Positions 1-64,000 of a stretch of 64,000 nt of DNA are shown piece after piece; positions within the stretch are counted from its first letter, which is position 1, and every line of letters begins with the position of its first letter. The notes beneath the pieces are model-generated. The model searched no databases. It had not been told where the DNA came from and saw only the letters and a list, made by a program, of their open reading frames with translations. The translations under genes and the position numbers were made by a program. Source of the stretch: Iphione sp. A-MEVVRFRX5 (taxonomy: Eukaryota). The DNA is taken from positions 25,668,001 through 25,732,000 of the forward strand of contig OZ320319.1 of NCBI GenBank assembly GCA_976226885.1. The letters run 5' to 3'.

Positions 1-1620
1 TATACATGCAAAGGACATGACACACAGTGATTACGTGTCAAGATCCATATACAGTGTGCATGTATGTTATGTTATGTTCTGGTAGGTGATGTTTATATAC
101 ATGTATATATATACATATATATAATTGAAAAGTACCAATAGATGAATCTCCCTTTTGAAATTCTACTTCAACCGAATAAGTAGAAATTCCCCTTTCGGCC
201 AGTTTGGGGGCCTTGGTTAAAGCGGGGCCAAGTTTTACAATTTTATCATTCATTAAAATAAAACTATACAATCTGTAACGAGGTATGAACACTGATGCTG
301 TATAAAAAGTAATGGACCACCAGACGTAAATGTTTCTTGTTATACCAAATGTACAACGAATAGTGTCGTGATATTTAACGTAATGTAGCCTTGAAATGGC
401 GTAGGCAAGTTATAGTTTAAATATACATATTAATTAAAAGCAATATGGGGCATTCGAATAATCGTCTTCAGAACATTAGAACGAATGGAATGGCACTAAG
501 CACCGAGACTGATAAAATCAGCACTTAATATTTGAAGGATAACAAAATGTTGATATAAGCAGCTCAATATCGTTGGCGTGAAACTCGTATTCCGCCAATA
601 ATTCGATTGGCCCTTCTTTTTTTTTTACCAAACACGAAAGACGGGAGTGACCTCTCTTGGGAAAACATTGCCACTGCACTATGCAATTAGTCAACTAGTT
701 TCAAATGAAGTTCGTGACAACTGCAGCGCTGAAGGAGACGATCTCCATTAGGCTCCTACTGAGAACAGAGCATGTTCTGCAGCTTAAAGTGTTCCTGTGA
801 TACCTCAGAGGGAGCCACTGTTGCCAAGCAACTCCAACCCACCTTGGAGTAACCGTCTTACTGCCGTTCGATTGCCAGATTGGCTTGATACTAAATATCT
901 ATGTAAAGAGGATAGAAATCAAATATTATACGCAAAAAAGTGAACCGAGCACACGATAACAGGCACAAAAATAAAGGAAAAGAGGAACATGCATATAGGA
1001 GATGTACATGTAGTTGCAGTCAGGCGAAACAGAGGCACACTAAGCGATAGGTGAAGTAAGAGAAAACGAGAGAGGGACTGAGTCACACACGTGTGTGGAA
1101 TATTCAGAAAAGACAGGATTTTACTAGCTATACACTTGGAGCTTGTATTGAAATTAAAATACCTACAGACAGTATGCCTCTTCATATGGATGATGTGATA
1201 TACAGATTATGTCCATAGCTAACCTAAATTTGCTTGGCTTCAGGGTATATTTGGACAAGCAGCATTCATTAGTATTGCATCATCCATACTTACACTAGGG
1301 CTATAAATTAGGGAAATTAGCTAGACAAAGAGGTAGGTTTTGGTGCATTTAGCAAAGAGGGCGTTTGTCTAGAATGCATACCTATACAGAGCATCAAGGT
1401 ACACAGCTATAGCGCACTGCGTCAACTAGCAGTGTGCACTTTGCCCGTCCATCTGCTACGGGCGCAGCATGGCATCGTGCTACCTGATAATGGTAAAATC
1501 CTCCTATGAACCTTAGTCCTTATGTTCCAGCCAGATGGGACGCTACTTACACACGCATCTGTGGGATGTCTAAGATGTTGTTAGCACAAACAAAAATGAA
1601 AAGATGTATGTCTGACCATA

Positions 1621-1682
1621 TGTGTGTTTGCGTACGTGCGTGCGTGCGTGCGTGCGTGCGTGCGTGTGTGTGTCTGTGTGTG
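1621..1682. repeat. (CGTG)8 / (GT)n microsatellite
   Basis: Direct reading: cgtg x8 at 1635-1666 flanked by GT repeats. Confidence 0.95.
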
Positions 1683-3033
1683 CCTGAAGTGGTTTTCAGA
1701 TTTACAGTGAAGATTTGACTATGGAGTGTTCCCGGCTTCCTTTTACACTTTGTTACTCGTGTAATTTTCTATGAGAGAAGAGATGCTACATTCCTTCATA
1801 CATTATATCAAATGTTATACAATCCTGACCGGATCTTGGAGGATCACGATCTTGATTTGATTTGAGAAAGTATATCGTCCACTATTCTTGTTAAAACCCA
1901 GAAGGATTCTCAGGGTACACACACTTGGTCCATCGCAGGACAGCCAGGAAATGTGCAAATGCGACGTCATAGAGTCCAGAGAAGCTTTTAGAACAATCTA
2001 AAATATGTTGTTGTCATTTCATCATTTTTGTTTTGGTAATTGTTTTGGTTGTTGTATTATTGATAGACTGATAACTTCGATTTCCACACGGGAATAAACT
2101 TTGTCTTAGATGCTAGTGGAGCTTTCACTTATGGTGGGACGAGGACACCTGAAACACTGGGAGTTGCCATTTTTAAGTCTAGGGAGGGCACATTTATCAT
2201 TCCATACATATCTAAATACCCTTTATAATCCAAATACATATATCCCTCAGTTAATGTTTCCGTCATTATTCAGTCTTCGTACCTTGTGCATTGATAACAT
2301 CTGTGATGATCATTTTATATGTATTTTCCCTCTATTTACCCCAAGTATTTTTTCAAGCGTCAGAAGCGGGCTCACCATTTATCATGGTTACAATCATGTA
2401 ACTTTTGTGCCCGACATTATTACTTTTTGTCTCATGATGTGGTATATTATCTTCTGAAATAATGTTTCTGGACTCACAATGGAGCAGAGCTGAACATGAA
2501 CACCACCTCCTTGAAAAATAATCCTTTCTTCTTGAAAAATAATCCTGACACACACATTAAAGTCTGCTGTAATAAATAGTGTATTATGGCTAATTTGGAT
2601 TGCTGATGTGAAATAGATATGACATAGAATCTATAACGACATCGAAGTATATAAAGATATGAAAATGTTTTAGAGGCCAAAGGATTCGAAGACAAGCGTG
2701 AGCTGGACCACAACCACGGCTCCCAGCATTCGGTCCCCTTTCTAACACTGTAATTGTAATTATTGACAAATTAAAATTTACATTACAGAGAATACTTCCT
2801 GGAATTGCCAAAAATGTACTCTGGGAATTTCAGGCATCAAGGAAGACACTACAGACCAAAAGGACAACCACATCAGATGCTTCCCCAGATGCTCTTCTGA
2901 AAACAGATAAACAGTATATCAAAGGGCTTAGTCTTCACATGCGATTGGATACAGATTGGTGCCTAGTGCCTAGAGGAGGTTGGCTGAGGGAGCGATTGAA
3001 ACCGGCCAGGAAAGGCGACCGCACTATTCATGA

Positions 3034-3320
3034 GGCCAAAACAAAAAAATAAGAGTGTTTCTGGTAACCCAGACCTACCTAGTAAAACCTCACCCTACCT
3101 AAAGAATTTTTGGCCCTAAAGAGTTTCCAAGTTTGAATTTTCTTAGATACATGTTTTCACAGTACACATTTTTGGTAAATTTAGTAGAAAAACAACAAAA
3201 GCTATGGAAATTCAGCAAAAAACAGCAAATTGGTCAAAATTCTTCATTTGTCTTTACTAGTATTGAAAACTAGAGGAAGGAAGTGGAAAAAAAATAAAAA
3301 AAGATCACCCCTTACCTAGG
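3034..3320 (-). mobile_element. Partial MITE of the family best seen at 26426-26759 (reverse orientation)
   Basis: ggccaaaacaaaaaaataagagtgtttctggtaacccagacctacc resembles the reverse complement of the right end of the 26426-26759 element (ggcctagaaaaaaaatgtctgtgtttccggtaacccgaccgacc). Other end decayed; end coordinate approximate. Confidence 0.55.
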
Positions 3321-6300
3321 TTATTGGCTACTCAGTACCAGAAACACACCTATTTATTTTTTTGCCTGAGTAGAGTCTTATTGAACATGTGCGTCATATT
3401 TTACCAGGAAATAAGCCCACGTATGGATAGACACGAAATGGTTGTGTTTGGGCCTGGGTTGCGGCAGTCAGTAATAGTATCGATCCATGAAGTGACCGAC
3501 GCAAGCGCCTACTGTGGCGAAGGGATGAACAATCGTTCGGGGTTGGGAACATTTCAGGATCACCGACGTAGAAAATGATGATGGGATAGGGAACCAAATC
3601 GTCAAGTGGATGGCCCAGCGTGGTTTCAGTCTCCAGGGTACACTTTAAAATGAAAGGAAAATCTGCAGTTTTGATATTGTAGAGTATTCGTTGCATAAAC
3701 ATTCGAAGAGAACAATTGCCAGAAATCTTTTTGCGGCATGATGTTTTTCCCCGGACGGCATATCGGGACGTTGATAGAGTAGCTTACCTGTAGTCCTCTA
3801 CGATGTTTTCCTTAAGGATGTGTCAAAAGAGACGTTTTTATTTTTCATCCTGCGCAAATACTCGGGAACATCGCCATGTGCTTGCATTATCGACTCAGAG
3901 CTGATGATCAAAGAAAGCTTGGTGGATGATGCATGGGTACATCAACATCGCCGGATTGATGAGTGGCCTAATCATCGAAAGCTTTTTTGTCTGGCAAAAA
4001 TGAGCTCTGAGAATTCCTATCGCCGCTACACTGGCGGATCCAATCAGGTGATAAACGCAAAATAGTTTTTTCTTTGATATGAGCAATATCTGAAATCAAT
4101 ATTGCATTTTCTTGTTGGCGACGCCTTACCGTCTTCTATCTGACAGTTAAGGAAGTGACTATAGACTATATATTGATAGGGCTCGCGTCATCTTTGATTC
4201 AAATACTGTACCGTCCACAGGACTTAGTTTTGGGAAAACACATCGGTCTACTCTCATTAATTACAATTGGCGTTGCAACTCGACACCTCTTCCGTGCTGT
4301 TCAATTGTTTTAATAATGGAGCCATCAATCTCAGTGGCTGGCATGGTGAATAACTTACAACGATATGCTATTACAGTAATAATCAGATAGGCAGAAGGTA
4401 TCGGACGCAACTTTTATCAAGCCATAGTGATATGGTGGGAAGACATACATGTGCTAGGAACGGTGGCATTCCTAGTTCGAGGAATGGAGTGTAGTGTGTG
4501 ATTGGGATGTTGGCACTCTCTGTCACTGGAGTAGTACGCTCCTTTCTTTTGTCATCTGAAGAAACAGCCACCTCTTAATGTATAGCTGTTAGTATCTGTA
4601 ATTTCCCAAATTATTCAAAAGGTTGGATTGTTTTTTTTAAATTGTAGATCTGTAGGCCTATATAAGACAAGGTCTTACGATGGTGGCTCGGATTCGCCTA
4701 TCCTGTTGCCTGCAGAGCGTTTGCTGCCGACACTGAATGTAACAGCCTTCCGAAATAAACTGAAGTTAATGTAATATATGGAGTACCATCTCCCATCTGG
4801 CATGGGATACTACGTCTTAATTCAGCATATCAGGGTTCGGTATTTCTGAATATGCTCTAGCACTGCGGACTGCAATGTCCAGTGGCCGTACTCTAGGATG
4901 AGTTCCCAGAGGGTCTCGCACACTTGAGATTGTGAAACATGTCGAGATTGTTGTAGAAGCATTTAGGGCTTTTATAATGAAGAGCTGATATTCAATGAAC
5001 AAACATATATACACTCCAGAATTGGGTACATGCAGTGAACCAGATTTTCACTACGTGGACCTGATTTGATTTCATATTAAAATAAAACACCGACATAATT
5101 ATATACCAGGATAATAAACGTTACACTATTATGAACATGTTGGTATGGTGTACTGATATTTTCGTTACAGAGTCAATAGGACTCTAAGGAAACGTAATGG
5201 TTACTGGGCCCGCAAGAAGAAGATCGTACAATACTTCTTCTTTTAGGAAATTGTGTTTGCTTTTTGATAGGCTGTATAGTGGATATGGATCGTGAATCTA
5301 TTCTTAGGTTTGTTCTCACGGAAGAGCCATCGTATATTTTTTTGTCACTTACCCGAGCAGTATCGTTCAGTTTTCGCTTTTCTAGATGTCATGGATTTTG
5401 GCTTCCAGGTTGGATTACTGTCGCATGTCATGATCGCCGACCAAACAACATCAAACTAAACGTCCAATGCAAATACACGTTCCTCACTCGTATGCCATTT
5501 TTATTTATTCAAGCCAAGAACTCCATAGCATCTTCTGAACGCAGGCCTGTCAAACACATGAACAACTGACCTGTCAGACACATCGCCTCGCTTTCTGATG
5601 GGACCTCTTCTGAATTGGAGGCACGGACATGGGGACGGCAGAGATTCAAGTTGGAAGAGGTATAGCTACCAATGGCCATGGTGAGAGGGGCCCCAAGCAC
5701 CCGGTAGCTCCGGTAATAGCCTGAAAGGATGCAGTGACACAGGTCGTCAACCCTTGCTGGGTGACGGAGGTTGTTGACATTATATGGAAGTGATATCTGG
5801 CGGTGGTGGGTACTGATAGCGATGGCTGGTATTTTGTGAGTAAGAAAGGAGATAGACGTGGCAGCAGGAGGGTTCATGGTGGTGTTTGAAGGTGTGCCAT
5901 TGCTGACGGTACGTGATAGTCCTCGGTGTGTGTGTGTGTGTGTGTGTCCGTGGTCGTTGAAGATGTGTGCTAGCGGTCGTGGTTGGGGATGGGTTGTAGC
6001 TGTGGGCTGGGAAGGATAGTAGTGGGTTATGATGATGTTGGTTAATGTTATGATAGAAAGTGGGAGAAGGGGTGTGATATTCTGGAAAGTCCTACCGTGA
6101 TTCTTATGGTGCTAAACTGATTGTCGATCCATATTAGAACTCAGAATGGCTGGTAGCATCGAAGAGTAACTTGTTATAGACTGGATCAATCGTTATCTGG
6201 ATAGGAATTAAACAAATTTTCAAGAATTAGGCTGGTTCCGTGAGGGTGGACTGCATGCATGCATACTACATGCGCGCAGAGATTTGCTATAGTTTGAGAA

Positions 6301-6339
6301 CGGTCTGGCATGTCTCCATAACTGAGCAGGGCATGCATA

Positions 6340-6446
6340 GTGACGGCATGGATAACAGGGCGAGTCATTAGCGGATCGTTCAACCATGACAAGCACAGAG
6401 TATATAAGCCTGGCAGAATTGAGATCGACCTCTCACTCCTCGCATC
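6340..6446 (+). repeat. Split direct repeat A1 of element 1 (copy A2 at 10632-10738), containing TATA-like TATATAAG at 6401-6408
   Basis: Exact 107-bp direct repeat read from the sequence; TATA-like motif lies about 70 nt upstream of the gag ATG at 6475. Confidence 0.95.
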
Positions 6447-6474
6447 GGGACCAGAGAGAGCACAACGAGCCACG

Positions 6475-7782
6475 ATGTCTGCACCAGAGGACCTGACGAG
6501 CCAGGGCGAGCAACCACCGGCGAAGGAGAAGGCTGCCCGCCTGAAAGTCACAGAACGTCTAGATAGGCTTGAAAAAGCCATGGACGATATATCACAACTC
6601 AAATCTCACATTTTGTCTCTTTCAGCCACAATTGCTGCCAACCAGACCTTGCCTGATCCAGACCCAGACCCGAGCAACGAGGGCCAGCAGACTGACTCAG
6701 TACCAGGTCCTAGCGGCACCAGTTCACAGATCAACGGGAACAACATGCCGCTACAGAGAACCGGTTCTGTACCTGTCCCGACTACTTCTCAGCCCGCCGG
6801 CCAGCCTGAGGTGATGCAAGTACAGTACAACAGCCTACAGCCGAGACTGCTCGAGGGAACGTGCCCGTCAACAACCCCAGGGCTACATACAACAGTACCG
6901 CCCGTTCAGACGAGGACGCCGGCCACGTGGACACCAGCAATGCAGCATAATCCAGCCGCCATGCACCAGCCTACAGACTACTTCCCGAGGCGACAACAAC
7001 CGTCTACGACAGGCTACCTCCCGAACCCGGCAACACTTCGCAGCGGCGCCCCAGTGCAACACTACATAGACTCCTATTTGGAGGCCACCGCCCCATGGCT
7101 CCAACAGACAAATGAAAATCGAGGTAACGTTGACTTGAGGGTTCGCAGCCTCATCCCCAAACCCTATATGTACGTCCAGAAGGACGGGGTGACTACATTC
7201 AAACAAAAGAATGAATATAAGGAGAAAATCACATATCATGAATTTCTCCCTTCATATCTTATAATGTTAAAGGACGAGGCTGCAATCCCCAGTCAAGATA
7301 AGCCATACGTACTTGAACATTTATTGCATGTCACGCAGGACGCCCAGCGGCGCCCGTGGCATAATGTCAGACGGTGGACAAACAACATTTTCGACATGAT
7401 AGAAAGAAACGAAATAGGCTGGGCAAATTCTCATGAAATAGCATATGAACGGTTAATGGTATCAATGGCCCCTGTCGACCCAGCAGAAATAGTCGAGGTC
7501 CCATGTCTGTTGTTTAACACAGGTTCTTGTACACACAAAACTGACGCCCATGTAGAACAGGAGCTCAGATTGCTCCACGTATGCATGTTCTGCTATGCAC
7601 TCAGTGGAGCTCGACACACACACACAAATGTAGCATGTGGTAAACGCGCAAAAGCAGGACATATTGCCAAAGCAACCGGTCCACAACCCCAGAACACACA
7701 ACCGTTTCAAAAACAAAATCAGACAAGCAACTCACACCAAAACAACAACACTGCATACAGCAGACAGCCAAAAAACGATTAG
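6475..7782 (+). CDS. Gag-like ORF1 of element 1 (436 codons from ATG 6475); Q/P/T-rich N-half, Cys/His cluster near C-terminus
   Basis: Open frame 6340-7782; the ORF-track start is a GTG inside repeat A1 and the first ATG is at 6475 (MSAPEDL). Contains CLLFNTGSC...HVCMFC...HTHTNVAC. Confidence 0.85.
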   Translation: MSAPEDLTSQGEQPPAKEKAARLKVTERLDRLEKAMDDISQLKSHILSLSATIAANQTLPDPDPDPSNEGQQTDSVPGPSGTSSQINGNNMPLQRTGSVPVPTTSQPAGQPEVMQVQYNSLQPRLLEGTCPSTTPGLHTTVPPVQTRTPATWTPAMQHNPAAMHQPTDYFPRRQQPSTTGYLPNPATLRSGAPVQHYIDSYLEATAPWLQQTNENRGNVDLRVRSLIPKPYMYVQKDGVTTFKQKNEYKEKITYHEFLPSYLIMLKDEAAIPSQDKPYVLEHLLHVTQDAQRRPWHNVRRWTNNIFDMIERNEIGWANSHEIAYERLMVSMAPVDPAEIVEVPCLLFNTGSCTHKTDAHVEQELRLLHVCMFCYALSGARHTHTNVACGKRAKAGHIAKATGPQPQNTQPFQKQNQTSNSHQNNNTAYSRQPKND

Positions 7783-9623
7783 ATCAGGCCCCATTGAAAC
7801 AGGATGGGGTCAGTTCCCACAATAGCCGGGGACCAGACATCGATTTTCACTTGGTAAAACAAATATGTCAGACAGATGACTGTGACATAATGCACGCATG
7901 CACATTTGAGCAGCTGGCAAGATACAAAGCTAACACATGGCCACATATAGGGGTTACAGGCATAGATACACATCTCCTGTATATTTATAACGTAGTACGG
8001 GAGGATGGCCGCCCTAACTTACTGGGTGCAAGAATCCCAGTTCCGACAACAACTAATATCAAAGTTTGGCGAAATTACTTACAACAAGACAAGACTGATC
8101 CTCAGCTAATTGACCTCTTAACATACGGCTTTCCATTGGGGTATATGGGACCTGCTGATACGAAAGGAAAGAATACTAACCATCCATCAGCTAAGCAATT
8201 CCCAGAGGCTATAAATCAATACATCAAGAAAGAAATTGCCCTTGGAGCTGTTTTTGGTCCATTCCCTAACACTCCCTTCTCCCCTTGGATGCATATGTCA
8301 CCATTAATGACCCGCCCAAAGAGGGACTCATGTCAGCGTCGGGTAATCTTGGATATGTCCTATCCTGAGGAAGCCTCTGTGAATGCCTATATTGGCAAGA
8401 ATATGGTGCTGGGCGTGGTCAGGGACCATTCCCTGCCCACAGTCCAGGCACTTCTTGCTACAATTAGGCAGATGGGGGGTAACCCGTATTTGGCAACGGT
8501 GGACATAGCTCGGGCATACAGAAATTTCTCTACATGTCCTTTGGATTGGCCGCTTCTGGGGTTCGGATGGGATGGACAATACTATTTTGACACCGCCATC
8601 CCGTTCAGCTCCAGAAGCTCGGCCAATCATATGCAAAGGATTGCCGATGCTATAATCCGCATAATAGCGAGGGAAGGTATTAAAGGGTACATGTATCTCG
8701 ATGATCTCATACTTGTTGCAGAGGGACAACTAGAAGCGCAGTCAGCGTTTGATCGGGCGAGACAGCTCTTAACAGAGCTTGACCTCCCAGAAGCTGCTGA
8801 TAAGGCACAGACACCTGCACAAAAAGTCACTTGGTTGGGAATAGACATTAACACCAAAGAAATGACAGTGTCCATCCCCCCACGAAGGATACAAGAGATC
8901 CTAGAGGTAGTTCAAAAAGTCAGCAAACAAAAGACGGTCTTGAAACACGATTACCAGAGTTTGATCGGGAAAATACTGCAGGTAGCACGTTGCGTCTCCC
9001 CCGCCCGAGTCTTCGTAGGAAGACTACTAGCAAAACTAAGAGAACAAAAAGGGAGGTATGTTAGAATAGATCATGATGTCAGACTTGACCTGAGATGGTT
9101 TATTCGATACTTATCTGCCTGGAACGGGGTGGCTATTATCCCGGAAGTCCACGTCGATCGAGAAATTGTGGTAGATGCATGCTTAACAGGTATTGGCGGG
9201 GCGGACGACTGGTCGTACTACGCCGAGCCTACCCCGAGCTGTTGTGAAGGTTTTCACATAACCCAGATTGAGGCAACTAATTTGTTGGTAGCTGTTCTGT
9301 CTTTTGTTGGAAAAGATGATGCTGGCAAGATAGTAAAAGTAAGGTGTGACAATCTAGCAGCGGTTGATAGCTTCAAGTCAAGGAAAGCGAAAGACCCAGT
9401 CCTCCAAAAATGCGCCAGGTCATTGTGGTTGCATCAAGCGAATTATAGTGTCTCCATTGTGTATGAACATGTTCCAGGTGAATTTATGCTTCTAGCAGAT
9501 GCTTTGTCGAGATGGTACGACCACCCAAAGCATCGATTCACTGCATCTGATTTCATTCATCATAAACAGCTAAAACGCATTACACCATGTACTGATGAGG
9601 TAATGTTATGGCCTGATTTATGA
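7776..9623 (+). CDS. Reverse transcriptase / RNase H ORF2 of element 1
   Basis: RVILDMSYP, DIARAYR, PFSSRSS, YLDD, RNase H DACLTGIGG / ITQIEATNLL / CDNLAAV / ADALSR. Frame is open from 7644, overlapping the gag end in the -1 frame; start coordinate reflects the proposed frameshift entry. Confidence 0.93.
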   Translation, partial: RLDQAPLKQDGVSSHNSRGPDIDFHLVKQICQTDDCDIMHACTFEQLARYKANTWPHIGVTGIDTHLLYIYNVVREDGRPNLLGARIPVPTTTNIKVWRNYLQQDKTDPQLIDLLTYGFPLGYMGPADTKGKNTNHPSAKQFPEAINQYIKKEIALGAVFGPFPNTPFSPWMHMSPLMTRPKRDSCQRRVILDMSYPEEASVNAYIGKNMVLGVVRDHSLPTVQALLATIRQMGGNPYLATVDIARAYRNFSTCPLDWPLLGFGWDGQYYFDTAIPFSSRSSANHMQRIADAIIRIIAREGIKGYMYLDDLILVAEGQLEAQSAFDRARQLLTELDLPEAADKAQTPAQKVTWLGIDINTKEMTVSIPPRRIQEILEVVQKVSKQKTVLKHDYQSLIGKILQVARCVSPARVFVGRLLAKLREQKGRYVRIDHDVRLDLRWFIRYLSAWNGVAIIPEVHVDREIVVDACLTGIGGADDWSYYAEPTPSCCEGFHITQIEATNLLVAVLSFVGKDDAGKIVKVRCDNLAAVDSFKSRKAKDPVLQKCARSLWLHQANYSVSIVYEHVPGEFMLLADALSRWYDHPKHRFTASDFIHHKQLKRITPCTDEVMLWPDL

Positions 9624-10455
9624 TTTCCAGACCCAGTGGCACGTCGCCTGGTGGCGGAAGCGGAACGGCTAGTTGCCAGGGCAAGGTCGGCAGGTACACT
9701 TGCAAATAGGAAGTCAGCTACCCGAACTTATCTGTCCTTCTGTTTCCGTTTTAACGTTTCTCCACTACAGCCCACGGCACTACAGGCGTGTATGTATATA
9801 CGGTATCTTGCAAGCTTCTTAGCTAGCCCAGCATCTGTATCCAATGCTATTTCAGCCATAAGAGAGTATTTAAGAGACCACGACAGCCATGAATCAGGCT
9901 TTACGTCGAGGCAGGCCAAGTTGGCCCTCGACGCGGTAAATAGGAGTAAGCAGCATGTTGTTCAGAGGAAAAGACCGTTTGAATCGTCTGAGATTAAGAA
10001 AATATTGTATGCCACCCTCGCACAACCTTATGCACTCATCTTAAGGCTCGCTTTTATGTTGATGTTCTACAGGGGGCTGCGCCAGTCTGAGGTAGCCCCC
10101 CGCAGTGTTGTGTCCTTCGATCCTGATTGTCACCCAATGAGAGCTGACTTTGCTGTGGTAAATGGAAGACTAGTTGCGAGACAAAAGTGGTCCAAAACCC
10201 AGCAATTGTACTCACAAAATAGAGACATAGTCTTGCCCAGCTCGCAGGATCCTATACTATGCTGGTATTGACCCACAGGGCACATCATTACATAGCCTAC
10301 GACGTACTGCAGCAACGATTGCCTATCAGGAAGGGTGTGACGTGTTACAGGTCAAGCACTTTGGGACTTGGTCGTCGAACGCCTATCAAGCGTACGTTAG
10401 TACCAAGAATGCGTCTCAGGTGTCTGAGGTATTAGTAAATACTATAAACTCATAA
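9624..10455 (+). pseudogene. Tyrosine recombinase ORF3 of element 1, internally deleted and frameshifted near 10261
   Basis: N-part 9636-10271 has FYRGLRQSE (catalytic Arg box) and KWSKTQQ. Another frame from 10261 reads AGIDPQGTSLHSLRRTAAT...HFGTWSSNAYQAY to TAA 10453-10455 (H-x-x-R, H/W, Y). About 45-50 codons are missing relative to the element 2 YR. Confidence 0.9.
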
Positions 10456-10475
10456 TATCATAATTACACAAAGCT

Positions 10476-10956
10476 TGGCGAATTTTATCTCGATGTATCT
10501 CAATAATTTTAAACATTGTCTATTGACTGTATATTTATTCACATTTTACTGATCATGTGCAATAAAGAAGCACCCAAACTGTTTATAAACCCATGCCTCC
10601 ATAGTTATCTGTGGAACGAGAAGTGCTAATGGTGACGGCATGGATAACAGGGCGAGTCATTAGCGGATCGTTCAACCATGACAAGCACAGAGTATATAAG
10701 CCTGGCAGAATTGAGATCGACCTCTCACTCCTCGCATCCCACCCGCCACACCCTATATTTGTAACTATGTATCCATCTATTTGATACTATGTATTTACCT
10801 GGCGAATTTTATCTCGATGTATCTCAATAATTTTAAACATTGTCTATTGACTGTATATTTATTCACATTTTACTGATCATGTGCAATAAAGAAGCGCCCA
10901 AACTGTTTATAAACCCATGCCTCCATAGTTATCTGTGGAACGAGAAGTGCTAATGG
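10476..10956 (+). repeat. B1-A2-spacer-B2 terminal block of element 1; AATAAA in each B copy (10561-10566, 10885-10890)
   Basis: Direct repeat comparison as above. Confidence 0.95.
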
Positions 10957-12379
10957 GTGCCGGATTTGTGGAGTTCTTTGCCAGATAACCAACAAGATAG
11001 TAATTTGGTGCACTCTGCAGTGGAGAAACTGTGTGAATAGGGGATGGGAGTGAGGTAAGAAACAGGCTGTTATTTGTTTGAACATATATTAAACCACATA
11101 ATGTATACAATTATGTGTCATGTTAACGAAATCTATGAAAAAAAACTGTAACATATATATCGATATGGATTAAATTGATAAACAAAACATGGCAAAATTT
11201 ACACAGTTTTGGATCGGTTTAAAGACATTTACACGCCTAAATCTGCACACTATGTGCATTCATGGAAAACACCCCTTGTGTTGACCTGCAGTTACCTGTG
11301 GCTAAAGAAGCATTGAAACCCCTACACACGGCACATGCATGCAGGAGAATCACATTCATGGAAACAGGACCTCACAGAAACGAGGGGACCACAGTGACTA
11401 CTGGGTATCTTGATTGTAATGTATACACCAAGGAGAAAAATGAACAATACGTATTGATTGACTTAATGGATTTCAAATATATATCAAGGTAATCCTCAGC
11501 AATGGACAAATCTGCTGAAAGTTTGTAGAAAAACACGCTGCATTTTATACCGGTATTTCACAGTAGAGACGCCAGTATATTTACAGGTAAAATGCTTGAC
11601 ATAAATGAAGAATTCAAATGTAAGGTAAATGGGTTCCAATTCACCAGTAGTACAAAACGCAATTGAAAGCTGAAGACTGAACCAGAGCCTCCTTTTGGTG
11701 TTCTCGTTCGATTGAAGTAAGTTTGCTGCATAATAATTGTCTCAACACCGATTGAACTGTCTAGGACTAGACAATTGGTTTGAGGCCTTCCCGTCAAGGA
11801 TATTGATAGTAAAATTGAGCATGAGGGATGATTGTGTTTACTCGTATCAGAAAGAGACGGCAAAAATAGAGTAGTTGGGGGCCAGACTGTGAGGAGATGG
11901 AGGTGCGGAATTAGATTTCTAAAGCACGCCATCGGAGTCTGTGTTCAGGCAGTCGGACCACAAAACGGGTAACGCGCCATATGTGAGAGGTATGGAGACG
12001 AGGTGCAATCGCAAGTACATGTAATCAGGGCAGGTTCTGTCATCCACCAGATATAATGATGTATGCAGTCCCCTAAAATCGTTAGGTGGTGTGCGTATGT
12101 TCGAAGGGATCATCCAAATGGCACAAAAAATCAGAAGAATAACAGAAATCATGCACGAACCGCAAAAAAGACTAAATGAAACACGAAAAGCTGGCCTAAC
12201 ATAGATCCCTGTTCTCTAAAAAACGTACATGTGCATTTTTTCTGAATGATGTCATGGAAGGTACAGTTTTTTTTTCTAGTTTTTTTTCCGCAGCTGTTTA
12301 TCACTAGTTACAAGTAGCTTAAAAAGGGATAACTAGATTACTTTTATATATTTCCCAGTTTTATGCTGATAAACAATTA

Positions 12380-12640
12380 GGCCCCCCAAACTATATCTAT
12401 ATTTCTGGGAATATGTTGGGAAATTGTAGGGTTTGGTAGGTAAGTATTTTCTTTTTGTTTTCGAGACAAATTGCACAGTAAAAATGCTAGATAGTACTTC
12501 TCAACCTTGGTGCTATAAACTTCTACTGTTTGGAACTTCATGAAACATCATATAAAAGCTAATGATGTAAAGAACAAAATGATGTATTGCATGAGGCTGT
12601 AGAATTATCCAGTCTGGAGATATCCACAAAAAAAGAAAAA
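12380..12640 (+). mobile_element. Degenerate MITE copy (same family as 26426-26759)
   Basis: tta|ggcc start, tagggtttggtaggta motif and aagctaatgatgtaaagaacaaaatgatgtattgca block shared with the 26426 and 48775 copies; right end not recognisable. Confidence 0.5.
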
Positions 12641-14383
12641 CAGAATGTTCCTTTGGGATTAAAACCAGCGTCAGTTATATCACCAGAAATACAGATTGTT
12701 TTTTAGTAGACCATAGTACAATTTAGTATCTAGTACAAGGAGAAAGAACCTGGCACTTCAGACTAGGTGTGGAAAAATAGTTCGATTTTTTGCCTAACGA
12801 TGACAGATACATATTGCTAGAAGGAACAACTGTACGTTAGTTAATATATAACTTGCAACGAAAACCCTATAGATAGGCAAAAACAATGTTGCATTGCTAT
12901 GGACACGCCATCGTAGAAATATATTGAGTGAGTTGGAGTGCAGTATAGAATGATGATGTGATCTGGTTAGTTCACAGGCGAAGGCAGCGATGACAAAAAC
13001 TACAGTATTCTCGAGCGGTCGATACCGAGAGCCTTTCGTCTCGGCAGCGCCGTCCGTTCTCACTGGTGTCATTATGCGACTGGTGGACGATCAAGTGGAG
13101 TGCGTGATTGAGCTTCGTCGGAGACGTTGGAAGTAGGAAATGAAATAATTTCATATTTCGCCCCCCGTCCAATCTTTCATAGAATGAGGGGGCTCTTCTC
13201 TTAAATATTCATCAAACAATATGTTGACGTGACATGCCCATAGCCAGGAACTTTTGTGGGGCAGGGGGAGGTATCAGAGGATACCCCCCCCCCAATACTT
13301 CAAGGGTGGAACATCCTGGTGACCATTTCTTTTCAAGTTTGTATGTAGGAATCTTTGACGGGGGTATTGGACGATACCCACGATACCCCTTTTGCTACGG
13401 GCCTGCATGATAGTAGTGCGATGACGATTTCATGATGCTTGCGATGTGTTCCAGGGAAGTGCTTGAAAGGACAAGTGCCTCTGAAAACTACTTCTGGCCG
13501 ATTTGAATGACGAACCGAGAGAAAAGCTCCTGAAGTCAAGAACAAGTAGCTCGCTGAGTGTTACGAGTAAGTTAACTACATCGTTAAATTTTGCGTTAGG
13601 CATGTGATGCCTGTGCCGTGTTACGAAACTCATACTTTGCCCCATTAAATGTAAGGCGCATCATCTGGAAAATAGGGACTAAACATCACTCTAACCCTAC
13701 GTATCACCGTCAAGTGGATGAGGATTTATAGTATAATGTCCTTGAATATCCTTCAACCGTAGTGCCAAACTATTCTTAAACAGGAACACCCCAGGACTAA
13801 AGTTACACGATCGTACAGTGGTAATTCACTGAACTAACGTCGTTATACATATCTCCACGGTGTGCATGTATGACATATGCTTCGTTCATTGAGAGAATAA
13901 ACAAAAGACTGTCTTTAGTAGTAAGTCCATGGGGTACGTATCCATACACTCTCACTTCGCATTCTGTAAAGAGTACAGAGAGAAGAACAAGCACTAAGCT
14001 TTCTATCACCGTCTACACACAGTATCTATAAAGAAAATATAGGCAGACAGTCACTGCATGTATTGCCATATGAAATATATATGTGATTTCCAATATTTCT
14101 TACAGAAATGTGCTTTAATTATGATTTCATATATACATGTATTCAAACGTACTTTGTCCCTTGTCTAGTTTTCTGCACCCAAGGGTACTTGTAGAAAAAA
14201 GATAAACTGTCAGATCTTTGTTATATTCTGTTTTAGTCGTGCCCCCATTTCTACATTTTCGGTTTCACCAAGGGGCTCTATCTGCAGCTGGTTGCCGTAA
14301 ATTTGATAGTTTCCAGTTTCTTTGGAAATGTTTTCATAATTGACTCATTGCCATACTGTTACGCAGCCATGCCCACCCATCAT

Positions 14384-14473
14384 AATGTGATTGTCATACT
14401 TTCACTAAGGCCATGTACAATGTTTGAAAATGTGATTGTCATACTTTCACTAAGGCCATGTACAATGTTTGAA
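14384..14473. repeat. Perfect 45-bp tandem duplication
   Basis: aatgtgattgtcatactttcactaaggccatgtacaatgtttgaa x2. Confidence 0.95.
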
Positions 14474-16779
14474 TTGAAAAGGTTTCTAGTCTTTTTCATA
14501 TACTTTGAAAATAAATATAAATGTCTCACCAAGTTCTCAATGGATATTAGGTCTATACATTTACATAACCTATAATAACATGTGACAGTCATAAATCTAA
14601 TATGGTCATGCATGAGCAACAGTGTTACTTGAATGTCATCTGCATGGATTGGTTACACAAGTCATGTGACAAAATAGCATAACATCATTGGCTATGGAAA
14701 ACTTCGATTGACAGATATTGTGAGTGTATAACATATCATCTTGTCATGTGGGGATGTATTAATTATCTTTGATTTTTTTATCAGCCATGTTTCTTTAAAC
14801 AGCTTTAATTTGCCCAGAATGGTTGATTGTGCATTACTTATTTGAAGTTTGATGGTGCTTCCTTCAATGTGGGTTTGACTGTCAAAGATGTTATAACCCA
14901 TTCAGGAATGGAACAGGTATGAGATTAAAGTTACTACAGTGCAAGGAGCCATTGCTAGACATCTTTCTAAAGGGTGAGGGGTTTTGAATAATAATACCAT
15001 AAGAATAATAATACCATTCAAAAAATTGTACGTAAATTATGAGTGTGACTTCTTAGTGTTACTCATGGGAAATGAGATGATGATAATTATTTTAGATGTA
15101 TACTTTATAGAAAAAATCACAACAGATCTAGGAATACATTAAAATATACCCTGATCCATGATGCCTTCAGGGATCATTCGCCTTTTACAAGGGAATGCAT
15201 TCAAGCATCATCAGGCTTCTGCCTGGGAATGCCTGCAGGCATCATTCACCCTTACAGGGTTAAGAGTGTTAAAAGGTTACCGTGTCAGCAGTGATCCCCA
15301 CGTTCTGTTACTGAAAAGTCTATGCTAGGCTTAAACTTATGGCTCACTGTATACATTATTTACCGTATGGTCAATATCCCTTTTTTCCAGGCACTCTGTA
15401 CACAGAATGTCCTATAACGCAGACTGATTTGATTGAATTTTGTAGTCCTTAGCTCGCATGTATTTCAGTATATGAGTATTTCAGTATATGGCAGCATCCG
15501 GGTTAGTAAGCGTTGACTCAAATTGACTGTTAGGAATGCTGTCCGCCACGTGAAAATGATGTGCTGAGCTGTGGTGATAAAATGGTGTGCTGAGCAGTTT
15601 AAGTGTTTTGTTTATACATGTCGACTCATTTATCAACTGACGCACTTTGCCTACTCTTCCATCAGGGACGTTTATTTGATTTTCTCTCCAATTTGTCGTG
15701 AATATCAAGCATGGGGTGTTTGTACGATTATGATCCGTGAAGTTCCACTTGTGCCATGGTACGTGTTGTGGCCCAACCTCCAGTGCGTGATAGTCTGTAG
15801 AGTTCTTAAGACAGAGATGAGGTTACCATTGTCAACGAGCAGTAACACCAGTTGTCACAGTGATAGCAAACATTTGTTACTCATTGCATTGTTGCATCTA
15901 TACCAGCACAAGTATGCTACCAGTAACAAAGACCTTTACTTCAAAGGCCCCTCATGTTAACCTATCAGTTTCTTTCCAAACTGGTTCTATATCACATCGT
16001 GACAACAATTATCTTTAAACAAACAGATGGTTTATTATTTTAGTCCAGGTCCAGTCCCTGTTCAAAATATTCATTACCAATATAACGGTGGTTTTCATAA
16101 CCTGGTCCATTGGATGGAGGAAGAGGTGGCCACGAAACAAAAAATAAAGATCTGTGACATCAGAGCCAAGCCACAGCTAGGGCACAAATATGTCATTGTC
16201 CTAGCAATGTTCAGTTTGTGATCTATTCTTTCTTGGGTTTTCAGCCATTGAAGCATTGTTCTCTCCTTTATTCACTGTCCTCATATATCCTATTGTGAGG
16301 CCGTTTCCTGTTCTCTAATAGTATTTCAGGCCACATAAATGTCTCAGCATTTATTTCGTGTAACCGTCTTTACCGCATATGATGACTATTGTACCATCGT
16401 TATCATCTTTTCAATCTTTTTCTTCTGCTGCTTAAAGTGGGCATGTCAAAGAGTGTATCGCAGACTTTGTGTCACTTGGATGGTATTGCTTATTTGGTCC
16501 CATTGGTCATCGCCCTTATTTCTAATAATGGAGGAGCAGTCGATGCAAACATCTTTAATTCTTCCTAGGCATTCTTCACTTTGTGATGTGAATATTATCA
16601 AAATTGCACATGTGCTTCAGTTTCTTTTCTTATGAAAACATTTAATCTTAGGTTGTTGTAACACCTGTTGTGATGTTATAAGGCTCGGAAATACTGAGAA
16701 GTATACTGTAACTTTCCGGTTTTGATTTGTGACTGATTCCTATTTCAACACTACAATTTCCTCATGAAAATAACTTTAC

Positions 16780-17894
16780 ATGGATTTTGACTTAGCTATC
16801 AGTGAAGCACTTACCGTTGATGGGAGTCCCAGAGGGATGGGGGCTACCATGAATGATTCTGGGAAGATTCAGATTTTAATCAAAAGGCAAAGATTAAAAA
16901 AATCATCTGGCTTGAAGGATATTCCGACAAAAATCCTCGTCCCTGTATTGCTGCACATTCCTGAATTCTTGTCTTGGATTTTCAATGAGATCCTAGACTC
17001 AGGTCTCTTTCCGGCTAGGTGGAAAATAGCCAGGGTTGTGCCAGTTTTCAAACGTGATGACCAGGACACTACCTCCAATTACAGGCCAGTATCCATACTG
17101 CCCCTACCTGGCAAAATTTGTGAGGGGTGGTTTGTTAGGGATCTAATAGGAATCCTTGAGAAGAAGGGAGCCTTTTGCTTGGCACAACATGGCTTCAGGG
17201 CCGGGAGATTGACAGAGACAGCAATTGTTGATCTGCTAAACAGTGCTGCTGATCTGCATAAGAGGGGGTACTATCAAAGTCTGCTGGCATTTGACCTGTG
17301 TAAGGCATTTGACCTTGTGCCACACTTGAGCATCCTCCACAGGCTCACCTGCCTGGGGGCAGGTCCAAAGACTAGGTCATTGGTGAGAAGCTATCTTACT
17401 GAGAGGAAGCAGTACGTCCTTTGTAGTGAAACAGACTCTGCAATCCACGAGATCAAGCATGGAGTGCCTCAAGGCACAATTTTTGGGCTTGGGGCATTCA
17501 GCCTGGTTATGGATGGTGTGGCAAGGATATTACCATTGTCTTACAAAGTGGTAATGTATGCTGAGTGACCTAAGGGTCTTGGTGTACTCTACTAACCTGT
17601 TGAAGCTGTGCAATATTGCGATGCATGTGATCGAAAGGGTGAGTCAATGGAGCACAGGTGCAGGTCTCATGCTGAATGCTGAAAAATGCACCTACCTGCC
17701 AATTGGCAAGGTCTCTGGGATTCCACTTGATCTGCATATTGAGGGGAATCCTATGAAAATGGAGCACTCAATGAAACTGCTGGGGTACACTCTGGATGGT
17801 ACGCTGAGCTTCAATGATGACCTAAAAGCATTGAAAAGGACTCTTTGGGGTGCCTCCATCAAAATCGGAAGAGTGAAGAGACTACTCCCCTTAA
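16780..17894 (+). pseudogene. 5'-truncated CR1/L2-group LINE RT, left part (interrupted by piggyBac)
   Basis: YRPVSILPLPGKICE, QHGFRAG, FDLCKAFDLV, GVPQG; the YADD motif is broken by a 1-nt insertion (tat gct gag tga c, near 17565). Confidence 0.9.
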
Positions 17895-18127
17895 CTCTTT
17901 CCTGGCCGCGCAGTGGTATATCATCCATATCTGGATGATAGTTTTCAAATCGCCATTATGTGTTGAAATAAAGCTGTGATTCCCATTAAAAAAAACAGAG
18001 AAGGTGTCTTTTTGCTCATTCTTCAATCTCATGCAAAAATAATCATAGTTTTCATTGAAAATTATAATAATTGAAAGAATTGAAATCAGGCCCGCACCAA
18101 GGTGCGCGTCGTCTACAGGAGGCCAAA

Positions 18128-21100
18128 ATGGCCCGACCCATACGTAGTGCTGCCTTAGAGGCTAGAAGATTAATCGCAGCAGGATTCGATGTTAATTTTG
18201 TTGATCAAGTTGGAAGTGCAGGAATGACAGAAGAAGAAGAAGATGAACTGAACGAGCTAATTGTTGCACAAAATCGGAGTGATTTTGATGGTAATGACAG
18301 TGATGAAGAATCTGCCAGTGAACGTGTGGCTCCCCGCTGTACGGAAAACGTTGTGTAAGTGCTTATTTTTATCATAAAAACATGCCTAGTGAACATGTAA
18401 TATCGTTTTGGCACAATCTGGAATATACAAAATGTACCGTAGTTCCATGTTCTTCCATTGTGGTGTGTATTTTGTGCTTTCTTGCTTAAGGAATTACTGC
18501 TGCTGGTTTAATTCCCAAACATGTCGTCTGCTGTGACATTGTTGATCAACAACGTTGACGTCACATAACGTCGTATATGGTTATAATAATTTGTTGATTG
18601 CAGCAAGCTGAGTGCTTTTATTATAAAAAAGTTGGCTGTAGGGAAGTGTTAGATATATTAAGAATTAGAAAAGACACAAGAATACATTGAATTACGTTCA
18701 CTTTAGATTTATGACGTACGAGGATGACGATGTGGGGCCATCTGCTGTGAAATTCAGACCAGCCCAAGTACCAGGACCCCACCTAGCGGAAAGAATAACA
18801 CGCGGTGGTGCTAATAAATTTACAAGAGCCATAGACTTTTTCCAGCTTTTCCTGCCTGACGAATTCCTAGAGGTGAATAATTTCAGATATATGGATATAA
18901 TTATGTGCATTGCAAGATCGGATTCAGTGATGTAATCAATTAAAACTAACCTTGCGTCTGTGGTACTGATTATTTGAGTTTTGACTGTGTGATCTTGGCA
19001 ACTCTGGATTTAAATTTGTATGGCTCGTAGGTTTGACATTTACTTACCTATTTTTTGCTCCTTCCATATGTTTGCAGACAATAGTCGACAATACCAACAT
19101 ATATGCTTGGTTGAATATCCACAGTAAGCCAACGTACAGCAAGCCAAACGATGGTGCTTGGCAACCACTGTATCTACGTGAACTGAAGTATTATCTTGCT
19201 TTGACAATTTTCAATGGATTCGCTGGGCGTCGGGACATCGAACGCAACTGGTCCCAGGCCACATTGTATGCTGGTGGCTGGTCAAGACGTTTCCTATCTA
19301 AAAATCGGTCAGTATTTTCATATGAAACTACTTTGTACACAAGGTTAATAGTTGTACATGTCCCTTGCATGCATAATACGTCTGTGCTTATTCTGCAATT
19401 TTGTCTAACACTGCCTGGAAGAATTACCTAATGAACAATGGGCGCTGTGATTTTTTATGTTTTTCCACAGATTCAAGGCACTCAGCGCCATGCTGCATAT
19501 TTCTAGGCCTGGCATGGAAGACACTACTGCTAAATTGGCCAAAATCAGGCCAATGTTGGACCAAATGAAGAATGCATCTTCAGCCTTGTTCTATCCCATG
19601 GAGACCCTTTCCATTGATGAACGTATGGTGCCTAGCAAGGGTCGAACACCTATTAGGCAGTACATGCCTGATAAGCCATCAAAGTATGGCTTTAAACTGT
19701 GGTGTATCTGCGACCCAGAAACCGGCTATACCTTCAATTTCAAGTGAGTATTAAAGATTTTTTCAAAATGCAACCGTAAGTGATGACATGATGATAACCA
19801 ATTTGATATTTGCTTTTGGATATGTTTTCCAAGCCCCGTTGGTGATTGTGAAATTTTTGTATGACTTTCTCTTTTCAGTGTCTATACCGGGAAGTCCACA
19901 AGTAAGAGTACAAAAGGTCTTGGATACGATGTTGTAATGGCTTTGATTGACCCGTACAAACATCATGGTCATCAAGTTCACTGTGATAACTTCTTCACGT
20001 CAGAGCAACTAGCCAAAGATCTTCTTCTGAAAGGGACAACAATGTGTGGGACGACACAACCCTGGCGACGAGGATTCCCAGCCATACATTTCAATACTGA
20101 CCTTGTTTTTGGCAAGGGTACATATTTTAGCATTTGTGGAATGGTGTATTGTGTATTGTGTTTATAAGTTTAAGAGACTGTCATAATAAATTGGAGTAGT
20201 GATCAGTCTTTACCCATGCACAAGCAAGTTTAGATTTACTCCATTATTCAGTGTAAAATAATTTGGAAAATGTTTCCATGATGACATGGCCATAATGCAT
20301 TACAGGTGTACAACCACAAGATTTTTCTGATAGTCATGTGTCAAGTTACACGTACAGTTTTGGTTAATTTAAAAAAAAAATCATATCATTTGAACAGGTC
20401 CTGAAAGGCAAGACATGGGGAAAACGTGCCAAGCATGGAGATATGCGCTACGTCCGTCAACATGATGTATTGTACCTTCAATGGTATGATAAACAAGTAG
20501 TTAACATGTTGAGTACTGCACACAAAGGGCACGACCATGTCCTGGTTTTCCGCAGAGGAAAATCCAAGAAGGGAGAATATCAGCCAACTATCACAAGGAT
20601 CCCCACCTGCATCCGTTCGTACAATAAGTACATGGGAGGAGTAGACCTCGCTGACCAGCTCATCGAGGCCTACAATTGCCTGGTAAAAGTAACCCGTTGG
20701 TGGAAAACACTATTTCTGCATATGGTGGACCTGGCAATAGTCAATAGTTTCATCTTGTTCCGAATGTGGCAAAGAAGTCATCCAGAAATCCCAGAGCTGG
20801 CTCGGCGTGGCAGGTACACCCAATTAAATTTCAGAGAGGAACTGGTCCGCCAACTTGGAAATGTCAGAGATGACGAGGATGTCCCTATCTACACTCCGGC
20901 CATGAAGAGAAAGAAAAGCTTGGACTGCTCTGGCCCTCATGACCCAGAGTGGTCAAAGAAAAGAAGAAATTGTCATGTATGTTACTTGTTACATGGGAAG
21001 CAGAACAAGAGTTATGTGCGCTGCTCAGACAGGCAGTGTGGTGTCCACCTGTGCCTTAACAAGGAAAGAAACTGTTTCCCTCTATGGCACTCCCCCCAGT

Positions 21101-21138
21101 TTGACAGGTTCAGGTACCCCCAGAAGAAGGCGAAGTAA
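18128..21138 (+). CDS. Spliced piggyBac transposase; exons 18128-18354, 18707-18872, 19078-19307, 19471-19743, 19879-~20117, 20398-21138
   Basis: GT-AG junctions 1-4 are phase-consistent and rebuild LFLPDEFLE|TIVDNTNIYA, SKNR|FKALSAMLH, SIDERMVPSKGR (D1), KPSKYGFK, YTGK, DNFFTS (D2), YNKYMGGVDLADQ (D3) and the C-terminal Cys-rich domain CHVC...C..RQC.VHLC...CF..WH. The exon 5/6 junction is not phase-consistent as read. Confidence 0.88.
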
Positions 21139-21281
21139 CTGCATGTAAGGAACAATGGTCAAGTTTATTATCATGCTCGTTTACACCACCTGCATATCTC
21201 TACATTGGCCAACATGAGTAGGAAGCTTGGACACGATATGTCAAATCTGTTTTCTTCAGCTGCAGATTGCGGTCCATTTAC

Positions 21282-22418
21282 TTAGTTCTTCTTCTTCTTA
21301 GGATACTGCAGGAGGCACATATCATCCAGCGAAACGTAATACACCTGCAAAGTAACAATAACCTTATTCATTTCTATAGGTGGAACATCAGACCCAAAGT
21401 ATTTGTGAAGGTCATCACGTCTAGCCATTAATTGCACTATGAACCACATTTTTGAAGTGTCCAATCATTACAGCATTGCCACTTATTCGAACACAAAGTG
21501 TTCATCCATGTTAACTTGATTTCTGAGCAATTGTGTACATACATCTGCTCTACCGTCATACTGATCATCATAAACAGCTGCTTGTTCCTCTGGAAATCTT
21601 TCTCTAGCAGCATCCCTCACCACAGCTGGGAAAACAAAAGTCGACTTCGATGCACCCAGTCCAGATCCAAACTGTCAATTAAAAAAATAATATTTCATTT
21701 CAGAAATCTTCATCACCAGAAGCAATAATATTCAGGATCACATCTCATGCCAAGTTAGTCTCATTATTTCATTGCACAAGATTTTCCCACATTCAACCAT
21801 TCCACTGTAAAGACTGTTAGCTTATCACCTGTTGTAATGTATATAAATAATGCAACATGTGCAATTACTTGTAACATACCTTTGCTGCTGCCCATAAGGT
21901 GCGAAATATTGCCTTACGAGTTGGTGCTGTCCTAATGAGGTCTATGAGACCTTGTGGGACCTCCAGCCTGTATGAAGGGGTAAAACAACATGTAAGTGAT
22001 ATATACTTTAAATTTATTGCATATTTTTTTTTTTCATTTTACTTGTGTATTTATGTAAGCGACTTTTAACGTCATCTTATATGCCTAGCGATGTTATTGT
22101 ACGTACCCCTTCTAGTATGTTCTGCTTTCCTTGTTATATTCACAAATACTATGCAGAAACATTCACACAGGGCAAATCATGACATGTCCATATAACCATG
22201 TGGCTTGTTACAATTTGCGTTTGTTGTTATAACCATGGATGAATTTATCCCAATAACAATCAATTAACAATCTACAGTACTTACTCTCTCTCTTCAAATG
22301 CTTTGATCATCTGATCCATCATTAAGAAATTCAGATCTTTGTTGTTTTGTAAGGAAAGATTTTGTCTCCGTCTTCTGAGAACATCGGCCGTGAATGACGT
22401 AACATGACCAACATGCAT
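21282..22418 (-). CDS. Second, convergent four-exon gene inside piggyBac (137 aa), resembling the P2X7 cytoplasmic ballast domain; exons 22418-22285, 21967-21880, 21671-21543, 21344-21282
   Basis: Three GT-AG introns (donors gtaagt, gtatgt, gtatgt; acceptors ccccttcatacag, ttttttaattgacag, gttactttgcag) with matching phases 2,0,0 give MHVGH...FEERE-LEVPQ...RKAIFRTLWAAAK-FGSGLGASKSTFVFPAVVRDAARERFPEEQAAVY...D-VYY...PKKKKN*; minus-strand AATAAA at 21164-21169. Extra 5' exons are possible. Confidence 0.8.
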
Positions 22419-23032
22419 TTCCCTATTTATTTACAGTAAAACATTGTAGATTGCATTTCTTTCCTGTATTTTTTTACTTTGACATGTAATTTATCTATCA
22501 ATTACAATTAATTTCATTTCAAACAAGTATGACGTATGAATCAGCAAAAATAAAAATCGACTGCAGCGCTAGGTGTGGAAAGTATACAACTGAACAGGCA
22601 AGGCCACCTAGCGTATTGAAATGTTGTCAATTAATACGTGACTTCAGAGTGTTATTATTCCGTTATTATTTCACATTGACATTCAACCAATACATCTACA
22701 GGTAGGCAAGAACAAGGGCAAAATTTCGTTTGCTAATGTTTGCACCTTTTATCCAGTCTTTCGTGATGATTTCCTGCATTTTCGATAAAATTGCCACTTT
22801 TTAGCACACCAGAACACAACAGGTGGTATGTTTCAACTGCCTTCTACATGCATTAAACAACCTTGAATTTAAAAAAAAAATATATACCAATTATCCCCAA
22901 TATATAACCTTCAAAATGACATATTATTCATCTTCAAGCATCAATTTGTTGAAATTTTAGAAGAAAAAAGTCGCCGCATGTACAGTGCTCTTATGTACAT
23001 TACGCTCTATACGGTGACCAGGAAAGAGTTAA

Positions 23033-24160
23033 ATGCTTGCCTGCATTTATTCAGGTCACTAGTGTTGACACACTTGTTCTACCATGCTGTCCTTTTGTTT
23101 GGCTGTGCAGCATTGAAGAGGGTGGACTTACAGGTTCACCTCAATAGGTGATTCCGGATTGCTGTGCAGATGGGTGTCTTTATTCCTAGTAGGTTGATCA
23201 CAGGCAGATTTAGGGTGAGAAGGGTGAGTGATGTGATTGAATTCAGAGGACTGAAGGCAATTCACAACCAGGTGCACCCGTGTATCATTCTGATGGTGCC
23301 TACTTCAAATACTAGAGGTGGTGGGACTCTTCAGGGCATAGTGCCAAAGGCTAGGTTGGAGAAATCTGGTCATTCGCTCAGGTTCAGAGGTATGATTGAG
23401 TGGAACAGGTTACCTTCCACTGTGTGGGAGACTTGTGTGTTCTGTCTGGAGGTTAAACGCTGAAAGGTCGGGGAGAATTATGTGTAATAGAAGGTGATGT
23501 ATGAGTTTATAGAATATCTGTTCAGAATAGATGAAAATGAGTGCTGATGGTGGATGCATGTTACTGATTGAATGGATCACTGACACAATCGTATTATGTG
23601 TTGAGAATGTGTTATGTCAACGGACTCCTTTTAAAGTGATGCCTTATTCATGTGTAGATATACTGGTGGTGCAGTTGCTGTAATTCATGACATTATGGTG
23701 TATCAGCCTGCTGTGTCTGCCTCTGCGATGGCTATCTGGGATTTAACTGTACTGACCTAATAAATGTGGTCACCAGAATTGAAAAAGAAGAATACTGTAA
23801 ACTTGTGTTTCCTTATTCTACCCTAAATTAATTAATATTGCTCCTCATTCAGGGAGTAAGGTATGTCTCTACCTGTCTATTTGCCATGACACCTTGCTGT
23901 TGGCCAATTGTGTGATATCTTCTAACATAATAAATCTATGATAACTGATTCCTACTAATGCTGAATGACAACAGATTATATATCATTGCCATCATCTCTT
24001 ACTGTTTTTGCTCTAATCGACATCTACTTACAGATGCATGCCTGTATCTATATGTGTTCCTATTGTGCGACATGTTTGTATTCTTCTGTTCATACATGAA
24101 TCTTGGAAAGTTCACTGTATATGAAAAGATTAATAAACAATTTGAATTTGAATAGAATTT
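23033..24160 (+). pseudogene. Right part of the interrupted LINE: RT C-terminus, 3' UTR and (TTTGAA)n-type tail
   Basis: ACLHLFRSLVLTHLFY...SLRFRGMIEWNRLP (one internal stop); aataaa at 24132-24137 followed by caatttgaatttgaatagaattt. Confidence 0.8.
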
Positions 24161-26425
24161 TGTGACTAAATAATTTATTCTCTTCCATTCTTCTATTTCT
24201 TATTGTTTGCAACTTGTATCTTTATTTACATTATATCCTTAAGACCACTATTACTACATCTAAGGTGGATAGTAGAAATTTTATTTCAGTATTCGTTTTA
24301 CGTATATAGTATACCTTCCTGGGCCTAAGAAATGAACCCAACAAATATTTTGGTATGATAAAATCATGATTACGTCACACATTGCCTTAAAGCTTTAATA
24401 CTTCACTTCACACTGACATCCAGAACTCACGTCAACTTGGACTTTTCTGGTTTCGTCCATATGATTTCAATAAAGTCCTGAAATTGTCTCTTGGAGGCTG
24501 CCCATCAACTGGTCGCTACAGCTGATAGAGCTGAACAGATGATTGTGGTTCTAAGGCAGGACAAACCAATGGAAATTGGGGTAGTTTTGAAAGGATTGGA
24601 TTTATATAAAAGCAGGGGAACAGATGCCAGCTATTCAATGTTGGAAAGACGTCCATACCTTAACTCTGACTCCCACAGTCTCTTTCCGATATTTCCATGA
24701 TGAGCCACAAAAGTGATCTTAGGAATATCTTCTTCCATGCTGTCCAGGGTTGTGGCAAGTGGGCCGGGAATGGGGAGTCTGCATGGAAGCAGCCTCTGAA
24801 AGTAGGCCAACCCCTCTCACATACATGCACACTTACACCCATACTCAGTCGCTAATTCTTAAGGAGGAAATATCTGGGAAGCACCGTCATATGCCAGTAT
24901 ACCCTCAAAAGTGGAGGCCATGTGCTTCTAGATAGTTCCATCAACCACGACTATACTCGGTACAGACCTCCACTGATCCTTTGCACATACGGCCATTATC
25001 TTGAGACATTGGTTTATCACTCAGCAGTCCCTCGTTAAATGCTTAAAATTTGTATTGATCATTTTCCCTGTTTACAATAACCTGTGCTTGAGGAAACCTT
25101 AAATGCCATCAAGTAATTACACCTTAACTGTCATTTCTTTGTTGGGTGGCGGTTTCACCATAATTTAGACCGGTGCTTCTTTAGAGACACCCGCTATGTT
25201 GCCCAAGTGTTTCGACGCTTTATCTATCACCACAGCTGTCGACACTTTCTTCCGTTCAGAGAATTTAGTACAGCCTCCTCGGCGCCTGATACATCCAGGG
25301 ATGGGCAAGTAACTGACCCCGCCTGCGGGGCTATCCTTCTTGCTTTAACTTTTCGGATGAAGGATGGTATTACTGGACTCCAACTTAGGATTTCACCGTG
25401 ATTGAAACAATGTGGAGGACTTGTTACTTTGCTTTAGCTCATCTGAAAGGAGTAAAGTTTCGATTATCACCTCTATAAGAAATTAAAATCCTCATCCTCT
25501 TCAGCAAAGTTTGGTTCCTTATTTCAGTGACAGAATCTCGAGTTAAAGAAACAACATTATTCACTTCTGAATCCGACGACGAGCCTCAGCCTTTACTAAT
25601 TTCACAAAGTCTGTTTCTTTCTCGAACCCTGGATCATAAGCAATTTATGAAGTGTACATGACCATATTCAGATAGGCACATGGATGTCATGTTATAGAGT
25701 GATAAATCTCTGACCTACATGCCTGGTCTGGTTATGTCAGTATCTGCAGGAGAAAATGCAATTTCATGACCTGTCTCCTCATCCTGCTACCTCATTTATG
25801 CAAAATTATTCATGTACTTGTTTTTCTCAGTATCTTCAAATAGTTTTTTATGGATATCATTTTTTAGATATCATATTTAGATAACCATATCATATTTTGA
25901 TTACAGCGAAGAAACATTTTGCTAAAGGGTCCGTTGCCTAATTTTAATCACAGCTCTAAAAAATACTCAAAACAGTTTCATCCTTTACACCTTCGAGCTA
26001 GACTAAGAAAAAACGAACTTTTTGCACAAAGGTAAATGTATATCCTCTTAACTGTCATATTACCTCTAGGTGAAAATAATGCTCGGTCTGCAATCAATGG
26101 CGACAACATGTCTCTGGTGACGAAAATATTGCCGTCGTTTGAGGCTGACATCGTTTCGCAATAAAAAAGGTGTGCTGCCATGTTGTGCCAGTGGGATGTA
26201 TAATATTGACAAGGAAAATGTAGGTGGCAGGTAATAACACAATGTAGGTGAATCTACTTGGTGGTCTTCCTCTTTTCTGGCATGAGGCCCTCCCCAACTA
26301 TTACTGGATATAAAACGTCCTAATACCTACTGAAAAATAATTCCTGTTTTTGCTGTCTGTTAATGAAATGTGTTTGTTGTCATTGGTATCTTGCAATTAG
26401 ATATAGGTTTATTACATTTTCCTTA

Positions 26426-26759
26426 GGCCTAAAAAAAGTTCTGTGTTTCCGGTAACATGCTAGAAAAATGTAGGGTCGGTAGGTCGTTGGTATATTTTGT
26501 TATTCTTCATTTTTCTACGTTAAATCTTACTTGAAGAAACAAATGAACATGGTATCATATGATATAATGCTTAGATCTTCATGAAACTTATATTAAATGA
26601 AAGCTAATAACGTAAGCAACAAAATGGTATATTGCAGATGTCTCTACCATGATTCATTCTAAAGTTATAAACAAAACAGTAAAAAAATAAAAAGATGCCA
26701 ATGTCTTCAATGTAGGGTCGGTCGGGTTACCGGAAACACAGACATTTTTTTTCTAGGCC
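26426..26759 (+). mobile_element. MITE with ~35-bp imperfect TIRs and TTA TSD (PIF/Harbinger-Tourist-like)
   Basis: tta|GGCCTaaaaaaagttctgtgtttccggtaac ... gttaccggaaacacagacattttttttctAGGCC|tta; internal direct repeat tagggtcggt; no coding capacity. Superfamily inferred only from the 3-bp TWA TSD and GGCC end. Confidence 0.75.
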
Positions 26760-29189
26760 TTATCAATACTATCGGTACAAATAGTTTGTGCCTCATAAGA
26801 AAATGGTACCTCTTGATCGTGTGACAGAGAAATATCACAGGCACATTTGAATGGAACTGTGAATGGAATAAGGAGTAATCTACGCGATGTCTTTTGAGAA
26901 CTACTGGAATCAGTCACTTGGAACAGAAGGAAAAATTGTTGTTTTTTATGCACAGGTTACTTAAATTGGACGCAGGCCAGGCCCTGGAGGAGGGGGCTGT
27001 TGATGCCTAGGGCAATGCCATAGAATCTTCAAGTGATCGTTTTTCTACAGAGACTAAGTGGATTCGAATGGCTTATCTCCAGTGGTAACAACTATGAACG
27101 GAATTCCTGCATACTCTGTGAAAAGAACAATATTTGGTTGATGGCTACGAGATTTCTGTGCTGTTTAAAACTTTGCAGAGGGTATGAATGCACACACGTA
27201 AGGGATGCTGTATACCTCCCCCAAACGAAAAGCAGGCATGTCCGAGCATTCAGACCAGTATACTGCATGAAACATCAGCGCCCACAGCAGTTAATACACA
27301 CAACCCGACTAATGTTTCTTCCGTACAGTGCTGATTTATGATGGATTCAGAGGGACTTAATGTATCCGTTGAGTGTGTTTCACCACTCTAAGACATTCGT
27401 AAGTAACCTACCAAATGTTGTAGCTTCTACTATAACATTTTCATTAACATTAATTCTCAATTGCATTTTATCGATATTATCATCGACTTCATCTATGTCG
27501 TGTGATAATGGTTTGAGTATTGCTAACTGGAGTTACATACGAAATGTACATACTTTCCAGTGTAAACAAAGACTTTAAAAAATATAAACATTGATGAAGA
27601 GATCAATGGTAATATTAATTAGGCCCATACTCAAGCGTTCATTAAAAGCTGTTGGATTACATCTCACAGGTTTGGAAATAATAGAAATATAAATGAATAT
27701 AAATTATACTGGTTACAAATACAGGTTCATCAAAAACTCACGGATTGCAGTTTTACGTGTGGGTGGAACTCTCCCTCCAGTGGCGTTTTAATATCTGCAA
27801 AGGGGCAACATAACATCTTAGTTACAGTACTGCAACTTTGTAATTATTATTCAATTTCTCCTCATGTCATACATTTTCACTATTTCTTTCAGATGAATGA
27901 ACCTGCTTACCATTTTCTATCTATACTTAGCTTCAACGGTCCCACCTAGTGTAGTGAAGGAAGGGCGACATCTATTAAGTTGTAGAGGAACTATACGTAT
28001 ATCCTAATGATTGTAAGTGGCGATCACGTGTACGTTACTCTATATACTGAGACAGATGACTAGTTTTTGTATAACATTACTACTGTGTCATTCTGTGTTC
28101 CATCTGGAATGGGATGGATGAATGCCATAAGGACGAATTCTTATTAGAAAGTCAGGAAACCTTGAAAGAAACATTGCTGGCTCCTCATCCCGGCGCGCAC
28201 CTTTCATTTGGAACAAGGACAGGACGGATGCGATCTCTTTTTTAATTGAACTCTATTCGCTCCGAGCGCTACAATAGGTACATATATGTTTTCAGTGCCA
28301 TCAAAGCGGTTTTCGAAATCAAACACGTTCAGATCCTAACTAAGACGTCGTGGCGTATTTGCAATCACTGTAGCTTTGTTGCCTCCTTGTCTCTCAAGTG
28401 TACAGTTTTATAGATTCACACAAATAATACATATATATATATTGATGAACATAAACAGACACAAATTGGGGGGGTTACTCACGCCACAATTAGGCTTTAT
28501 TAAAAAGTAAAAATTTTCGAGTTGAATGGCAGTTATGACGAATATCATTCAATTCGACAAGTACACGTCATAGGATGTGTTGCGTCACAATAACAGAGTA
28601 CATTCATCTGTTGTAGTTCCCATAACAATATATAAATAAATGTCCTTATTTGGCATATATATACAGATTCAGGGCCTTCATTGTTGGTGCTCATCTGTCG
28701 ACGCTCGGGTTACTTACATCCTCTTTAAGGGGCTGTTCATGTTTCCATATTTTTCTATGTCTTTAGATCTGTAGACATCTTTTTATCGGTCCTACAGTAA
28801 TCAATTGAAGCATTCACATTTACACATATCCTTCCGTATCTTTGTCTATGGATACATAGATCTAGATGGCAAACCGGTCCAGGACTGATTTTCTATGTCT
28901 ATGGATCTGTATTCCATAGGCACAATGGTGTAGAAACATCTGGTTAACATATGGTAGCAACTAAAAACAGCCCAGCAGGACGTCTCCTATGTCTCCAGAC
29001 TCGCAGATGTAGTTTCATCCAGAAATCATATGCACATATGTGAATAGTCCCTTTCAGTTCAGCTTGAAGTATTGTTCTTGTTACTGAATGTAAAGGTCAC
29101 CTTAACTCGTACTGGATTTATCAAAAGCGTTCGACTTATGGAATAAGCAACTATTACAAAATATTCCTGACAAAGAACGCCAAGACAGA

Positions 29190-30150
29190 AAATACATTAA
29201 ATCTCTAGGTGACTACTTTAAAAATCGTACCCAATATATAATTGTATATGGCAAAGAATCAAAATTACTTCAGCAAAACACAGGAGTGGCACAAGGAAGT
29301 AGCCTTGGTCCACTGACATTCAATATTCTAATAAACAGTGAAGCTGAATATTCCCAAAGGCAACCCAACCGACACTACATGCAGATGACATAACCTTAGT
29401 ACTAGAAGTAGACAATGTTCAGCAGCTTGAAATTAACATCAGGGACTGCCTACAAAGAATAAACAAATGGTGTTGTTCAAATGCTCTCATTCTAAATTGG
29501 GAAAAAGTGGATATATCGAAAAAATGATAGGAAGAAAGCATCACTATCAATTGCGAGATATGACAATGTCCTCCTGCAGCAAAAACAGGAATAAACTATC
29601 CTTGGCTACACGGTTAATGAGCAACCCTCATGGCAACAATTAGTGCAGTCAGCTGAGCAGAAAATTACCTATGCCAGCTATATCTTGAGTAAGGTACAAA
29701 ACTGCTTGTCTTGTGAAACAAAACTCGAGATCACTGAATTGCTTATAAACACATATATCAGATACATAGTCACCGTTCATTGTAGTTGCAAGGAATTCCG
29801 TGCTCTGTATTCTCCGAAGTACATATAAAAAGTGTGTCAGGAGGCTTGTAAAAGGGCCAAGAGTCTCGCAGTATGATGTGGTTGGATAGGATAATTGTGT
29901 ATGAAAAATTGGTTAATACTCATTTCTTGTATCTGAATGGTCTCCTTATCATGTATGGACCAAATGAGACCTAGGTTTGGACAAACCAAAAGGTTAGCAT
30001 ATAATATACAAGCCTCATACCATCACGAAAAGGTCAGCACAATACCTTGGAGTAAAATGGTGGAATAATCTCTCGGAAGGCATAAAAATGCCCACAATAA
30101 AGCATTTCGAATGTGTGTTATCTGCAAAAACAGCTGTCCTTCCAGAATTG
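29190..30150 (+). pseudogene. Highly decayed LINE RT remnant
   Basis: Translatable patches YFKNRTQYIIV, GVAQGSSLGPLTFNILIN, LHADDITLV, NYLGYTVNEQPSW; many stops and frameshifts; boundaries approximate. Confidence 0.7.
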
Positions 30151-31499
30151 TGACTGTGTAGGGAAGGTTAACAAGGCTAATTTACAGAGGTAGTAATGAT
30201 GCTATCAAGTTTGATTTATGATGTGATTAATGTGTCTTGTACTACTTGTTGTGTGACATTCTTGACGAATCAGGCATGATATAACCCCTACAAGCTGTAA
30301 CAGAGTGTCACTGAAGTGGGAGAGATTTGGCAAGACACTTTATCATTATTACTATTATTATATTTATGTACTTACTTTATATCCTATATACGTCAGCTTT
30401 GTCAGAATCACCCGGCAATACCTACTTCATTTTCAAATAAATAAAATCAATATAATTTATGAGACCTTGCCAAAGGTCTACAAATTCTATAGTGATGTTT
30501 GTATTTGTAACATTTTTTTCTGGTCAAATGACTTTTACACGAAATACCCTCCGACATCCGAATGTTATCGTTTCGTGGACTAAAAGGGGCTGGGAAATCA
30601 TATATCTCCTCTCCTATATGATGATATATATATCATATGATATCACAGTATTGGCACCATCTTGTTACCAGCATGCCGGTCTCTCGGCCAGTCGCTCGCT
30701 GCTGCCTGACGGTCGCTCCAGACGATTCGTATCCGTTCGTGTTCTGTTGCTATTACCACACACAACCGCCGCCTAATGAAGGTGAACGCGGGGTCTGTCA
30801 GCCGACATACAGCCGTAATTATGCTCCTTACCTCCTATTGTTCCTTCTAATTCAGTATTCCTATTTTTGGACGGTGATTTTGAGTAAGTGACGACGACAA
30901 CATTGATATAAAACAGTTATACAGTTATCTGAGCAACGTTTGACAAACATCCATTGAACAGAGATGAATCGTGACGATATATAAAATTCAATTCAAATCA
31001 GTTATACAGGGTTCGAAGTTCATCACTCGCAGGGTGAACATCGGTCAACTCTTTTGGGATTGGGTACAACCCTGTTGGTACTAAATGCAATAATTTTGAC
31101 GTCTGTGGTCAACATATTTTTCTATTCAAATAAGCATTGGGGGTTAACCAAAAGTGGTATGGGTTTAAGCAATTTGAAGGTTGTTGACCCAAGTCGTCAA
31201 TTTTTTTTTATAATTTCGAATCATTTATTGATGTAACTACATGTGTGTATTTTCCTACGTGTTAGGTTGACATCCCCTTCTTGTTAACTTGGAGAAAGAA
31301 TAACTATTAATTGTGGGTGAGTTCTTGTAGTTTAGAAAACGAATGGAAAGTAGATACATGTTTAAGGAAATCATGAATGTCAGGCATACAATTTAGGCAA
31401 AAACGTACCATTCGCTCCATATTACATCTGGCTACTACTACCTTTTCCCGCCATGTGTGCATTTTATTTGTATGTATGTCAATATAAACGATTGTGCGC

Positions 31500-32800
31500 G
31501 CCTTTCGATCTGGCAATCCAAAAATGGAGGGAGAGGATTGCTCAGTGCTCAGGCAAAAGAACCATTGTCATGGATGTTGTATTGCTATTTATTTAGGGGA
31601 ACGTATTCAGAGTCACGCTACCATCTATAACAAGGCCTTGATAGGCTTGGCCGAGTCTCCAAGGAGATCCATACACCACCGACAAAGCAGCACCCACCAT
31701 GTCAGTGTTTGTGCCCAGATTTCATCATTCACCTTGACTATCGTAAACATCCAATTAACCTGTCTTAACCCCGGAGATATCGGCCCAGGGGAGGAGGACG
31801 TCTTGATAGAATGTGGCATCGTCCAGCCATCTAAGGACCACAGACTTTGCGCCGGAGCTTTTTAAGGCACGCCAATATGGGTAGGAGAAAGCAGCATGAA
31901 GAGTTGTCCGGTGCGTTATGAGGAAAACAATTATGAGGTACACAAAACCACCTATATACCAAAACATAATTATAACTATTGGTTCTGTTCTACGTGTTTA
32001 CGATTTGATACAAATTAACATTTTGATGAAAGAATGGCACCGAACAGAAACATTAATTTTGTTCCCAATAATTATTATCACGAATCTCTGGAGGTAAACC
32101 ATCTCGTCCGACATTCATCCATCAAGATGCATTCATAAAAGGCCGGGATGTATTTCTGAAGATGAATAAGGATCTTGTGACATTTATATTGTCTCAGCCA
32201 TTATAGAGTACTAACCTCTGTCGTTCTGGAGTGGCTTGGCTCTTGGGCTGGGCGCTTCACTTATTAAGGCAGCGCAATTGCAGGCTTTCTGACCTGTGGT
32301 GTCGAGTTGTTGTTTAAGGGTAGGGTTTTAGCACATCACTGTGGCTGGCTGTGCATAGGGAGGTCCTATGTAGCCAAACACAACATAACATACTGGTGCT
32401 CTAACGTTGTCTATTGCATCACCTGCAATAGATGTGGGGCCCAGTATGTAGGCCACACAAAAAACAGGCTCAGCGCCAGATTGAGGTCACATTTCTATCA
32501 CATCACTAAAAGCAAGGGTAGCAGTTTCATTCCATCCCACTTCACATGAAGACAACACCATCCATATCCATAACATAGAAAGTCCATATAATGGACTTCA
32601 TCCACAGTCACCCTTACAGAGACGGGGCCCTTCACCCAGGCATCTCTGGGTCTAAACATGTTGTATATGCATGTGGAGGAATGCTCTGAATCCAAGCAAT
32701 CTGTGGCGATCTGCATTGACTGATCCAGCTTTCGACATGGATCATACACCATAATAAGGTGTTGAATAGATAAGGAACTGCAACATATATAACTATGGCG
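31500..32800 (+). pseudogene. Decayed Penelope-like element; GIY-YIG endonuclease recognisable at ~32370-32550
   Basis: NITYWCSNVVYCITCNRCGAQYVGHTKNRLSARLRSHF...PSHF matches the Penelope Uri/GIY-YIG pattern (VY..C..C...YVG.T...L..R...H). The upstream RT is not convincingly readable; outer boundaries approximate. Confidence 0.65.
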
Positions 32801-33264
32801 CAACAGGAGTTGGTAGCTAAATTTAGCAGAAGGTATGTAATGATTGTGTAATATCCTCCAGTCAAGATATACATCTAGACAGTGTGTCTATTTTTAGCAA
32901 CTATTATGTAACTATGGAGTATATAAGTAATTATGATTTTGTGAATAAACAGACCTTTTCTCTTTGAACTTTTGAGAGAGATAACTCTTGCAAGACTATT
33001 TTCATATACATTTGGAGTGAACCAGATTATCTATTTTGTCATTTGTTCAAATCTACTATCTGCCAGCACTCCACTAGACACAGCACATTACCACACTATA
33101 TCCTTGAGGAGTGACCATCCAGAGATTGTGTGCCCCTCTCATGGGGCCCTGACCTTGTAAGAAAAGTTTACTGTATTTTTGGCCTTGTGTTAGTTGGTGT
33201 TCTCTGGTCTCCACCTGTGGGCTCTTGACACCACAATCCAATGCCAGCAAAACTCTAGAACTTG

Positions 33265-33478
33265 AAGACCTTTTCATAAGCTATTCAACAACAAGGCACT
33301 CACACACAAGCCACTGACCTTGAACAACTATACACGTGGAACATCCCCGCCAAATCCAGAGTCACTGACTACACGTGTGTCTTTGAGAAGCTCTCAAAGA
33401 AAATTGAGGAACTTGAATTTCTCTGAAAGCTCGTATAAGCCCACGTAAAAGGCTATAGCCCAGTGCAACTGATACAGT
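33265..33478 (+). repeat. 214-bp inverted copy of 40929-41142 (end of the old LINE ORF1)
   Basis: By-eye alignment about 90% identical to the reverse complement of 40929-41142. Confidence 0.85.
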
Positions 33479-33479
33479 G

Positions 33480-34290
33480 TGGGGTTCAAGTTCTGTCGTT
33501 GTGTTCTTGAGGTTGTGGCATACATGCAATGCTGGGCCATGTTCTGGCAATTGTTCGTCTGGTCTAGGAGTATTTTTTTTCTCTTGTAGTCATTTCTACC
33601 TTGTCGTAGATTTAGTCTCTTGGGGCGGGGTGGCTTGTCTATTTCGGGTAGCCAAATCCTGATTTCAGTTGCTAAGTTGTTAGATAGAAGTCCTGGAATT
33701 ACTCACCAGTGTGCTTTGATATTGTAATAATGTGAGGGTTATAATAAACAAGTTCCACAACCAGTTTGTTTCAAGTCGGTTTAATGGCCACACAGGGCCT
33801 ATATCTATATCCATACCAGGGTTACATGACCAACATCAGGCGTAACCAATCAAAATGGAGCATAGAATAAAAAAAATACCTTTTAATTAAGTACAACCTT
33901 ACTACAATGTTTCTGGCCAATGGGAGGCTAGCAGTAGAATACAATGTAACTCCTTCAGTACAGGAGGCCAATCACTGGACAGCAGCCCTCTAACAATGTA
34001 GCTTTAGCTTCTCAGGGGCCCTTCATGATGCAGCAGGTCTACATTGAGTAACCTTAATAGTCCTCATTGGGTATTAAATGGCTTCGTAGTGCCACAGATA
34101 TGCACCGGACGATCTCACTATCCCTTTATTTGGTAGTAGGTGATCGACTATGTGGTGCCACGTATGTGTGTGCCTGACAGCCGTTTCCTTTGTAGTGGGT
34201 GATCCTGTGGTGGCGAGGATATACATGTAGACTCATCGACCCTAGCAGATCTATTGGGTCATGGATGACCAGTACAGGCTACAGTGAACT
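33480..34290 (-). pseudogene. Possible continuation of the old antisense LINE ORF2 (APE and linker), left of the three-ORF LINE insertion
   Basis: Weak APE-like patches on the minus strand (YKGNGCQAHTYV, LRLLNVD, YIVRG); position fits the element truncated at 40674. Confidence 0.35.
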
Positions 34291-34956
34291 CTTACTTATC
34301 TAGAAGACCTCCCATGGGACAGGAGAAATCTGGTCTCTGTTCCGGTCTGGTCTCCTCTGTGGTCTCTTTTTACAAAGAAATATACACATTTGGTTCTATT
34401 GCAGCTTGGTCTATCCCCTGGTCTGGTCTCCTCTGTGATCTGGTCTTTAACTGAGAGTTGACTGTAAATCTCATAGAAGGCTGGTGGCGGTACAAACATT
34501 AACATAATCCCTCTATCACCTCTCTGTAGTATAGAGATAGCTTGAGGCTAGGGCAAAGTCCGCAGAATTGCCAGATTGGTGCATTGGGGAACCATCATTT
34601 AGGAAGGAAAGATTCTTCCAGAACTTCTTCGAGGATGCTCTTTCCGTGCTTGGAGTCATGATTCTTCGTCCTCTACTTCCAGTCTTGTCTTGATGGAGAA
34701 GTATTTTGTTCATCTCGGTGGTCCAGTGGGTCCAAATTCTGCATTGAATTTCATTGCATGTGACCTTGTTTCTGACAAAGGTGGATATTCCTCTCACGCC
34801 TTTTCCTGCAGGGTTCTCTGGAAGGAGTGGAACCGAAAAGGCCTTAATTGAGGAAATTACAGAGGCAATAACAACGAATTTAACTGCGGACATACCACCG
34901 CACCCCAGCCTACTGACAAGGAGCCCATTATCGCTCAACAAGGTGGTGGCTCGGCC

Positions 34957-36428
34957 GTGGTGTCGAACAATACCTTGCTTACATCTACCCCGAGAACACA
35001 GAATGGTTTTGATGAGATGACTGGTCAATACCCACTACCCCCTCGTGCAACTCCGGTGGATCCTCAGGATGCAGGTAGGCCTGACTCGTTTGACCATGTG
35101 AGTCTCACCTTATTGGAGGTGGGAAAAACTCTAGGGTTAGGTACTGATATGAACATACATGAACCTAGGCAACCTGAAATTAATGAAATGGATCTACATG
35201 GCATCCTTGCTATGGTAGTGCAGTCGCAGAATGAGATACAGCAAAGTTTAACTGATCTGCAGGAAAAGGCACAAAGTAGTCTGGCTCTAGGGAACCGATT
35301 ACAGAAATTAAAGACTCTGGCCTCGGTTGAAACAAAGATGGTATCGTTGACAAATACACTTGAGAAGTTATTGAAGAGTGACGAAGAGTGGAAGAAAAGC
35401 ATGACTGAAAAACAAAATTTAGCGATGCGGCGTGAACATGAGATGAATAGAAGAATGTATAATCTTGAGAAGCAGAATGATATGTTGAAGCGCAAGATGA
35501 ATCAGATGGAACTAGACTCTAGGAAATGTAATTTGCTGATAGACAATCTGCGAGAGATAGAAAGTGGAACAACGTGGGATCTAGTTGATGGTATTTTTAG
35601 ATGTGTCGACAGATTCTACAACTCTGACTCACTGTTGTCAGCTAAGAGGCTAGGCAGATTGGGGAAACGACCACGACCTATTCTGGTCCGCCTATCGTGT
35701 ATTGAGGCGAGGAATAGTATTTTGAGTAGGAGGGCGGAGTTACGTAAGGATGAATTGACAAGGTCAGTTTTCCTGAATGAGGACATTCCTGAAAGTCTAA
35801 AGGAAAAACACCGCCATTTGCATTTGATTGCTGAGCATGCACGTGGTCTAGGTTCCAAAGCCAGTGTAAGGGGGCTGTCGGTGAGGATTGATGGCGTTCT
35901 GTTTACGGAGGATAATATGAATTGTCTTCCTAAAGGAATATCGGTTGAGGAAGCGTGTATCAAGGAAGACGGTGTAAAGTTGGCATTCAGAGAGGAGCAT
36001 ACGGTATTTTCGGACTCTGCTCACACACCGTTCACCATTGGAGGTGACCGATTTGACTCTGTGGTACACTGGCTTTACTCTGAGAAAGCACGACTGGTAG
36101 GTGATAAGTCGCTAAGGCATCGAATTCTCTTAGAAGAAAATGCGCAGAAAGTCAAACAACTTGGCCGGTCTTGTCAACCACCACAGGACTGGGAGAAGCT
36201 TGAGCCTGAAGTTATTAAAACTGGCTAAAAGCAAAATTCTCTCAGAATAACCATGCATGTTCACTACTGAAGGGAACCTTGGCAAAGAAGATCATATTTG
36301 CCTCCAGGGACTCTAAAGCTAGTGCGGGTTGCAGTTTTCGTGACTTTGACCTGAGAAAGAGTGACTATACAGGTTCAAACCTATGTGGAGTATTGTTGGA
36401 AGAAGTTCGTGGCACCTTGACGAATTAA
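34957..36428 (+). CDS. LINE ORF1: coiled coil + RRM-like + C-terminal NADAR (YbiA-like) domain; 1-nt frameshift near 36226
   Basis: Heptad-rich region; RKCNLLIDNL, AKRLGR...RPRPILVRL, VFLNEDIPE; then FSDSAHTPFTIGGDRFDSVVHWLYSEKARLVGD...ILL...KQLGR...W. After the frameshift: KAKFSQN...LL.GT...ASRD...GSNLCGVLLEEVRGTL* (TAA 36426-36428). True start uncertain (GTG 34957). Confidence 0.8.
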
Positions 36429-36939
36429 TTGGTTAATCTCTACCAATCTTTTTTCCAGATTGATGGACTAATTGCTACGTGGTTGTTCATCAAAGGACAT
36501 GAGCCGTACTTGTGAGTAACCTTGATTTAAGACCTGGTCGGGTGTACTGCCGGTCTATATTGGAATTAGCAGCGTGGGTAGGTGTATATCCCGCTGGTGA
36601 CAAGACAAATATGACTTCTGATTGTATACTCTTCAAGCGTTAACTACAGTTATGCTATGAACGCTGGTGTGGATAGGTGTATATCCTGCTAGTGAGGATT
36701 TTGAACTATCCTTAAAATTCATGATGGTTTATTTTTTTAATAATTACTGCATTGATGTAATGGATACTGGTATAACATCATTTATGTATTATTAGCAAAT
36801 CGCTGTTATGATGTCATTATTTTTAATGTAAGTGGTGTGGTGATTGCAGCTCGGACGGTTGGCTTCTACTAGACACTACAGGCACTAGCGACCGGAAACG
36901 TAAGATTCTGGTAGAGGACAAGAACTGGAATAACGCAGT

Positions 36940-37608
36940 ATGAGTATGCGTAGTAAAGTGCTGATTCTAGCAGATTCTAGGGGCAGATATTTAAATGAGT
37001 ACCTTCGACATGAGTGGCTTAATATGCACAATATATATGTTGACGTATATTTTAAGCCTGGAGCATCATTAGATACGATACTAAGTGCTTTGTTGTATTA
37101 TGATCTCTCTTCGTATAGTTTGATTTATATTTTTGCTGGCATTACAAGTATCTGCACGAGGGATAGCTATACTAAGTTATTGCTCCCTACCTTTGACAAT
37201 GTCAAGTCATGGACATTGTGGTTTACAACATTTAATTGGAAAATGTGTAGTAAGCTTGCCTCTGTGGACGGCTGTCCCCGAGTTGGTTACTTACCTATAA
37301 TGAGCATAAATTGGAGAGTGTACAGTAGTGATACATATTCTGAAGAGCGTCAGGTGTATGTATCGAACTGTGTGAAAGAGATGAATGGGATTATACATGA
37401 ATTTAATGACAATATGGGCATGTATACTGCAGGTACGGCCGAGCCAGTCCATCACTTCCAAGGTAGGCGCTATCGGTCTAAATTCAAGTATTTATGGGAT
37501 GGCTGCCACCCTAACCATGAAGCCTTGCGTGACTGGGGTGTTAGTATCACTCGAGCTATATCATTGATGTTTGGAGTTGGGGCTGTACATCCAGGGCATG
37601 CTTGGTGA
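36940..37608 (+). CDS. Free-standing SGNH/GDSL-type hydrolase (esterase) ORF, 222 aa
   Basis: Block I VLILADSRG, block II KPGA, block III-like FAGITSI, block V WDGCHP; ATG start and uninterrupted. Confidence 0.8.
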   Translation: MSMRSKVLILADSRGRYLNEYLRHEWLNMHNIYVDVYFKPGASLDTILSALLYYDLSSYSLIYIFAGITSICTRDSYTKLLLPTFDNVKSWTLWFTTFNWKMCSKLASVDGCPRVGYLPIMSINWRVYSSDTYSEERQVYVSNCVKEMNGIIHEFNDNMGMYTAGTAEPVHHFQGRRYRSKFKYLWDGCHPNHEALRDWGVSITRAISLMFGVGAVHPGHAW

Positions 37609-37652
37609 GTAGGAACATTATATTACCTCTGCTTGCTACCAATATCGTTACT

Positions 37653-40436
37653 ATGACAGTGTTGCATGTGGGCATGTGGAACTGCTGTAGTATCTTAGGG
37701 AAATTAACAGAAATATCAGCTTTGTTACGAGATGAAAAAATTGATGTCTTTGGTATTTGTGAAACTTGGCTAACAAATACGTTGCCAACGGGTATACTGG
37801 AGCAGCCAGGTTATAGTGTCTATCGTTTGGATAGAGACAGGATTGCGGTAAATAAGAAATGGGGCGGAGGGTTACTAATATATGTTAGGTCTGAATGGAT
37901 TGCAGAAGTAATTTCAGATGGTAGTTGGATGAGTCCGGATGGTGAAATTTTATGTCTGAAATTCAAGCCTGGGATGAGAAAGTGGCATTTATTATTCTTG
38001 GTATATAGGTTACCTAATGGAAACTTAGTAAACTTCCTGGATACATTACAAAGACTAGTGTTGTCCGTAAATAAGAATCATAAATACAAATTGACAATTT
38101 TAGGGGACTTTAACGTTGATATGTTAAAAAGCTCGAATCAAAGACGTAAATGTAATTCTATGGCCTCCTATCTTTCCTTGCACCAGGTTGTGTGTTGTAG
38201 TACTCATGATAATGGTGGATGTCTCGACCATGTGTATGCATCTGGGGACATTAAAAAGTGGAGAGTATGGAATAATGGTCTAAGTGACCATAAGATAGTT
38301 TGTGTAGATTACAAGAAGCTGGGAGCTAAGTTAAATAAAAGAAGGTATATTTGGAGACGAGACTCACGTGCTTACAATTTCCCATTATTGTGTGAAATGT
38401 TAAATGAATGTGACTGGGTTGGGGATTGTGAGGAGGTAGAGGTAATGTGGGAATGTTGGAAACACAACTGCATAGCAGTTCTTGATAAAATTGCCCCCTT
38501 ACAAAAAATTGAAGTCTGGGGAAATGAGTCTATAGTTCTTAAACCATTAATTATGCAGTGGAGAAAAGAGCGTATTTACTTTCGTAAAAAATGGATTCGT
38601 ACAGGCGTACAGGAGTACAAACATATTTCGAATTATTATCGGAACTTGATAAATAAAGAGATCAGGAAAGATCAAAGGGCAAACTTTCTAGGTAAATTAC
38701 GAAAATGTGGTCAAAATGAAAGAAGTTTCTGGTCGTTGGTAAATGAAGTAGTTTTTGGAAAGGTGAAAAAGACTAAGAATGTAAGTGTACGTGTGGATGG
38801 AGTATTATATGAAAATGAGGATGTGCCTGGAGTCATGAATCAATTCTTTATCGATAATGTAGGAAAACTAGCAAGATCTACCAAAACAGTGCATGGGGAT
38901 ATATATGTGCCTGCAAGTGAGTGTGAGTGTGTGATGAATGAATTTACAGAGGTGACATATAGTGAAACTGCCAAACTAATATCACTGTTGAAAATGTCTA
39001 AACCGTCAGGCTTGGAGTCAATAAGTATGAGATACATGAAAGATTGTCTTAAAGGAACTTTATACTACTTTACGTCCCTGCTTAATGTGTCGCTCAGGTG
39101 TGGTGTAATACCGAGCGACTGGAAAGCAGGTGTCGTGGTACCATTATTTAAGAATGGCAGTGTCATTGAATGTTCCAACTACAGGCCTGTTACGTTATTG
39201 CCGGCTCCCTCAAAGATTTTAGAAGAGGTAGTTCTTAAAAGAGTCAATATATTTGTAGAAAAGAATCAAATTCTGAATGCAGGACAATTTGGTTTCAGAG
39301 CTGGTCGAAGTACTATATCTGCTGCAGGCTATATGCTAAAACATGTTTATGATGCAATAAATGATGGAAAATATGTTGCTGCTGCATATCTTGATATGTC
39401 CAAGGCGTTCGACCTGGTAGACCACAAAACATTATTACAGAAATTATCTAGTTACGGCTTTAAGGGATTGGTGCTAAGGTGGTTTAGAGCATATTTGAGT
39501 AACAGGGTTCAATGTGTAAAAGTAAATGGTAGTATTTCATCTTCATTAAAAGTAACCACTGGGGTTCCCCAGGGCTCCATCTTGGGGCCCTGGCTTTTTA
39601 TTATCATGATTAATGATATTTTTAGGAGTATTTCACTATCTCGCCTAGTAATTTATGCTGATGATATAACGGTGGTATCTACCGGGTCGAGCGCCTTGGC
39701 ACTTAGGACAAAACTACAACTAGTGTTGAAACAAATACATACCTGGTGTTGCAATAATGCTCTTCTCTTAAATTTTAGTAAATCAAAGATAATGACCTTC
39801 GGCAAAGCGAAAGACTTTGTATTGGATGTTGCTATTGGTGATGCACACCTAGAGCAGGTTGAAACTTTCAAATTTTTAGGCTTGCATATTAACAATGATT
39901 TAAGTTTCTCTGAAATGGTGCAATACAAGGTCAAAAAACTGCAACAGGTATCATATTTAATAAGGCGTTCTTGCTTTTTGCTGGATATGAACTTGAGGAG
40001 GCAACTATTTGTAGCATGTATAACGCCGCATTTAGACTATGGATTAGCATTTGTTGTCGGTGCTACAAGGATTGACTTCACTAAGTTGGAAAATGCATGG
40101 TACAGAGCAATACGTTCATGTGTATTGGGTTTCTGGGAGGGTAGAACTGCAATCCTGAACTGGCTAGCTCTAAACAAAATACGAGATATGCGCAACAGAC
40201 TTGAATGTCACTTGTTACAATTAATTACAGATTTGTATGGTTTAGGAATATGTGAAAAAAGACCTATTGGTATCATGAGAAGGAGTACTAGTGTGCAGCT
40301 AGTATATGATAGGCCAAGGTTAAGTGTGTATCGGAATAGTTTTCTTGTAGAAGGGATTAGATTGTGGAATGAACTACCCACTGAGATACGGTGTTTAAAT
40401 AGCAAAGCTATCAAAGGGTTTATTAGTAAAAGGTGA
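37653..40436 (+). CDS. LINE ORF2: APE endonuclease + reverse transcriptase, uninterrupted
   Basis: MWNCCS, ICETWL, GGGLLIYV, LGDFNVD, LDHVY, SDH; YRPVTLL, QFGFR, LDMSKAFD, GVPQGSILGP, YADD, SFLVEGIRLWNELP. First ATG at 37653 (ORF track starts at GTG 37602). Confidence 0.95.
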   Translation: MTVLHVGMWNCCSILGKLTEISALLRDEKIDVFGICETWLTNTLPTGILEQPGYSVYRLDRDRIAVNKKWGGGLLIYVRSEWIAEVISDGSWMSPDGEILCLKFKPGMRKWHLLFLVYRLPNGNLVNFLDTLQRLVLSVNKNHKYKLTILGDFNVDMLKSSNQRRKCNSMASYLSLHQVVCCSTHDNGGCLDHVYASGDIKKWRVWNNGLSDHKIVCVDYKKLGAKLNKRRYIWRRDSRAYNFPLLCEMLNECDWVGDCEEVEVMWECWKHNCIAVLDKIAPLQKIEVWGNESIVLKPLIMQWRKERIYFRKKWIRTGVQEYKHISNYYRNLINKEIRKDQRANFLGKLRKCGQNERSFWSLVNEVVFGKVKKTKNVSVRVDGVLYENEDVPGVMNQFFIDNVGKLARSTKTVHGDIYVPASECECVMNEFTEVTYSETAKLISLLKMSKPSGLESISMRYMKDCLKGTLYYFTSLLNVSLRCGVIPSDWKAGVVVPLFKNGSVIECSNYRPVTLLPAPSKILEEVVLKRVNIFVEKNQILNAGQFGFRAGRSTISAAGYMLKHVYDAINDGKYVAAAYLDMSKAFDLVDHKTLLQKLSSYGFKGLVLRWFRAYLSNRVQCVKVNGSISSSLKVTTGVPQGSILGPWLFIIMINDIFRSISLSRLVIYADDITVVSTGSSALALRTKLQLVLKQIHTWCCNNALLLNFSKSKIMTFGKAKDFVLDVAIGDAHLEQVETFKFLGLHINNDLSFSEMVQYKVKKLQQVSYLIRRSCFLLDMNLRRQLFVACITPHLDYGLAFVVGATRIDFTKLENAWYRAIRSCVLGFWEGRTAILNWLALNKIRDMRNRLECHLLQLITDLYGLGICEKRPIGIMRRSTSVQLVYDRPRLSVYRNSFLVEGIRLWNELPTEIRCLNSKAIKGFISKR

Positions 40437-40673
40437 TGTATATTCTCTTGATTTGTGTATTTAATTTGACTGTATTGAATATTCTTGTGATGTTTTTCCT
40501 GATTGCTGGTACAATGTAACATATTGTAACATTGCTATATTGTTGAATTATGGAGATGTATTATTACTCGCTACTAGTATTGTGTTATATGAGCCTAGGT
40601 TGAGTTGTTGGTTGAAAAAACACCAATTTGGTGAGACTTGAGCTCAATAAAATTGTTCAAATTCAAATTCAAA

Positions 40674-42100
40674 GGGTTTTGGAAGTCCTAGCATCCAGGG
40701 AAGGAGAGTCCGTTGCGATTAGTGTTTTTTTATTAGGAGAACATCTGGGGCGTTTTATGACGCCGTCTAGCAGGCTTCTTGTTTGCTTGGGAGGCCACGG
40801 ATGTTCCAACTGATGACTACCAGGACATTCTTTCTGTTCTCTTCATAGTTCTATCTCATAGGGTCCTTTTCTAGCGTCTGGTTCATAAGCTTTGATATTG
40901 GGTTCTACTGCAAGTGAGGTTGGATAGGACTGTATCAGTTGCACTGGGTTATAGCCTTTCAGGAGGGCTTATACGAGCTTTCAGAGAAATTCAATTTCCT
41001 CAATTTTCTTTGAGAGCTTCTCAAAGACACACGTGTAGTCGGTGACTCTGGATTTGGCGGCGATGTTCCACGTGTATTGTTGTTCAAGGTCGGGGGGTTG
41101 TGTGCGAGTGCCTTGTTGTTGAATACCTTATGAAAAGGTCTTTCTGGGTGTCTTCCTTGGTGTGGGGACTGGTATTCCACTTTGTGGGTTCATGGTGTCT
41201 CTGGGTTGATCAGCCAGTCTGGTCCTGACTCGAGGAGAAAGGTGTGAGGTTGCTGTTCTGGGCGCTTCCTTCTTGGAGGACGTGGTTGTCCGTCTGACAT
41301 CTCTTGGGGTCGCTGCTCTTCACTGGCTGCATAGCGTCTTGATGTTAGCACGTGATGCTGCAGGTGCAGGGAAGGATGTTATTCTTCTTGATCTCCTCTC
41401 TGTATCCAGATCGTGTCTTGGCGCATGATGCTGCAGGTTGTGTATACTTGCAGGGTAATCTTCTGGCTTCTCTTTTCCGTTCTGTTTGGCTGTTTCTTCT
41501 GCGGTCGAATTTGCCCCAAGCATTTTTCCAGTGGGGCACTAGTGGTTGCTGGCTTCATGGGGACCGAGGCAGGTTCCACATCTATGCTGTGGTGCTCCCA
41601 GGCATATATCTTGTGAAATCTGATGATCGTGCCGTTGGGTCCGGTGATGAGGCTCCTAGGTCTACTTTGATGTTGCAGGCCAGTTGTTCTTTTGTCTCAA
41701 CCACTACAATCCAGACGGGCCTGCCTCCTCTTGATATATGTGTTGCCTTGGTGATCCTGGCTTTCACAATCAACTTCTGAGCAGCGGTCCTTGGTCGTAA
41801 ATCCTTTGAGTATCTATTTCTGTCTAAGCTTCTTTTTGTGTCGGAGAGGCGGCAAATCTTTCACCCATCGCTTCGTCCTTTTTGTCCACGTAGATTCTGT
41901 CGTCTCTTCTCTCGAAGATGAAGTGTCGCCCGTCTGGGCAGCATGGGTAGTAGGTAGGTTTGACGAAGTCATGGAAAACAGCGTCAGCTCTCCTGTAAGG
42001 CCCGGTTTCCTTACATGCGGCGTGTGTGCGTGCGTGGTGAAGTGTGGTGAAAGGCATTTTTATTGAACCCGTTGTTAATAGTCTAGGGTGTTCTATACCT
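40674..42100 (-). pseudogene. 5' part of an older LINE (decayed ORF1 and start of APE), cut by the three-ORF LINE
   Basis: Minus strand NVLVVISWNIRGLPSK...PDVLL (APE N-terminus) runs into the (TTCAAA)3 tail of the plus-strand LINE; upstream decayed ORF ends ...VFEKLSKKIEEIEFL*. 5' boundary approximate. Confidence 0.6.
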
Positions 42101-45100
42101 CCGGTGAGGTGCGTGAAAGTTGATGTGCATTAGGACCAGGACCATAAATTTGCCACACATGCACACAAACGCACAGCAATGCATAGGTATTTCTTTCCTG
42201 TTCCTACCGCACATATCTGCAAATTTCTACACATACCCATCCTTTTCCACACTTTTTCCTGTCACTTTTTGCTTCTGTTGCTGCGACGGGGTCTAACTGT
42301 CGTGAAGTCTTCGTCATCGGTGATGTATTCCTGGATCCTCCTCTGTCCCGTGTTTTTATTCATATTTAAGAGATAAACTGTATTTGCAATGCTATGATAA
42401 TTCGTCATGCATCACTGGCATGATAAAAACTACACCGGCCCCCTCCTGAATGTCATAAAACGTCCCAGCGGACACCTGTAACACCATGCAGACGTCACCT
42501 ACGCACTTTTTTGTGGTGATTCTGGAGCGAGTGTCTTCTATTGTATTTAGTTCCTGTTAGGAAAGGACCTTAAGGTGATGTTTGTAGTAAGCATTACCAT
42601 CTCGATGAAAAGACCTTTCTTTTGGAAATTCCCGCTCACAGTCTCACGTCTGTAATATCAAGAGATGAGTTTCAGAAGAGACAAAAGCGCTTTCGGCAAC
42701 GTCATGGCAAATGAATACAACCGGGGAGATGCGACTCCTGAATATTGTTCATATAGAAACGTTTTAACAAGGACCAGGAAGCTCAACATACAATGTTCTA
42801 CTTGTACCTTTGTTACAATATGGCACGGGAACGGCCTTTCCCGTCACCTAACAGTACAAATATGTTTTGTTCCTGCCGATGCATCATCACTATGGTAACA
42901 TAGGTGTGCTCGGTTATGAGGTATCATATTGCACGCTGAAAGGTGTATATTCTTTCTGACTGAACCTTTCTTTACCTCTCTTCACATAATGGGGAATCCA
43001 TCGTAGGTCGCACCTGCAGTAGCCTGTAGACAGGCAGAAACTTATAGCATAAAGTACATCTTTGTTGCGAACCTGACATAACACTCGGCGACACCTCTGT
43101 CAAGTGTATACTTGCTCTTAAAATGGCGTACGTAGAATGTCGAATTGCCAAGAGCTTAACCAGGGTTGCAAACTCAGTCACGTGCTCAGAATCTTCTTGG
43201 GATTGATGGTCACTAACTGCCGTGAAGGCGCACAGTCTTGACCGGGATTGCCTGGTTGCTCTCCCGTCCCCTTTTATTCTGCATGCCTTAACTCCCTCCT
43301 CTATCACTTAAACCTTTAGGAAAGACTTCAGCTTTGCCCAAGCCTGAAAACAGTCAGCACCAGAGCGGGCATACGACCTCCTCTGGTTCTTCGACCCTTT
43401 TTGCTTCCCTCCGCATCTGTGGTAGTGGTCCTGGCTGCTATTAGTGGGAGGAAGGTGGAGCTCATCTGACACTGACAGTAGTGATGGGTGTCATATCCGT
43501 CTGGGAGCGTGGACTGAAGAGACTGAAAGCTGTCGACATCCATGTTGGCCCATAGATTAGGTCACACAGGATTGGTGCCATTAAAGACTGTGTTTGACGG
43601 ACTAATTTCCCTCATATTTCAATATTCCAGTCCTATCACTTATCAGGTTTGTTCCCTCTCTGCAGTATACGTTTATCAGGTTGGATGGGTAGAAAAATTG
43701 TTATGGTGCTACCAGGTGTCCTTGAGGCCCTTGTGTACTGGCCCTTGCTGGATGTGCTACAACGATGTACGTGCAGCAGCTATTAACGTTGACAATTCTT
43801 TGAACGAATCTTTTTAAAAGAGATGTTTGTATCACAGGAACAAAAGCATGCTTTGGAAGAGTGAATCATTTTGCGAACAGTCTCTGGCGTTATCTGACCT
43901 ATTCCAACCTTTCAGGCTGTGAGCCTTGGCCATATTTGTTATCCTACTGTAGTTTTGCAGGCCCCACACTATTTGGTCCAGTGATTGACTTCGTATTCCT
44001 TTCTCCGATAGCTCTTTTATTCATCGGGTTTTGTTCCTTTGCACCAAAATAAGTCACAATTACGTAGTCGGTGCTTTTTTAACGTAAAAAGAGCTCAGGA
44101 AAGATTTGTTTCACATTTATTCTATAAAAGACGAATTTTACTCCGGCAATTGAAGCTAATGGCAAAAGCTCAGTCTTTTAAAGAACAAGTCATAAATCTT
44201 CCTTATTATTTACTTGAAGAGCGTTCGTATTGTAATGTGTGCAGGGGTGCAATCACCTTGCTTATGGTCCTTAATGCGTGCACAAGGTTTTCTAATTGGT
44301 CAGTTGTATGGCGTTTTAATACGACTGCCTGACACGCCAGATGCATGTCCCACCACTGCTTCACTGCATCACCCCCTTGACTGCTTTCACCAGTGAAAGT
44401 GGTGACCTCCCTCAGTACAGTCCACTGTGGGAGCCATGCTGGTGTGAGGAACGGAGTTCACCGAGGCTGGGGGAGAGTGTGCTGAACTTACACCGGTCGA
44501 GGCCACTTTTACAGCTTCCAATGCGTGGATCTTTTAAATATGTATATCGTACTGTGTACTGATACCTGAAGGAAGCATGTAGCATTTTGAATCCACCAGT
44601 GGAAAGTGATTTGCAGTGGTAATTACAGTTCCATGGGCATGTGTATGGACAGGTAGGATGTCATTGATTGTTGGGTTCCAACACTCAAGCTTTGAAACAG
44701 ACTTCTTTAAAGGACAACTCTTGTTTAAAATCAGTGGGTGCGTATAAAAGCATACTATGAAGTGGGAACTCCTTTCATCAACGTCTTTATTTACGTAAAC
44801 TAAAACAAGCCACAGAGGGGCGAGGCAATAGCAGAAAATATTTAGCCCGAGGTCGATAATGCTCCCACGCTACATCTGTTGGCGAAAATCTTTCGCCTCG
44901 GGCTGACGGAAAGGTAATCTAATCAGCTTACTCACTTGTGGTGACGAAACAAACGACAAAGACAAGCCTTTGCACTTATCAGGAGAAAATGGGTACCGTT
45001 TGGAAGCAACATTTACGCTCCAGTTTTGTTGATGGTACTTTCCAGTTGCAAGACCTTCTTCACATCGTAAGGCCAAATACGGCGAAATTTACAATGACTG

Positions 45101-45949
45101 CTCATTCATTTACATGTACTTCTGAATATAGATGTTACGTAATTGTTTCTACTTTTCGTTAAGTCATGTAGCTCGAACACATTTCATACCTTAGGAAGAC
45201 ACCTCTTGAATTTAAAGGTTTTATATTATTATATGAATTTTCTTCCTATAATCTCTACATTTTGCTCCGTTTGATCATCTCCTTTTCTTTCCCCATAAGC
45301 GATGGCAAGTGCTTGCAAATAGAAAAGCCGCACTGTGTTTCTTCTCTTGAGGCGTCTGTGTAATTCACAATGACTGAAGTGTTCAAAGTCCACCTAGAGT
45401 CGGCGCTGATATATGAACACAATAAGGCTAGGATTTAAAAAAAGGCTTTTCAAATAGCCAATTTAGTTTTGACCTTCATTCGCGGAACCCTTCTAAAGAC
45501 ATGGGGACAGCGTACACCCAAAGAATCAATCACAGGACGCCCTAAGTTATGCCTAATTTACTTTCAGTGAAATCTTGGGAACAGAGGACAGCGTATTCAG
45601 TGCCATGATTTTACCAAGGTTTTGTCTGACCTTCTGCCGAAGCAGATTCGTGTCGACAAAAGAATATCGACAATAAATCGAATCCTTGGCCTGAGTTTGC
45701 CTTCCTCTGGGAAACCTTAAAATTAAAGGAAAGATTTTAACACTAATACTAACACTTTTAACATTATATCTACTTGTGTGGGCTATGCCTATTTATACTC
45801 AATAGAGAAAGCCCTACTGGCAGCCACATCCAGTGTAACCTATTTTCCTAAGTACGGAAGATACGCAGACTCAAAAATCGTTCTATGAATGTTGAATAAA
45901 TCTACGGAGGTCCACAGAAAAAAAAACATCAGGCTTACAAAAAGTACTA

Positions 45950-46645
45950 TAAGAGAGGAAATATTAATGATAAAGTAATAGCAACAAAACTTGGTAGTGA
46001 TGTCAAAAAATGGGCCATAGTCTTAGGCGAAAATATATTACAGAAAAGCTAGATGATGTCAAAACTAAACCAACAAAATTTTGGAGAGAGTTAAAGTCTG
46101 AACTAGATTCAAATAAGAAAAGGGATGGGCTGACCTTTAGAATTAGTGATGATAACCAAACGCATGTAAGTACACTCAATGATTTCTTTGTAGAGACTGG
46201 TGAAAGAATTACATGCAGTCTTCCGTCTAACATCCACTTGCCTCTACTCCAACCATGTAACGAGAATATGCCATTTATTGAAATATCTAATCATGAACTA
46301 GTGAAAAATATTCTGTCTCTTCCGAATAACAAGGCAAGCCCCATGGAAAGTGTACCATGTAGTATATGGAAGGAAGCGTGGTTAACACTTGACTCAGAAC
46401 TGGAGCATATAATAAAATTGAGTATAGAGAAAGGATACGTGCCCAAGAAATGGAAAGTAGCATTATGTGACTCCACTGTACCAGGTGGGCCCTCAAAATG
46501 ACCCCAGTAATTTCAGGCCGATAAGTCAGTTACCCTTAATTTCAAAATTAGTAGAGAAGATAATATACCAAAGAATAATAGAACATGTTGAAAATTGAGG
46601 ACTATTGACAAATGCAAAGCACGGTTTCAGACATTGTAAGGGAAA
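45950..46645 (+). pseudogene. LINE ORF2 fragment (post-APE linker to RT N-terminus)
   Basis: KFWRELK, LNDFFV, SLPNNKASPME, VPKKWKVA, then PSNFRPISQLPLISKLVEK...HGFRH with frameshift and stops. Confidence 0.8.
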
Positions 46646-47100
46646 GAGAAGACAGGTTTATTGTTGCACGTGTGGCAGGTCCAATGCAATATCCTGGTGC
46701 GACGAACTTATTTGAATCATAGATAGGATTACTGAATTAGAAGTCATGAAGTTTAAAACATGATCTCTTACACCGAAGAGACCGAGTCTGAAGTTATCAC
46801 TCCTGAAAGGTGCTTACATCACTGGTCACCAACACGAAACAAAGTTACCACCTATAAACCGGGTCTGTAGATGGTTCATTTAGTGTCTTCACAAATGTAT
46901 GGAAATTTTCTGTATTTTTGTTTAGACATATGAGTAATATAGGACTGAAGCACACTTAATGTTTTGTCAAGACCAGTTGGAATGCCATGGTTTGCTTAGA
47001 ATGTGATGTCATATACATGTATTAGGCTTTATTCCATTTGTACATATCATTTCCTGGGGTGGCATTATAACAGTGAAACTGATATTTTGATGAAATATTT

Positions 47101-47440
47101 CATTTCATTGTATCTTTAACCAGGAACTAGATATTCAGCTATTAGTTTAGCTATTCTTCCATATCCTCCTGAGGTAGCATACTACCTTCTATTATTGAGA
47201 ACTTAGAGACCAGAACACCTGGGGTTGCCCTGTATTCTTATTTCAAATTAGTTTCTGGGGTCTTTTTGTGCATAGAGGACAGAATCCTGTATATCCATGG
47301 CCTTTGTTACAAGTTGTGGACCACTCTGGATTGGGGATAAAGTAAATTGGTGTGATCATGATCAAGAGTCCCAGGTCCAGAATTCAACCTGTGACCTATT
47401 GATCAGTGGACCAGGGCTAGTCAGCAACTCTTACCAACTC
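47101..47440 (-). mobile_element. tRNA-derived SINE, older copy
   Basis: Aligns along ~330 bp with 47821-48158; degenerate B box GGTTGAATTC on the minus strand. Confidence 0.7.
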
Positions 47441-47820
47441 CCCACCTTTTTCTACATTGCTAGCAGAGAGGCCTCATGTAAGCTTTCTTGTGTACCAGTA
47501 CCAGCTGCCCTTATCTGACCCTTGTCCCATTAGAACATATACGTTCTCCATATTTCTCTTGGTTCACCAGGACTCCAACTATCCGCTGTGTCTCTCCCTC
47601 CTTCATCCTAATCTTTGCCTATAGCCCGGTCTTCCAAATCGTTCTCTCTTCATCTTCTATTCGTTTTTTTTACTTGAAGTCCTATCCCTCAAAATTCTGC
47701 TGCATCTTCCGTGTCTATTATTTTTCCCCAACTTCTTCCTAGTACTTTTTTCGCTATTATAAGCAGTTTATAGAATAGTAAAAGATATAGATATAATAAT
47801 AGATATAATAGATATAATTT

Positions 47821-48158
47821 CATTTCATTGTATCTTTTACCAGGAATATATTCACCTATCATACGACAGGGATCTTCCATATCCTCCTGGGGTAGCATAC
47901 TACCATCTATTGTTGAGAATTGAGAGACCAGAATACCCGGGGTTGCCCCCTACTCTTATTTCGAATAGGTTTCTGGGGTCTTTTTGTGCATAGGGGACAG
48001 AATCCTATACACCCACAGCCTTTTTACGAGTTTTGGACCACTCTGGGTTGGGGCTACAGTAAATCTGTCTGGTTGTGATCAGGAGTCCCAGGCCCGGGAT
48101 TGAACCTGCGACCTCTCAGTCAGTGGACCAGTGCTCTACCACTGAGCTAACAACCCAC
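47821..48158 (-). mobile_element. tRNA-derived SINE with Pol III A and B boxes
   Basis: Minus strand head: A box TAGCTCAGTGGTAGAGC, B box GGTTCAATCCC; T-stem mispaired, so not a functional tRNA; 3' end caatgaaatgaaa. Confidence 0.8.
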
Positions 48159-48774
48159 CGTAATAATATAGAAGATTACAACAATGATGTTTTGCCCCTA
48201 CCTAAAGGCACTTGTTAAACTCTCTTTATTCGAATGTCTGTTCATACAACGCTTCCAAAATGTAAATTAATTAGTTGTGAATATTTTACAAATTGAGGTC
48301 ATCGGCGGACCTTAGTGGGAAGCTGAGCGAATCTTTGCTTCAGGCAGAGGCAGAGGGATTGATTATGCTTGATGCATTGGCCCTGACGTCTAGCAGTACC
48401 CAAGTTGAAGAGACAATCACTTATGGTTGAGGGTACCATATCACATGAGAGTGCCCCAATAATTGATACTGTCCCTTTTATGACGGACCTATCTCGTGCC
48501 CTAAATGACTGTAGAACAATGCTCGGGAATAGATGATGATTGGTGACGTTGGTGACATCGTCCATGTAATGGGATACCCGTTGAGACACTGCCGGGCTCA
48601 ACCCGTTGTGTACTCGCTGTCGTCGCCCGGGACGGCCACCATGCAGGAGGGGGCGAATGACGTCTCGGCGGACCCAATCACTCTGCCCTGACAGCATTCC
48701 TGACCACTGGCGAAGATTTAACCAATCACTGGCCGCCTTTCTGACAACGCCAATACATCGTTTCCTTTGTCTTA

Positions 48775-49092
48775 GACCCCAAAATATCTTTGTTTCCGGT
48801 AACATGTTGAAACGTGACAGGTTTGGTAGGTAGGTGTTTGTTAATATTTTTCTTTTTTTTTCAATGTTAACTGGTATTGGAACTAGCAAAGGTATATGGC
48901 AATACCACTTGCACTACTAAGATTTTAATGAAACTGGGATTGTATAAAAGCTAATGATCAAAGGAATAATTTGGTGTTTTGTATGAGACACCAAGATAAG
49001 GACAAAACTTTTATAACAACAAAAAAGACTCCAACAGGCCAAAATGTAGGTTTTGTCAGGTTATGGGAAACAGATATTTTTCACTATAGGCC
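48775..49092 (+). mobile_element. MITE copy (same family as 26426-26759)
   Basis: tta|gaccccaaaatatctttgtttccggtaacatg ... gttatgggaaacagatatttttcactatAGGCC; shared internal aagctaatga block. Confidence 0.65.
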
Positions 49093-51583
49093 TTCTTTGG
49101 GGTAACTACGTGGGTCAATTACTAAGCGCCACTGCTGTAATTCGTCGTCCACGGTTGTACTATGCTGTAATGTATCGTGGTCATTGAGAGAGCTGTTGCA
49201 AGGAACACTGGTCACGTCATATTACACACCCGAGGGCAGTGTTGTTATGCAAACAGGTAACATTTCGTAAGGCAGTGTTTCCTTGAATATTCGATGTTTT
49301 GTAGGGACGTGTGTGTGTGTGTTTGTGGGTGAAAAAGCACAGAGATAAGAGACAGATACGAATCACGCCATAACCAACTCACCGGTCAATGATAGCTCGC
49401 ACCATCTCGAACGCAAAGAGTTGTAAATCTTGTTGTCCTCCGTGGAGGTGCTGAAAATCTTCAAGTAGAAATGCGTGTGGTAATTGTAAAATCCAAAGTG
49501 AACCTTTTTAAAGGGTTAAAGAAGTGGCCAGGCTCTTACATTAGCAGGACTTCCTGGGGGAATGTGTGTGTCGTCAGTGGTGTAACTTGACAATGAATGT
49601 AAATTGGAAATGACATGAGTCAATGACATGGACTGTCAATGACATGAGTTGCCACTGACACGAGCTAGCAATGGCAAGCGTTGTCTGCACATACAGAGGG
49701 ACCGAAGACACACATCAAGTAAAACAAAAAACTCTTCTTGCCTTTCCTCATGCCTCCTTGCCATTGCCAGCTCGGGCATATCACCCTTGAACAGGTCAAT
49801 GTGGCCGCTGACATCCATGTTTGCGTTGTATCTTCTCAATAATCGCCCATAGATCGTTGGCAGTATGGCCGAACCGGGCGGCTCTACCGTAGACGGTGGT
49901 TGCTCATTCCAACGGATCCCTGGGATGAGTTAACAGCAGGAGACAAAGTGATATAAAGAAAGGCAAGCTAAAAGTCTATAGTCTGAAAGTGGTTTGCCTA
50001 ACCCTTCCTACATCAGTCAACTGTATACGGTCATTCCACTTTCCACGTTTTTATTATTTCACCTCCTAGCCTTGTACATCAACAGAATGAGATGGTATTG
50101 CAATAGTGGGCAGAATGGTGGGGAGAGGCGACAATCGCAAATGGGAAGCCCAAGATATTGTAGCGTCCGCTCCGCAAGTAAGACATAACTCCAGTTAAGG
50201 TAATGAGGTTTATTCAGTAAGAGCAGTATGAGCATAAACAGTGAGCACCAACAGTGAGCACCAAAGGTAATCTGAACTGCCCGGGTGGGCCAACTCCCTT
50301 ATATACCCAACCCCAGTCTCTTCAGCATCCGGGTACCAGACCCCTCCTACTCCGCAGCACCCCTACGAGTGCCGCACGGGGGCGTGCCGCTGCACCCTAC
50401 CAGTCCAATCCACTGTGCCGCAGCACCCCTCGTATGCCGCGGTGCCACAGCTACGCAGTGGCTCCAACAATATATTACGCGTAGGTGTACATGAATTAAG
50501 TTTCGCTGAAAGATTGCTGCTGTCTGCGGCTTCGTCCTCTGTATGTGCTTATCATATGTCTGTAACACTCAGAAATGCAATACACGGTACTGAGCGAAAG
50601 TGTTTATGATGTTTGAAAAGTGCACTTCAAATAAGTAACGAAGGTAATTCTATGTTTTATAATTTGTGCAATTGCTCACTGTAGTAATGCAAACTTGTTC
50701 TCAGTGCATTCTAAAAACATATTATTTTACTTTTTAAGATTTAAATAGACTTGATTAAATCTTAAATTGAACGTTATGGATACATACACGTGCATGCATG
50801 CATGCATTTCAAGTAAAAACAATTTCGATTAATGAATAATGGTCATCTTGTGGAAAGCAAAAAAAAATGACTGACTGAAAGAAGGCCGTAGCTGAGTGAA
50901 CTTTTAATGATACACCTTGTATCTGTATGCAGCATTCTTATTGTACACAGCTGCATCGGTATAAAACGTTTGTATGGAGAAGTACTCGCAATGTAAAAAA
51001 AAATACTGCAGTTCAGATAGCTTCCAAAATTTAAAATGAGGAAGAAAGGATTGCTCATACCTTGTCGATATCAATTTCTGCCTAGTATGAAAGGTAACGC
51101 GCCATACGTGGATATGTACGAGGACTACCCACAACCATGTTAATACTGTATATTAGTTTTTGCTAAATACTCGATCAGCGGCTCTGTGCTAAAACTGTAA
51201 ATGGTAATCCTAATCACTGAATCACAATGAAATTGGTTTGTCTAAAGCCCATGTTATGTGCCATCCCTTGGCTGGAAAGAATGATGCACTGAGATGGAAG
51301 TTTTTTTATTTTTTTGACCAGTTTCTCTACAGAGACCGGGTAGTGTTCAGATTAACAATAACAATTATCTTCTTTTTTTAACCCTATTAACGTATTTCTG
51401 ATGGATATATGGAACTGCTTACACGACTTACACAAAGCAGTATTTAAAAGTAAAGAGACTCCGTGAGGGAAAAAGGGTCACTAGCCATGAGTGGCAAGTT
51501 CTCATTAGGGGACACTGCCTGAATCAATAAGAGCTGCTTGCATATTGCTTGAGGCAAGAAGGGCATTGACCACTGTGAGCTTT

Positions 51584-51609
51584 CACACACACACACACAC
51601 ACACACACA
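51584..51609. repeat. (CA)13 microsatellite
   Basis: Direct reading. Confidence 0.95.
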
Positions 51610-53671
51610 AGCCTGGACCCATTATAGACTGAGAGCTTGTTATCATTTTATCTGAGCACTGCCACACTCAAATCTGTTTATTTTCTTACCATTCCTCACA
51701 CCCTCATTAACAAACTAAAAGCCAGACTCATGTGCTTACCAGTGACATGATAGGATTCTAAATAAGACACGGAAAATTGACTCCCACTACAAAAAACAAA
51801 TCTGGCCACATGATTGGTATGGTTCCTATGTGGAGGTCCAATCCCCTCTCTCAGTTAACACTTTCTATTCCTTCATTTGGGCGTGGGTCTCCACTGACTA
51901 TAATGAGCAAGGGAAGAGGCTGACGAAGGAGGTACAAGAGAATATATAAGCGTGACAAAGTCCTTAAAGCATTTTCATCTTCTGCACCGCCTTATTCTGA
52001 GCAAACAACAAGGCGGTCGAACTTCTGAATTTTTTCTTTTAGAGGAAAGCAATTACGCCAGAATGTCATGATATATCTATACTAAAAAGATGTTTTCGGA
52101 AAGTAGTTACAATGAATAAAGGAAATTTGTTGAGATTTATACTGTCAAAGTCATTTTTGGAAAGACTTTATCTTCATTAGCTGATGTCTTTATTTACAAA
52201 CGACTGACAGCCTGGCACTATTGTTCAGTTGAGCATACAGTTACAGGTTTTCCGGATCAGTCATCCTTGTCTGCATCTGTATGGTGCTTCTGAAGTTGTA
52301 TTTAAACCCATCGTCCCGGTGTGTAAAGACCACCAGCAAGGATTGGTCAAATGTATCAATCTTATTTGAATGTTTCTTTCCGAAGCAAAGTGCCACGTTA
52401 TACACGTGCCTTGTCTCGTGTAATACATGACCTTAAGCTAGTTTCAATGCATTCCTCTCAGAGCATCCCATAAGATATTGGTCAGCTTGATATTTGAGTA
52501 CATGTACTATTATGCGCAACGGATGCCGTTATGATCCATTATTAATGTGTATGGATGAATCGAGTTAATTTATAATCCAATCCCCGACGGAAACTATAGG
52601 GGCCCAACAACGTGGAAATAACGTGGGTTCAAGCACACTGGTCTAGTAGCAGGGAAAGTATCCCCTACCAGCATACTATGATGAATGGAAATCATCCACG
52701 ATGGACGGACAAGACAGGGAGCCTGAGGCCGTAGAGATGACAACAGGGGCTCAACTACCAAAGTGAGGCGTCCAAAGAATGGGGCAACTATGGCCATTCC
52801 GTCCCAGCTGAGCGCGGCTCGGCGCACGACAGGAATGAAGCAAGGTGACCGGGACGACACACTGGCTCCATGCGGCGATAAAGACGCCCCGGCGCCGGAT
52901 CAGACCCATCCTACTGTCCTTCATGTCAAGAAAACGGCCATGATGCTCACGGAGTTGTAGCAATTTCTAGCTATAATCTGAAATGAGTAAAACGTACTCT
53001 CTTGTGTCGCATATACTCTGGAGAACAAAAAGAATATTGCCACGTAACCAGGTAGATGGAGTAATTGATCAATTGAGTTTAATGGGCGAAAGTTTCACCC
53101 AGAAGGATGTTTTACAAACAGCACTGTTTCATGATATATAAATGTCTATTCAATGTGAGGTTTTCCATGCGCCTGGTAATAGGAGGAAGACTGTTCAAGC
53201 CTACACCTCTCGGATAGTAGAAATCGTTGTGATAAAGGACACATCGCTGTCTTGACAAATCCAATCCTGGAGCTGTATTGACTTTGGTTGTTCCTTCTCT
53301 CACGATTCTACTGGTCTGCGATGATAACAGATTCGCCATAATGAGGTCCACTATACACACACACACATACATGAGGATGTCCATTACAATTGTTCCCACC
53401 TTTTACTTCAGAATAGTCCCAATCGGCTCAACATATTAAGTATGCCATCTACATATATATTTCAAATAAGGCGTTTATTTGTATATTGGCAAGGTCACAA
53501 CAACAACAGGATCATCTCACTATAACAACATGATGACATCACAATAGATACCATAACAACAACCTGTGTAAAATGGAATACTTACTTTGTCAACCGTCAT
53601 TCAACTGAGAATTTTCTTTGAGTGAAGACGTACTTCTCGGGTTGATACTGCCGTTCAGTCTTTGATAGTTC

Positions 53672-54628
53672 ATGATGGCGAAGCATTGTTCTAAGTGTAA
53701 CAAGAGACATTCCCCTCCGGTGGGGAAAAAGTGCCGTCATTTTGTTGATGATATCGAGGAGTCGTCGATGGATTTTCCTGTTTGCTCTGATTTTACAGGT
53801 GTTATCGATGATGCTCGGTCTGGTGAAAAAGTGACTCCCCAAAATGGTAGCGATGCTGTCTCCTCCTTGACACAACGTATTGGTAAATTGGAGGACATGA
53901 TAACGATGTTGGTAATGACGAAAGATTCATCGACATCGAATGCGGAGAAGGCTGCCGTTGGCGACGCAACTTTGAGCAAGCCGGATGTTGGTGAGAATTC
54001 AACTGACGATTCCTCATCAGATTCAAGTTCAAGTGATAGTGATGATGAAGATCGAAAGAAGCATAAGAGTAGATCAAAGTCGAGTAAAAAGACATTTAAT
54101 ATAGCTAAAGCTGCGAAAGTCAAGAAGATCGATAATTTTGATCAACTTATGCTCGGTTCTATAAATCTTGTGCAGCGACACCTGAAACGTAATGACGACA
54201 TTTCCGGTTATCTGGCACATCTGCAGTTTCTGTTAGAGAAACGAGTGAAAAACGTGTATAAGGATGCCTCCTTTATTGATTACGACAAAGATATTAGAAA
54301 AAAGGCAGCAAAGAAAGGTATTGCAAGCTTTAAGTTTGGCGATGATGAGCTTATTAGGAGCCACTTTTCGTTTGACATGATGCTGGGGGGTGGTTCGGCA
54401 ACAGGTCGTGGTGCTCAAAGTAAACAAAAGCCAAAGCGTCAAAACGACTTTTCTCGTAAATCAGACAAAGTTTGCTATCGTTTCAACAATGGAACTTGTC
54501 ATGACTCAAATTGCAATTTTAAGCATGCTTGTTTAGTGTGTGGCGGCTCAGACCACAGGGCCTATGAGTGTTCTCAAAACATTAATAATGCTGACAAATC
54601 CAAGGAAGCGAAGTCTAGTAAGAAGTGA
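53672..54628 (+). CDS. Gag-like ORF1 of element 2 (318 aa)
   Basis: N-terminal CSKCNKRH...C; C-terminal CCCH finger CYRFNNGTCHDSNCNFKH followed by CCHC knuckle CLVCGGSDHRAYEC. Confidence 0.9.
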   Translation: MMAKHCSKCNKRHSPPVGKKCRHFVDDIEESSMDFPVCSDFTGVIDDARSGEKVTPQNGSDAVSSLTQRIGKLEDMITMLVMTKDSSTSNAEKAAVGDATLSKPDVGENSTDDSSSDSSSSDSDDEDRKKHKSRSKSSKKTFNIAKAAKVKKIDNFDQLMLGSINLVQRHLKRNDDISGYLAHLQFLLEKRVKNVYKDASFIDYDKDIRKKAAKKGIASFKFGDDELIRSHFSFDMMLGGGSATGRGAQSKQKPKRQNDFSRKSDKVCYRFNNGTCHDSNCNFKHACLVCGGSDHRAYECSQNINNADKSKEAKSSKK

Positions 54629-56581
54629 CTATGTGACGACCCTATCAATACAGATCCTTTTTGTTGTTCTTTTCAAGTAAGAGCATTCCCAAGTTTGGAG
54701 ATGTATTGTACTATGACATGCCCCCTTAAAGTTGAGCATATGTTGGATGTCAACATGCTCAAGGGTTTTGCTTTGGATAATAATCTTGGTGATAAGTGGC
54801 ATATTGTGGATGTATGTGATAACCACAAATTGTTAGAATATTGTTCCTCCGCAGGGGTTAACTATAATTTGCCGCTATATATTGTATTTAATTCTAATGA
54901 TGTGATTAGAATTTATAAAGATTGTATGAACAATTCGTGCTGCTGTGTTCACCATGTCGGTGGAGTGAGAAGTAAGCTACTGCCCTGTCGTTTTTTCCGT
55001 GGATGTGCCTTTGGTATGTTAGATGCGAGCACTAGGGAATTTGTCTGGGATGGGGTTTGTGTCGGTTTCAAGATAGTACAGGATGGTTTTGAAGGCTCGT
55101 ATTTTTGCAAAAATTATAAAACCATCGAAGAGGAGCCGTTTCGTAGTGAAATGGATGAAAAAATTTTGAAGGAGTTGGATAGTGGTTTCATTTCTATGGT
55201 GAAGAATGTCCCCCGGTGTGTCCATGCCATGGGAGGGGTGCCTAAAGGAGATGGGTCACTCCGCCCTATCACAGACTGTTCGAGGCCAGAGGGTAGATCA
55301 ATTAATAATTTCATGGAAGGCCTGTATGAGAATTTCAGTTATAGCTCTGTGAGTGATGTGTGTGAGTTCTTGGAGGAAGGGGATTTCATGAGTGTAGTAG
55401 ATATTAGTAGTGCTTATCGCTCAGTAAGTGTGAGAGAGTCATGCAGGAAATTTCAGGGTTTTTGTTGGTACCTTAATGGAGAGAGGAAGTATTTTGTAAG
55501 TAATACCTTGACGTTTGGTCTGAAGTGTGCACCTTACATTTTTACCAAGTTGTCGGATTTCGTGGTGCAGGAGTATGTTTGGAGATCAAATGATAGCATT
55601 GTGAATTACCTGGATGATTTCTTGGTAAGGGGTGACAGTTTTGAGTCGTGTATGAGAAACAGAGGTTTTCTTACGGATATAATTGGTAATCTTGGTTTTG
55701 ATGTTTCGTGGAAAAAGGTGACTGACCCTAGCAAAAAATGTGTGTTTTTAGGGATAGAGATCGATAGTGAGGATATGGTATTGCGTCTCCCAGAGGGCAA
55801 ATTAGAGAAGATGCGGTTGATCTTTGAAGAAGTGATTGATTCAAAGAAGATGTCAAGGAAAGAGGGTGAAAAAGTCTCAGGTTTTCTCTCTCATTGTTTG
55901 ACTATTAGCAGTGGAGGGAGGACTTTCTGTAGGGCCTTGTATGATTTTGTGGAGGATTTGCCTAAGAATAATAAGAGGTCATTGATCAGAGATGAGGTAT
56001 TAGAAGATCTTAAATGGTGGTCAGTCTTTGCAAAATTGTTTAATGGTAAAGGGAAAATCCTTCATTGTCAAACTCCAAAGTTTGTTTGTTATACAGATTC
56101 GTCCTTTAGTGGTTTTGCTGGTGCCTGTGATGAAGACTGGTTCATTGGTTCATGGAATGGTGTTTCTGATGAGGTCGGTTGTGGACACAGGGAGAAGGTG
56201 CCTTTAAGTTGGGGAGATGAGAGGAATATAAATGTGTTTGAACTTTGGCCGGTTCTGGTTTCTCTGAAGAGATGGAGTCATTGTTGGAAGGGTAGTCATG
56301 TGCTCTTCATGGTAGACAATACACAAGTGATGTTTATGCTAAGAACTGGAAGGAGCATAAACAAAGTGTGTATGGGTTGGCTCAAAGAAATTTTTTGGGT
56401 TTGTATGGTTTATGATATTAGTATTTCGAGTGAGTATGTCAATACTAAAGACAACATTGTTGCAGATACTCTATCTAGAATTGATGTTGCTTGTGTTTCG
56501 GATGAAAGATGGCTAGAGTGGTCAGGAAGAGCATGTTGTAAGGAAGTTTTGGTTGGTTCCAGGTCTTCGAAGTTGCCTTGA
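54629..56581 (+). CDS. RT / RNase H ORF2 of element 2 (same frame as gag, directly after its TGA)
   Basis: RPITDCS, DISSAYR, TFGLKCAP, YLDDF, TDSSFSGF, INVFELWPV, VDNTQV, ADTLSR. No in-frame stop between TGA 54626-54628 and the ORF; first ATG at 54701. Confidence 0.93.
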   Translation, partial: LCDDPINTDPFCCSFQVRAFPSLEMYCTMTCPLKVEHMLDVNMLKGFALDNNLGDKWHIVDVCDNHKLLEYCSSAGVNYNLPLYIVFNSNDVIRIYKDCMNNSCCCVHHVGGVRSKLLPCRFFRGCAFGMLDASTREFVWDGVCVGFKIVQDGFEGSYFCKNYKTIEEEPFRSEMDEKILKELDSGFISMVKNVPRCVHAMGGVPKGDGSLRPITDCSRPEGRSINNFMEGLYENFSYSSVSDVCEFLEEGDFMSVVDISSAYRSVSVRESCRKFQGFCWYLNGERKYFVSNTLTFGLKCAPYIFTKLSDFVVQEYVWRSNDSIVNYLDDFLVRGDSFESCMRNRGFLTDIIGNLGFDVSWKKVTDPSKKCVFLGIEIDSEDMVLRLPEGKLEKMRLIFEEVIDSKKMSRKEGEKVSGFLSHCLTISSGGRTFCRALYDFVEDLPKNNKRSLIRDEVLEDLKWWSVFAKLFNGKGKILHCQTPKFVCYTDSSFSGFAGACDEDWFIGSWNGVSDEVGCGHREKVPLSWGDERNINVFELWPVLVSLKRWSHCWKGSHVLFMVDNTQVMFMLRTGRSINKVCMGWLKEIFWVCMVYDISISSEYVNTKDNIVADTLSRIDVACVSDERWLEWSGRACCKEVLVGSRSSKLP

Positions 56582-57506
56582 GGATCGATTGGAAGTCCTG
56601 AGGAGCCAAGCCTTCTCTAAAAACACCTTAAAGACAAGGCAAAGGCAGCAGAGAGTCTACATGAAGTTTTGTGAGAAGTTTGGTTATGCACCTTTTCCAT
56701 GTGGTCAAAAGCAACTGAAGCAGTATTGTGCCTTCTTGTCCTTTTCTATGTGTCCTAATTCAGTCCAGAATTACCTGAGTGGTTTGATGTACGAACATAA
56801 GAAATTGGGATTGGAATGTCCAGTTCTAGATGATGATATCAGATGGGTGATCCAGGGTTTTAAGAGAATTCATTCTTTACCCTCTAGATCTTCGGATGGT
56901 TTCTCTTTAGAGAATCTACTGAATATGTACAATGGTTTGAAGTTTAATTCAATTTTTGATGTTGTTTTTTGGGGAGCAACAGTGTTGGCTTTCCGGTGTC
57001 TTCTCAGGAAGAGACAATATACTGGGCGTGATGGAATTTGTAGAGGTGATGTGGATTTCCTGGTAGATAGAATGATTGTCAACATTAGGAAATCTAAAAC
57101 TGACCAGTATGGTATCTGTCCTAGGAAACTGGTTGTGTCTCCTTGTAGTAACAGAATTTTTTGTGCCATTTTCTGGTTGAAGATGATTTTTTCTCTGGTT
57201 AAAGTTGATTCAAAAATGCCTTTGTTTTCTTTTGTCGAACATGGTAAGTTTACTTACCTGGATTATGATAGGTTTGAGCTAAAGCTTACTAGCCTGGCTT
57301 CAACTGTAGGTTGTGAGGGCAAGTTTACTTCTCATTCCTTACGTAGGGGTGGTGCTACACATATGGCACGTATTGGCATGCCTGTTCATTCCATTAAACA
57401 TAGAGGTGGATGGAAGAGTGATGTAGTTTACACTTACATTAAACCTACATCAGACCAAATGTTAGTTAGTGATGCAAAATTTTGTTCTTCTTTGGGGTTG
57501 GCCTAA
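56553..57506 (+). CDS. Tyrosine recombinase ORF3 of element 2
   Basis: FRCLLRK (R box), RKSKTDQ, HSLRRGGAT (H-x-x-R), HRGGWKSDVVYTY (W...Y); no ATG until 56661. Confidence 0.93.
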   Translation: MVPGLRSCLEDRLEVLRSQAFSKNTLKTRQRQQRVYMKFCEKFGYAPFPCGQKQLKQYCAFLSFSMCPNSVQNYLSGLMYEHKKLGLECPVLDDDIRWVIQGFKRIHSLPSRSSDGFSLENLLNMYNGLKFNSIFDVVFWGATVLAFRCLLRKRQYTGRDGICRGDVDFLVDRMIVNIRKSKTDQYGICPRKLVVSPCSNRIFCAIFWLKMIFSLVKVDSKMPLFSFVEHGKFTYLDYDRFELKLTSLASTVGCEGKFTSHSLRRGGATHMARIGMPVHSIKHRGGWKSDVVYTYIKPTSDQMLVSDAKFCSSLGLA

Positions 57507-57780
57507 TTGTGCTCTAATACCCCCAATTAGTGTCTCTGTGTTGTTTACCTAATATTTCAAATAAGGCGTTTATTTGTATATTGGCAAGGTCACAACAACA
57601 ACAGGATCATCTCACTATAACAACATGATGACATCACAATAGATACCATAACAACAACCTGTGTAAAATGGAATACTTACTTTGTCAACCGTCATTCAAC
57701 TGAGAATTTTGTTTTTCTCTTGAATAAAGCCTAATTGTGCTCTAATACCCCCAATTAGTGTCTCTGTGTTGTTTACCTAA

Positions 57781-57804
57781 TATATATATATATATATATA
57801 TATA
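57781..57804. repeat. (TA)12 microsatellite at the right junction of element 2
   Basis: Direct reading; the remainder catatatat is at the left junction 53452-53460. Confidence 0.95.
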
Positions 57805-59400
57805 AGCCCACCTTTCCCGATCGCGAGTAAACTACCTGAGGAGACCGAACCTCACGAGCAGCCTCTGATCAGATCTGGTCGGCCATCATAGAAGATTAGT
57901 TGAATGGATTTGGACAGATTTTATATGAATAATGACTCTCAGGTGCATCCATTCAGCACTTCAGCATGAACGAGACCTTTCAGCCAGATTCTCGTCCGAA
58001 ATTGTTTGTCCCGTCACCTGGAAAGCAGCAAAACGCGCCATTTCGAGGCCCAGGAGGAGACGGATGCTCTTTTCCTGCGCGTTTCTATGCTTTTGACAAG
58101 CCGTTGGAGTATCAGACAGATGGTTGTCCACAAAAGAGCCGTCTCTCGTGAAAATTAAGCAAAAAAAACAGCTCTTAGCAATCAGGTCACGGTAACAGCA
58201 AGACGCCGAATCATTAGGGCTAGTGGCAAACAAGTAAGCCGCCATTTTTAAGACCCGAAAGCCCGGCAGACTTCATTCGCTTCTTTGAACGGTGTGCTGA
58301 TTACAGATGATCGATGGACCTGTTAATAACACACCTTTCAGATTCAGATTCCGATTATTTTATTTACTGAACTCTAATAATAATAAGAAGAAGTGGTCTC
58401 CTAGCTCAAGACGGCGCCAAAGGATTGTCACAAACACACAGGTGAGTCACGAAATAGGGAATGATCGACGACATATCGGAAAAATCCATAAAGAAGGCAA
58501 TTTGCGGAACATACTGTTCAACATAATACAGCACGTACGGAAAGAGACAGCAAGTGCTGGCGTCATCATGGCACCAGTGCACACCGTGGCACCCATTCCA
58601 TACCGGGACGCAAGGGACATACCACTGACACGTGTTCTACATCACGATACGTAAAAGTGTCCCAGTTTAAAGACGGCGCATGTTATGACAAGTGAGAAGA
58701 AGTAAGGGTCCACAGTCTAATCCGGCTAATTCTGTCTAAGTACATTCGAATCTCGCTACTACAGACACAGGAGGGACTTGGAAGATTTTATCCATAGTAG
58801 AAGGTGTCTGCAGTAGGACATTAAATATGATATACATGTGTAGGACTTTGGTACTCTGCTGTTGTCTTTATGTCCGTAGGCTTTAGCTTTATCTAAATAT
58901 TCATAGGCTAGGTTCTGATTTTAACTAAGGTGGCATATTGCCCTATTCACATATTCCTCTATAGTTGAAATAATCACGGATACGAGAGTGCACCTTCCAT
59001 GGCAATAGCAAGTTATCTCCATCAATGCTGGAGGGACATACTGGATATTGGGCCGACTCCTCTGCGCGTCACCAGTGTTGCTGCCGCCATCGACTAAGTA
59101 ACTTCGTCGGCCCATCCAATTTCATGCACTTATGTTTTACGAGAGCCACATATTGGTGTATTATTTTTCAGATACCTCCTATTTTGGTGTATATTCAGGA
59201 TAAATAAAGTATTATTACATAAACTGTCGTGCTTGACCAAAATAACTGGTGTATGGTAGGCAGGGAGTAGAGCACTCCCTCCCTCACATTGGATGCCGAG
59301 ATTTCCCATTGGTATTCCAAATCAGAAAAAAAATCGTTTATTACCTGATGTGTTGTGTTGAAATAGTTATGCTAAGCTATCTTGCTCACAGGCTTGGACT

Positions 59401-59488
59401 TCACTGGTATTTTTCGTACATTTATAACAGATCACTGACATTTTTCTTACATTTATAACAGATATTCACTGTTTTTTCTTACATTTAC
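59401..59488. repeat. Imperfect ~31-bp tandem repeat, about 3 units
   Basis: ttttc(g/t)tacatttataacagat..cactg units. Confidence 0.85.
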
Positions 59489-62261
59489 ATCAGTCATCCA
59501 GAGGCACAGATGAGCTAAATGAGCACCTTATTTTTCATTTGCCATAACTGCTTTCTAGCCGTTTTTTACAGGGGGTCCCGTGCGGGCAAACCTATTCTAT
59601 AAGAAAGATTTATTAGGGTATTGCATGTATAAATTTGGCCTATTAGGCCTGCACATAGCAAATTGGCCAGATGTATGAAGTTTGCATATCGGAGGATGTT
59701 TCCGAAATGCAAAAGTTTCCAGACGTGCATGGAAATATGCATAATGAATAACCTTTCTATGGGCACGAAACAGGACAAAGCGAAGATAAGGACAAATTTA
59801 ACATTTGAATACCTCATTCAATGTTACCATGTACATCTGTTGCTTTCAGGATTCATTTACATTAAAAACAAGCAAAATAAGCAAATACCACCTACCTACT
59901 GGCGCTCTATTTGTTTCAGGTTGTTACTGGAAACATATTTTTTAGGCTTTATGGGACAATAACAAGTACTACTAACATATATATATATATCAATAAGCAG
60001 TACTGGAGCAGTATTAATGACCTGAAAATGAAATTGTCATATTAGAGGTGTTGAAGCTGCGCGTTTAAAAACGTTTTAATTCGAGAGACTACCGCTTGTT
60101 GGCAGGCCGGTCTGAGTGGCAGCGTCGTGCTGTAGATGATAGTGGCGTCAGACACCAGGCAGACGCTGGAAGACAGGTTGAGAGTAGAGGCGTCACATGC
60201 TGACGCCTGTAACCTGCATGAGCCTTTAGTAAAGATTGCTTACTGGTAGAAGCGCCAACCATTCTCCATCTGCTCAGCATCAACTTTCGTTTGCCAGCAA
60301 ACTTTACATGCGCCACGTGTTTAGCTATTTGTAGGTATATGTATACCTAAATTCCTTTAAATGTTAAACCCATCACATTCCAAGGATCTATACCTCATAA
60401 GAGCCGTGACGAACTTGAAAAGCAACAATTAGAAGATATTTGGATGATACGATAGACATTACCACCATACCAGGTTGTACCAGAGAGAAAGTCGCTCTTC
60501 CTATGTTTTAGTGAGTTTTGGAGAAACTCTTTCCATCAACACTGGCTTAATAAACAAGGAACTACACATTGTTTGGGTAAGTTTTTCATTATTTTAGTAT
60601 CTCAAAAATCACTGATTGTCTGCAAAAGAACTGTACTTTATGTGAGCTATGGATAAACCGAGCGTACTGTATTAGAATTAGCGTTGCGCTACATGTTAAT
60701 GACAGCTAAAGCCGTGTGTATAAGGGAGAAATAAGGAGTTTTACACGAACACACGAGAACGTTCAGGAAGGGGGAACCTGCAGAAACCCTGTTACTTTCC
60801 CTTCAAGGACAGCGTGGAAGTGTACCATATGCATGGCTCAGCTCTCACGCCCATCGTTAGTGTATTGGAGCTGTATATTTTACACAAAGAATTTTCACTG
60901 CCCAAAATATGTGTCTATTCATCTGCAGGCAGGAAATATAGGGACCGAAACACAAGAACACGAATATTACGGCTTACAAAGGCTGAGCACAGTAGCATCC
61001 TCACCCCTGTTCTTCACTTAGATTGTAAAACATAAAATCACCACACGGCTAACATCGGAGTTCATCAATATGTGATATCCCCAGAGGTGATGCATTCGTC
61101 TGCAACATGAATACAATTGGGCCCGACGATTTGATTAAAATTGTAGCCGTAAATCAGGTTACGTACGCCTGCATGCAAAACATATTATGGCGAGATACAG
61201 GTACTTAATATTTGTGTGCACATGTGCAGCGAACTTATAAGAGCCACAATGCCAAGTATATTAAAATTCGATTCCCATTCTAATTATGTCTGTCGAAACA
61301 TTTACGTATTGAATTTCGAAGTCATTCTTTTCAAGGATTATCACGACATGCCATTTTCTTTTAAAATGGTAAAAAAGAGATACTGTATTACATGAATATA
61401 TTTCTATTGAGTAAACATAGTGTCCTTGCCATGTTCGTGGATTGTTCCACTTTTCCAATGCATGTAGCAGGTACATTATCGATCTCTTGTTCCCATAGTG
61501 GTTTTGTGAATGACTACGTCTGCCGGAACATTTTTACTCATGGAATTTCGAACTGATTCATTCAAGAATTATCATGACATTACCATTTTCCTTTAGAAAA
61601 TGGCAAAAACGATAGGTACCTGTATTGCATGCATGTACTTCAGTGTTTTCTATGTATGTACATTTACCAGGAACCTTAGTAATGAACGAAGACCAAAGCG
61701 GCGCAAATTTTACATTGACAATCAAAACACAAAGTAACTTTTTTGCATGGCCTCGTCTAGATAGAATCCTACATAGGATCGCATGGTCAAGAACGATCAA
61801 GAAAACATTGATTTTCCCAATTGTACTGTCACGTTCTGTTTCCCGACGCAAACATAAATCTCCATCAGGAGAGAGAAAACCGTTTACCGTGCCGCCAATA
61901 ACTAAGGCAATTGTTGCACGCGTATAACCGCAAGGAAAGCGGACCGTTGGCTCTTCTCCAGTCTGAGGCAGCCGAGCTCAGCTCAATAGGTGGGAGATGA
62001 TAATGGTGCATCAAGTACCCACCGTTCTAGTTACGGGTTACGACACCAGGGAGCAGGGCATACACCCATCTCCACTCTATCGGGTACAATCGGTCCAAGC
62101 TGCGCTTGGCGCTATTTCTGGCGTCAGCCTGCTTGTAGAGGCGTTGTTCGTAGCTCACCATTTCATTTATTTTCCGTTGGGTTTCTCTAGCCGCCCAACC
62201 CGTGTCCTTCCCTCTGTCTTTCTATCCTGCTAGCTCTTCCTCCCTGTCCCTGTCTCTTCGT

Positions 62262-62272
62262 CTGTCTGTCTC

Positions 62273-62303
<31 letters not shown>
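62262..62303. repeat. (TCTG)n / (TC)n microsatellite
   Basis: Direct reading. Confidence 0.9.
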
Positions 62304-62305
<2 letters not shown>

Positions 62306-62817
62306 TACTTCAACGAGGACATTGTGAAGAAAAAACGCTTGACGAACACGAGTTAAAGATGGACACCTATGGAGGACAGACACCCTTTTCTGCCGGATTT
62401 TGTTGAATCGAGAGCCAGATGTTGCCCTTCTTTCTCCTAACTAAGGTATTCATTTCCCGGAAACAAACATTGAAATAAGGTTTTCTGAAGTACATATTTA
62501 GACTCATACAAATTGGGGTTTAAAGGACTAGATATGTTGTACACAGCGAAGGTGTACAAATTAGGTTTAAATGTGAATAAATTGTAGCCACTCCATCCCA
62601 CACTTAGATACACACATCTGTACCAGCATAATGTAACTGGCGATGCTGGTTGTTACCATGCCGTAAATTTGACAATAATACGTGATTCAGAATGCATAAT
62701 CCAGGTTACCCACAGGAAGTAACTATTCACTGCTGCTATGTTAATTAGCATTTACATGTATATGAGAAAAAGTCTGGTTGTGAAAATATATATAGAAAAG
62801 AAAATATAAAAGGCTAG

Positions 62818-62900
62818 GTGAGAGAGAGGGGGGGGGAGAGGGAGGGAGAGAAGACGAGAGACACAAAGAGCGAACAAGAGAGAGAAGAGGCAGGGGGAAG
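62818..62900. repeat. Purine-rich (GA)n/G-run low-complexity tract
   Basis: Direct reading. Confidence 0.85.
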
Positions 62901-64000
62901 AATAGATGACATGTCTGCCATGTGCAAGCTTACATCAGACCGCATTACTACACATTATTGTTGACTATTTGATTAGAGGTGTCTGTGGTCACTGCAGCGG
63001 TTTCAACGTGGAATCCACCAGGGAGGGTTGAAGAGAGTTTAATACCTTTCTGGTCGAATTTCATAGCCGACCTGTCAACCCCGGTGAAGGTGGCAGGGGG
63101 GGGGGTGAGGGGGAAGACCAGTCGATGATTGGCTACTGTAAGCCAACTGTGCTGGACATGTGGAAGGTCTCGGAGGAGAGCTGTGCTGTCCTGGATAAGG
63201 TTTGTGCCTGGAACACCGTGGGAAGTACGGGTAGAAGCCATCAGTCACCATAGTAAAGGTAGTGCCCGGCACACTGGGTGTCAGTAAACAGGATAAAACC
63301 TTTCATTCCTTGTTTAAACACTATCTCGAAAGCAAAAACGTGAGAGGAATGAGAAGCAAGAGAAGCTAATAAAAGAAGACTACTCTGGCAGATTGAAAAT
63401 ACTTTTGAAGAAATGAGGACAGAGAGAGACAGGGACAGAGAGAGAAAAAAAGGAGAAAGACATCAATTAGGTTAAAGAAGCAAATGTTTTGGGTTATCGC
63501 AGTGATGATGGGCTTACCTGGAAGCCCCAAGCTAACCACATGAGAAACAAAGCTAGGCAAAGAGGGTTGGTCCTATCGAAATGCAGCCTGGTAATAAAAA
63601 CGCATTTTATCCAATCAGGCCGAGATACACAACGGCACATGCACATACATACACACTGAGGTACATCCAGTCGTACATTCTGTGATCCACACTGACACTT
63701 AGATAGGCCCACATTCTAAGGGGAAAACATTCAGACAAATATTCTGCATGCATCTATGCTCAGGCACACATAGCGTAACACGCTCAAACACATTGTCACC
63801 AAGAAACCAACATACTGTCACACATATATGGAGGCCGACTGCAAAGCACACAAACCATACTCCACCTTCATTAGAAGACCTCTTGTTCACGAAACGCGCG
63901 ATATGGAATAAAGTTTTCATTCATACTACAAACGCTCGAAGACAGTACTCTTAGCAGGACAAAGGCATTCACTCGGAGGCATTCAGGTCATTTGGGGTCA

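What the first reader, a model, noticed from the sequence alone, without database searches (positions are those of the whole stretch)
7765..7815. Canonical -1 frameshift signal (A_AAA_AAC + GC-rich hairpin) linking gag to RT in YR element 1
Seen: gag ends cag ccA AAA AAC gat TAG, with the heptamer at 7770-7776 correctly phased as X_XXY_YYZ one codon before the stop. The RT frame is the -1 frame, open from 7644 and lacking an ATG at its start. Ten nt downstream, GGCCCCAT (7787-7794) pairs with ATGGGGTC (7804-7811): 8 bp with one G-U and a 9-nt loop. Knowledge: A_AAA_AAC is the MMTV/HTLV gag-pro slippery site. Inference: a Gag-RT/RH fusion (...QPK[K/N]RLDQAPLKQ...) made by programmed -1 frameshifting. 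I do not know of this being demonstrated for Ngaro-type elements.
Basis: partly seen in the sequence, partly recalled or inferred. Interest (0 to 1): 0.8.

Follow-up and report, generated by a model that had tools for sequence, protein, structure and literature searches.

The report
Conserved -1 frameshift site, Ngaro retrotransposon
A tyrosine-recombinase (Ngaro-type) retrotransposon very probably makes its reverse transcriptase as a Gag-RT fusion by a classical retrovirus-style -1 ribosomal frameshift; the signal is conserved in dozens of very divergent relatives, so the mechanism is ordinary but I found no description of it for this order of elements.

Summary
The gag ORF (6475-7782) ends ...CCA AAA AAC GAT TAG, with A_AAA_AAC (7770-7776) in gag phase. 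The RT/RH ORF lies in the -1 frame, open from 7644 and without an ATG. A hairpin (7787-7795 / 7803-7811; -15 kcal/mol, z -4.6) starts 10 nt after the heptamer.

- I examined 65 relatives: 21 found by homology and 35 by motif in this genome, plus 9 from other organisms. They share 24-80% gag and 30-73% RT amino-acid identity with the window copy.
- Almost all keep the same cassette, C-AAAAAAC-GAN-stop, in gag phase with RT in the -1 frame, while the flanks are unconserved.
- Each lineage has a different GC-rich stem starting 5-10 nt downstream.
- Mean folding energy has one sharp minimum just after the heptamer in two independent sets (p 1e-6 to 3e-9). It is absent at 12 chance copies of the same 14-mer.
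- The conserved RT N-terminus lies upstream of any in-frame ATG.

No pseudoknot is supported. No RNA data were available and nothing is shown experimentally. It is a new member of a known kind. First readers noted the same signal in three other windows of this genome. This copy's recombinase gene is broken. A second YR lineage in the window instead has a conserved in-frame UGA-CUA stop.

The parts
6337..6446 (+). Split direct repeat A1, the 5' terminus of the element
   Evidence: 110-nt direct repeat, 99% identical to A2 at 10629-10738.
6475..7782 (+). gag-like ORF (435 aa from the first ATG). It has a Cys/His-rich knuckle-like motif near the C-terminus, then an A/C-rich Q/N-rich tail, and ends at TAG 7780-7782.
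   Evidence: No Pfam hit. The C-terminal 190 aa are 44-80% identical to the relatives found by homology.
7769..7782 (+). Conserved 14-nt cassette C-AAAAAAC-GAT-TAG: the slippery heptamer 7770-7776 plus one codon and the gag stop
   Evidence: outside the anchored heptamer, C at -1 is 93% conserved, G+7 90%, A+8 87%, T+10 83%, A+11 90%; 59 genomic sites against 12 for the reversed control.
7770..7776 (+). Slippery heptamer A_AAA_AAC in gag phase
   Evidence: Conserved in 21 of 23 homology-seeded relatives (AAAAAAT in one), all 9 external relatives (AAAAAAT in one) and 35 motif-seeded relatives.
7777..7786 (+). 10-nt spacer, containing the gag stop
   Evidence: Family range is 5-10 nt, median 7.
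7787..7811 (+). Stimulatory stem-loop: 5' arm 7787-7795, loop 7796-7802, 3' arm 7803-7811 (9 bp, two G-U pairs)
   Evidence: dG -15.0, z -4.64; the family-wide folding-energy minimum sits exactly here.
7813..7833 (+). Second small hairpin (6 bp). It is not conserved in relatives and is probably incidental.
   Evidence: Relatives show no equivalent hairpin.
7776..9623 (+). RT/RNase H ORF in the -1 frame (frame open from 7644). It has no ATG before the conserved N-terminal motif IDFxLVxxIC.
9636..10455 (+). Tyrosine recombinase gene, broken. The N-terminal part is in the frame of 9636-10271; the catalytic C-terminal part (LHSLRR ... Y) is in another frame, about 10231-10455. Relatives have about 45-55 aa more between the two parts.
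   Evidence: the two pieces match Phage_integrase profile positions 4-42 and 127-160 only.
10476..10956 (+). 3' split direct repeats B1 (10476-10632), A2 (10629-10738) and B2 (10800-10956)
   Evidence: B1/B2 99% identical, A1/A2 99% identical.

Best explanation
This is a programmed -1 ribosomal frameshift (PRF) site at the gag/pol junction of an Ngaro-type tyrosine-recombinase retrotransposon. Most ribosomes translating gag pass the heptamer and stop at TAG 7780-7782, giving Gag. A minority are held up by the hairpin at 7787-7811 while AAA and AAC occupy the P and A sites. Their tRNAs re-pair one base back on AAA AAA, and translation continues in the -1 frame with CGA TTA GAT... This yields a Gag-RT/RNase H fusion (...QPKN-RLDQAPLK...) at a fixed low ratio to Gag, as in retroviruses. 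Shown: the anatomy, its conservation, the position-specific structure and the lack of an alternative start codon. Inferred: that slippage really occurs, its efficiency, and that the hairpin is the stimulator.
For: (1) Anatomy in the window.
(2) Homology-seeded relatives in the same genome (23 distinct loci). Twenty-one carry AAAAAA[C/T] at the junction, and 16 meet all three criteria by script: in gag phase, RT in the -1 frame, stop 0-9 codons downstream. The other five have the cassette plus unrelated lesions.
(3) Nine relatives from other organisms (39-45% RT identity, absent from this genome) all have the heptamer 0-2 codons before the gag stop, and seven pass all three checks as the genes were called.
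(4) Of 47 further genomic sites of the 14-mer, 35 lie between gag and RT homology. The heptamer is in gag phase in 28 of 29, and RT is in the -1 frame in 31 of 35. The other 12 equal the chance count given by the reversed-pattern control.
(5) Synonymous positions are fixed. The Lys codon is always AAA. The preceding codon is NCA whatever amino acid it encodes (Pro, Ser, Ala or Thr). Asn is AAC in 28 of 30 copies.
(6) Mean folding energy of 50-nt windows has one sharp minimum directly after the heptamer. It is -17.7 against about -8 kcal/mol across 1.6 kb in 30 copies. It is -14.8 against -9.5 (p 3e-9) in 33 independent copies, and -6.0 at the 12 non-element motif sites (p 4e-6). Against RT-internal controls: p 9e-7 for energy and 7e-5 for z-score.
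(7) Stem sequences differ completely between lineages but always pair, e.g. CCAGUUCCCC/GGGGAACUGG, GGGGCCG/CGGCCCC and GAGCCUG/CAGGCUC. GGCAGGC/GCCUGCC against GGCAGAC/GUCUGCC is a G-C to A-U double change.
(8) The -1 frame has no upstream ATG in 22 of 30 copies. The conserved RT motif starts about 24 codons after the heptamer, and the first Met often lies beyond it or is absent within 110 codons. In several copies the -1 frame opens only 9-15 nt before the heptamer, and in two the stop abuts it. Across the family the only place where a shift can occur is a stretch of about 16 nt containing the heptamer.
(9) Lesions behave as expected. AAAAAAT-GA in L004 makes a -1 frame TGA. L010 has seven A's and an in-frame gag-RT fusion.
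(10) A_AAA_AAC is among the shiftiest heptamers for eukaryotic ribosomes. MMTV, IAPs, BLV, HTLV-1/2, BIV and EIAV use it with 6-9 nt spacers (PMC5009743 and PMC3835772).
Against: There is no experimental or expression evidence: no RNA run was listed, so no reads could be laid. The window copy's 10-nt spacer is at the long end of the family range and longer than the 6-9 nt tabulated for retroviruses with this heptamer, and its stem is only 9 bp with two G-U pairs. No formal covariation statistic could be computed because loop lengths differ too much for alignment; the 'covariation' here rests on predicted stems plus energy statistics. Part of the cassette's conservation (GAN-stop) could be due to dual coding (Gag K-N-D/E; Pol K-K-R-V/L). 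This copy has a broken recombinase gene and may no longer be expressed.
Confidence: 0.88

Rival explanations
1. Transcriptional slippage. The polymerase stutters on the A6 run and adds one A to a fraction of transcripts, which puts RT in frame with gag (as in potyvirus P3N-PIPO at GAAAAAA). No ribosomal slippage would be needed.
For: A one-base insertion gives the same frame as a -1 shift. One relative (L010) carries seven A's in its DNA and an in-frame gag-RT fusion. The run is conserved at exactly six A's and is bounded by C on both sides.
Against: Transcriptional slippage would need neither the conserved, position-locked downstream stem-loop nor the strict X_XXY_YYZ phasing with C at position 7. 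Both are hallmarks of ribosomal frameshifting. From general knowledge, slippage by cellular RNA polymerase II on only six A's is not an established way to express a gene. L010 is most simply an ordinary insertion mutation.
Confidence: 0.04
2. RT is translated independently of gag, by internal or non-AUG initiation, by termination-reinitiation at the nearby gag stop, or from a spliced subgenomic mRNA.
For: The gag stop lies only one codon after the heptamer, and the stem-loop could in principle act in reinitiation. Another first-reader note proposes splicing for the recombinase ORF of this element (s1-322286; untested).
Against: There is no ATG in the RT frame near the junction in most copies, and the conserved RT N-terminus precedes the first Met. 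What is conserved is a slippery heptamer in gag phase, not a start codon or a splice acceptor.
Confidence: 0.04
3. The signal is inherited and intact in sequence, but in this particular copy it is a silent relic. The element is non-autonomous or untranscribed, so no frameshifting takes place here today.
For: The recombinase gene of this copy has an internal deletion and a frame change. No close paralogue (above about 75% DNA identity) was found in the genome. No RNA run was listed.
Against: The gag and RT ORFs are both uninterrupted. The split direct repeats are 99% identical, which indicates a recent insertion. Heptamer, stop and hairpin are all intact. This reading concerns present activity, not what the signal is.
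Confidence: 0.3
4. A chance heptamer and hairpin with no function.
For: A single in-phase X_XXY_YYZ in a 136-nt A-rich overlap has a chance of roughly 0.2. AAAAAAC is common in the window (28 sites). A second AAAAAACGANTAG in the window (47657-47669, minus strand) is unrelated to any element.
Against: Conservation across 65 relatives with unconserved flanks, fivefold genomic enrichment of the 14-mer, and the position-specific structure.
Confidence: 0.01

Closest known systems
Retroviral gag-pro / gag-pol -1 PRF sites that use A_AAA_AAC (MMTV and IAP gag-pro, BLV and HTLV-1/2 gag-pro, BIV and EIAV gag-pol)
   Same: The heptamer is identical and in the same phase at the end of gag. The downstream enzymatic ORF is in the -1 frame and has no start codon. 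A GC-rich structure follows a few nucleotides downstream. The expected outcome is a fixed Gag to Gag-Pol ratio (PMC3835772 table and PMC5009743).
   Different: The host element is a tyrosine-recombinase retrotransposon with no protease and no DDE integrase, so the fusion is Gag-RT/RH only. The stimulator appears to be a plain, often bulged stem-loop rather than the H-type pseudoknot of MMTV. The 0-frame stop sits 0-2 codons after the heptamer in 28 of 30 copies. The window copy's spacer is 10 nt, against 6-9 nt.
-1 PRF sites predicted in animal LTR retrotransposons (2003 bioinformatic survey summarised in PMC5009743: 28 of 51 animal elements have pol in the -1 frame with classical heptamers)
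   Same: Retrotransposon gag/pol overlap, classical heptamers, and inference from comparative sequence rather than from experiment.
   Different: That survey covered Ty1/copia, Ty3/gypsy and BEL elements. The passages that mention retrotransposons in the held text of the 2016 recoding review (the first 300,000 of 449,034 characters) do not mention DIRS, Ngaro or tyrosine-recombinase elements.
Ngaro / DIRS-order retrotransposons as described in the literature (PMC3266345, PMC3783388, PMC6681497, PMC9210276, PMC8547959)
   Same: gag-like ORF, RT/RH ORF and YR ORF in that order; split direct repeats A1...B1A2...B2; no methyltransferase domain.
   Different: The papers note only that ORFs 'overlap' or are 'frameshifted', mostly for YR. 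[quoted passage not shown] None describes a slippery site or a stimulatory structure.
Second YR-retroelement lineage in the same window (53672-57506)
   Same: Same element order and gene order. It also needs recoding to express RT after gag.
   Different: gag and RT are in the same frame, separated by a single conserved UGA followed by CUA (18 of 20 relatives). That is a stop-codon readthrough context, not a frameshift. Its RT is only 21% identical to that of element 1.

Membership tests
Canonical eukaryotic -1 programmed ribosomal frameshift signal | Slippery heptamer X_XXY_YYZ in the phase of the upstream ORF | tested here: met
   A_AAA_AAC at 7770-7776 in gag phase. In phase in 16 of 21 homology-seeded copies by script, with the rest carrying lesions, and in 28 of 29 motif-seeded copies that have a gag hit.
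Canonical eukaryotic -1 programmed ribosomal frameshift signal | Downstream ORF in the -1 frame, overlapping the upstream ORF, with no initiation codon of its own | tested here: met
   RT frame open from 7644 with no upstream ATG. The conserved RT motif precedes the first Met in the window and in many relatives. RT is in the -1 frame in 31 of 35 motif-seeded copies.
Canonical eukaryotic -1 programmed ribosomal frameshift signal | Stable RNA structure beginning about 5-9 nt after the heptamer | tested here: met
   Window: 9-bp hairpin, dG -15, z -4.6, spacer 10 nt, slightly long. Family: first pair 5-10 nt after the heptamer, and a unique energy minimum at that position in two independent sets.
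Canonical eukaryotic -1 programmed ribosomal frameshift signal | Conservation of the signal among homologues beyond what coding constraint explains | tested here: met
   Synonymous positions are fixed, the flanks are unconserved, and the stems are kept by different sequences. A formal covariation test was not possible.
Canonical eukaryotic -1 programmed ribosomal frameshift signal | Measured trans-frame product that depends on the heptamer and the structure | not testable with these tools
   No RNA run was listed. This needs a reporter assay or mass spectrometry.
H-type pseudoknot stimulator (MMTV-like) | Hairpin-loop bases pair with sequence 3' of the stem | tested here: not met
   The window loop GAAACAG has no downstream complement. 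Across 30 copies the best loop-to-downstream helix is 4.13 bp, against 3.98 bp in shuffles. This was a simple contiguous-helix test only.
Ngaro-type YR retrotransposon (DIRS order) | Split direct repeat termini A1 ... B1 A2 ... B2 | tested here: met
   A1 6337-6446 and A2 10629-10738; B1 10476-10632 and B2 10800-10956; each pair 99% identical.
Ngaro-type YR retrotransposon (DIRS order) | Gene order gag, RT/RH, YR, with a tyrosine recombinase instead of a DDE integrase and no protease | tested here: met
   RVT_1 in ORF2. Both YR pieces give weak Phage_integrase hits, and H-x-x-R and Tyr are visible. Relatives have 265-304 aa YR ORFs. No protease or integrase domain was found. The YR of this copy is broken.
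Ngaro-type YR retrotransposon (DIRS order) | Absence of the methyltransferase domain of DIRS1-like and PAT-like elements | tested here: met
   Pfam at E up to 5 finds only RVT_1 in the 615-aa ORF2, which has no room for a domain of about 280 aa.
Ngaro-type YR retrotransposon (DIRS order) | Phylogenetic placement of RT or YR with reference Ngaro elements | not tested
   No named reference sequences were available; all database relatives are unnamed.

The most novel reading that the evidence does not exclude
This would be the first documented programmed -1 frameshift for the whole DIRS/Ngaro order. It defines a large, old clade spread over several organisms that keeps an invariant 14-nt cassette (C-AAAAAAC-GAN-stop). 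In that cassette the immediately following 0-frame stop and the C before the run would be functional parts of the signal rather than coding by-products. A sister YR lineage in the same genome uses UGA-CUA readthrough, so recoding mode has switched within the order. The dozens of natural 'same heptamer, different stem' variants would form a ready-made series for studying how stem-loop stimulators set frameshift efficiency.
Probability: 0.35. Interest if true: 0.6.

Novelty: new member of a known kind. Interest (0 to 1): 0.45.

Why it matters
How tyrosine-recombinase retrotransposons express their proteins is almost unstudied. The papers I could search only remark that ORFs overlap. This finding gives a concrete, testable expression mechanism for one large Ngaro-like clade. 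It extends the retroviral Gag / Gag-Pol ratio logic, with the very heptamer used by MMTV and HTLV, to an element order that has no protease or integrase. It also gives annotators a 14-nt marker for the gag/pol junction. The many natural stem variants behind one invariant slippery site, and the neighbouring lineage with a conserved UGA-CUA stop, make a useful comparative system for recoding research. The mechanism itself is textbook.

Tried and rejected
- The gag protein word search found nothing (the length window is limited, so this is not evidence of absence).
- No RNA sequencing run was listed for the locus. Read laying was therefore not used, and neither expression, A-insertion nor splicing could be checked.
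- MAFFT plus RNAalifold on six relatives gave no consensus structure, because loop lengths differ and the 3' arms do not align. I did not pursue a covariance model or the count of structure pairs, and relied on energy statistics with positional and negative controls instead.
- Pseudoknot: no support.
- The second AAAAAACGANTAG in the window (47657-47669, minus strand) has no gag or RT homology around it and is chance.
- Twelve of 47 extra genomic 14-mer sites are not in elements, matching the reversed-pattern control. I used them as negative controls.
- Literature searches for Ngaro, DIRS or tyrosine-recombinase elements with frameshift or slippery terms found no description of a PRF signal. 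The original Ngaro paper (Goodwin and Poulter 2004) is not held, so a remark there cannot be excluded.
Full report
**Observation**

The gag-like ORF is 435 aa from the ATG at 6475 and ends CAG CCA AAA AAC GAT TAG, with the stop at 7780-7782. AAAAAAC at 7770-7776 is phased A_AAA_AAC in the gag frame.

The next ORF lies in the -1 frame. That frame is open from 7644, has no ATG before the heptamer, runs to 9623 and carries a reverse transcriptase domain.

GGCCCCAT (7787-7794) pairs with ATGGGGTC (7804-7811). ViennaRNA adds a U-G pair, giving 9 bp and a 7-nt loop. The hairpin alone folds at -15.0 kcal/mol with z -4.64, and none of 200 shuffles is as stable. A second small hairpin follows at 7813-7833. 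The spacer is 10 nt. Taken alone, one in-phase heptamer in an A-rich 136-nt overlap would not be significant (and simple arithmetic). The case rests on comparison.

**The element**

- Split direct repeats A1 (6337-6446), B1 (10476-10632), A2 (10629-10738) and B2 (10800-10956) bound the element. Each pair is 99% identical.
- The gene order is gag, RT/RH, tyrosine recombinase.
- There is no methyltransferase, protease or DDE integrase domain.

These are the structural hallmarks of Ngaro-type elements as the literature describes them (PMC3266345, PMC7192593, PMC9210276). I did not test phylogenetic placement.

The recombinase gene of this copy is broken. Its N-terminal and catalytic parts lie in different frames, and about 45-55 residues present in relatives are missing.

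**Relatives found by homology in the same genome**

A DNA search of the window's genome with 7400-8200 gave 23 distinct loci besides the window. None is close (best 66-73% DNA identity). Protein identity to the window is 44-80% for the gag C-terminus and 44-73% for the RT N-terminus.

- DNA similarity disappears between the gag C-terminal domain and the RT core, except for one short island.
- Twenty-one loci have AAAAAA[C/T] at the junction, nearly always followed by GAN and a stop.
- Sixteen meet all criteria by script: heptamer in gag phase, RT in the -1 frame, stop just downstream.
- The other five have the cassette plus unrelated lesions: a premature stop four codons upstream of the codon that ends in the heptamer's first A, gag frameshifts, and downstream decay.
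- Two heavily degraded loci lack the cassette.

Two variants are instructive. L004 reads AAAAAAT-GA, a CpG-type change that creates TGA in the -1 frame. L010 has seven A's, which fuses gag and RT in frame.

**Relatives from elsewhere**

The RT ORF finds 293 unnamed proteins at up to about 49% identity, and every one I looked up came from one ENA assembly or two Logan runs. I fetched nine encoding contigs at 39-45% RT identity. Two of them, one from each kind of source, were searched against this genome and matched it only over short stretches of the RT core at about 70-76% identity, so these contigs come from other organisms.

- All nine have the heptamer (one reads AAAAAAT) 0-2 codons before the gag stop.
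- In the seven where the called gag and RT genes allow the check, it is in gag phase with RT in the -1 frame and a stem starting 5-9 nt downstream.

**An independent, motif-seeded sample**

The 14-mer CAAAAAACGAKTAG occurs 59 times in the genome, against 12 for the reversed control. I fetched the 47 sites not already analysed.

- Thirty-five lie between gag and RT homology, with gag identity down to 24% and RT identity down to 30%.
- Twelve do not, which is the number expected by chance.
- The heptamer is in gag phase in 28 of 29 copies with a gag hit.
- RT is in the -1 frame in 31 of 35.

**Selection at the RNA level**

In the 30-copy anchored profile, positions outside the heptamer are also conserved: C at -1 (93%), G+7 (90%), A+8 (87%), T+10 (83%) and A+11 (90%). 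Everything further out is close to random.

Synonymous positions are fixed as well:

- The Lys codon is always AAA.
- Asn is AAC in 28 of 30 copies.
- The preceding codon is NCA whether it encodes Pro, Ser, Ala or Thr.

**Structure**

The 60 nt downstream fold at a mean of -19.7 kcal/mol, against -10.7 for 63 RT-internal control windows (p 9e-7). Mean z is -2.0 against -0.45 (p 7e-5). The first pair lies 5-10 nt after the heptamer in every copy.

A sliding 50-nt window over -600 to +1000 in 30 copies shows a single sharp minimum directly after the heptamer: -17.7 against a background near -8, with no other window below -12. The stretch just upstream is unusually unstructured.

The result repeats in the 33 non-redundant motif-seeded copies. 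The mean is -14.8 against -9.5 (p 3e-9). It is absent at the 12 non-element copies of the same 14-mer (-6.0, p 4e-6).

Stem sequences differ entirely between lineages yet always pair:

| 5' arm | 3' arm |
|---|---|
| CCAGUUCCCC | GGGGAACUGG |
| GGGGCCG | CGGCCCC |
| GAGCCUG | CAGGCUC |
| GCACG | CGUGC |
| CCGGCC | GGCCGG (with variable inner helices) |

GGCAGGC/GCCUGCC against GGCAGAC/GUCUGCC is a G-C to A-U double change. A formal covariation test failed, because loop-length differences prevent alignment.

A simple test for loop-to-downstream pairing gives no support for a pseudoknot: 4.13 bp against 3.98 bp in shuffles. In the window, the 7-nt loop has no downstream complement.

**No alternative route to RT**

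- In 22 of 30 copies the -1 frame has no ATG upstream of the heptamer.
- The conserved RT N-terminal motif (IDFxLVxxIC) begins about 24 codons after the heptamer.
- The first in-frame Met often lies beyond that motif, or is absent within 110 codons.
- In several copies the -1 frame opens only 9-15 nt before the heptamer, and in two the gag stop abuts it.

Across the family, the only stretch in which ribosomes can change frame is therefore about 16 nt and contains the heptamer.

**Mechanism and rivals**

The best explanation is classical simultaneous-slippage -1 PRF. It would produce Gag and a minor Gag-RT/RH fusion with the junction ...QPKN|RLDQAPLK. My confidence is about 0.88.

- Transcriptional slippage on the A6 run would reach the same frame. 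It explains neither the phased heptamer with C at position 7 nor the position-locked stem (about 0.04).
- Independent initiation, reinitiation or splicing is not supported by anything that is conserved (about 0.04).
- Chance is excluded.
- Separately, this particular copy may be a silent, non-autonomous relic, because its recombinase gene is broken. Its gag, RT and frameshift signal are nonetheless intact and its terminal repeats are 99% identical.

Nothing was measured. No RNA run was listed.

**Comparison with what is known**

A_AAA_AAC is among the most shift-prone heptamers for eukaryotic ribosomes. It is the gag-pro or gag-pol site of MMTV, IAPs, BLV, HTLV-1/2, BIV and EIAV, with 6-9 nt spacers (PMC5009743 and PMC3835772). 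Many animal LTR retrotransposons are predicted to use -1 PRF.

For tyrosine-recombinase retroelements the searchable literature says only that ORFs overlap or are frameshifted. One paper says Ngaro elements usually have no overlaps. The passages found in the held text of the 2016 recoding review do not mention these elements. The original Ngaro paper is not held.

I therefore rate this a new member of a known kind. It is well supported, conventional in mechanism, and apparently undescribed for this order.

**Relation to the rest of the scan**

First readers noted the same kind of signal in three other windows of this genome: s1-349320, s1-356252 and s1-349356. None of these had been followed up. 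One of them proposes an H-type pseudoknot, which my family-wide test does not support.

**Side finding**

The other YR element in the window (53672-57506) has gag and RT in the same frame, separated by one TGA followed by CTA. In all 20 genomic relatives examined the two ORFs are in the same frame with a single stop: 18 read TGA-CTA, one TGA-CTG and one TAA-CTA. Nineteen have no further stop before the RT homology. From general knowledge, UGA-CUA is a recognised readthrough-promoting context. Two YR lineages in one window thus appear to use different recoding strategies.

Noticed in passing
window 53672-57506, junction at 54626-54631: A second YR retroelement: gag 53672-54628 with CCCH and CCHC zinc motifs, RT 54695-56581, and YR 56553-57506 with a Phage_integrase hit. 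Its gag and RT are in the same frame, separated by a single TGA followed by CTA. All 20 genomic relatives (44-87% aa identity) keep the in-frame stop: 18 read TGA-CTA, one TGA-CTG and one TAA-CTA, and 19 have no further stop before RT. This looks like conserved programmed stop-codon readthrough at gag/pol.
   Followed up: partly
window 9636-10455: The tyrosine recombinase gene of element 1 is broken. The N-terminal part ends at the stop 10269-10271. The catalytic part (LHSLRR ... AYQAY) continues in another frame to 10455. Relatives have about 45-55 residues more between the two parts, and Pfam profile positions 43-126 are unmatched. Another first-reader note (s1-322286) proposes that this ORF starts at a splice site; I did not test that.
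   Followed up: partly
window 6337-10956: Element 1 has 99% identical terminal repeat pairs, which suggests a recent insertion. Yet the genome search found no other copy above about 75% DNA identity over the 801-nt query spanning the gag/RT junction. The family consists of many deeply divergent, low-copy lineages.
   Followed up: no
about +750 to +975 nt after the heptamer in relatives (window roughly 8530-8750): Within the RT coding region, 50-60 nt windows fold somewhat more stably than the background in both copy sets (means -11 to -13 kcal/mol). Individual copies reach -30 kcal/mol with z -5. This could be a GC-rich coding segment or a second conserved structure.
   Followed up: no
L010 (G000:C13, about 79752709): A relative with seven A's instead of six at the slip site, which fuses gag and RT into a single open frame of more than 600 codons. 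It is a natural one-base insertion equivalent to a constitutive frameshift.
   Followed up: no
window 47657-47669, minus strand: A second exact match to AAAAAACGANTAG, inside an A8 run. There is no gag or RT homology nearby, so it is a chance occurrence.
   Followed up: yes
window 34957-40436: A LINE with an endonuclease/RT ORF (37602-40436). Upstream are an ORF with a weak NADAR-like match (34957-36228) and a 222-aa ORF (36940-37608). Other first-reader notes already flag these.
   Followed up: no

Follow-up and report, generated by a model that had tools for sequence, protein, structure and literature searches.

How is the reverse transcriptase (RT) of a retrotransposon translated when its reading frame is entered only through the stop codon of gag? 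This question is raised by element 2, a mobile element within the 64,000-nucleotide stretch of DNA analysed here (hereafter the window), in which gag and RT share one frame and are split only by UGA-CUA. A sequence-only reading of the window had proposed that Gag-Pol is made by readthrough of this stop. The comparison with relatives reported below makes it quite probable that this is the case, and that a Gag-RT fusion would arise from programmed readthrough at the UGA, in the UGA-CUA context that the same reading had called type II.

Element 2 (53457–57783, + strand, as are all of its features given below) is, judging from its sequence, a complete and recently inserted Ngaro-type tyrosine-recombinase (YR) retrotransposon. 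All three of its ORFs are open, and its split direct repeats, which are 99–100% identical, follow the Ngaro-type order A1-[ORFs]-B1-A2-B2. A1 (53457–53619), at the 5′ end, and A2 (57552–57714) are both 163 nt long and 99% identical, and the 55-nt B1 (57501–57555) and B2 (57729–57783), the latter at the 3′ end, are 100% identical. ORF1 (53672–54628) encodes a gag-like protein of 318 amino acids with no Pfam match, whose C-terminal part bears two cysteine/histidine knuckles, CYRFNNGTCHDSNCNFKH followed by CLVCGGSDHRAYEC, and ends in a basic tail (...SSKK); the knuckles and the tail are kept in 26 of 27 relatives, and a full-length open gag frame of ∼319 codons is common to the loci L032, L034, L035 and L037. 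ORF2 (54629–56581), which extends over 650 codons between the gag stop and its own, corresponds to RT/RNase H (RVT_1, E 1.1e-14), and its relatives have open frames of 637–709 amino acids. Pfam did not detect an RNase H domain in element 2's own ORF2, and among 402 homologues PF17917 (RT_RNaseH) was found on 2. ORF3 (56553–57506) encodes a tyrosine recombinase (Phage_integrase, E 5.3e-07) whose translation shows HSLRRGG...Y motifs; it sits 3′ of the RT, as is characteristic of Ngaro-type elements, and is shifted to the +1 frame with respect to ORF2, the two overlapping by 29 nt. None of the ORFs has a Pfam match to rve or to a protease. Over 2000 diverged copies of the family are present in the genome; none is near-identical to element 2, whose closest sibling in the assembly is 77% identical.

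The junction itself reads AAG AAG TGA CTA TGT GAC, and gag and ORF2 are in the same frame (both starts have remainder 2 modulo 3). The gag UGA, the proposed readthrough site, occupies positions 54626–54628; it is preceded by two lysine codons (AAG AAG, 54620–54625) and followed by CUA (Leu, 54629–54631), the 3′ half of the UGA-CUA motif. Next come a hypervariable linker of ten codons (54632–54661) and the conserved start of ORF2, CCSFQVRAFPSLE (54662–54700), which includes the family motif F-S-F-P-x-L. The first in-frame ATG is found at 54701–54703, which confirms the 24 sense codons (LCDDPINTDPFCCSFQVRAFPSLE) that had been counted ahead of it. The layout described in the initial reading is therefore correct: a single in-frame stop, in a context of the leaky type, lies between gag and an ORF2 that runs to 56581, as expected for programmed readthrough. 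A GTAAGA/GTGAGA sequence also lies 50 nt 3′ of the gag UGA, its GT encoding a conserved Val-Arg.

Relatives of this junction were found through gag and, independently, through RT. Among the 30 loci found through gag, at 68–77% nucleotide identity or less, TGA is present in 29 and TGA-CTA in 28. TGA-CTA is in frame in all of the 27 intact loci found through RT, whose RT N-termini are 53–78% identical in amino acid sequence (three loci are exceptions, the decayed local copies L040, L058 and L060 with premature stops, and are excluded from this count). In these 27 loci the A residues at −6, −3 and −2 are invariant, both lysine codons (AAA and AAG) occur immediately before the stop, and the base following CUA is not fixed (T in 15, G in 8, A in 2 and C in 2). 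The same 27 sequences provide a control for this conservation. Six invariant leucine columns elsewhere use 4–6 synonymous codons, with CTA in only 1–6 of the 27 sequences; none of ∼65 conserved columns of four- or six-fold degenerate codons is monomorphic; and the stop of ORF2 itself varies (TGA in 12, TAA in 7 and TAG in 3 of 22 ORF2s). Synonymous sites are saturated in these sequences, and the invariance of TGA-CTA is far beyond chance. Since the leucine columns, the degenerate columns and the ORF2 stop all vary, the hexamer is under selection at the nucleotide level, beyond what coding requires.

An element lacking a near-identical sibling leaves the bare possibility that its TGA arose in one copy only, by nonsense mutation or misassembly, gag-pol being normally a single ORF. 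The presence of TGA-CTA in 27/27 and 28/30 independent and deeply diverged copies refutes this, as no intact copy carries a sense codon at the site, and the explanation retains a vanishingly small probability.

Beyond this genome, 10 gag/RT junctions of related Ngaro elements, drawn from six or more other samples (the decayed L079 and L075 being left out), are likewise interrupted by just one in-frame stop, and all 10 are open. The contexts of these stops differ, and include UGA-A/G (UGA-AUG, UGA-AGC) and UAG-GAU, which are not classic leaky motifs. The sequence-only reading had looked to related Ngaro families for an in-frame TGA-CTA as well; the single in-frame stop is kept there, but the CTA context is not. 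Because of these non-classic contexts, the layout may depend on something besides the hexamer, or on a mechanism besides simple readthrough. The foreign junctions also bear on the idea that UGA is a codon for one specific amino acid here, by way of selenocysteine insertion or of a variant genetic code. The exclusive use of UGA as the gag stop in the families of this genome would fit such decoding, but UAG occurs at this site among the foreign relatives, no in-frame TGA is found within ORF2 or ORF3, TGA is the terminator of 12 of the 22 ORF2s, and no SECIS or other Rfam RNA matches element 2 at E<=1. I regard specific decoding as having practically no likelihood.

Protein-coding constraint is seen directly after the gag stop. 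The linker contains no stops in the gag frame in 11 of 11 sequences, and 1–7 in every other frame; over the 20 codons following the gag stop, the gag frame is open in every case, against 1–8 stops in the other frames. The linker sequence is otherwise unconstrained (entropy by codon position 1.32/1.56/1.38), with no indels within the subfamily, while columns 37–120 show a third-position excess (0.50/0.47/0.83). The F-S-F-P-x-L motif is conserved across families and lies upstream of the first methionine, and no ATG is conserved: in the 27 loci found through RT, the first in-frame Met ranges from codon 3 to codon 176. Gene callers place the RT start anywhere from 0 to 63 codons past the stop. Coding constraint without a conserved initiator is the pattern expected of readthrough, and initiation of the RT at ATG 54701, which had been named as the outcome that would speak against it, is not favoured.

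It could nonetheless be argued that the RT is translated independently of Gag, by termination-reinitiation or by non-AUG or internal initiation, with TGA-CTA either serving that process or acting as an efficient terminator. A free RT might be expected of an element that has no protease, the non-canonical contexts of the foreign relatives are compatible with it, and an ATG is found two codons past the gag stop in L036 and L037, two of the local loci. However, reinitiation needs neither a common frame nor an open linker, yet both are seen at 27 of 27 local and 10 of 10 foreign junctions, and the start codon is not conserved. UGA-C is moreover the weakest termination context known, and not a strong one. 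Independent translation is therefore unlikely.

I also searched for RNA signals around the stop. When compared to shuffled controls, the 27 loci gave mean z-scores of −0.34 (+3 to +102) and +0.04 (+9 to +68), equal to those of control windows. Folding of the element 2 downstream region by itself gave a z-score of −1.66, nothing beyond background, and the RNAalifold consensus of 11 subfamily members is a 6-bp AU hairpin (−1.8 kcal/mol) 37 nt downstream. A conserved stable structure within ∼10 nt 3′ of the stop, of the MuLV or extended 3′ stem-loop type, was thus not observed, and the downstream stimulatory stem-loop envisaged in the initial reading found no support in consensus folding.

The stop might also be removed or bypassed in the RNA, through editing, a short intron, or a subgenomic or spliced pol mRNA, and the GTAAGA/GTGAGA sequence mentioned above could be taken to point in this direction. 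Its GT lies 3′ of the stop, however, within conserved coding sequence, and the TGA is not flanked by a donor/acceptor pair. At ∼30 nt, the variable segment that follows CTA is too short for an intron, and it is always open and a multiple of three, which would be needless if it were spliced out. I consider such a bypass very improbable.

Programmed readthrough is thus the reading that I favour. Most ribosomes would terminate at the gag UGA and yield Gag, while a minority would decode it through a near-cognate tRNA, the following CUA and the preceding A-rich lysine codons making for a poor termination context. These ribosomes would then cross the short flexible linker in frame into RT/RNase H, and the product would be a Gag-RT/RH fusion in a low fixed ratio, as for gammaretrovirus Gag-Pol. 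The signal appears to consist of the local sequence A-R-N-A-A-R-UGA-CUA alone, without downstream RNA structure. It has been shown in a reconstituted mammalian system that UGA followed by CUA promotes readthrough, CUA-GUA and CUA-UAC acting alike (bioRxiv 10.1101/2021.04.18.440353). The occurrence of readthrough, its efficiency and the amino acid inserted are what I infer for element 2; the lack of a stimulatory structure suggests a limited efficiency and, as Ngaro elements have no protease, the fusion would have to function unprocessed. TGA-CTA is in frame in all intact copies, and none of the three outcomes named at the outset as contradicting readthrough (a sense codon at the site, another frame relation, or initiation at the first ATG) was found in intact copies.

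The window contains a further case, element 1, in which A_AAA_AAC (7770–7776) is located 3 nt before the gag TAG and pol is open in the −1 frame, an arrangement kept by its one relative. Element 1 is a distant Ngaro relative with a predicted −1 frameshift site at the equivalent gag/pol junction. The claim that two related elements in the window use two recoding strategies therefore holds at the sequence level, although “related” is generous, as the two RTs are 21% identical and share only the Ngaro layout. Side by side, the frameshift site and the leaky stop would represent one problem solved in two ways within the order. I lean, by a small margin of confidence, towards a broader proposal, in which a large Ngaro clade spanning different species would make Gag-Pol by readthrough as its general and ancestral strategy. 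This would be the first recoding mechanism to be attributed to the DIRS order; host lineages would have their own minimal contexts (UGA-CUA here, UAG-GAU and UGA-A/G elsewhere), and element 1-like lineages would use −1 frameshifting. If so, the more than 2000 diverged copies would amount to a library of natural mutants of a readthrough signal devoid of RNA structure. Such a conserved signal would show that these elements, which lack a protease, also set their Gag:RT ratio by recoding, and suggests that their RT is packaged in fused form. The range of the UGA-CUA motif, known from alphaviruses and mammalian genes, would then include a mobile element of invertebrate type, and automated annotation, which starts ORF2 at arbitrary internal start codons, would be corrected.

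Gag-Pol recoding is a textbook feature of retroviruses and of some LTR retrotransposons. In gammaretroviruses such as MuLV, as in element 2, gag and pol share a frame that a single stop interrupts; the polymerase reaches Gag assemblies within a fusion protein made in a low, fixed proportion, as would also be the case for element 2. MuLV uses UAG-G with an essential downstream pseudoknot, whereas element 2 has UGA-CUA with no detectable structure, has no protease to release the RT, and integrates by tyrosine recombinase. The UGA-CUA or UGA-CUAG motif is found at the alphavirus nsP3/nsP4 stop and in mammalian readthrough genes. The hexamer is identical in element 2 and would likewise act through local context; in contrast, the base following CUA is not fixed in the element 2 family, conserved A-rich lysine codons are added upstream, and the host is a DIRS-order retrotransposon. 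The −1 frameshifting at A_AAA_AAC of retroviruses and astroviruses has its counterpart in element 1, while element 2 involves neither a frame change nor a slippery heptamer. With the Ngaro group of the DIRS order, element 2 shares the order of gag-like, RT/RH and YR genes, the split direct repeats (A1...B1-A2-B2) and the lack of both protease and DDE integrase. A search of the literature on Ngaro or DIRS elements together with readthrough or stop codons returned no description of readthrough for tyrosine-recombinase retrotransposons; the founding Ngaro papers (Goodwin & Poulter, 2004; Poulter & Goodwin, 2005; Poulter & Butler, 2015) were outside its scope and may mention an in-frame stop. The ORFs of YR elements have been described as “frequently overlapping”, in accounts that do not mention an in-frame stop or readthrough (PMC6681497; PMC9210276). 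ORF1 and ORF2 of element 2, by contrast, do not overlap, and are separated by a conserved, probably leaky stop codon.

Element 2, a Ngaro-type tyrosine-recombinase (YR) retrotransposon, spans 53457–57783 (4.3 kb); its structure is complete, and all three of its ORFs, on the forward strand, are open. The gag-like ORF1 (53672–54628, 318 aa) ends with TGA at 54626–54628, and ORF2, which encodes the RT/RNase H (RT/RH; RVT_1, E 1.1e-14), stays open in the gag frame for 650 codons after this TGA, to 56581. ORF3 (56553–57506) encodes the tyrosine recombinase (Phage_integrase match, E 5.3e-07); its frame is +1 to that of RT/RH, the two overlap by 29 nt at 56553–56581, and the first Met of ORF3 lies 37 codons into it. 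Overlapping ORFs are described as frequent in YR retrotransposons (PMC6681497, PMC9210276). Split direct repeats surround the ORFs in the Ngaro arrangement, with A2 (57552–57714) 99% identical to A1 (53457–53619) and B2 (57729–57783) 100% identical to B1 (57501–57555); being near-identical, they point to a recent insertion. No near-identical sibling was found in the assembly, where the nearest relatives are ∼77% identical in DNA, and no protease or DDE integrase was found on any element 2 ORF. About 1.6 kb downstream of the element, at 59401–59500, a ∼31-nt unit (TTTTTCTTACATTTATAACAGA...) is repeated in tandem three to four times.

The gag/RT junction reads AAG AAG TGA CTA TGT GAC (54620–54637), with CTA as the codon directly after the gag stop, and 24 codons (LCDDPINTDPFCCSFQVRAFPSLE) separate the stop from the first ATG (54701). 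The sequence-only reading had placed gag and RT in one frame, parted by UGA-CUA and 24 sense codons before that ATG, and had proposed readthrough; sequence, ORFs and the RVT_1 match confirm this layout.

The stop could be a nonsense mutation of this copy, and I therefore consider its conservation in the 1.18-Gb genome, ascertained independently from the gag side and the RT side. A 501-nt query spanning the junction found 30 loci, with TGA-CTA at the aligned position in 28, TAA-CTA in one and TGA-ATT in one; the downstream frame is open for 100 to >590 codons in nearly all. A 240-aa query lying entirely 3′ of the stop gave >2065 first-look candidates, of which 150 were scored (48–78% identity, most with stop-to-stop open frames of 637–709 aa). 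Walking upstream in the RT frame from the best 30 of these loci, the first stop is TGA followed by CTA in 27, preceded in each by [K/R/S]-K and an in-frame gag ORF, which carries a CX2CX4HX4C knuckle in 26 and a degraded version in L046. The remaining three loci (L040, L058, L060) are decayed, with premature stops within the RT N-terminus. Among intact copies, none shows a sense codon, a different stop codon or an altered frame relation at the junction, and this rules out the nonsense mutation; independent copies do keep TGA-CTA in frame, in all 27 intact loci on the RT side. Genome-wide, the candidates point to a Ngaro radiation of great size and diversity, many of whose members are apparently intact.

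Position counts in the 27 loci show that T-G-A-C-T-A is invariant, as is A at −6, −3 and −2 relative to the UGA, while the base after CTA is variable (T15, G8, A2, C2) and no letter is fixed from there onward. In the same sequences, an invariant Leu elsewhere is encoded by 4 to 6 synonymous codons per column (CTA in 1–6 of 27), every one of ∼65 conserved columns with four- or six-fold degeneracy has more than one codon, and the ORF2 terminator varies (TGA 12, TAA 7, TAG 3). The phylogeny thus has the depth to randomise silent sites and ordinary stops while the hexamer is fixed, which shows selection on the RNA sequence itself.

In the closest subfamily (alignment A1, 11 sequences), the 120 nt 3′ of the stop contain no indels, and frame 0 has no stops in any sequence, against 1–7 stops in each of the other frames. 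The ten codons that follow CTA show almost no constraint (entropy at the three codon positions 1.32/1.56/1.38) but are nonetheless open and constant in length, and from codon 12 on a coding pattern appears (0.50/0.47/0.83). All 27 families possess a motif F-S-F-P-x-L 15–25 codons after the stop, before the RT domain becomes recognisable; its equivalent in element 2 is SFQVRAFPSL (54662–54700), with counterparts in L031–L059. The first in-frame Met ranges from codon 3 to codon 176 in the 27 loci, and in L045, L047, L051, L042 and L059 it lies >100 codons 3′ of the conserved sequence. Initiation of RT at ATG 54701, which would have removed the need for readthrough, is argued against, since the position of the first Met wanders: there is no conserved start, and an independently initiated RT would lose much conserved protein. 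Production of RT by termination–reinitiation is likewise argued against, as it could do without a shared frame and an open linker, and both are kept here.

A search with ORF2 identified 402 homologues of ∼40–45% identity, and the DNA around eleven of these, from at least six samples, was examined; one (L079) is too decayed to read. All ten informative junctions have gag and RT in one frame with a single stop between them: AAA-TGA-ATG (L061), AAA-TGA-AGC (L062), AAA-TGA-AAC (L063), AAT-TGA-GGA (L064), AAA-TAG-GAT (L065, L066), GAA-TAG-GAT (L067), AGA-TAG-GAT (L076/L077), AAG-TAG-GTC (L078), and TAG-GAT with a decayed gag (L075). The last gag codon is often A-rich. Since every one has the single in-frame stop, the layout is clade-wide, and these junctions strengthen the case for a functional stop. 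The CUA context belongs specifically to this genome's radiation; on the suggested check for an in-frame TGA-CTA in related Ngaro families, an in-frame stop (TGA or TAG) is kept and the CTA is not. The classic leaky hexamer is thus dispensable in some elements, whether because other contexts are enough or because a further factor plays a part. UAG-GAU recurs at the in-frame stop in several other samples (L065, L066, L067, L075, L076), perhaps as a second conserved context for readthrough, in a different host lineage. In automated gene calls of public assemblies, for L061–L064, L067, L076 and L078, the RT ORF begins at an arbitrary ATG, GTG or TTG 0–33 codons past the gag stop, and these arbitrary starts explain the inconsistent N-termini of database proteins in this Ngaro family.

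A downstream stimulatory stem-loop was sought and not found: for the 11 subfamily sequences, the sole structure from RNAalifold is a 6-bp AU hairpin 37 nt downstream (−1.8 kcal/mol), and its covariation is negligible. Folding-energy (MFE) z-scores over the 27 loci average −0.34 for the 100 nt after the stop and +0.04 for nt +9 to +68, values like those of control windows taken within gag and RT (means −0.59 to +0.03); the single fold of the element 2 copy gives −1.66. An Rfam search of element 2 returned no match, hence no SECIS. Since structure searches and Rfam found nothing, the signal looks like a purely local one of the UGA-CUA type. Adenines immediately 5′ of a stop also favour readthrough, which agrees with the invariance of A at −2 and −3. 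A study of reconstituted mammalian translation reports that the ribosome can take an extra elongation step when CUA-GUA or CUA-UAC follows UGA, and cites UGA-CUAG as the consensus for readthrough genes in mammals (bioRxiv 10.1101/2021.04.18.440353).

Element 1 (about 6337–10956) likewise carries split direct repeats, and its junction is different. Its gag frame reads cc-A-AAA-AAC-gat-TAG (region 7764–7800), with the heptamer at 7770–7776, 3 nt before the stop (7780–7782), and pol is open across this stop in the −1 frame. In L069, its sole detectable relative in the genome, a 15-nt block (ACAGCCAAAAAACGA) and the TAG are kept exactly, in a region 68% identical overall. A_AAA_AAC is therefore a candidate −1 programmed frameshift site of the textbook type. 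Two recoding strategies in one window, as had been proposed, are thus seen at the sequence level, but the two elements are not closely related: they belong to distant Ngaro lineages, with RT identity of only 21% (E 6e-16). Elsewhere in the window, an ORF at 34957–36225, upstream of a LINE RT (37602–40436), matches NADAR only below threshold (30.4 bits, cut-off 35.1).

I consider it likely that most ribosomes terminate at the UGA of element 2 to give Gag, and that a minority read through it to give Gag-RT/RH. The sequences show the layout, a conservation that stands out from the controls, coding constraint after the stop and no alternative start; that readthrough occurs, at what rate, and with which residue inserted, I infer. 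In other eukaryotes the residue inserted at UGA is Trp, Arg or Cys. No literature linking Ngaro/DIRS elements to readthrough was found in a search that did not include the founding Ngaro papers, and a prior mention is possible. As these elements encode no protease, the Gag-RT/RH fusion would presumably act unprocessed, and such action is the main biological uncertainty. In being without a protease, element 2 shows a real difference from the retroviruses.
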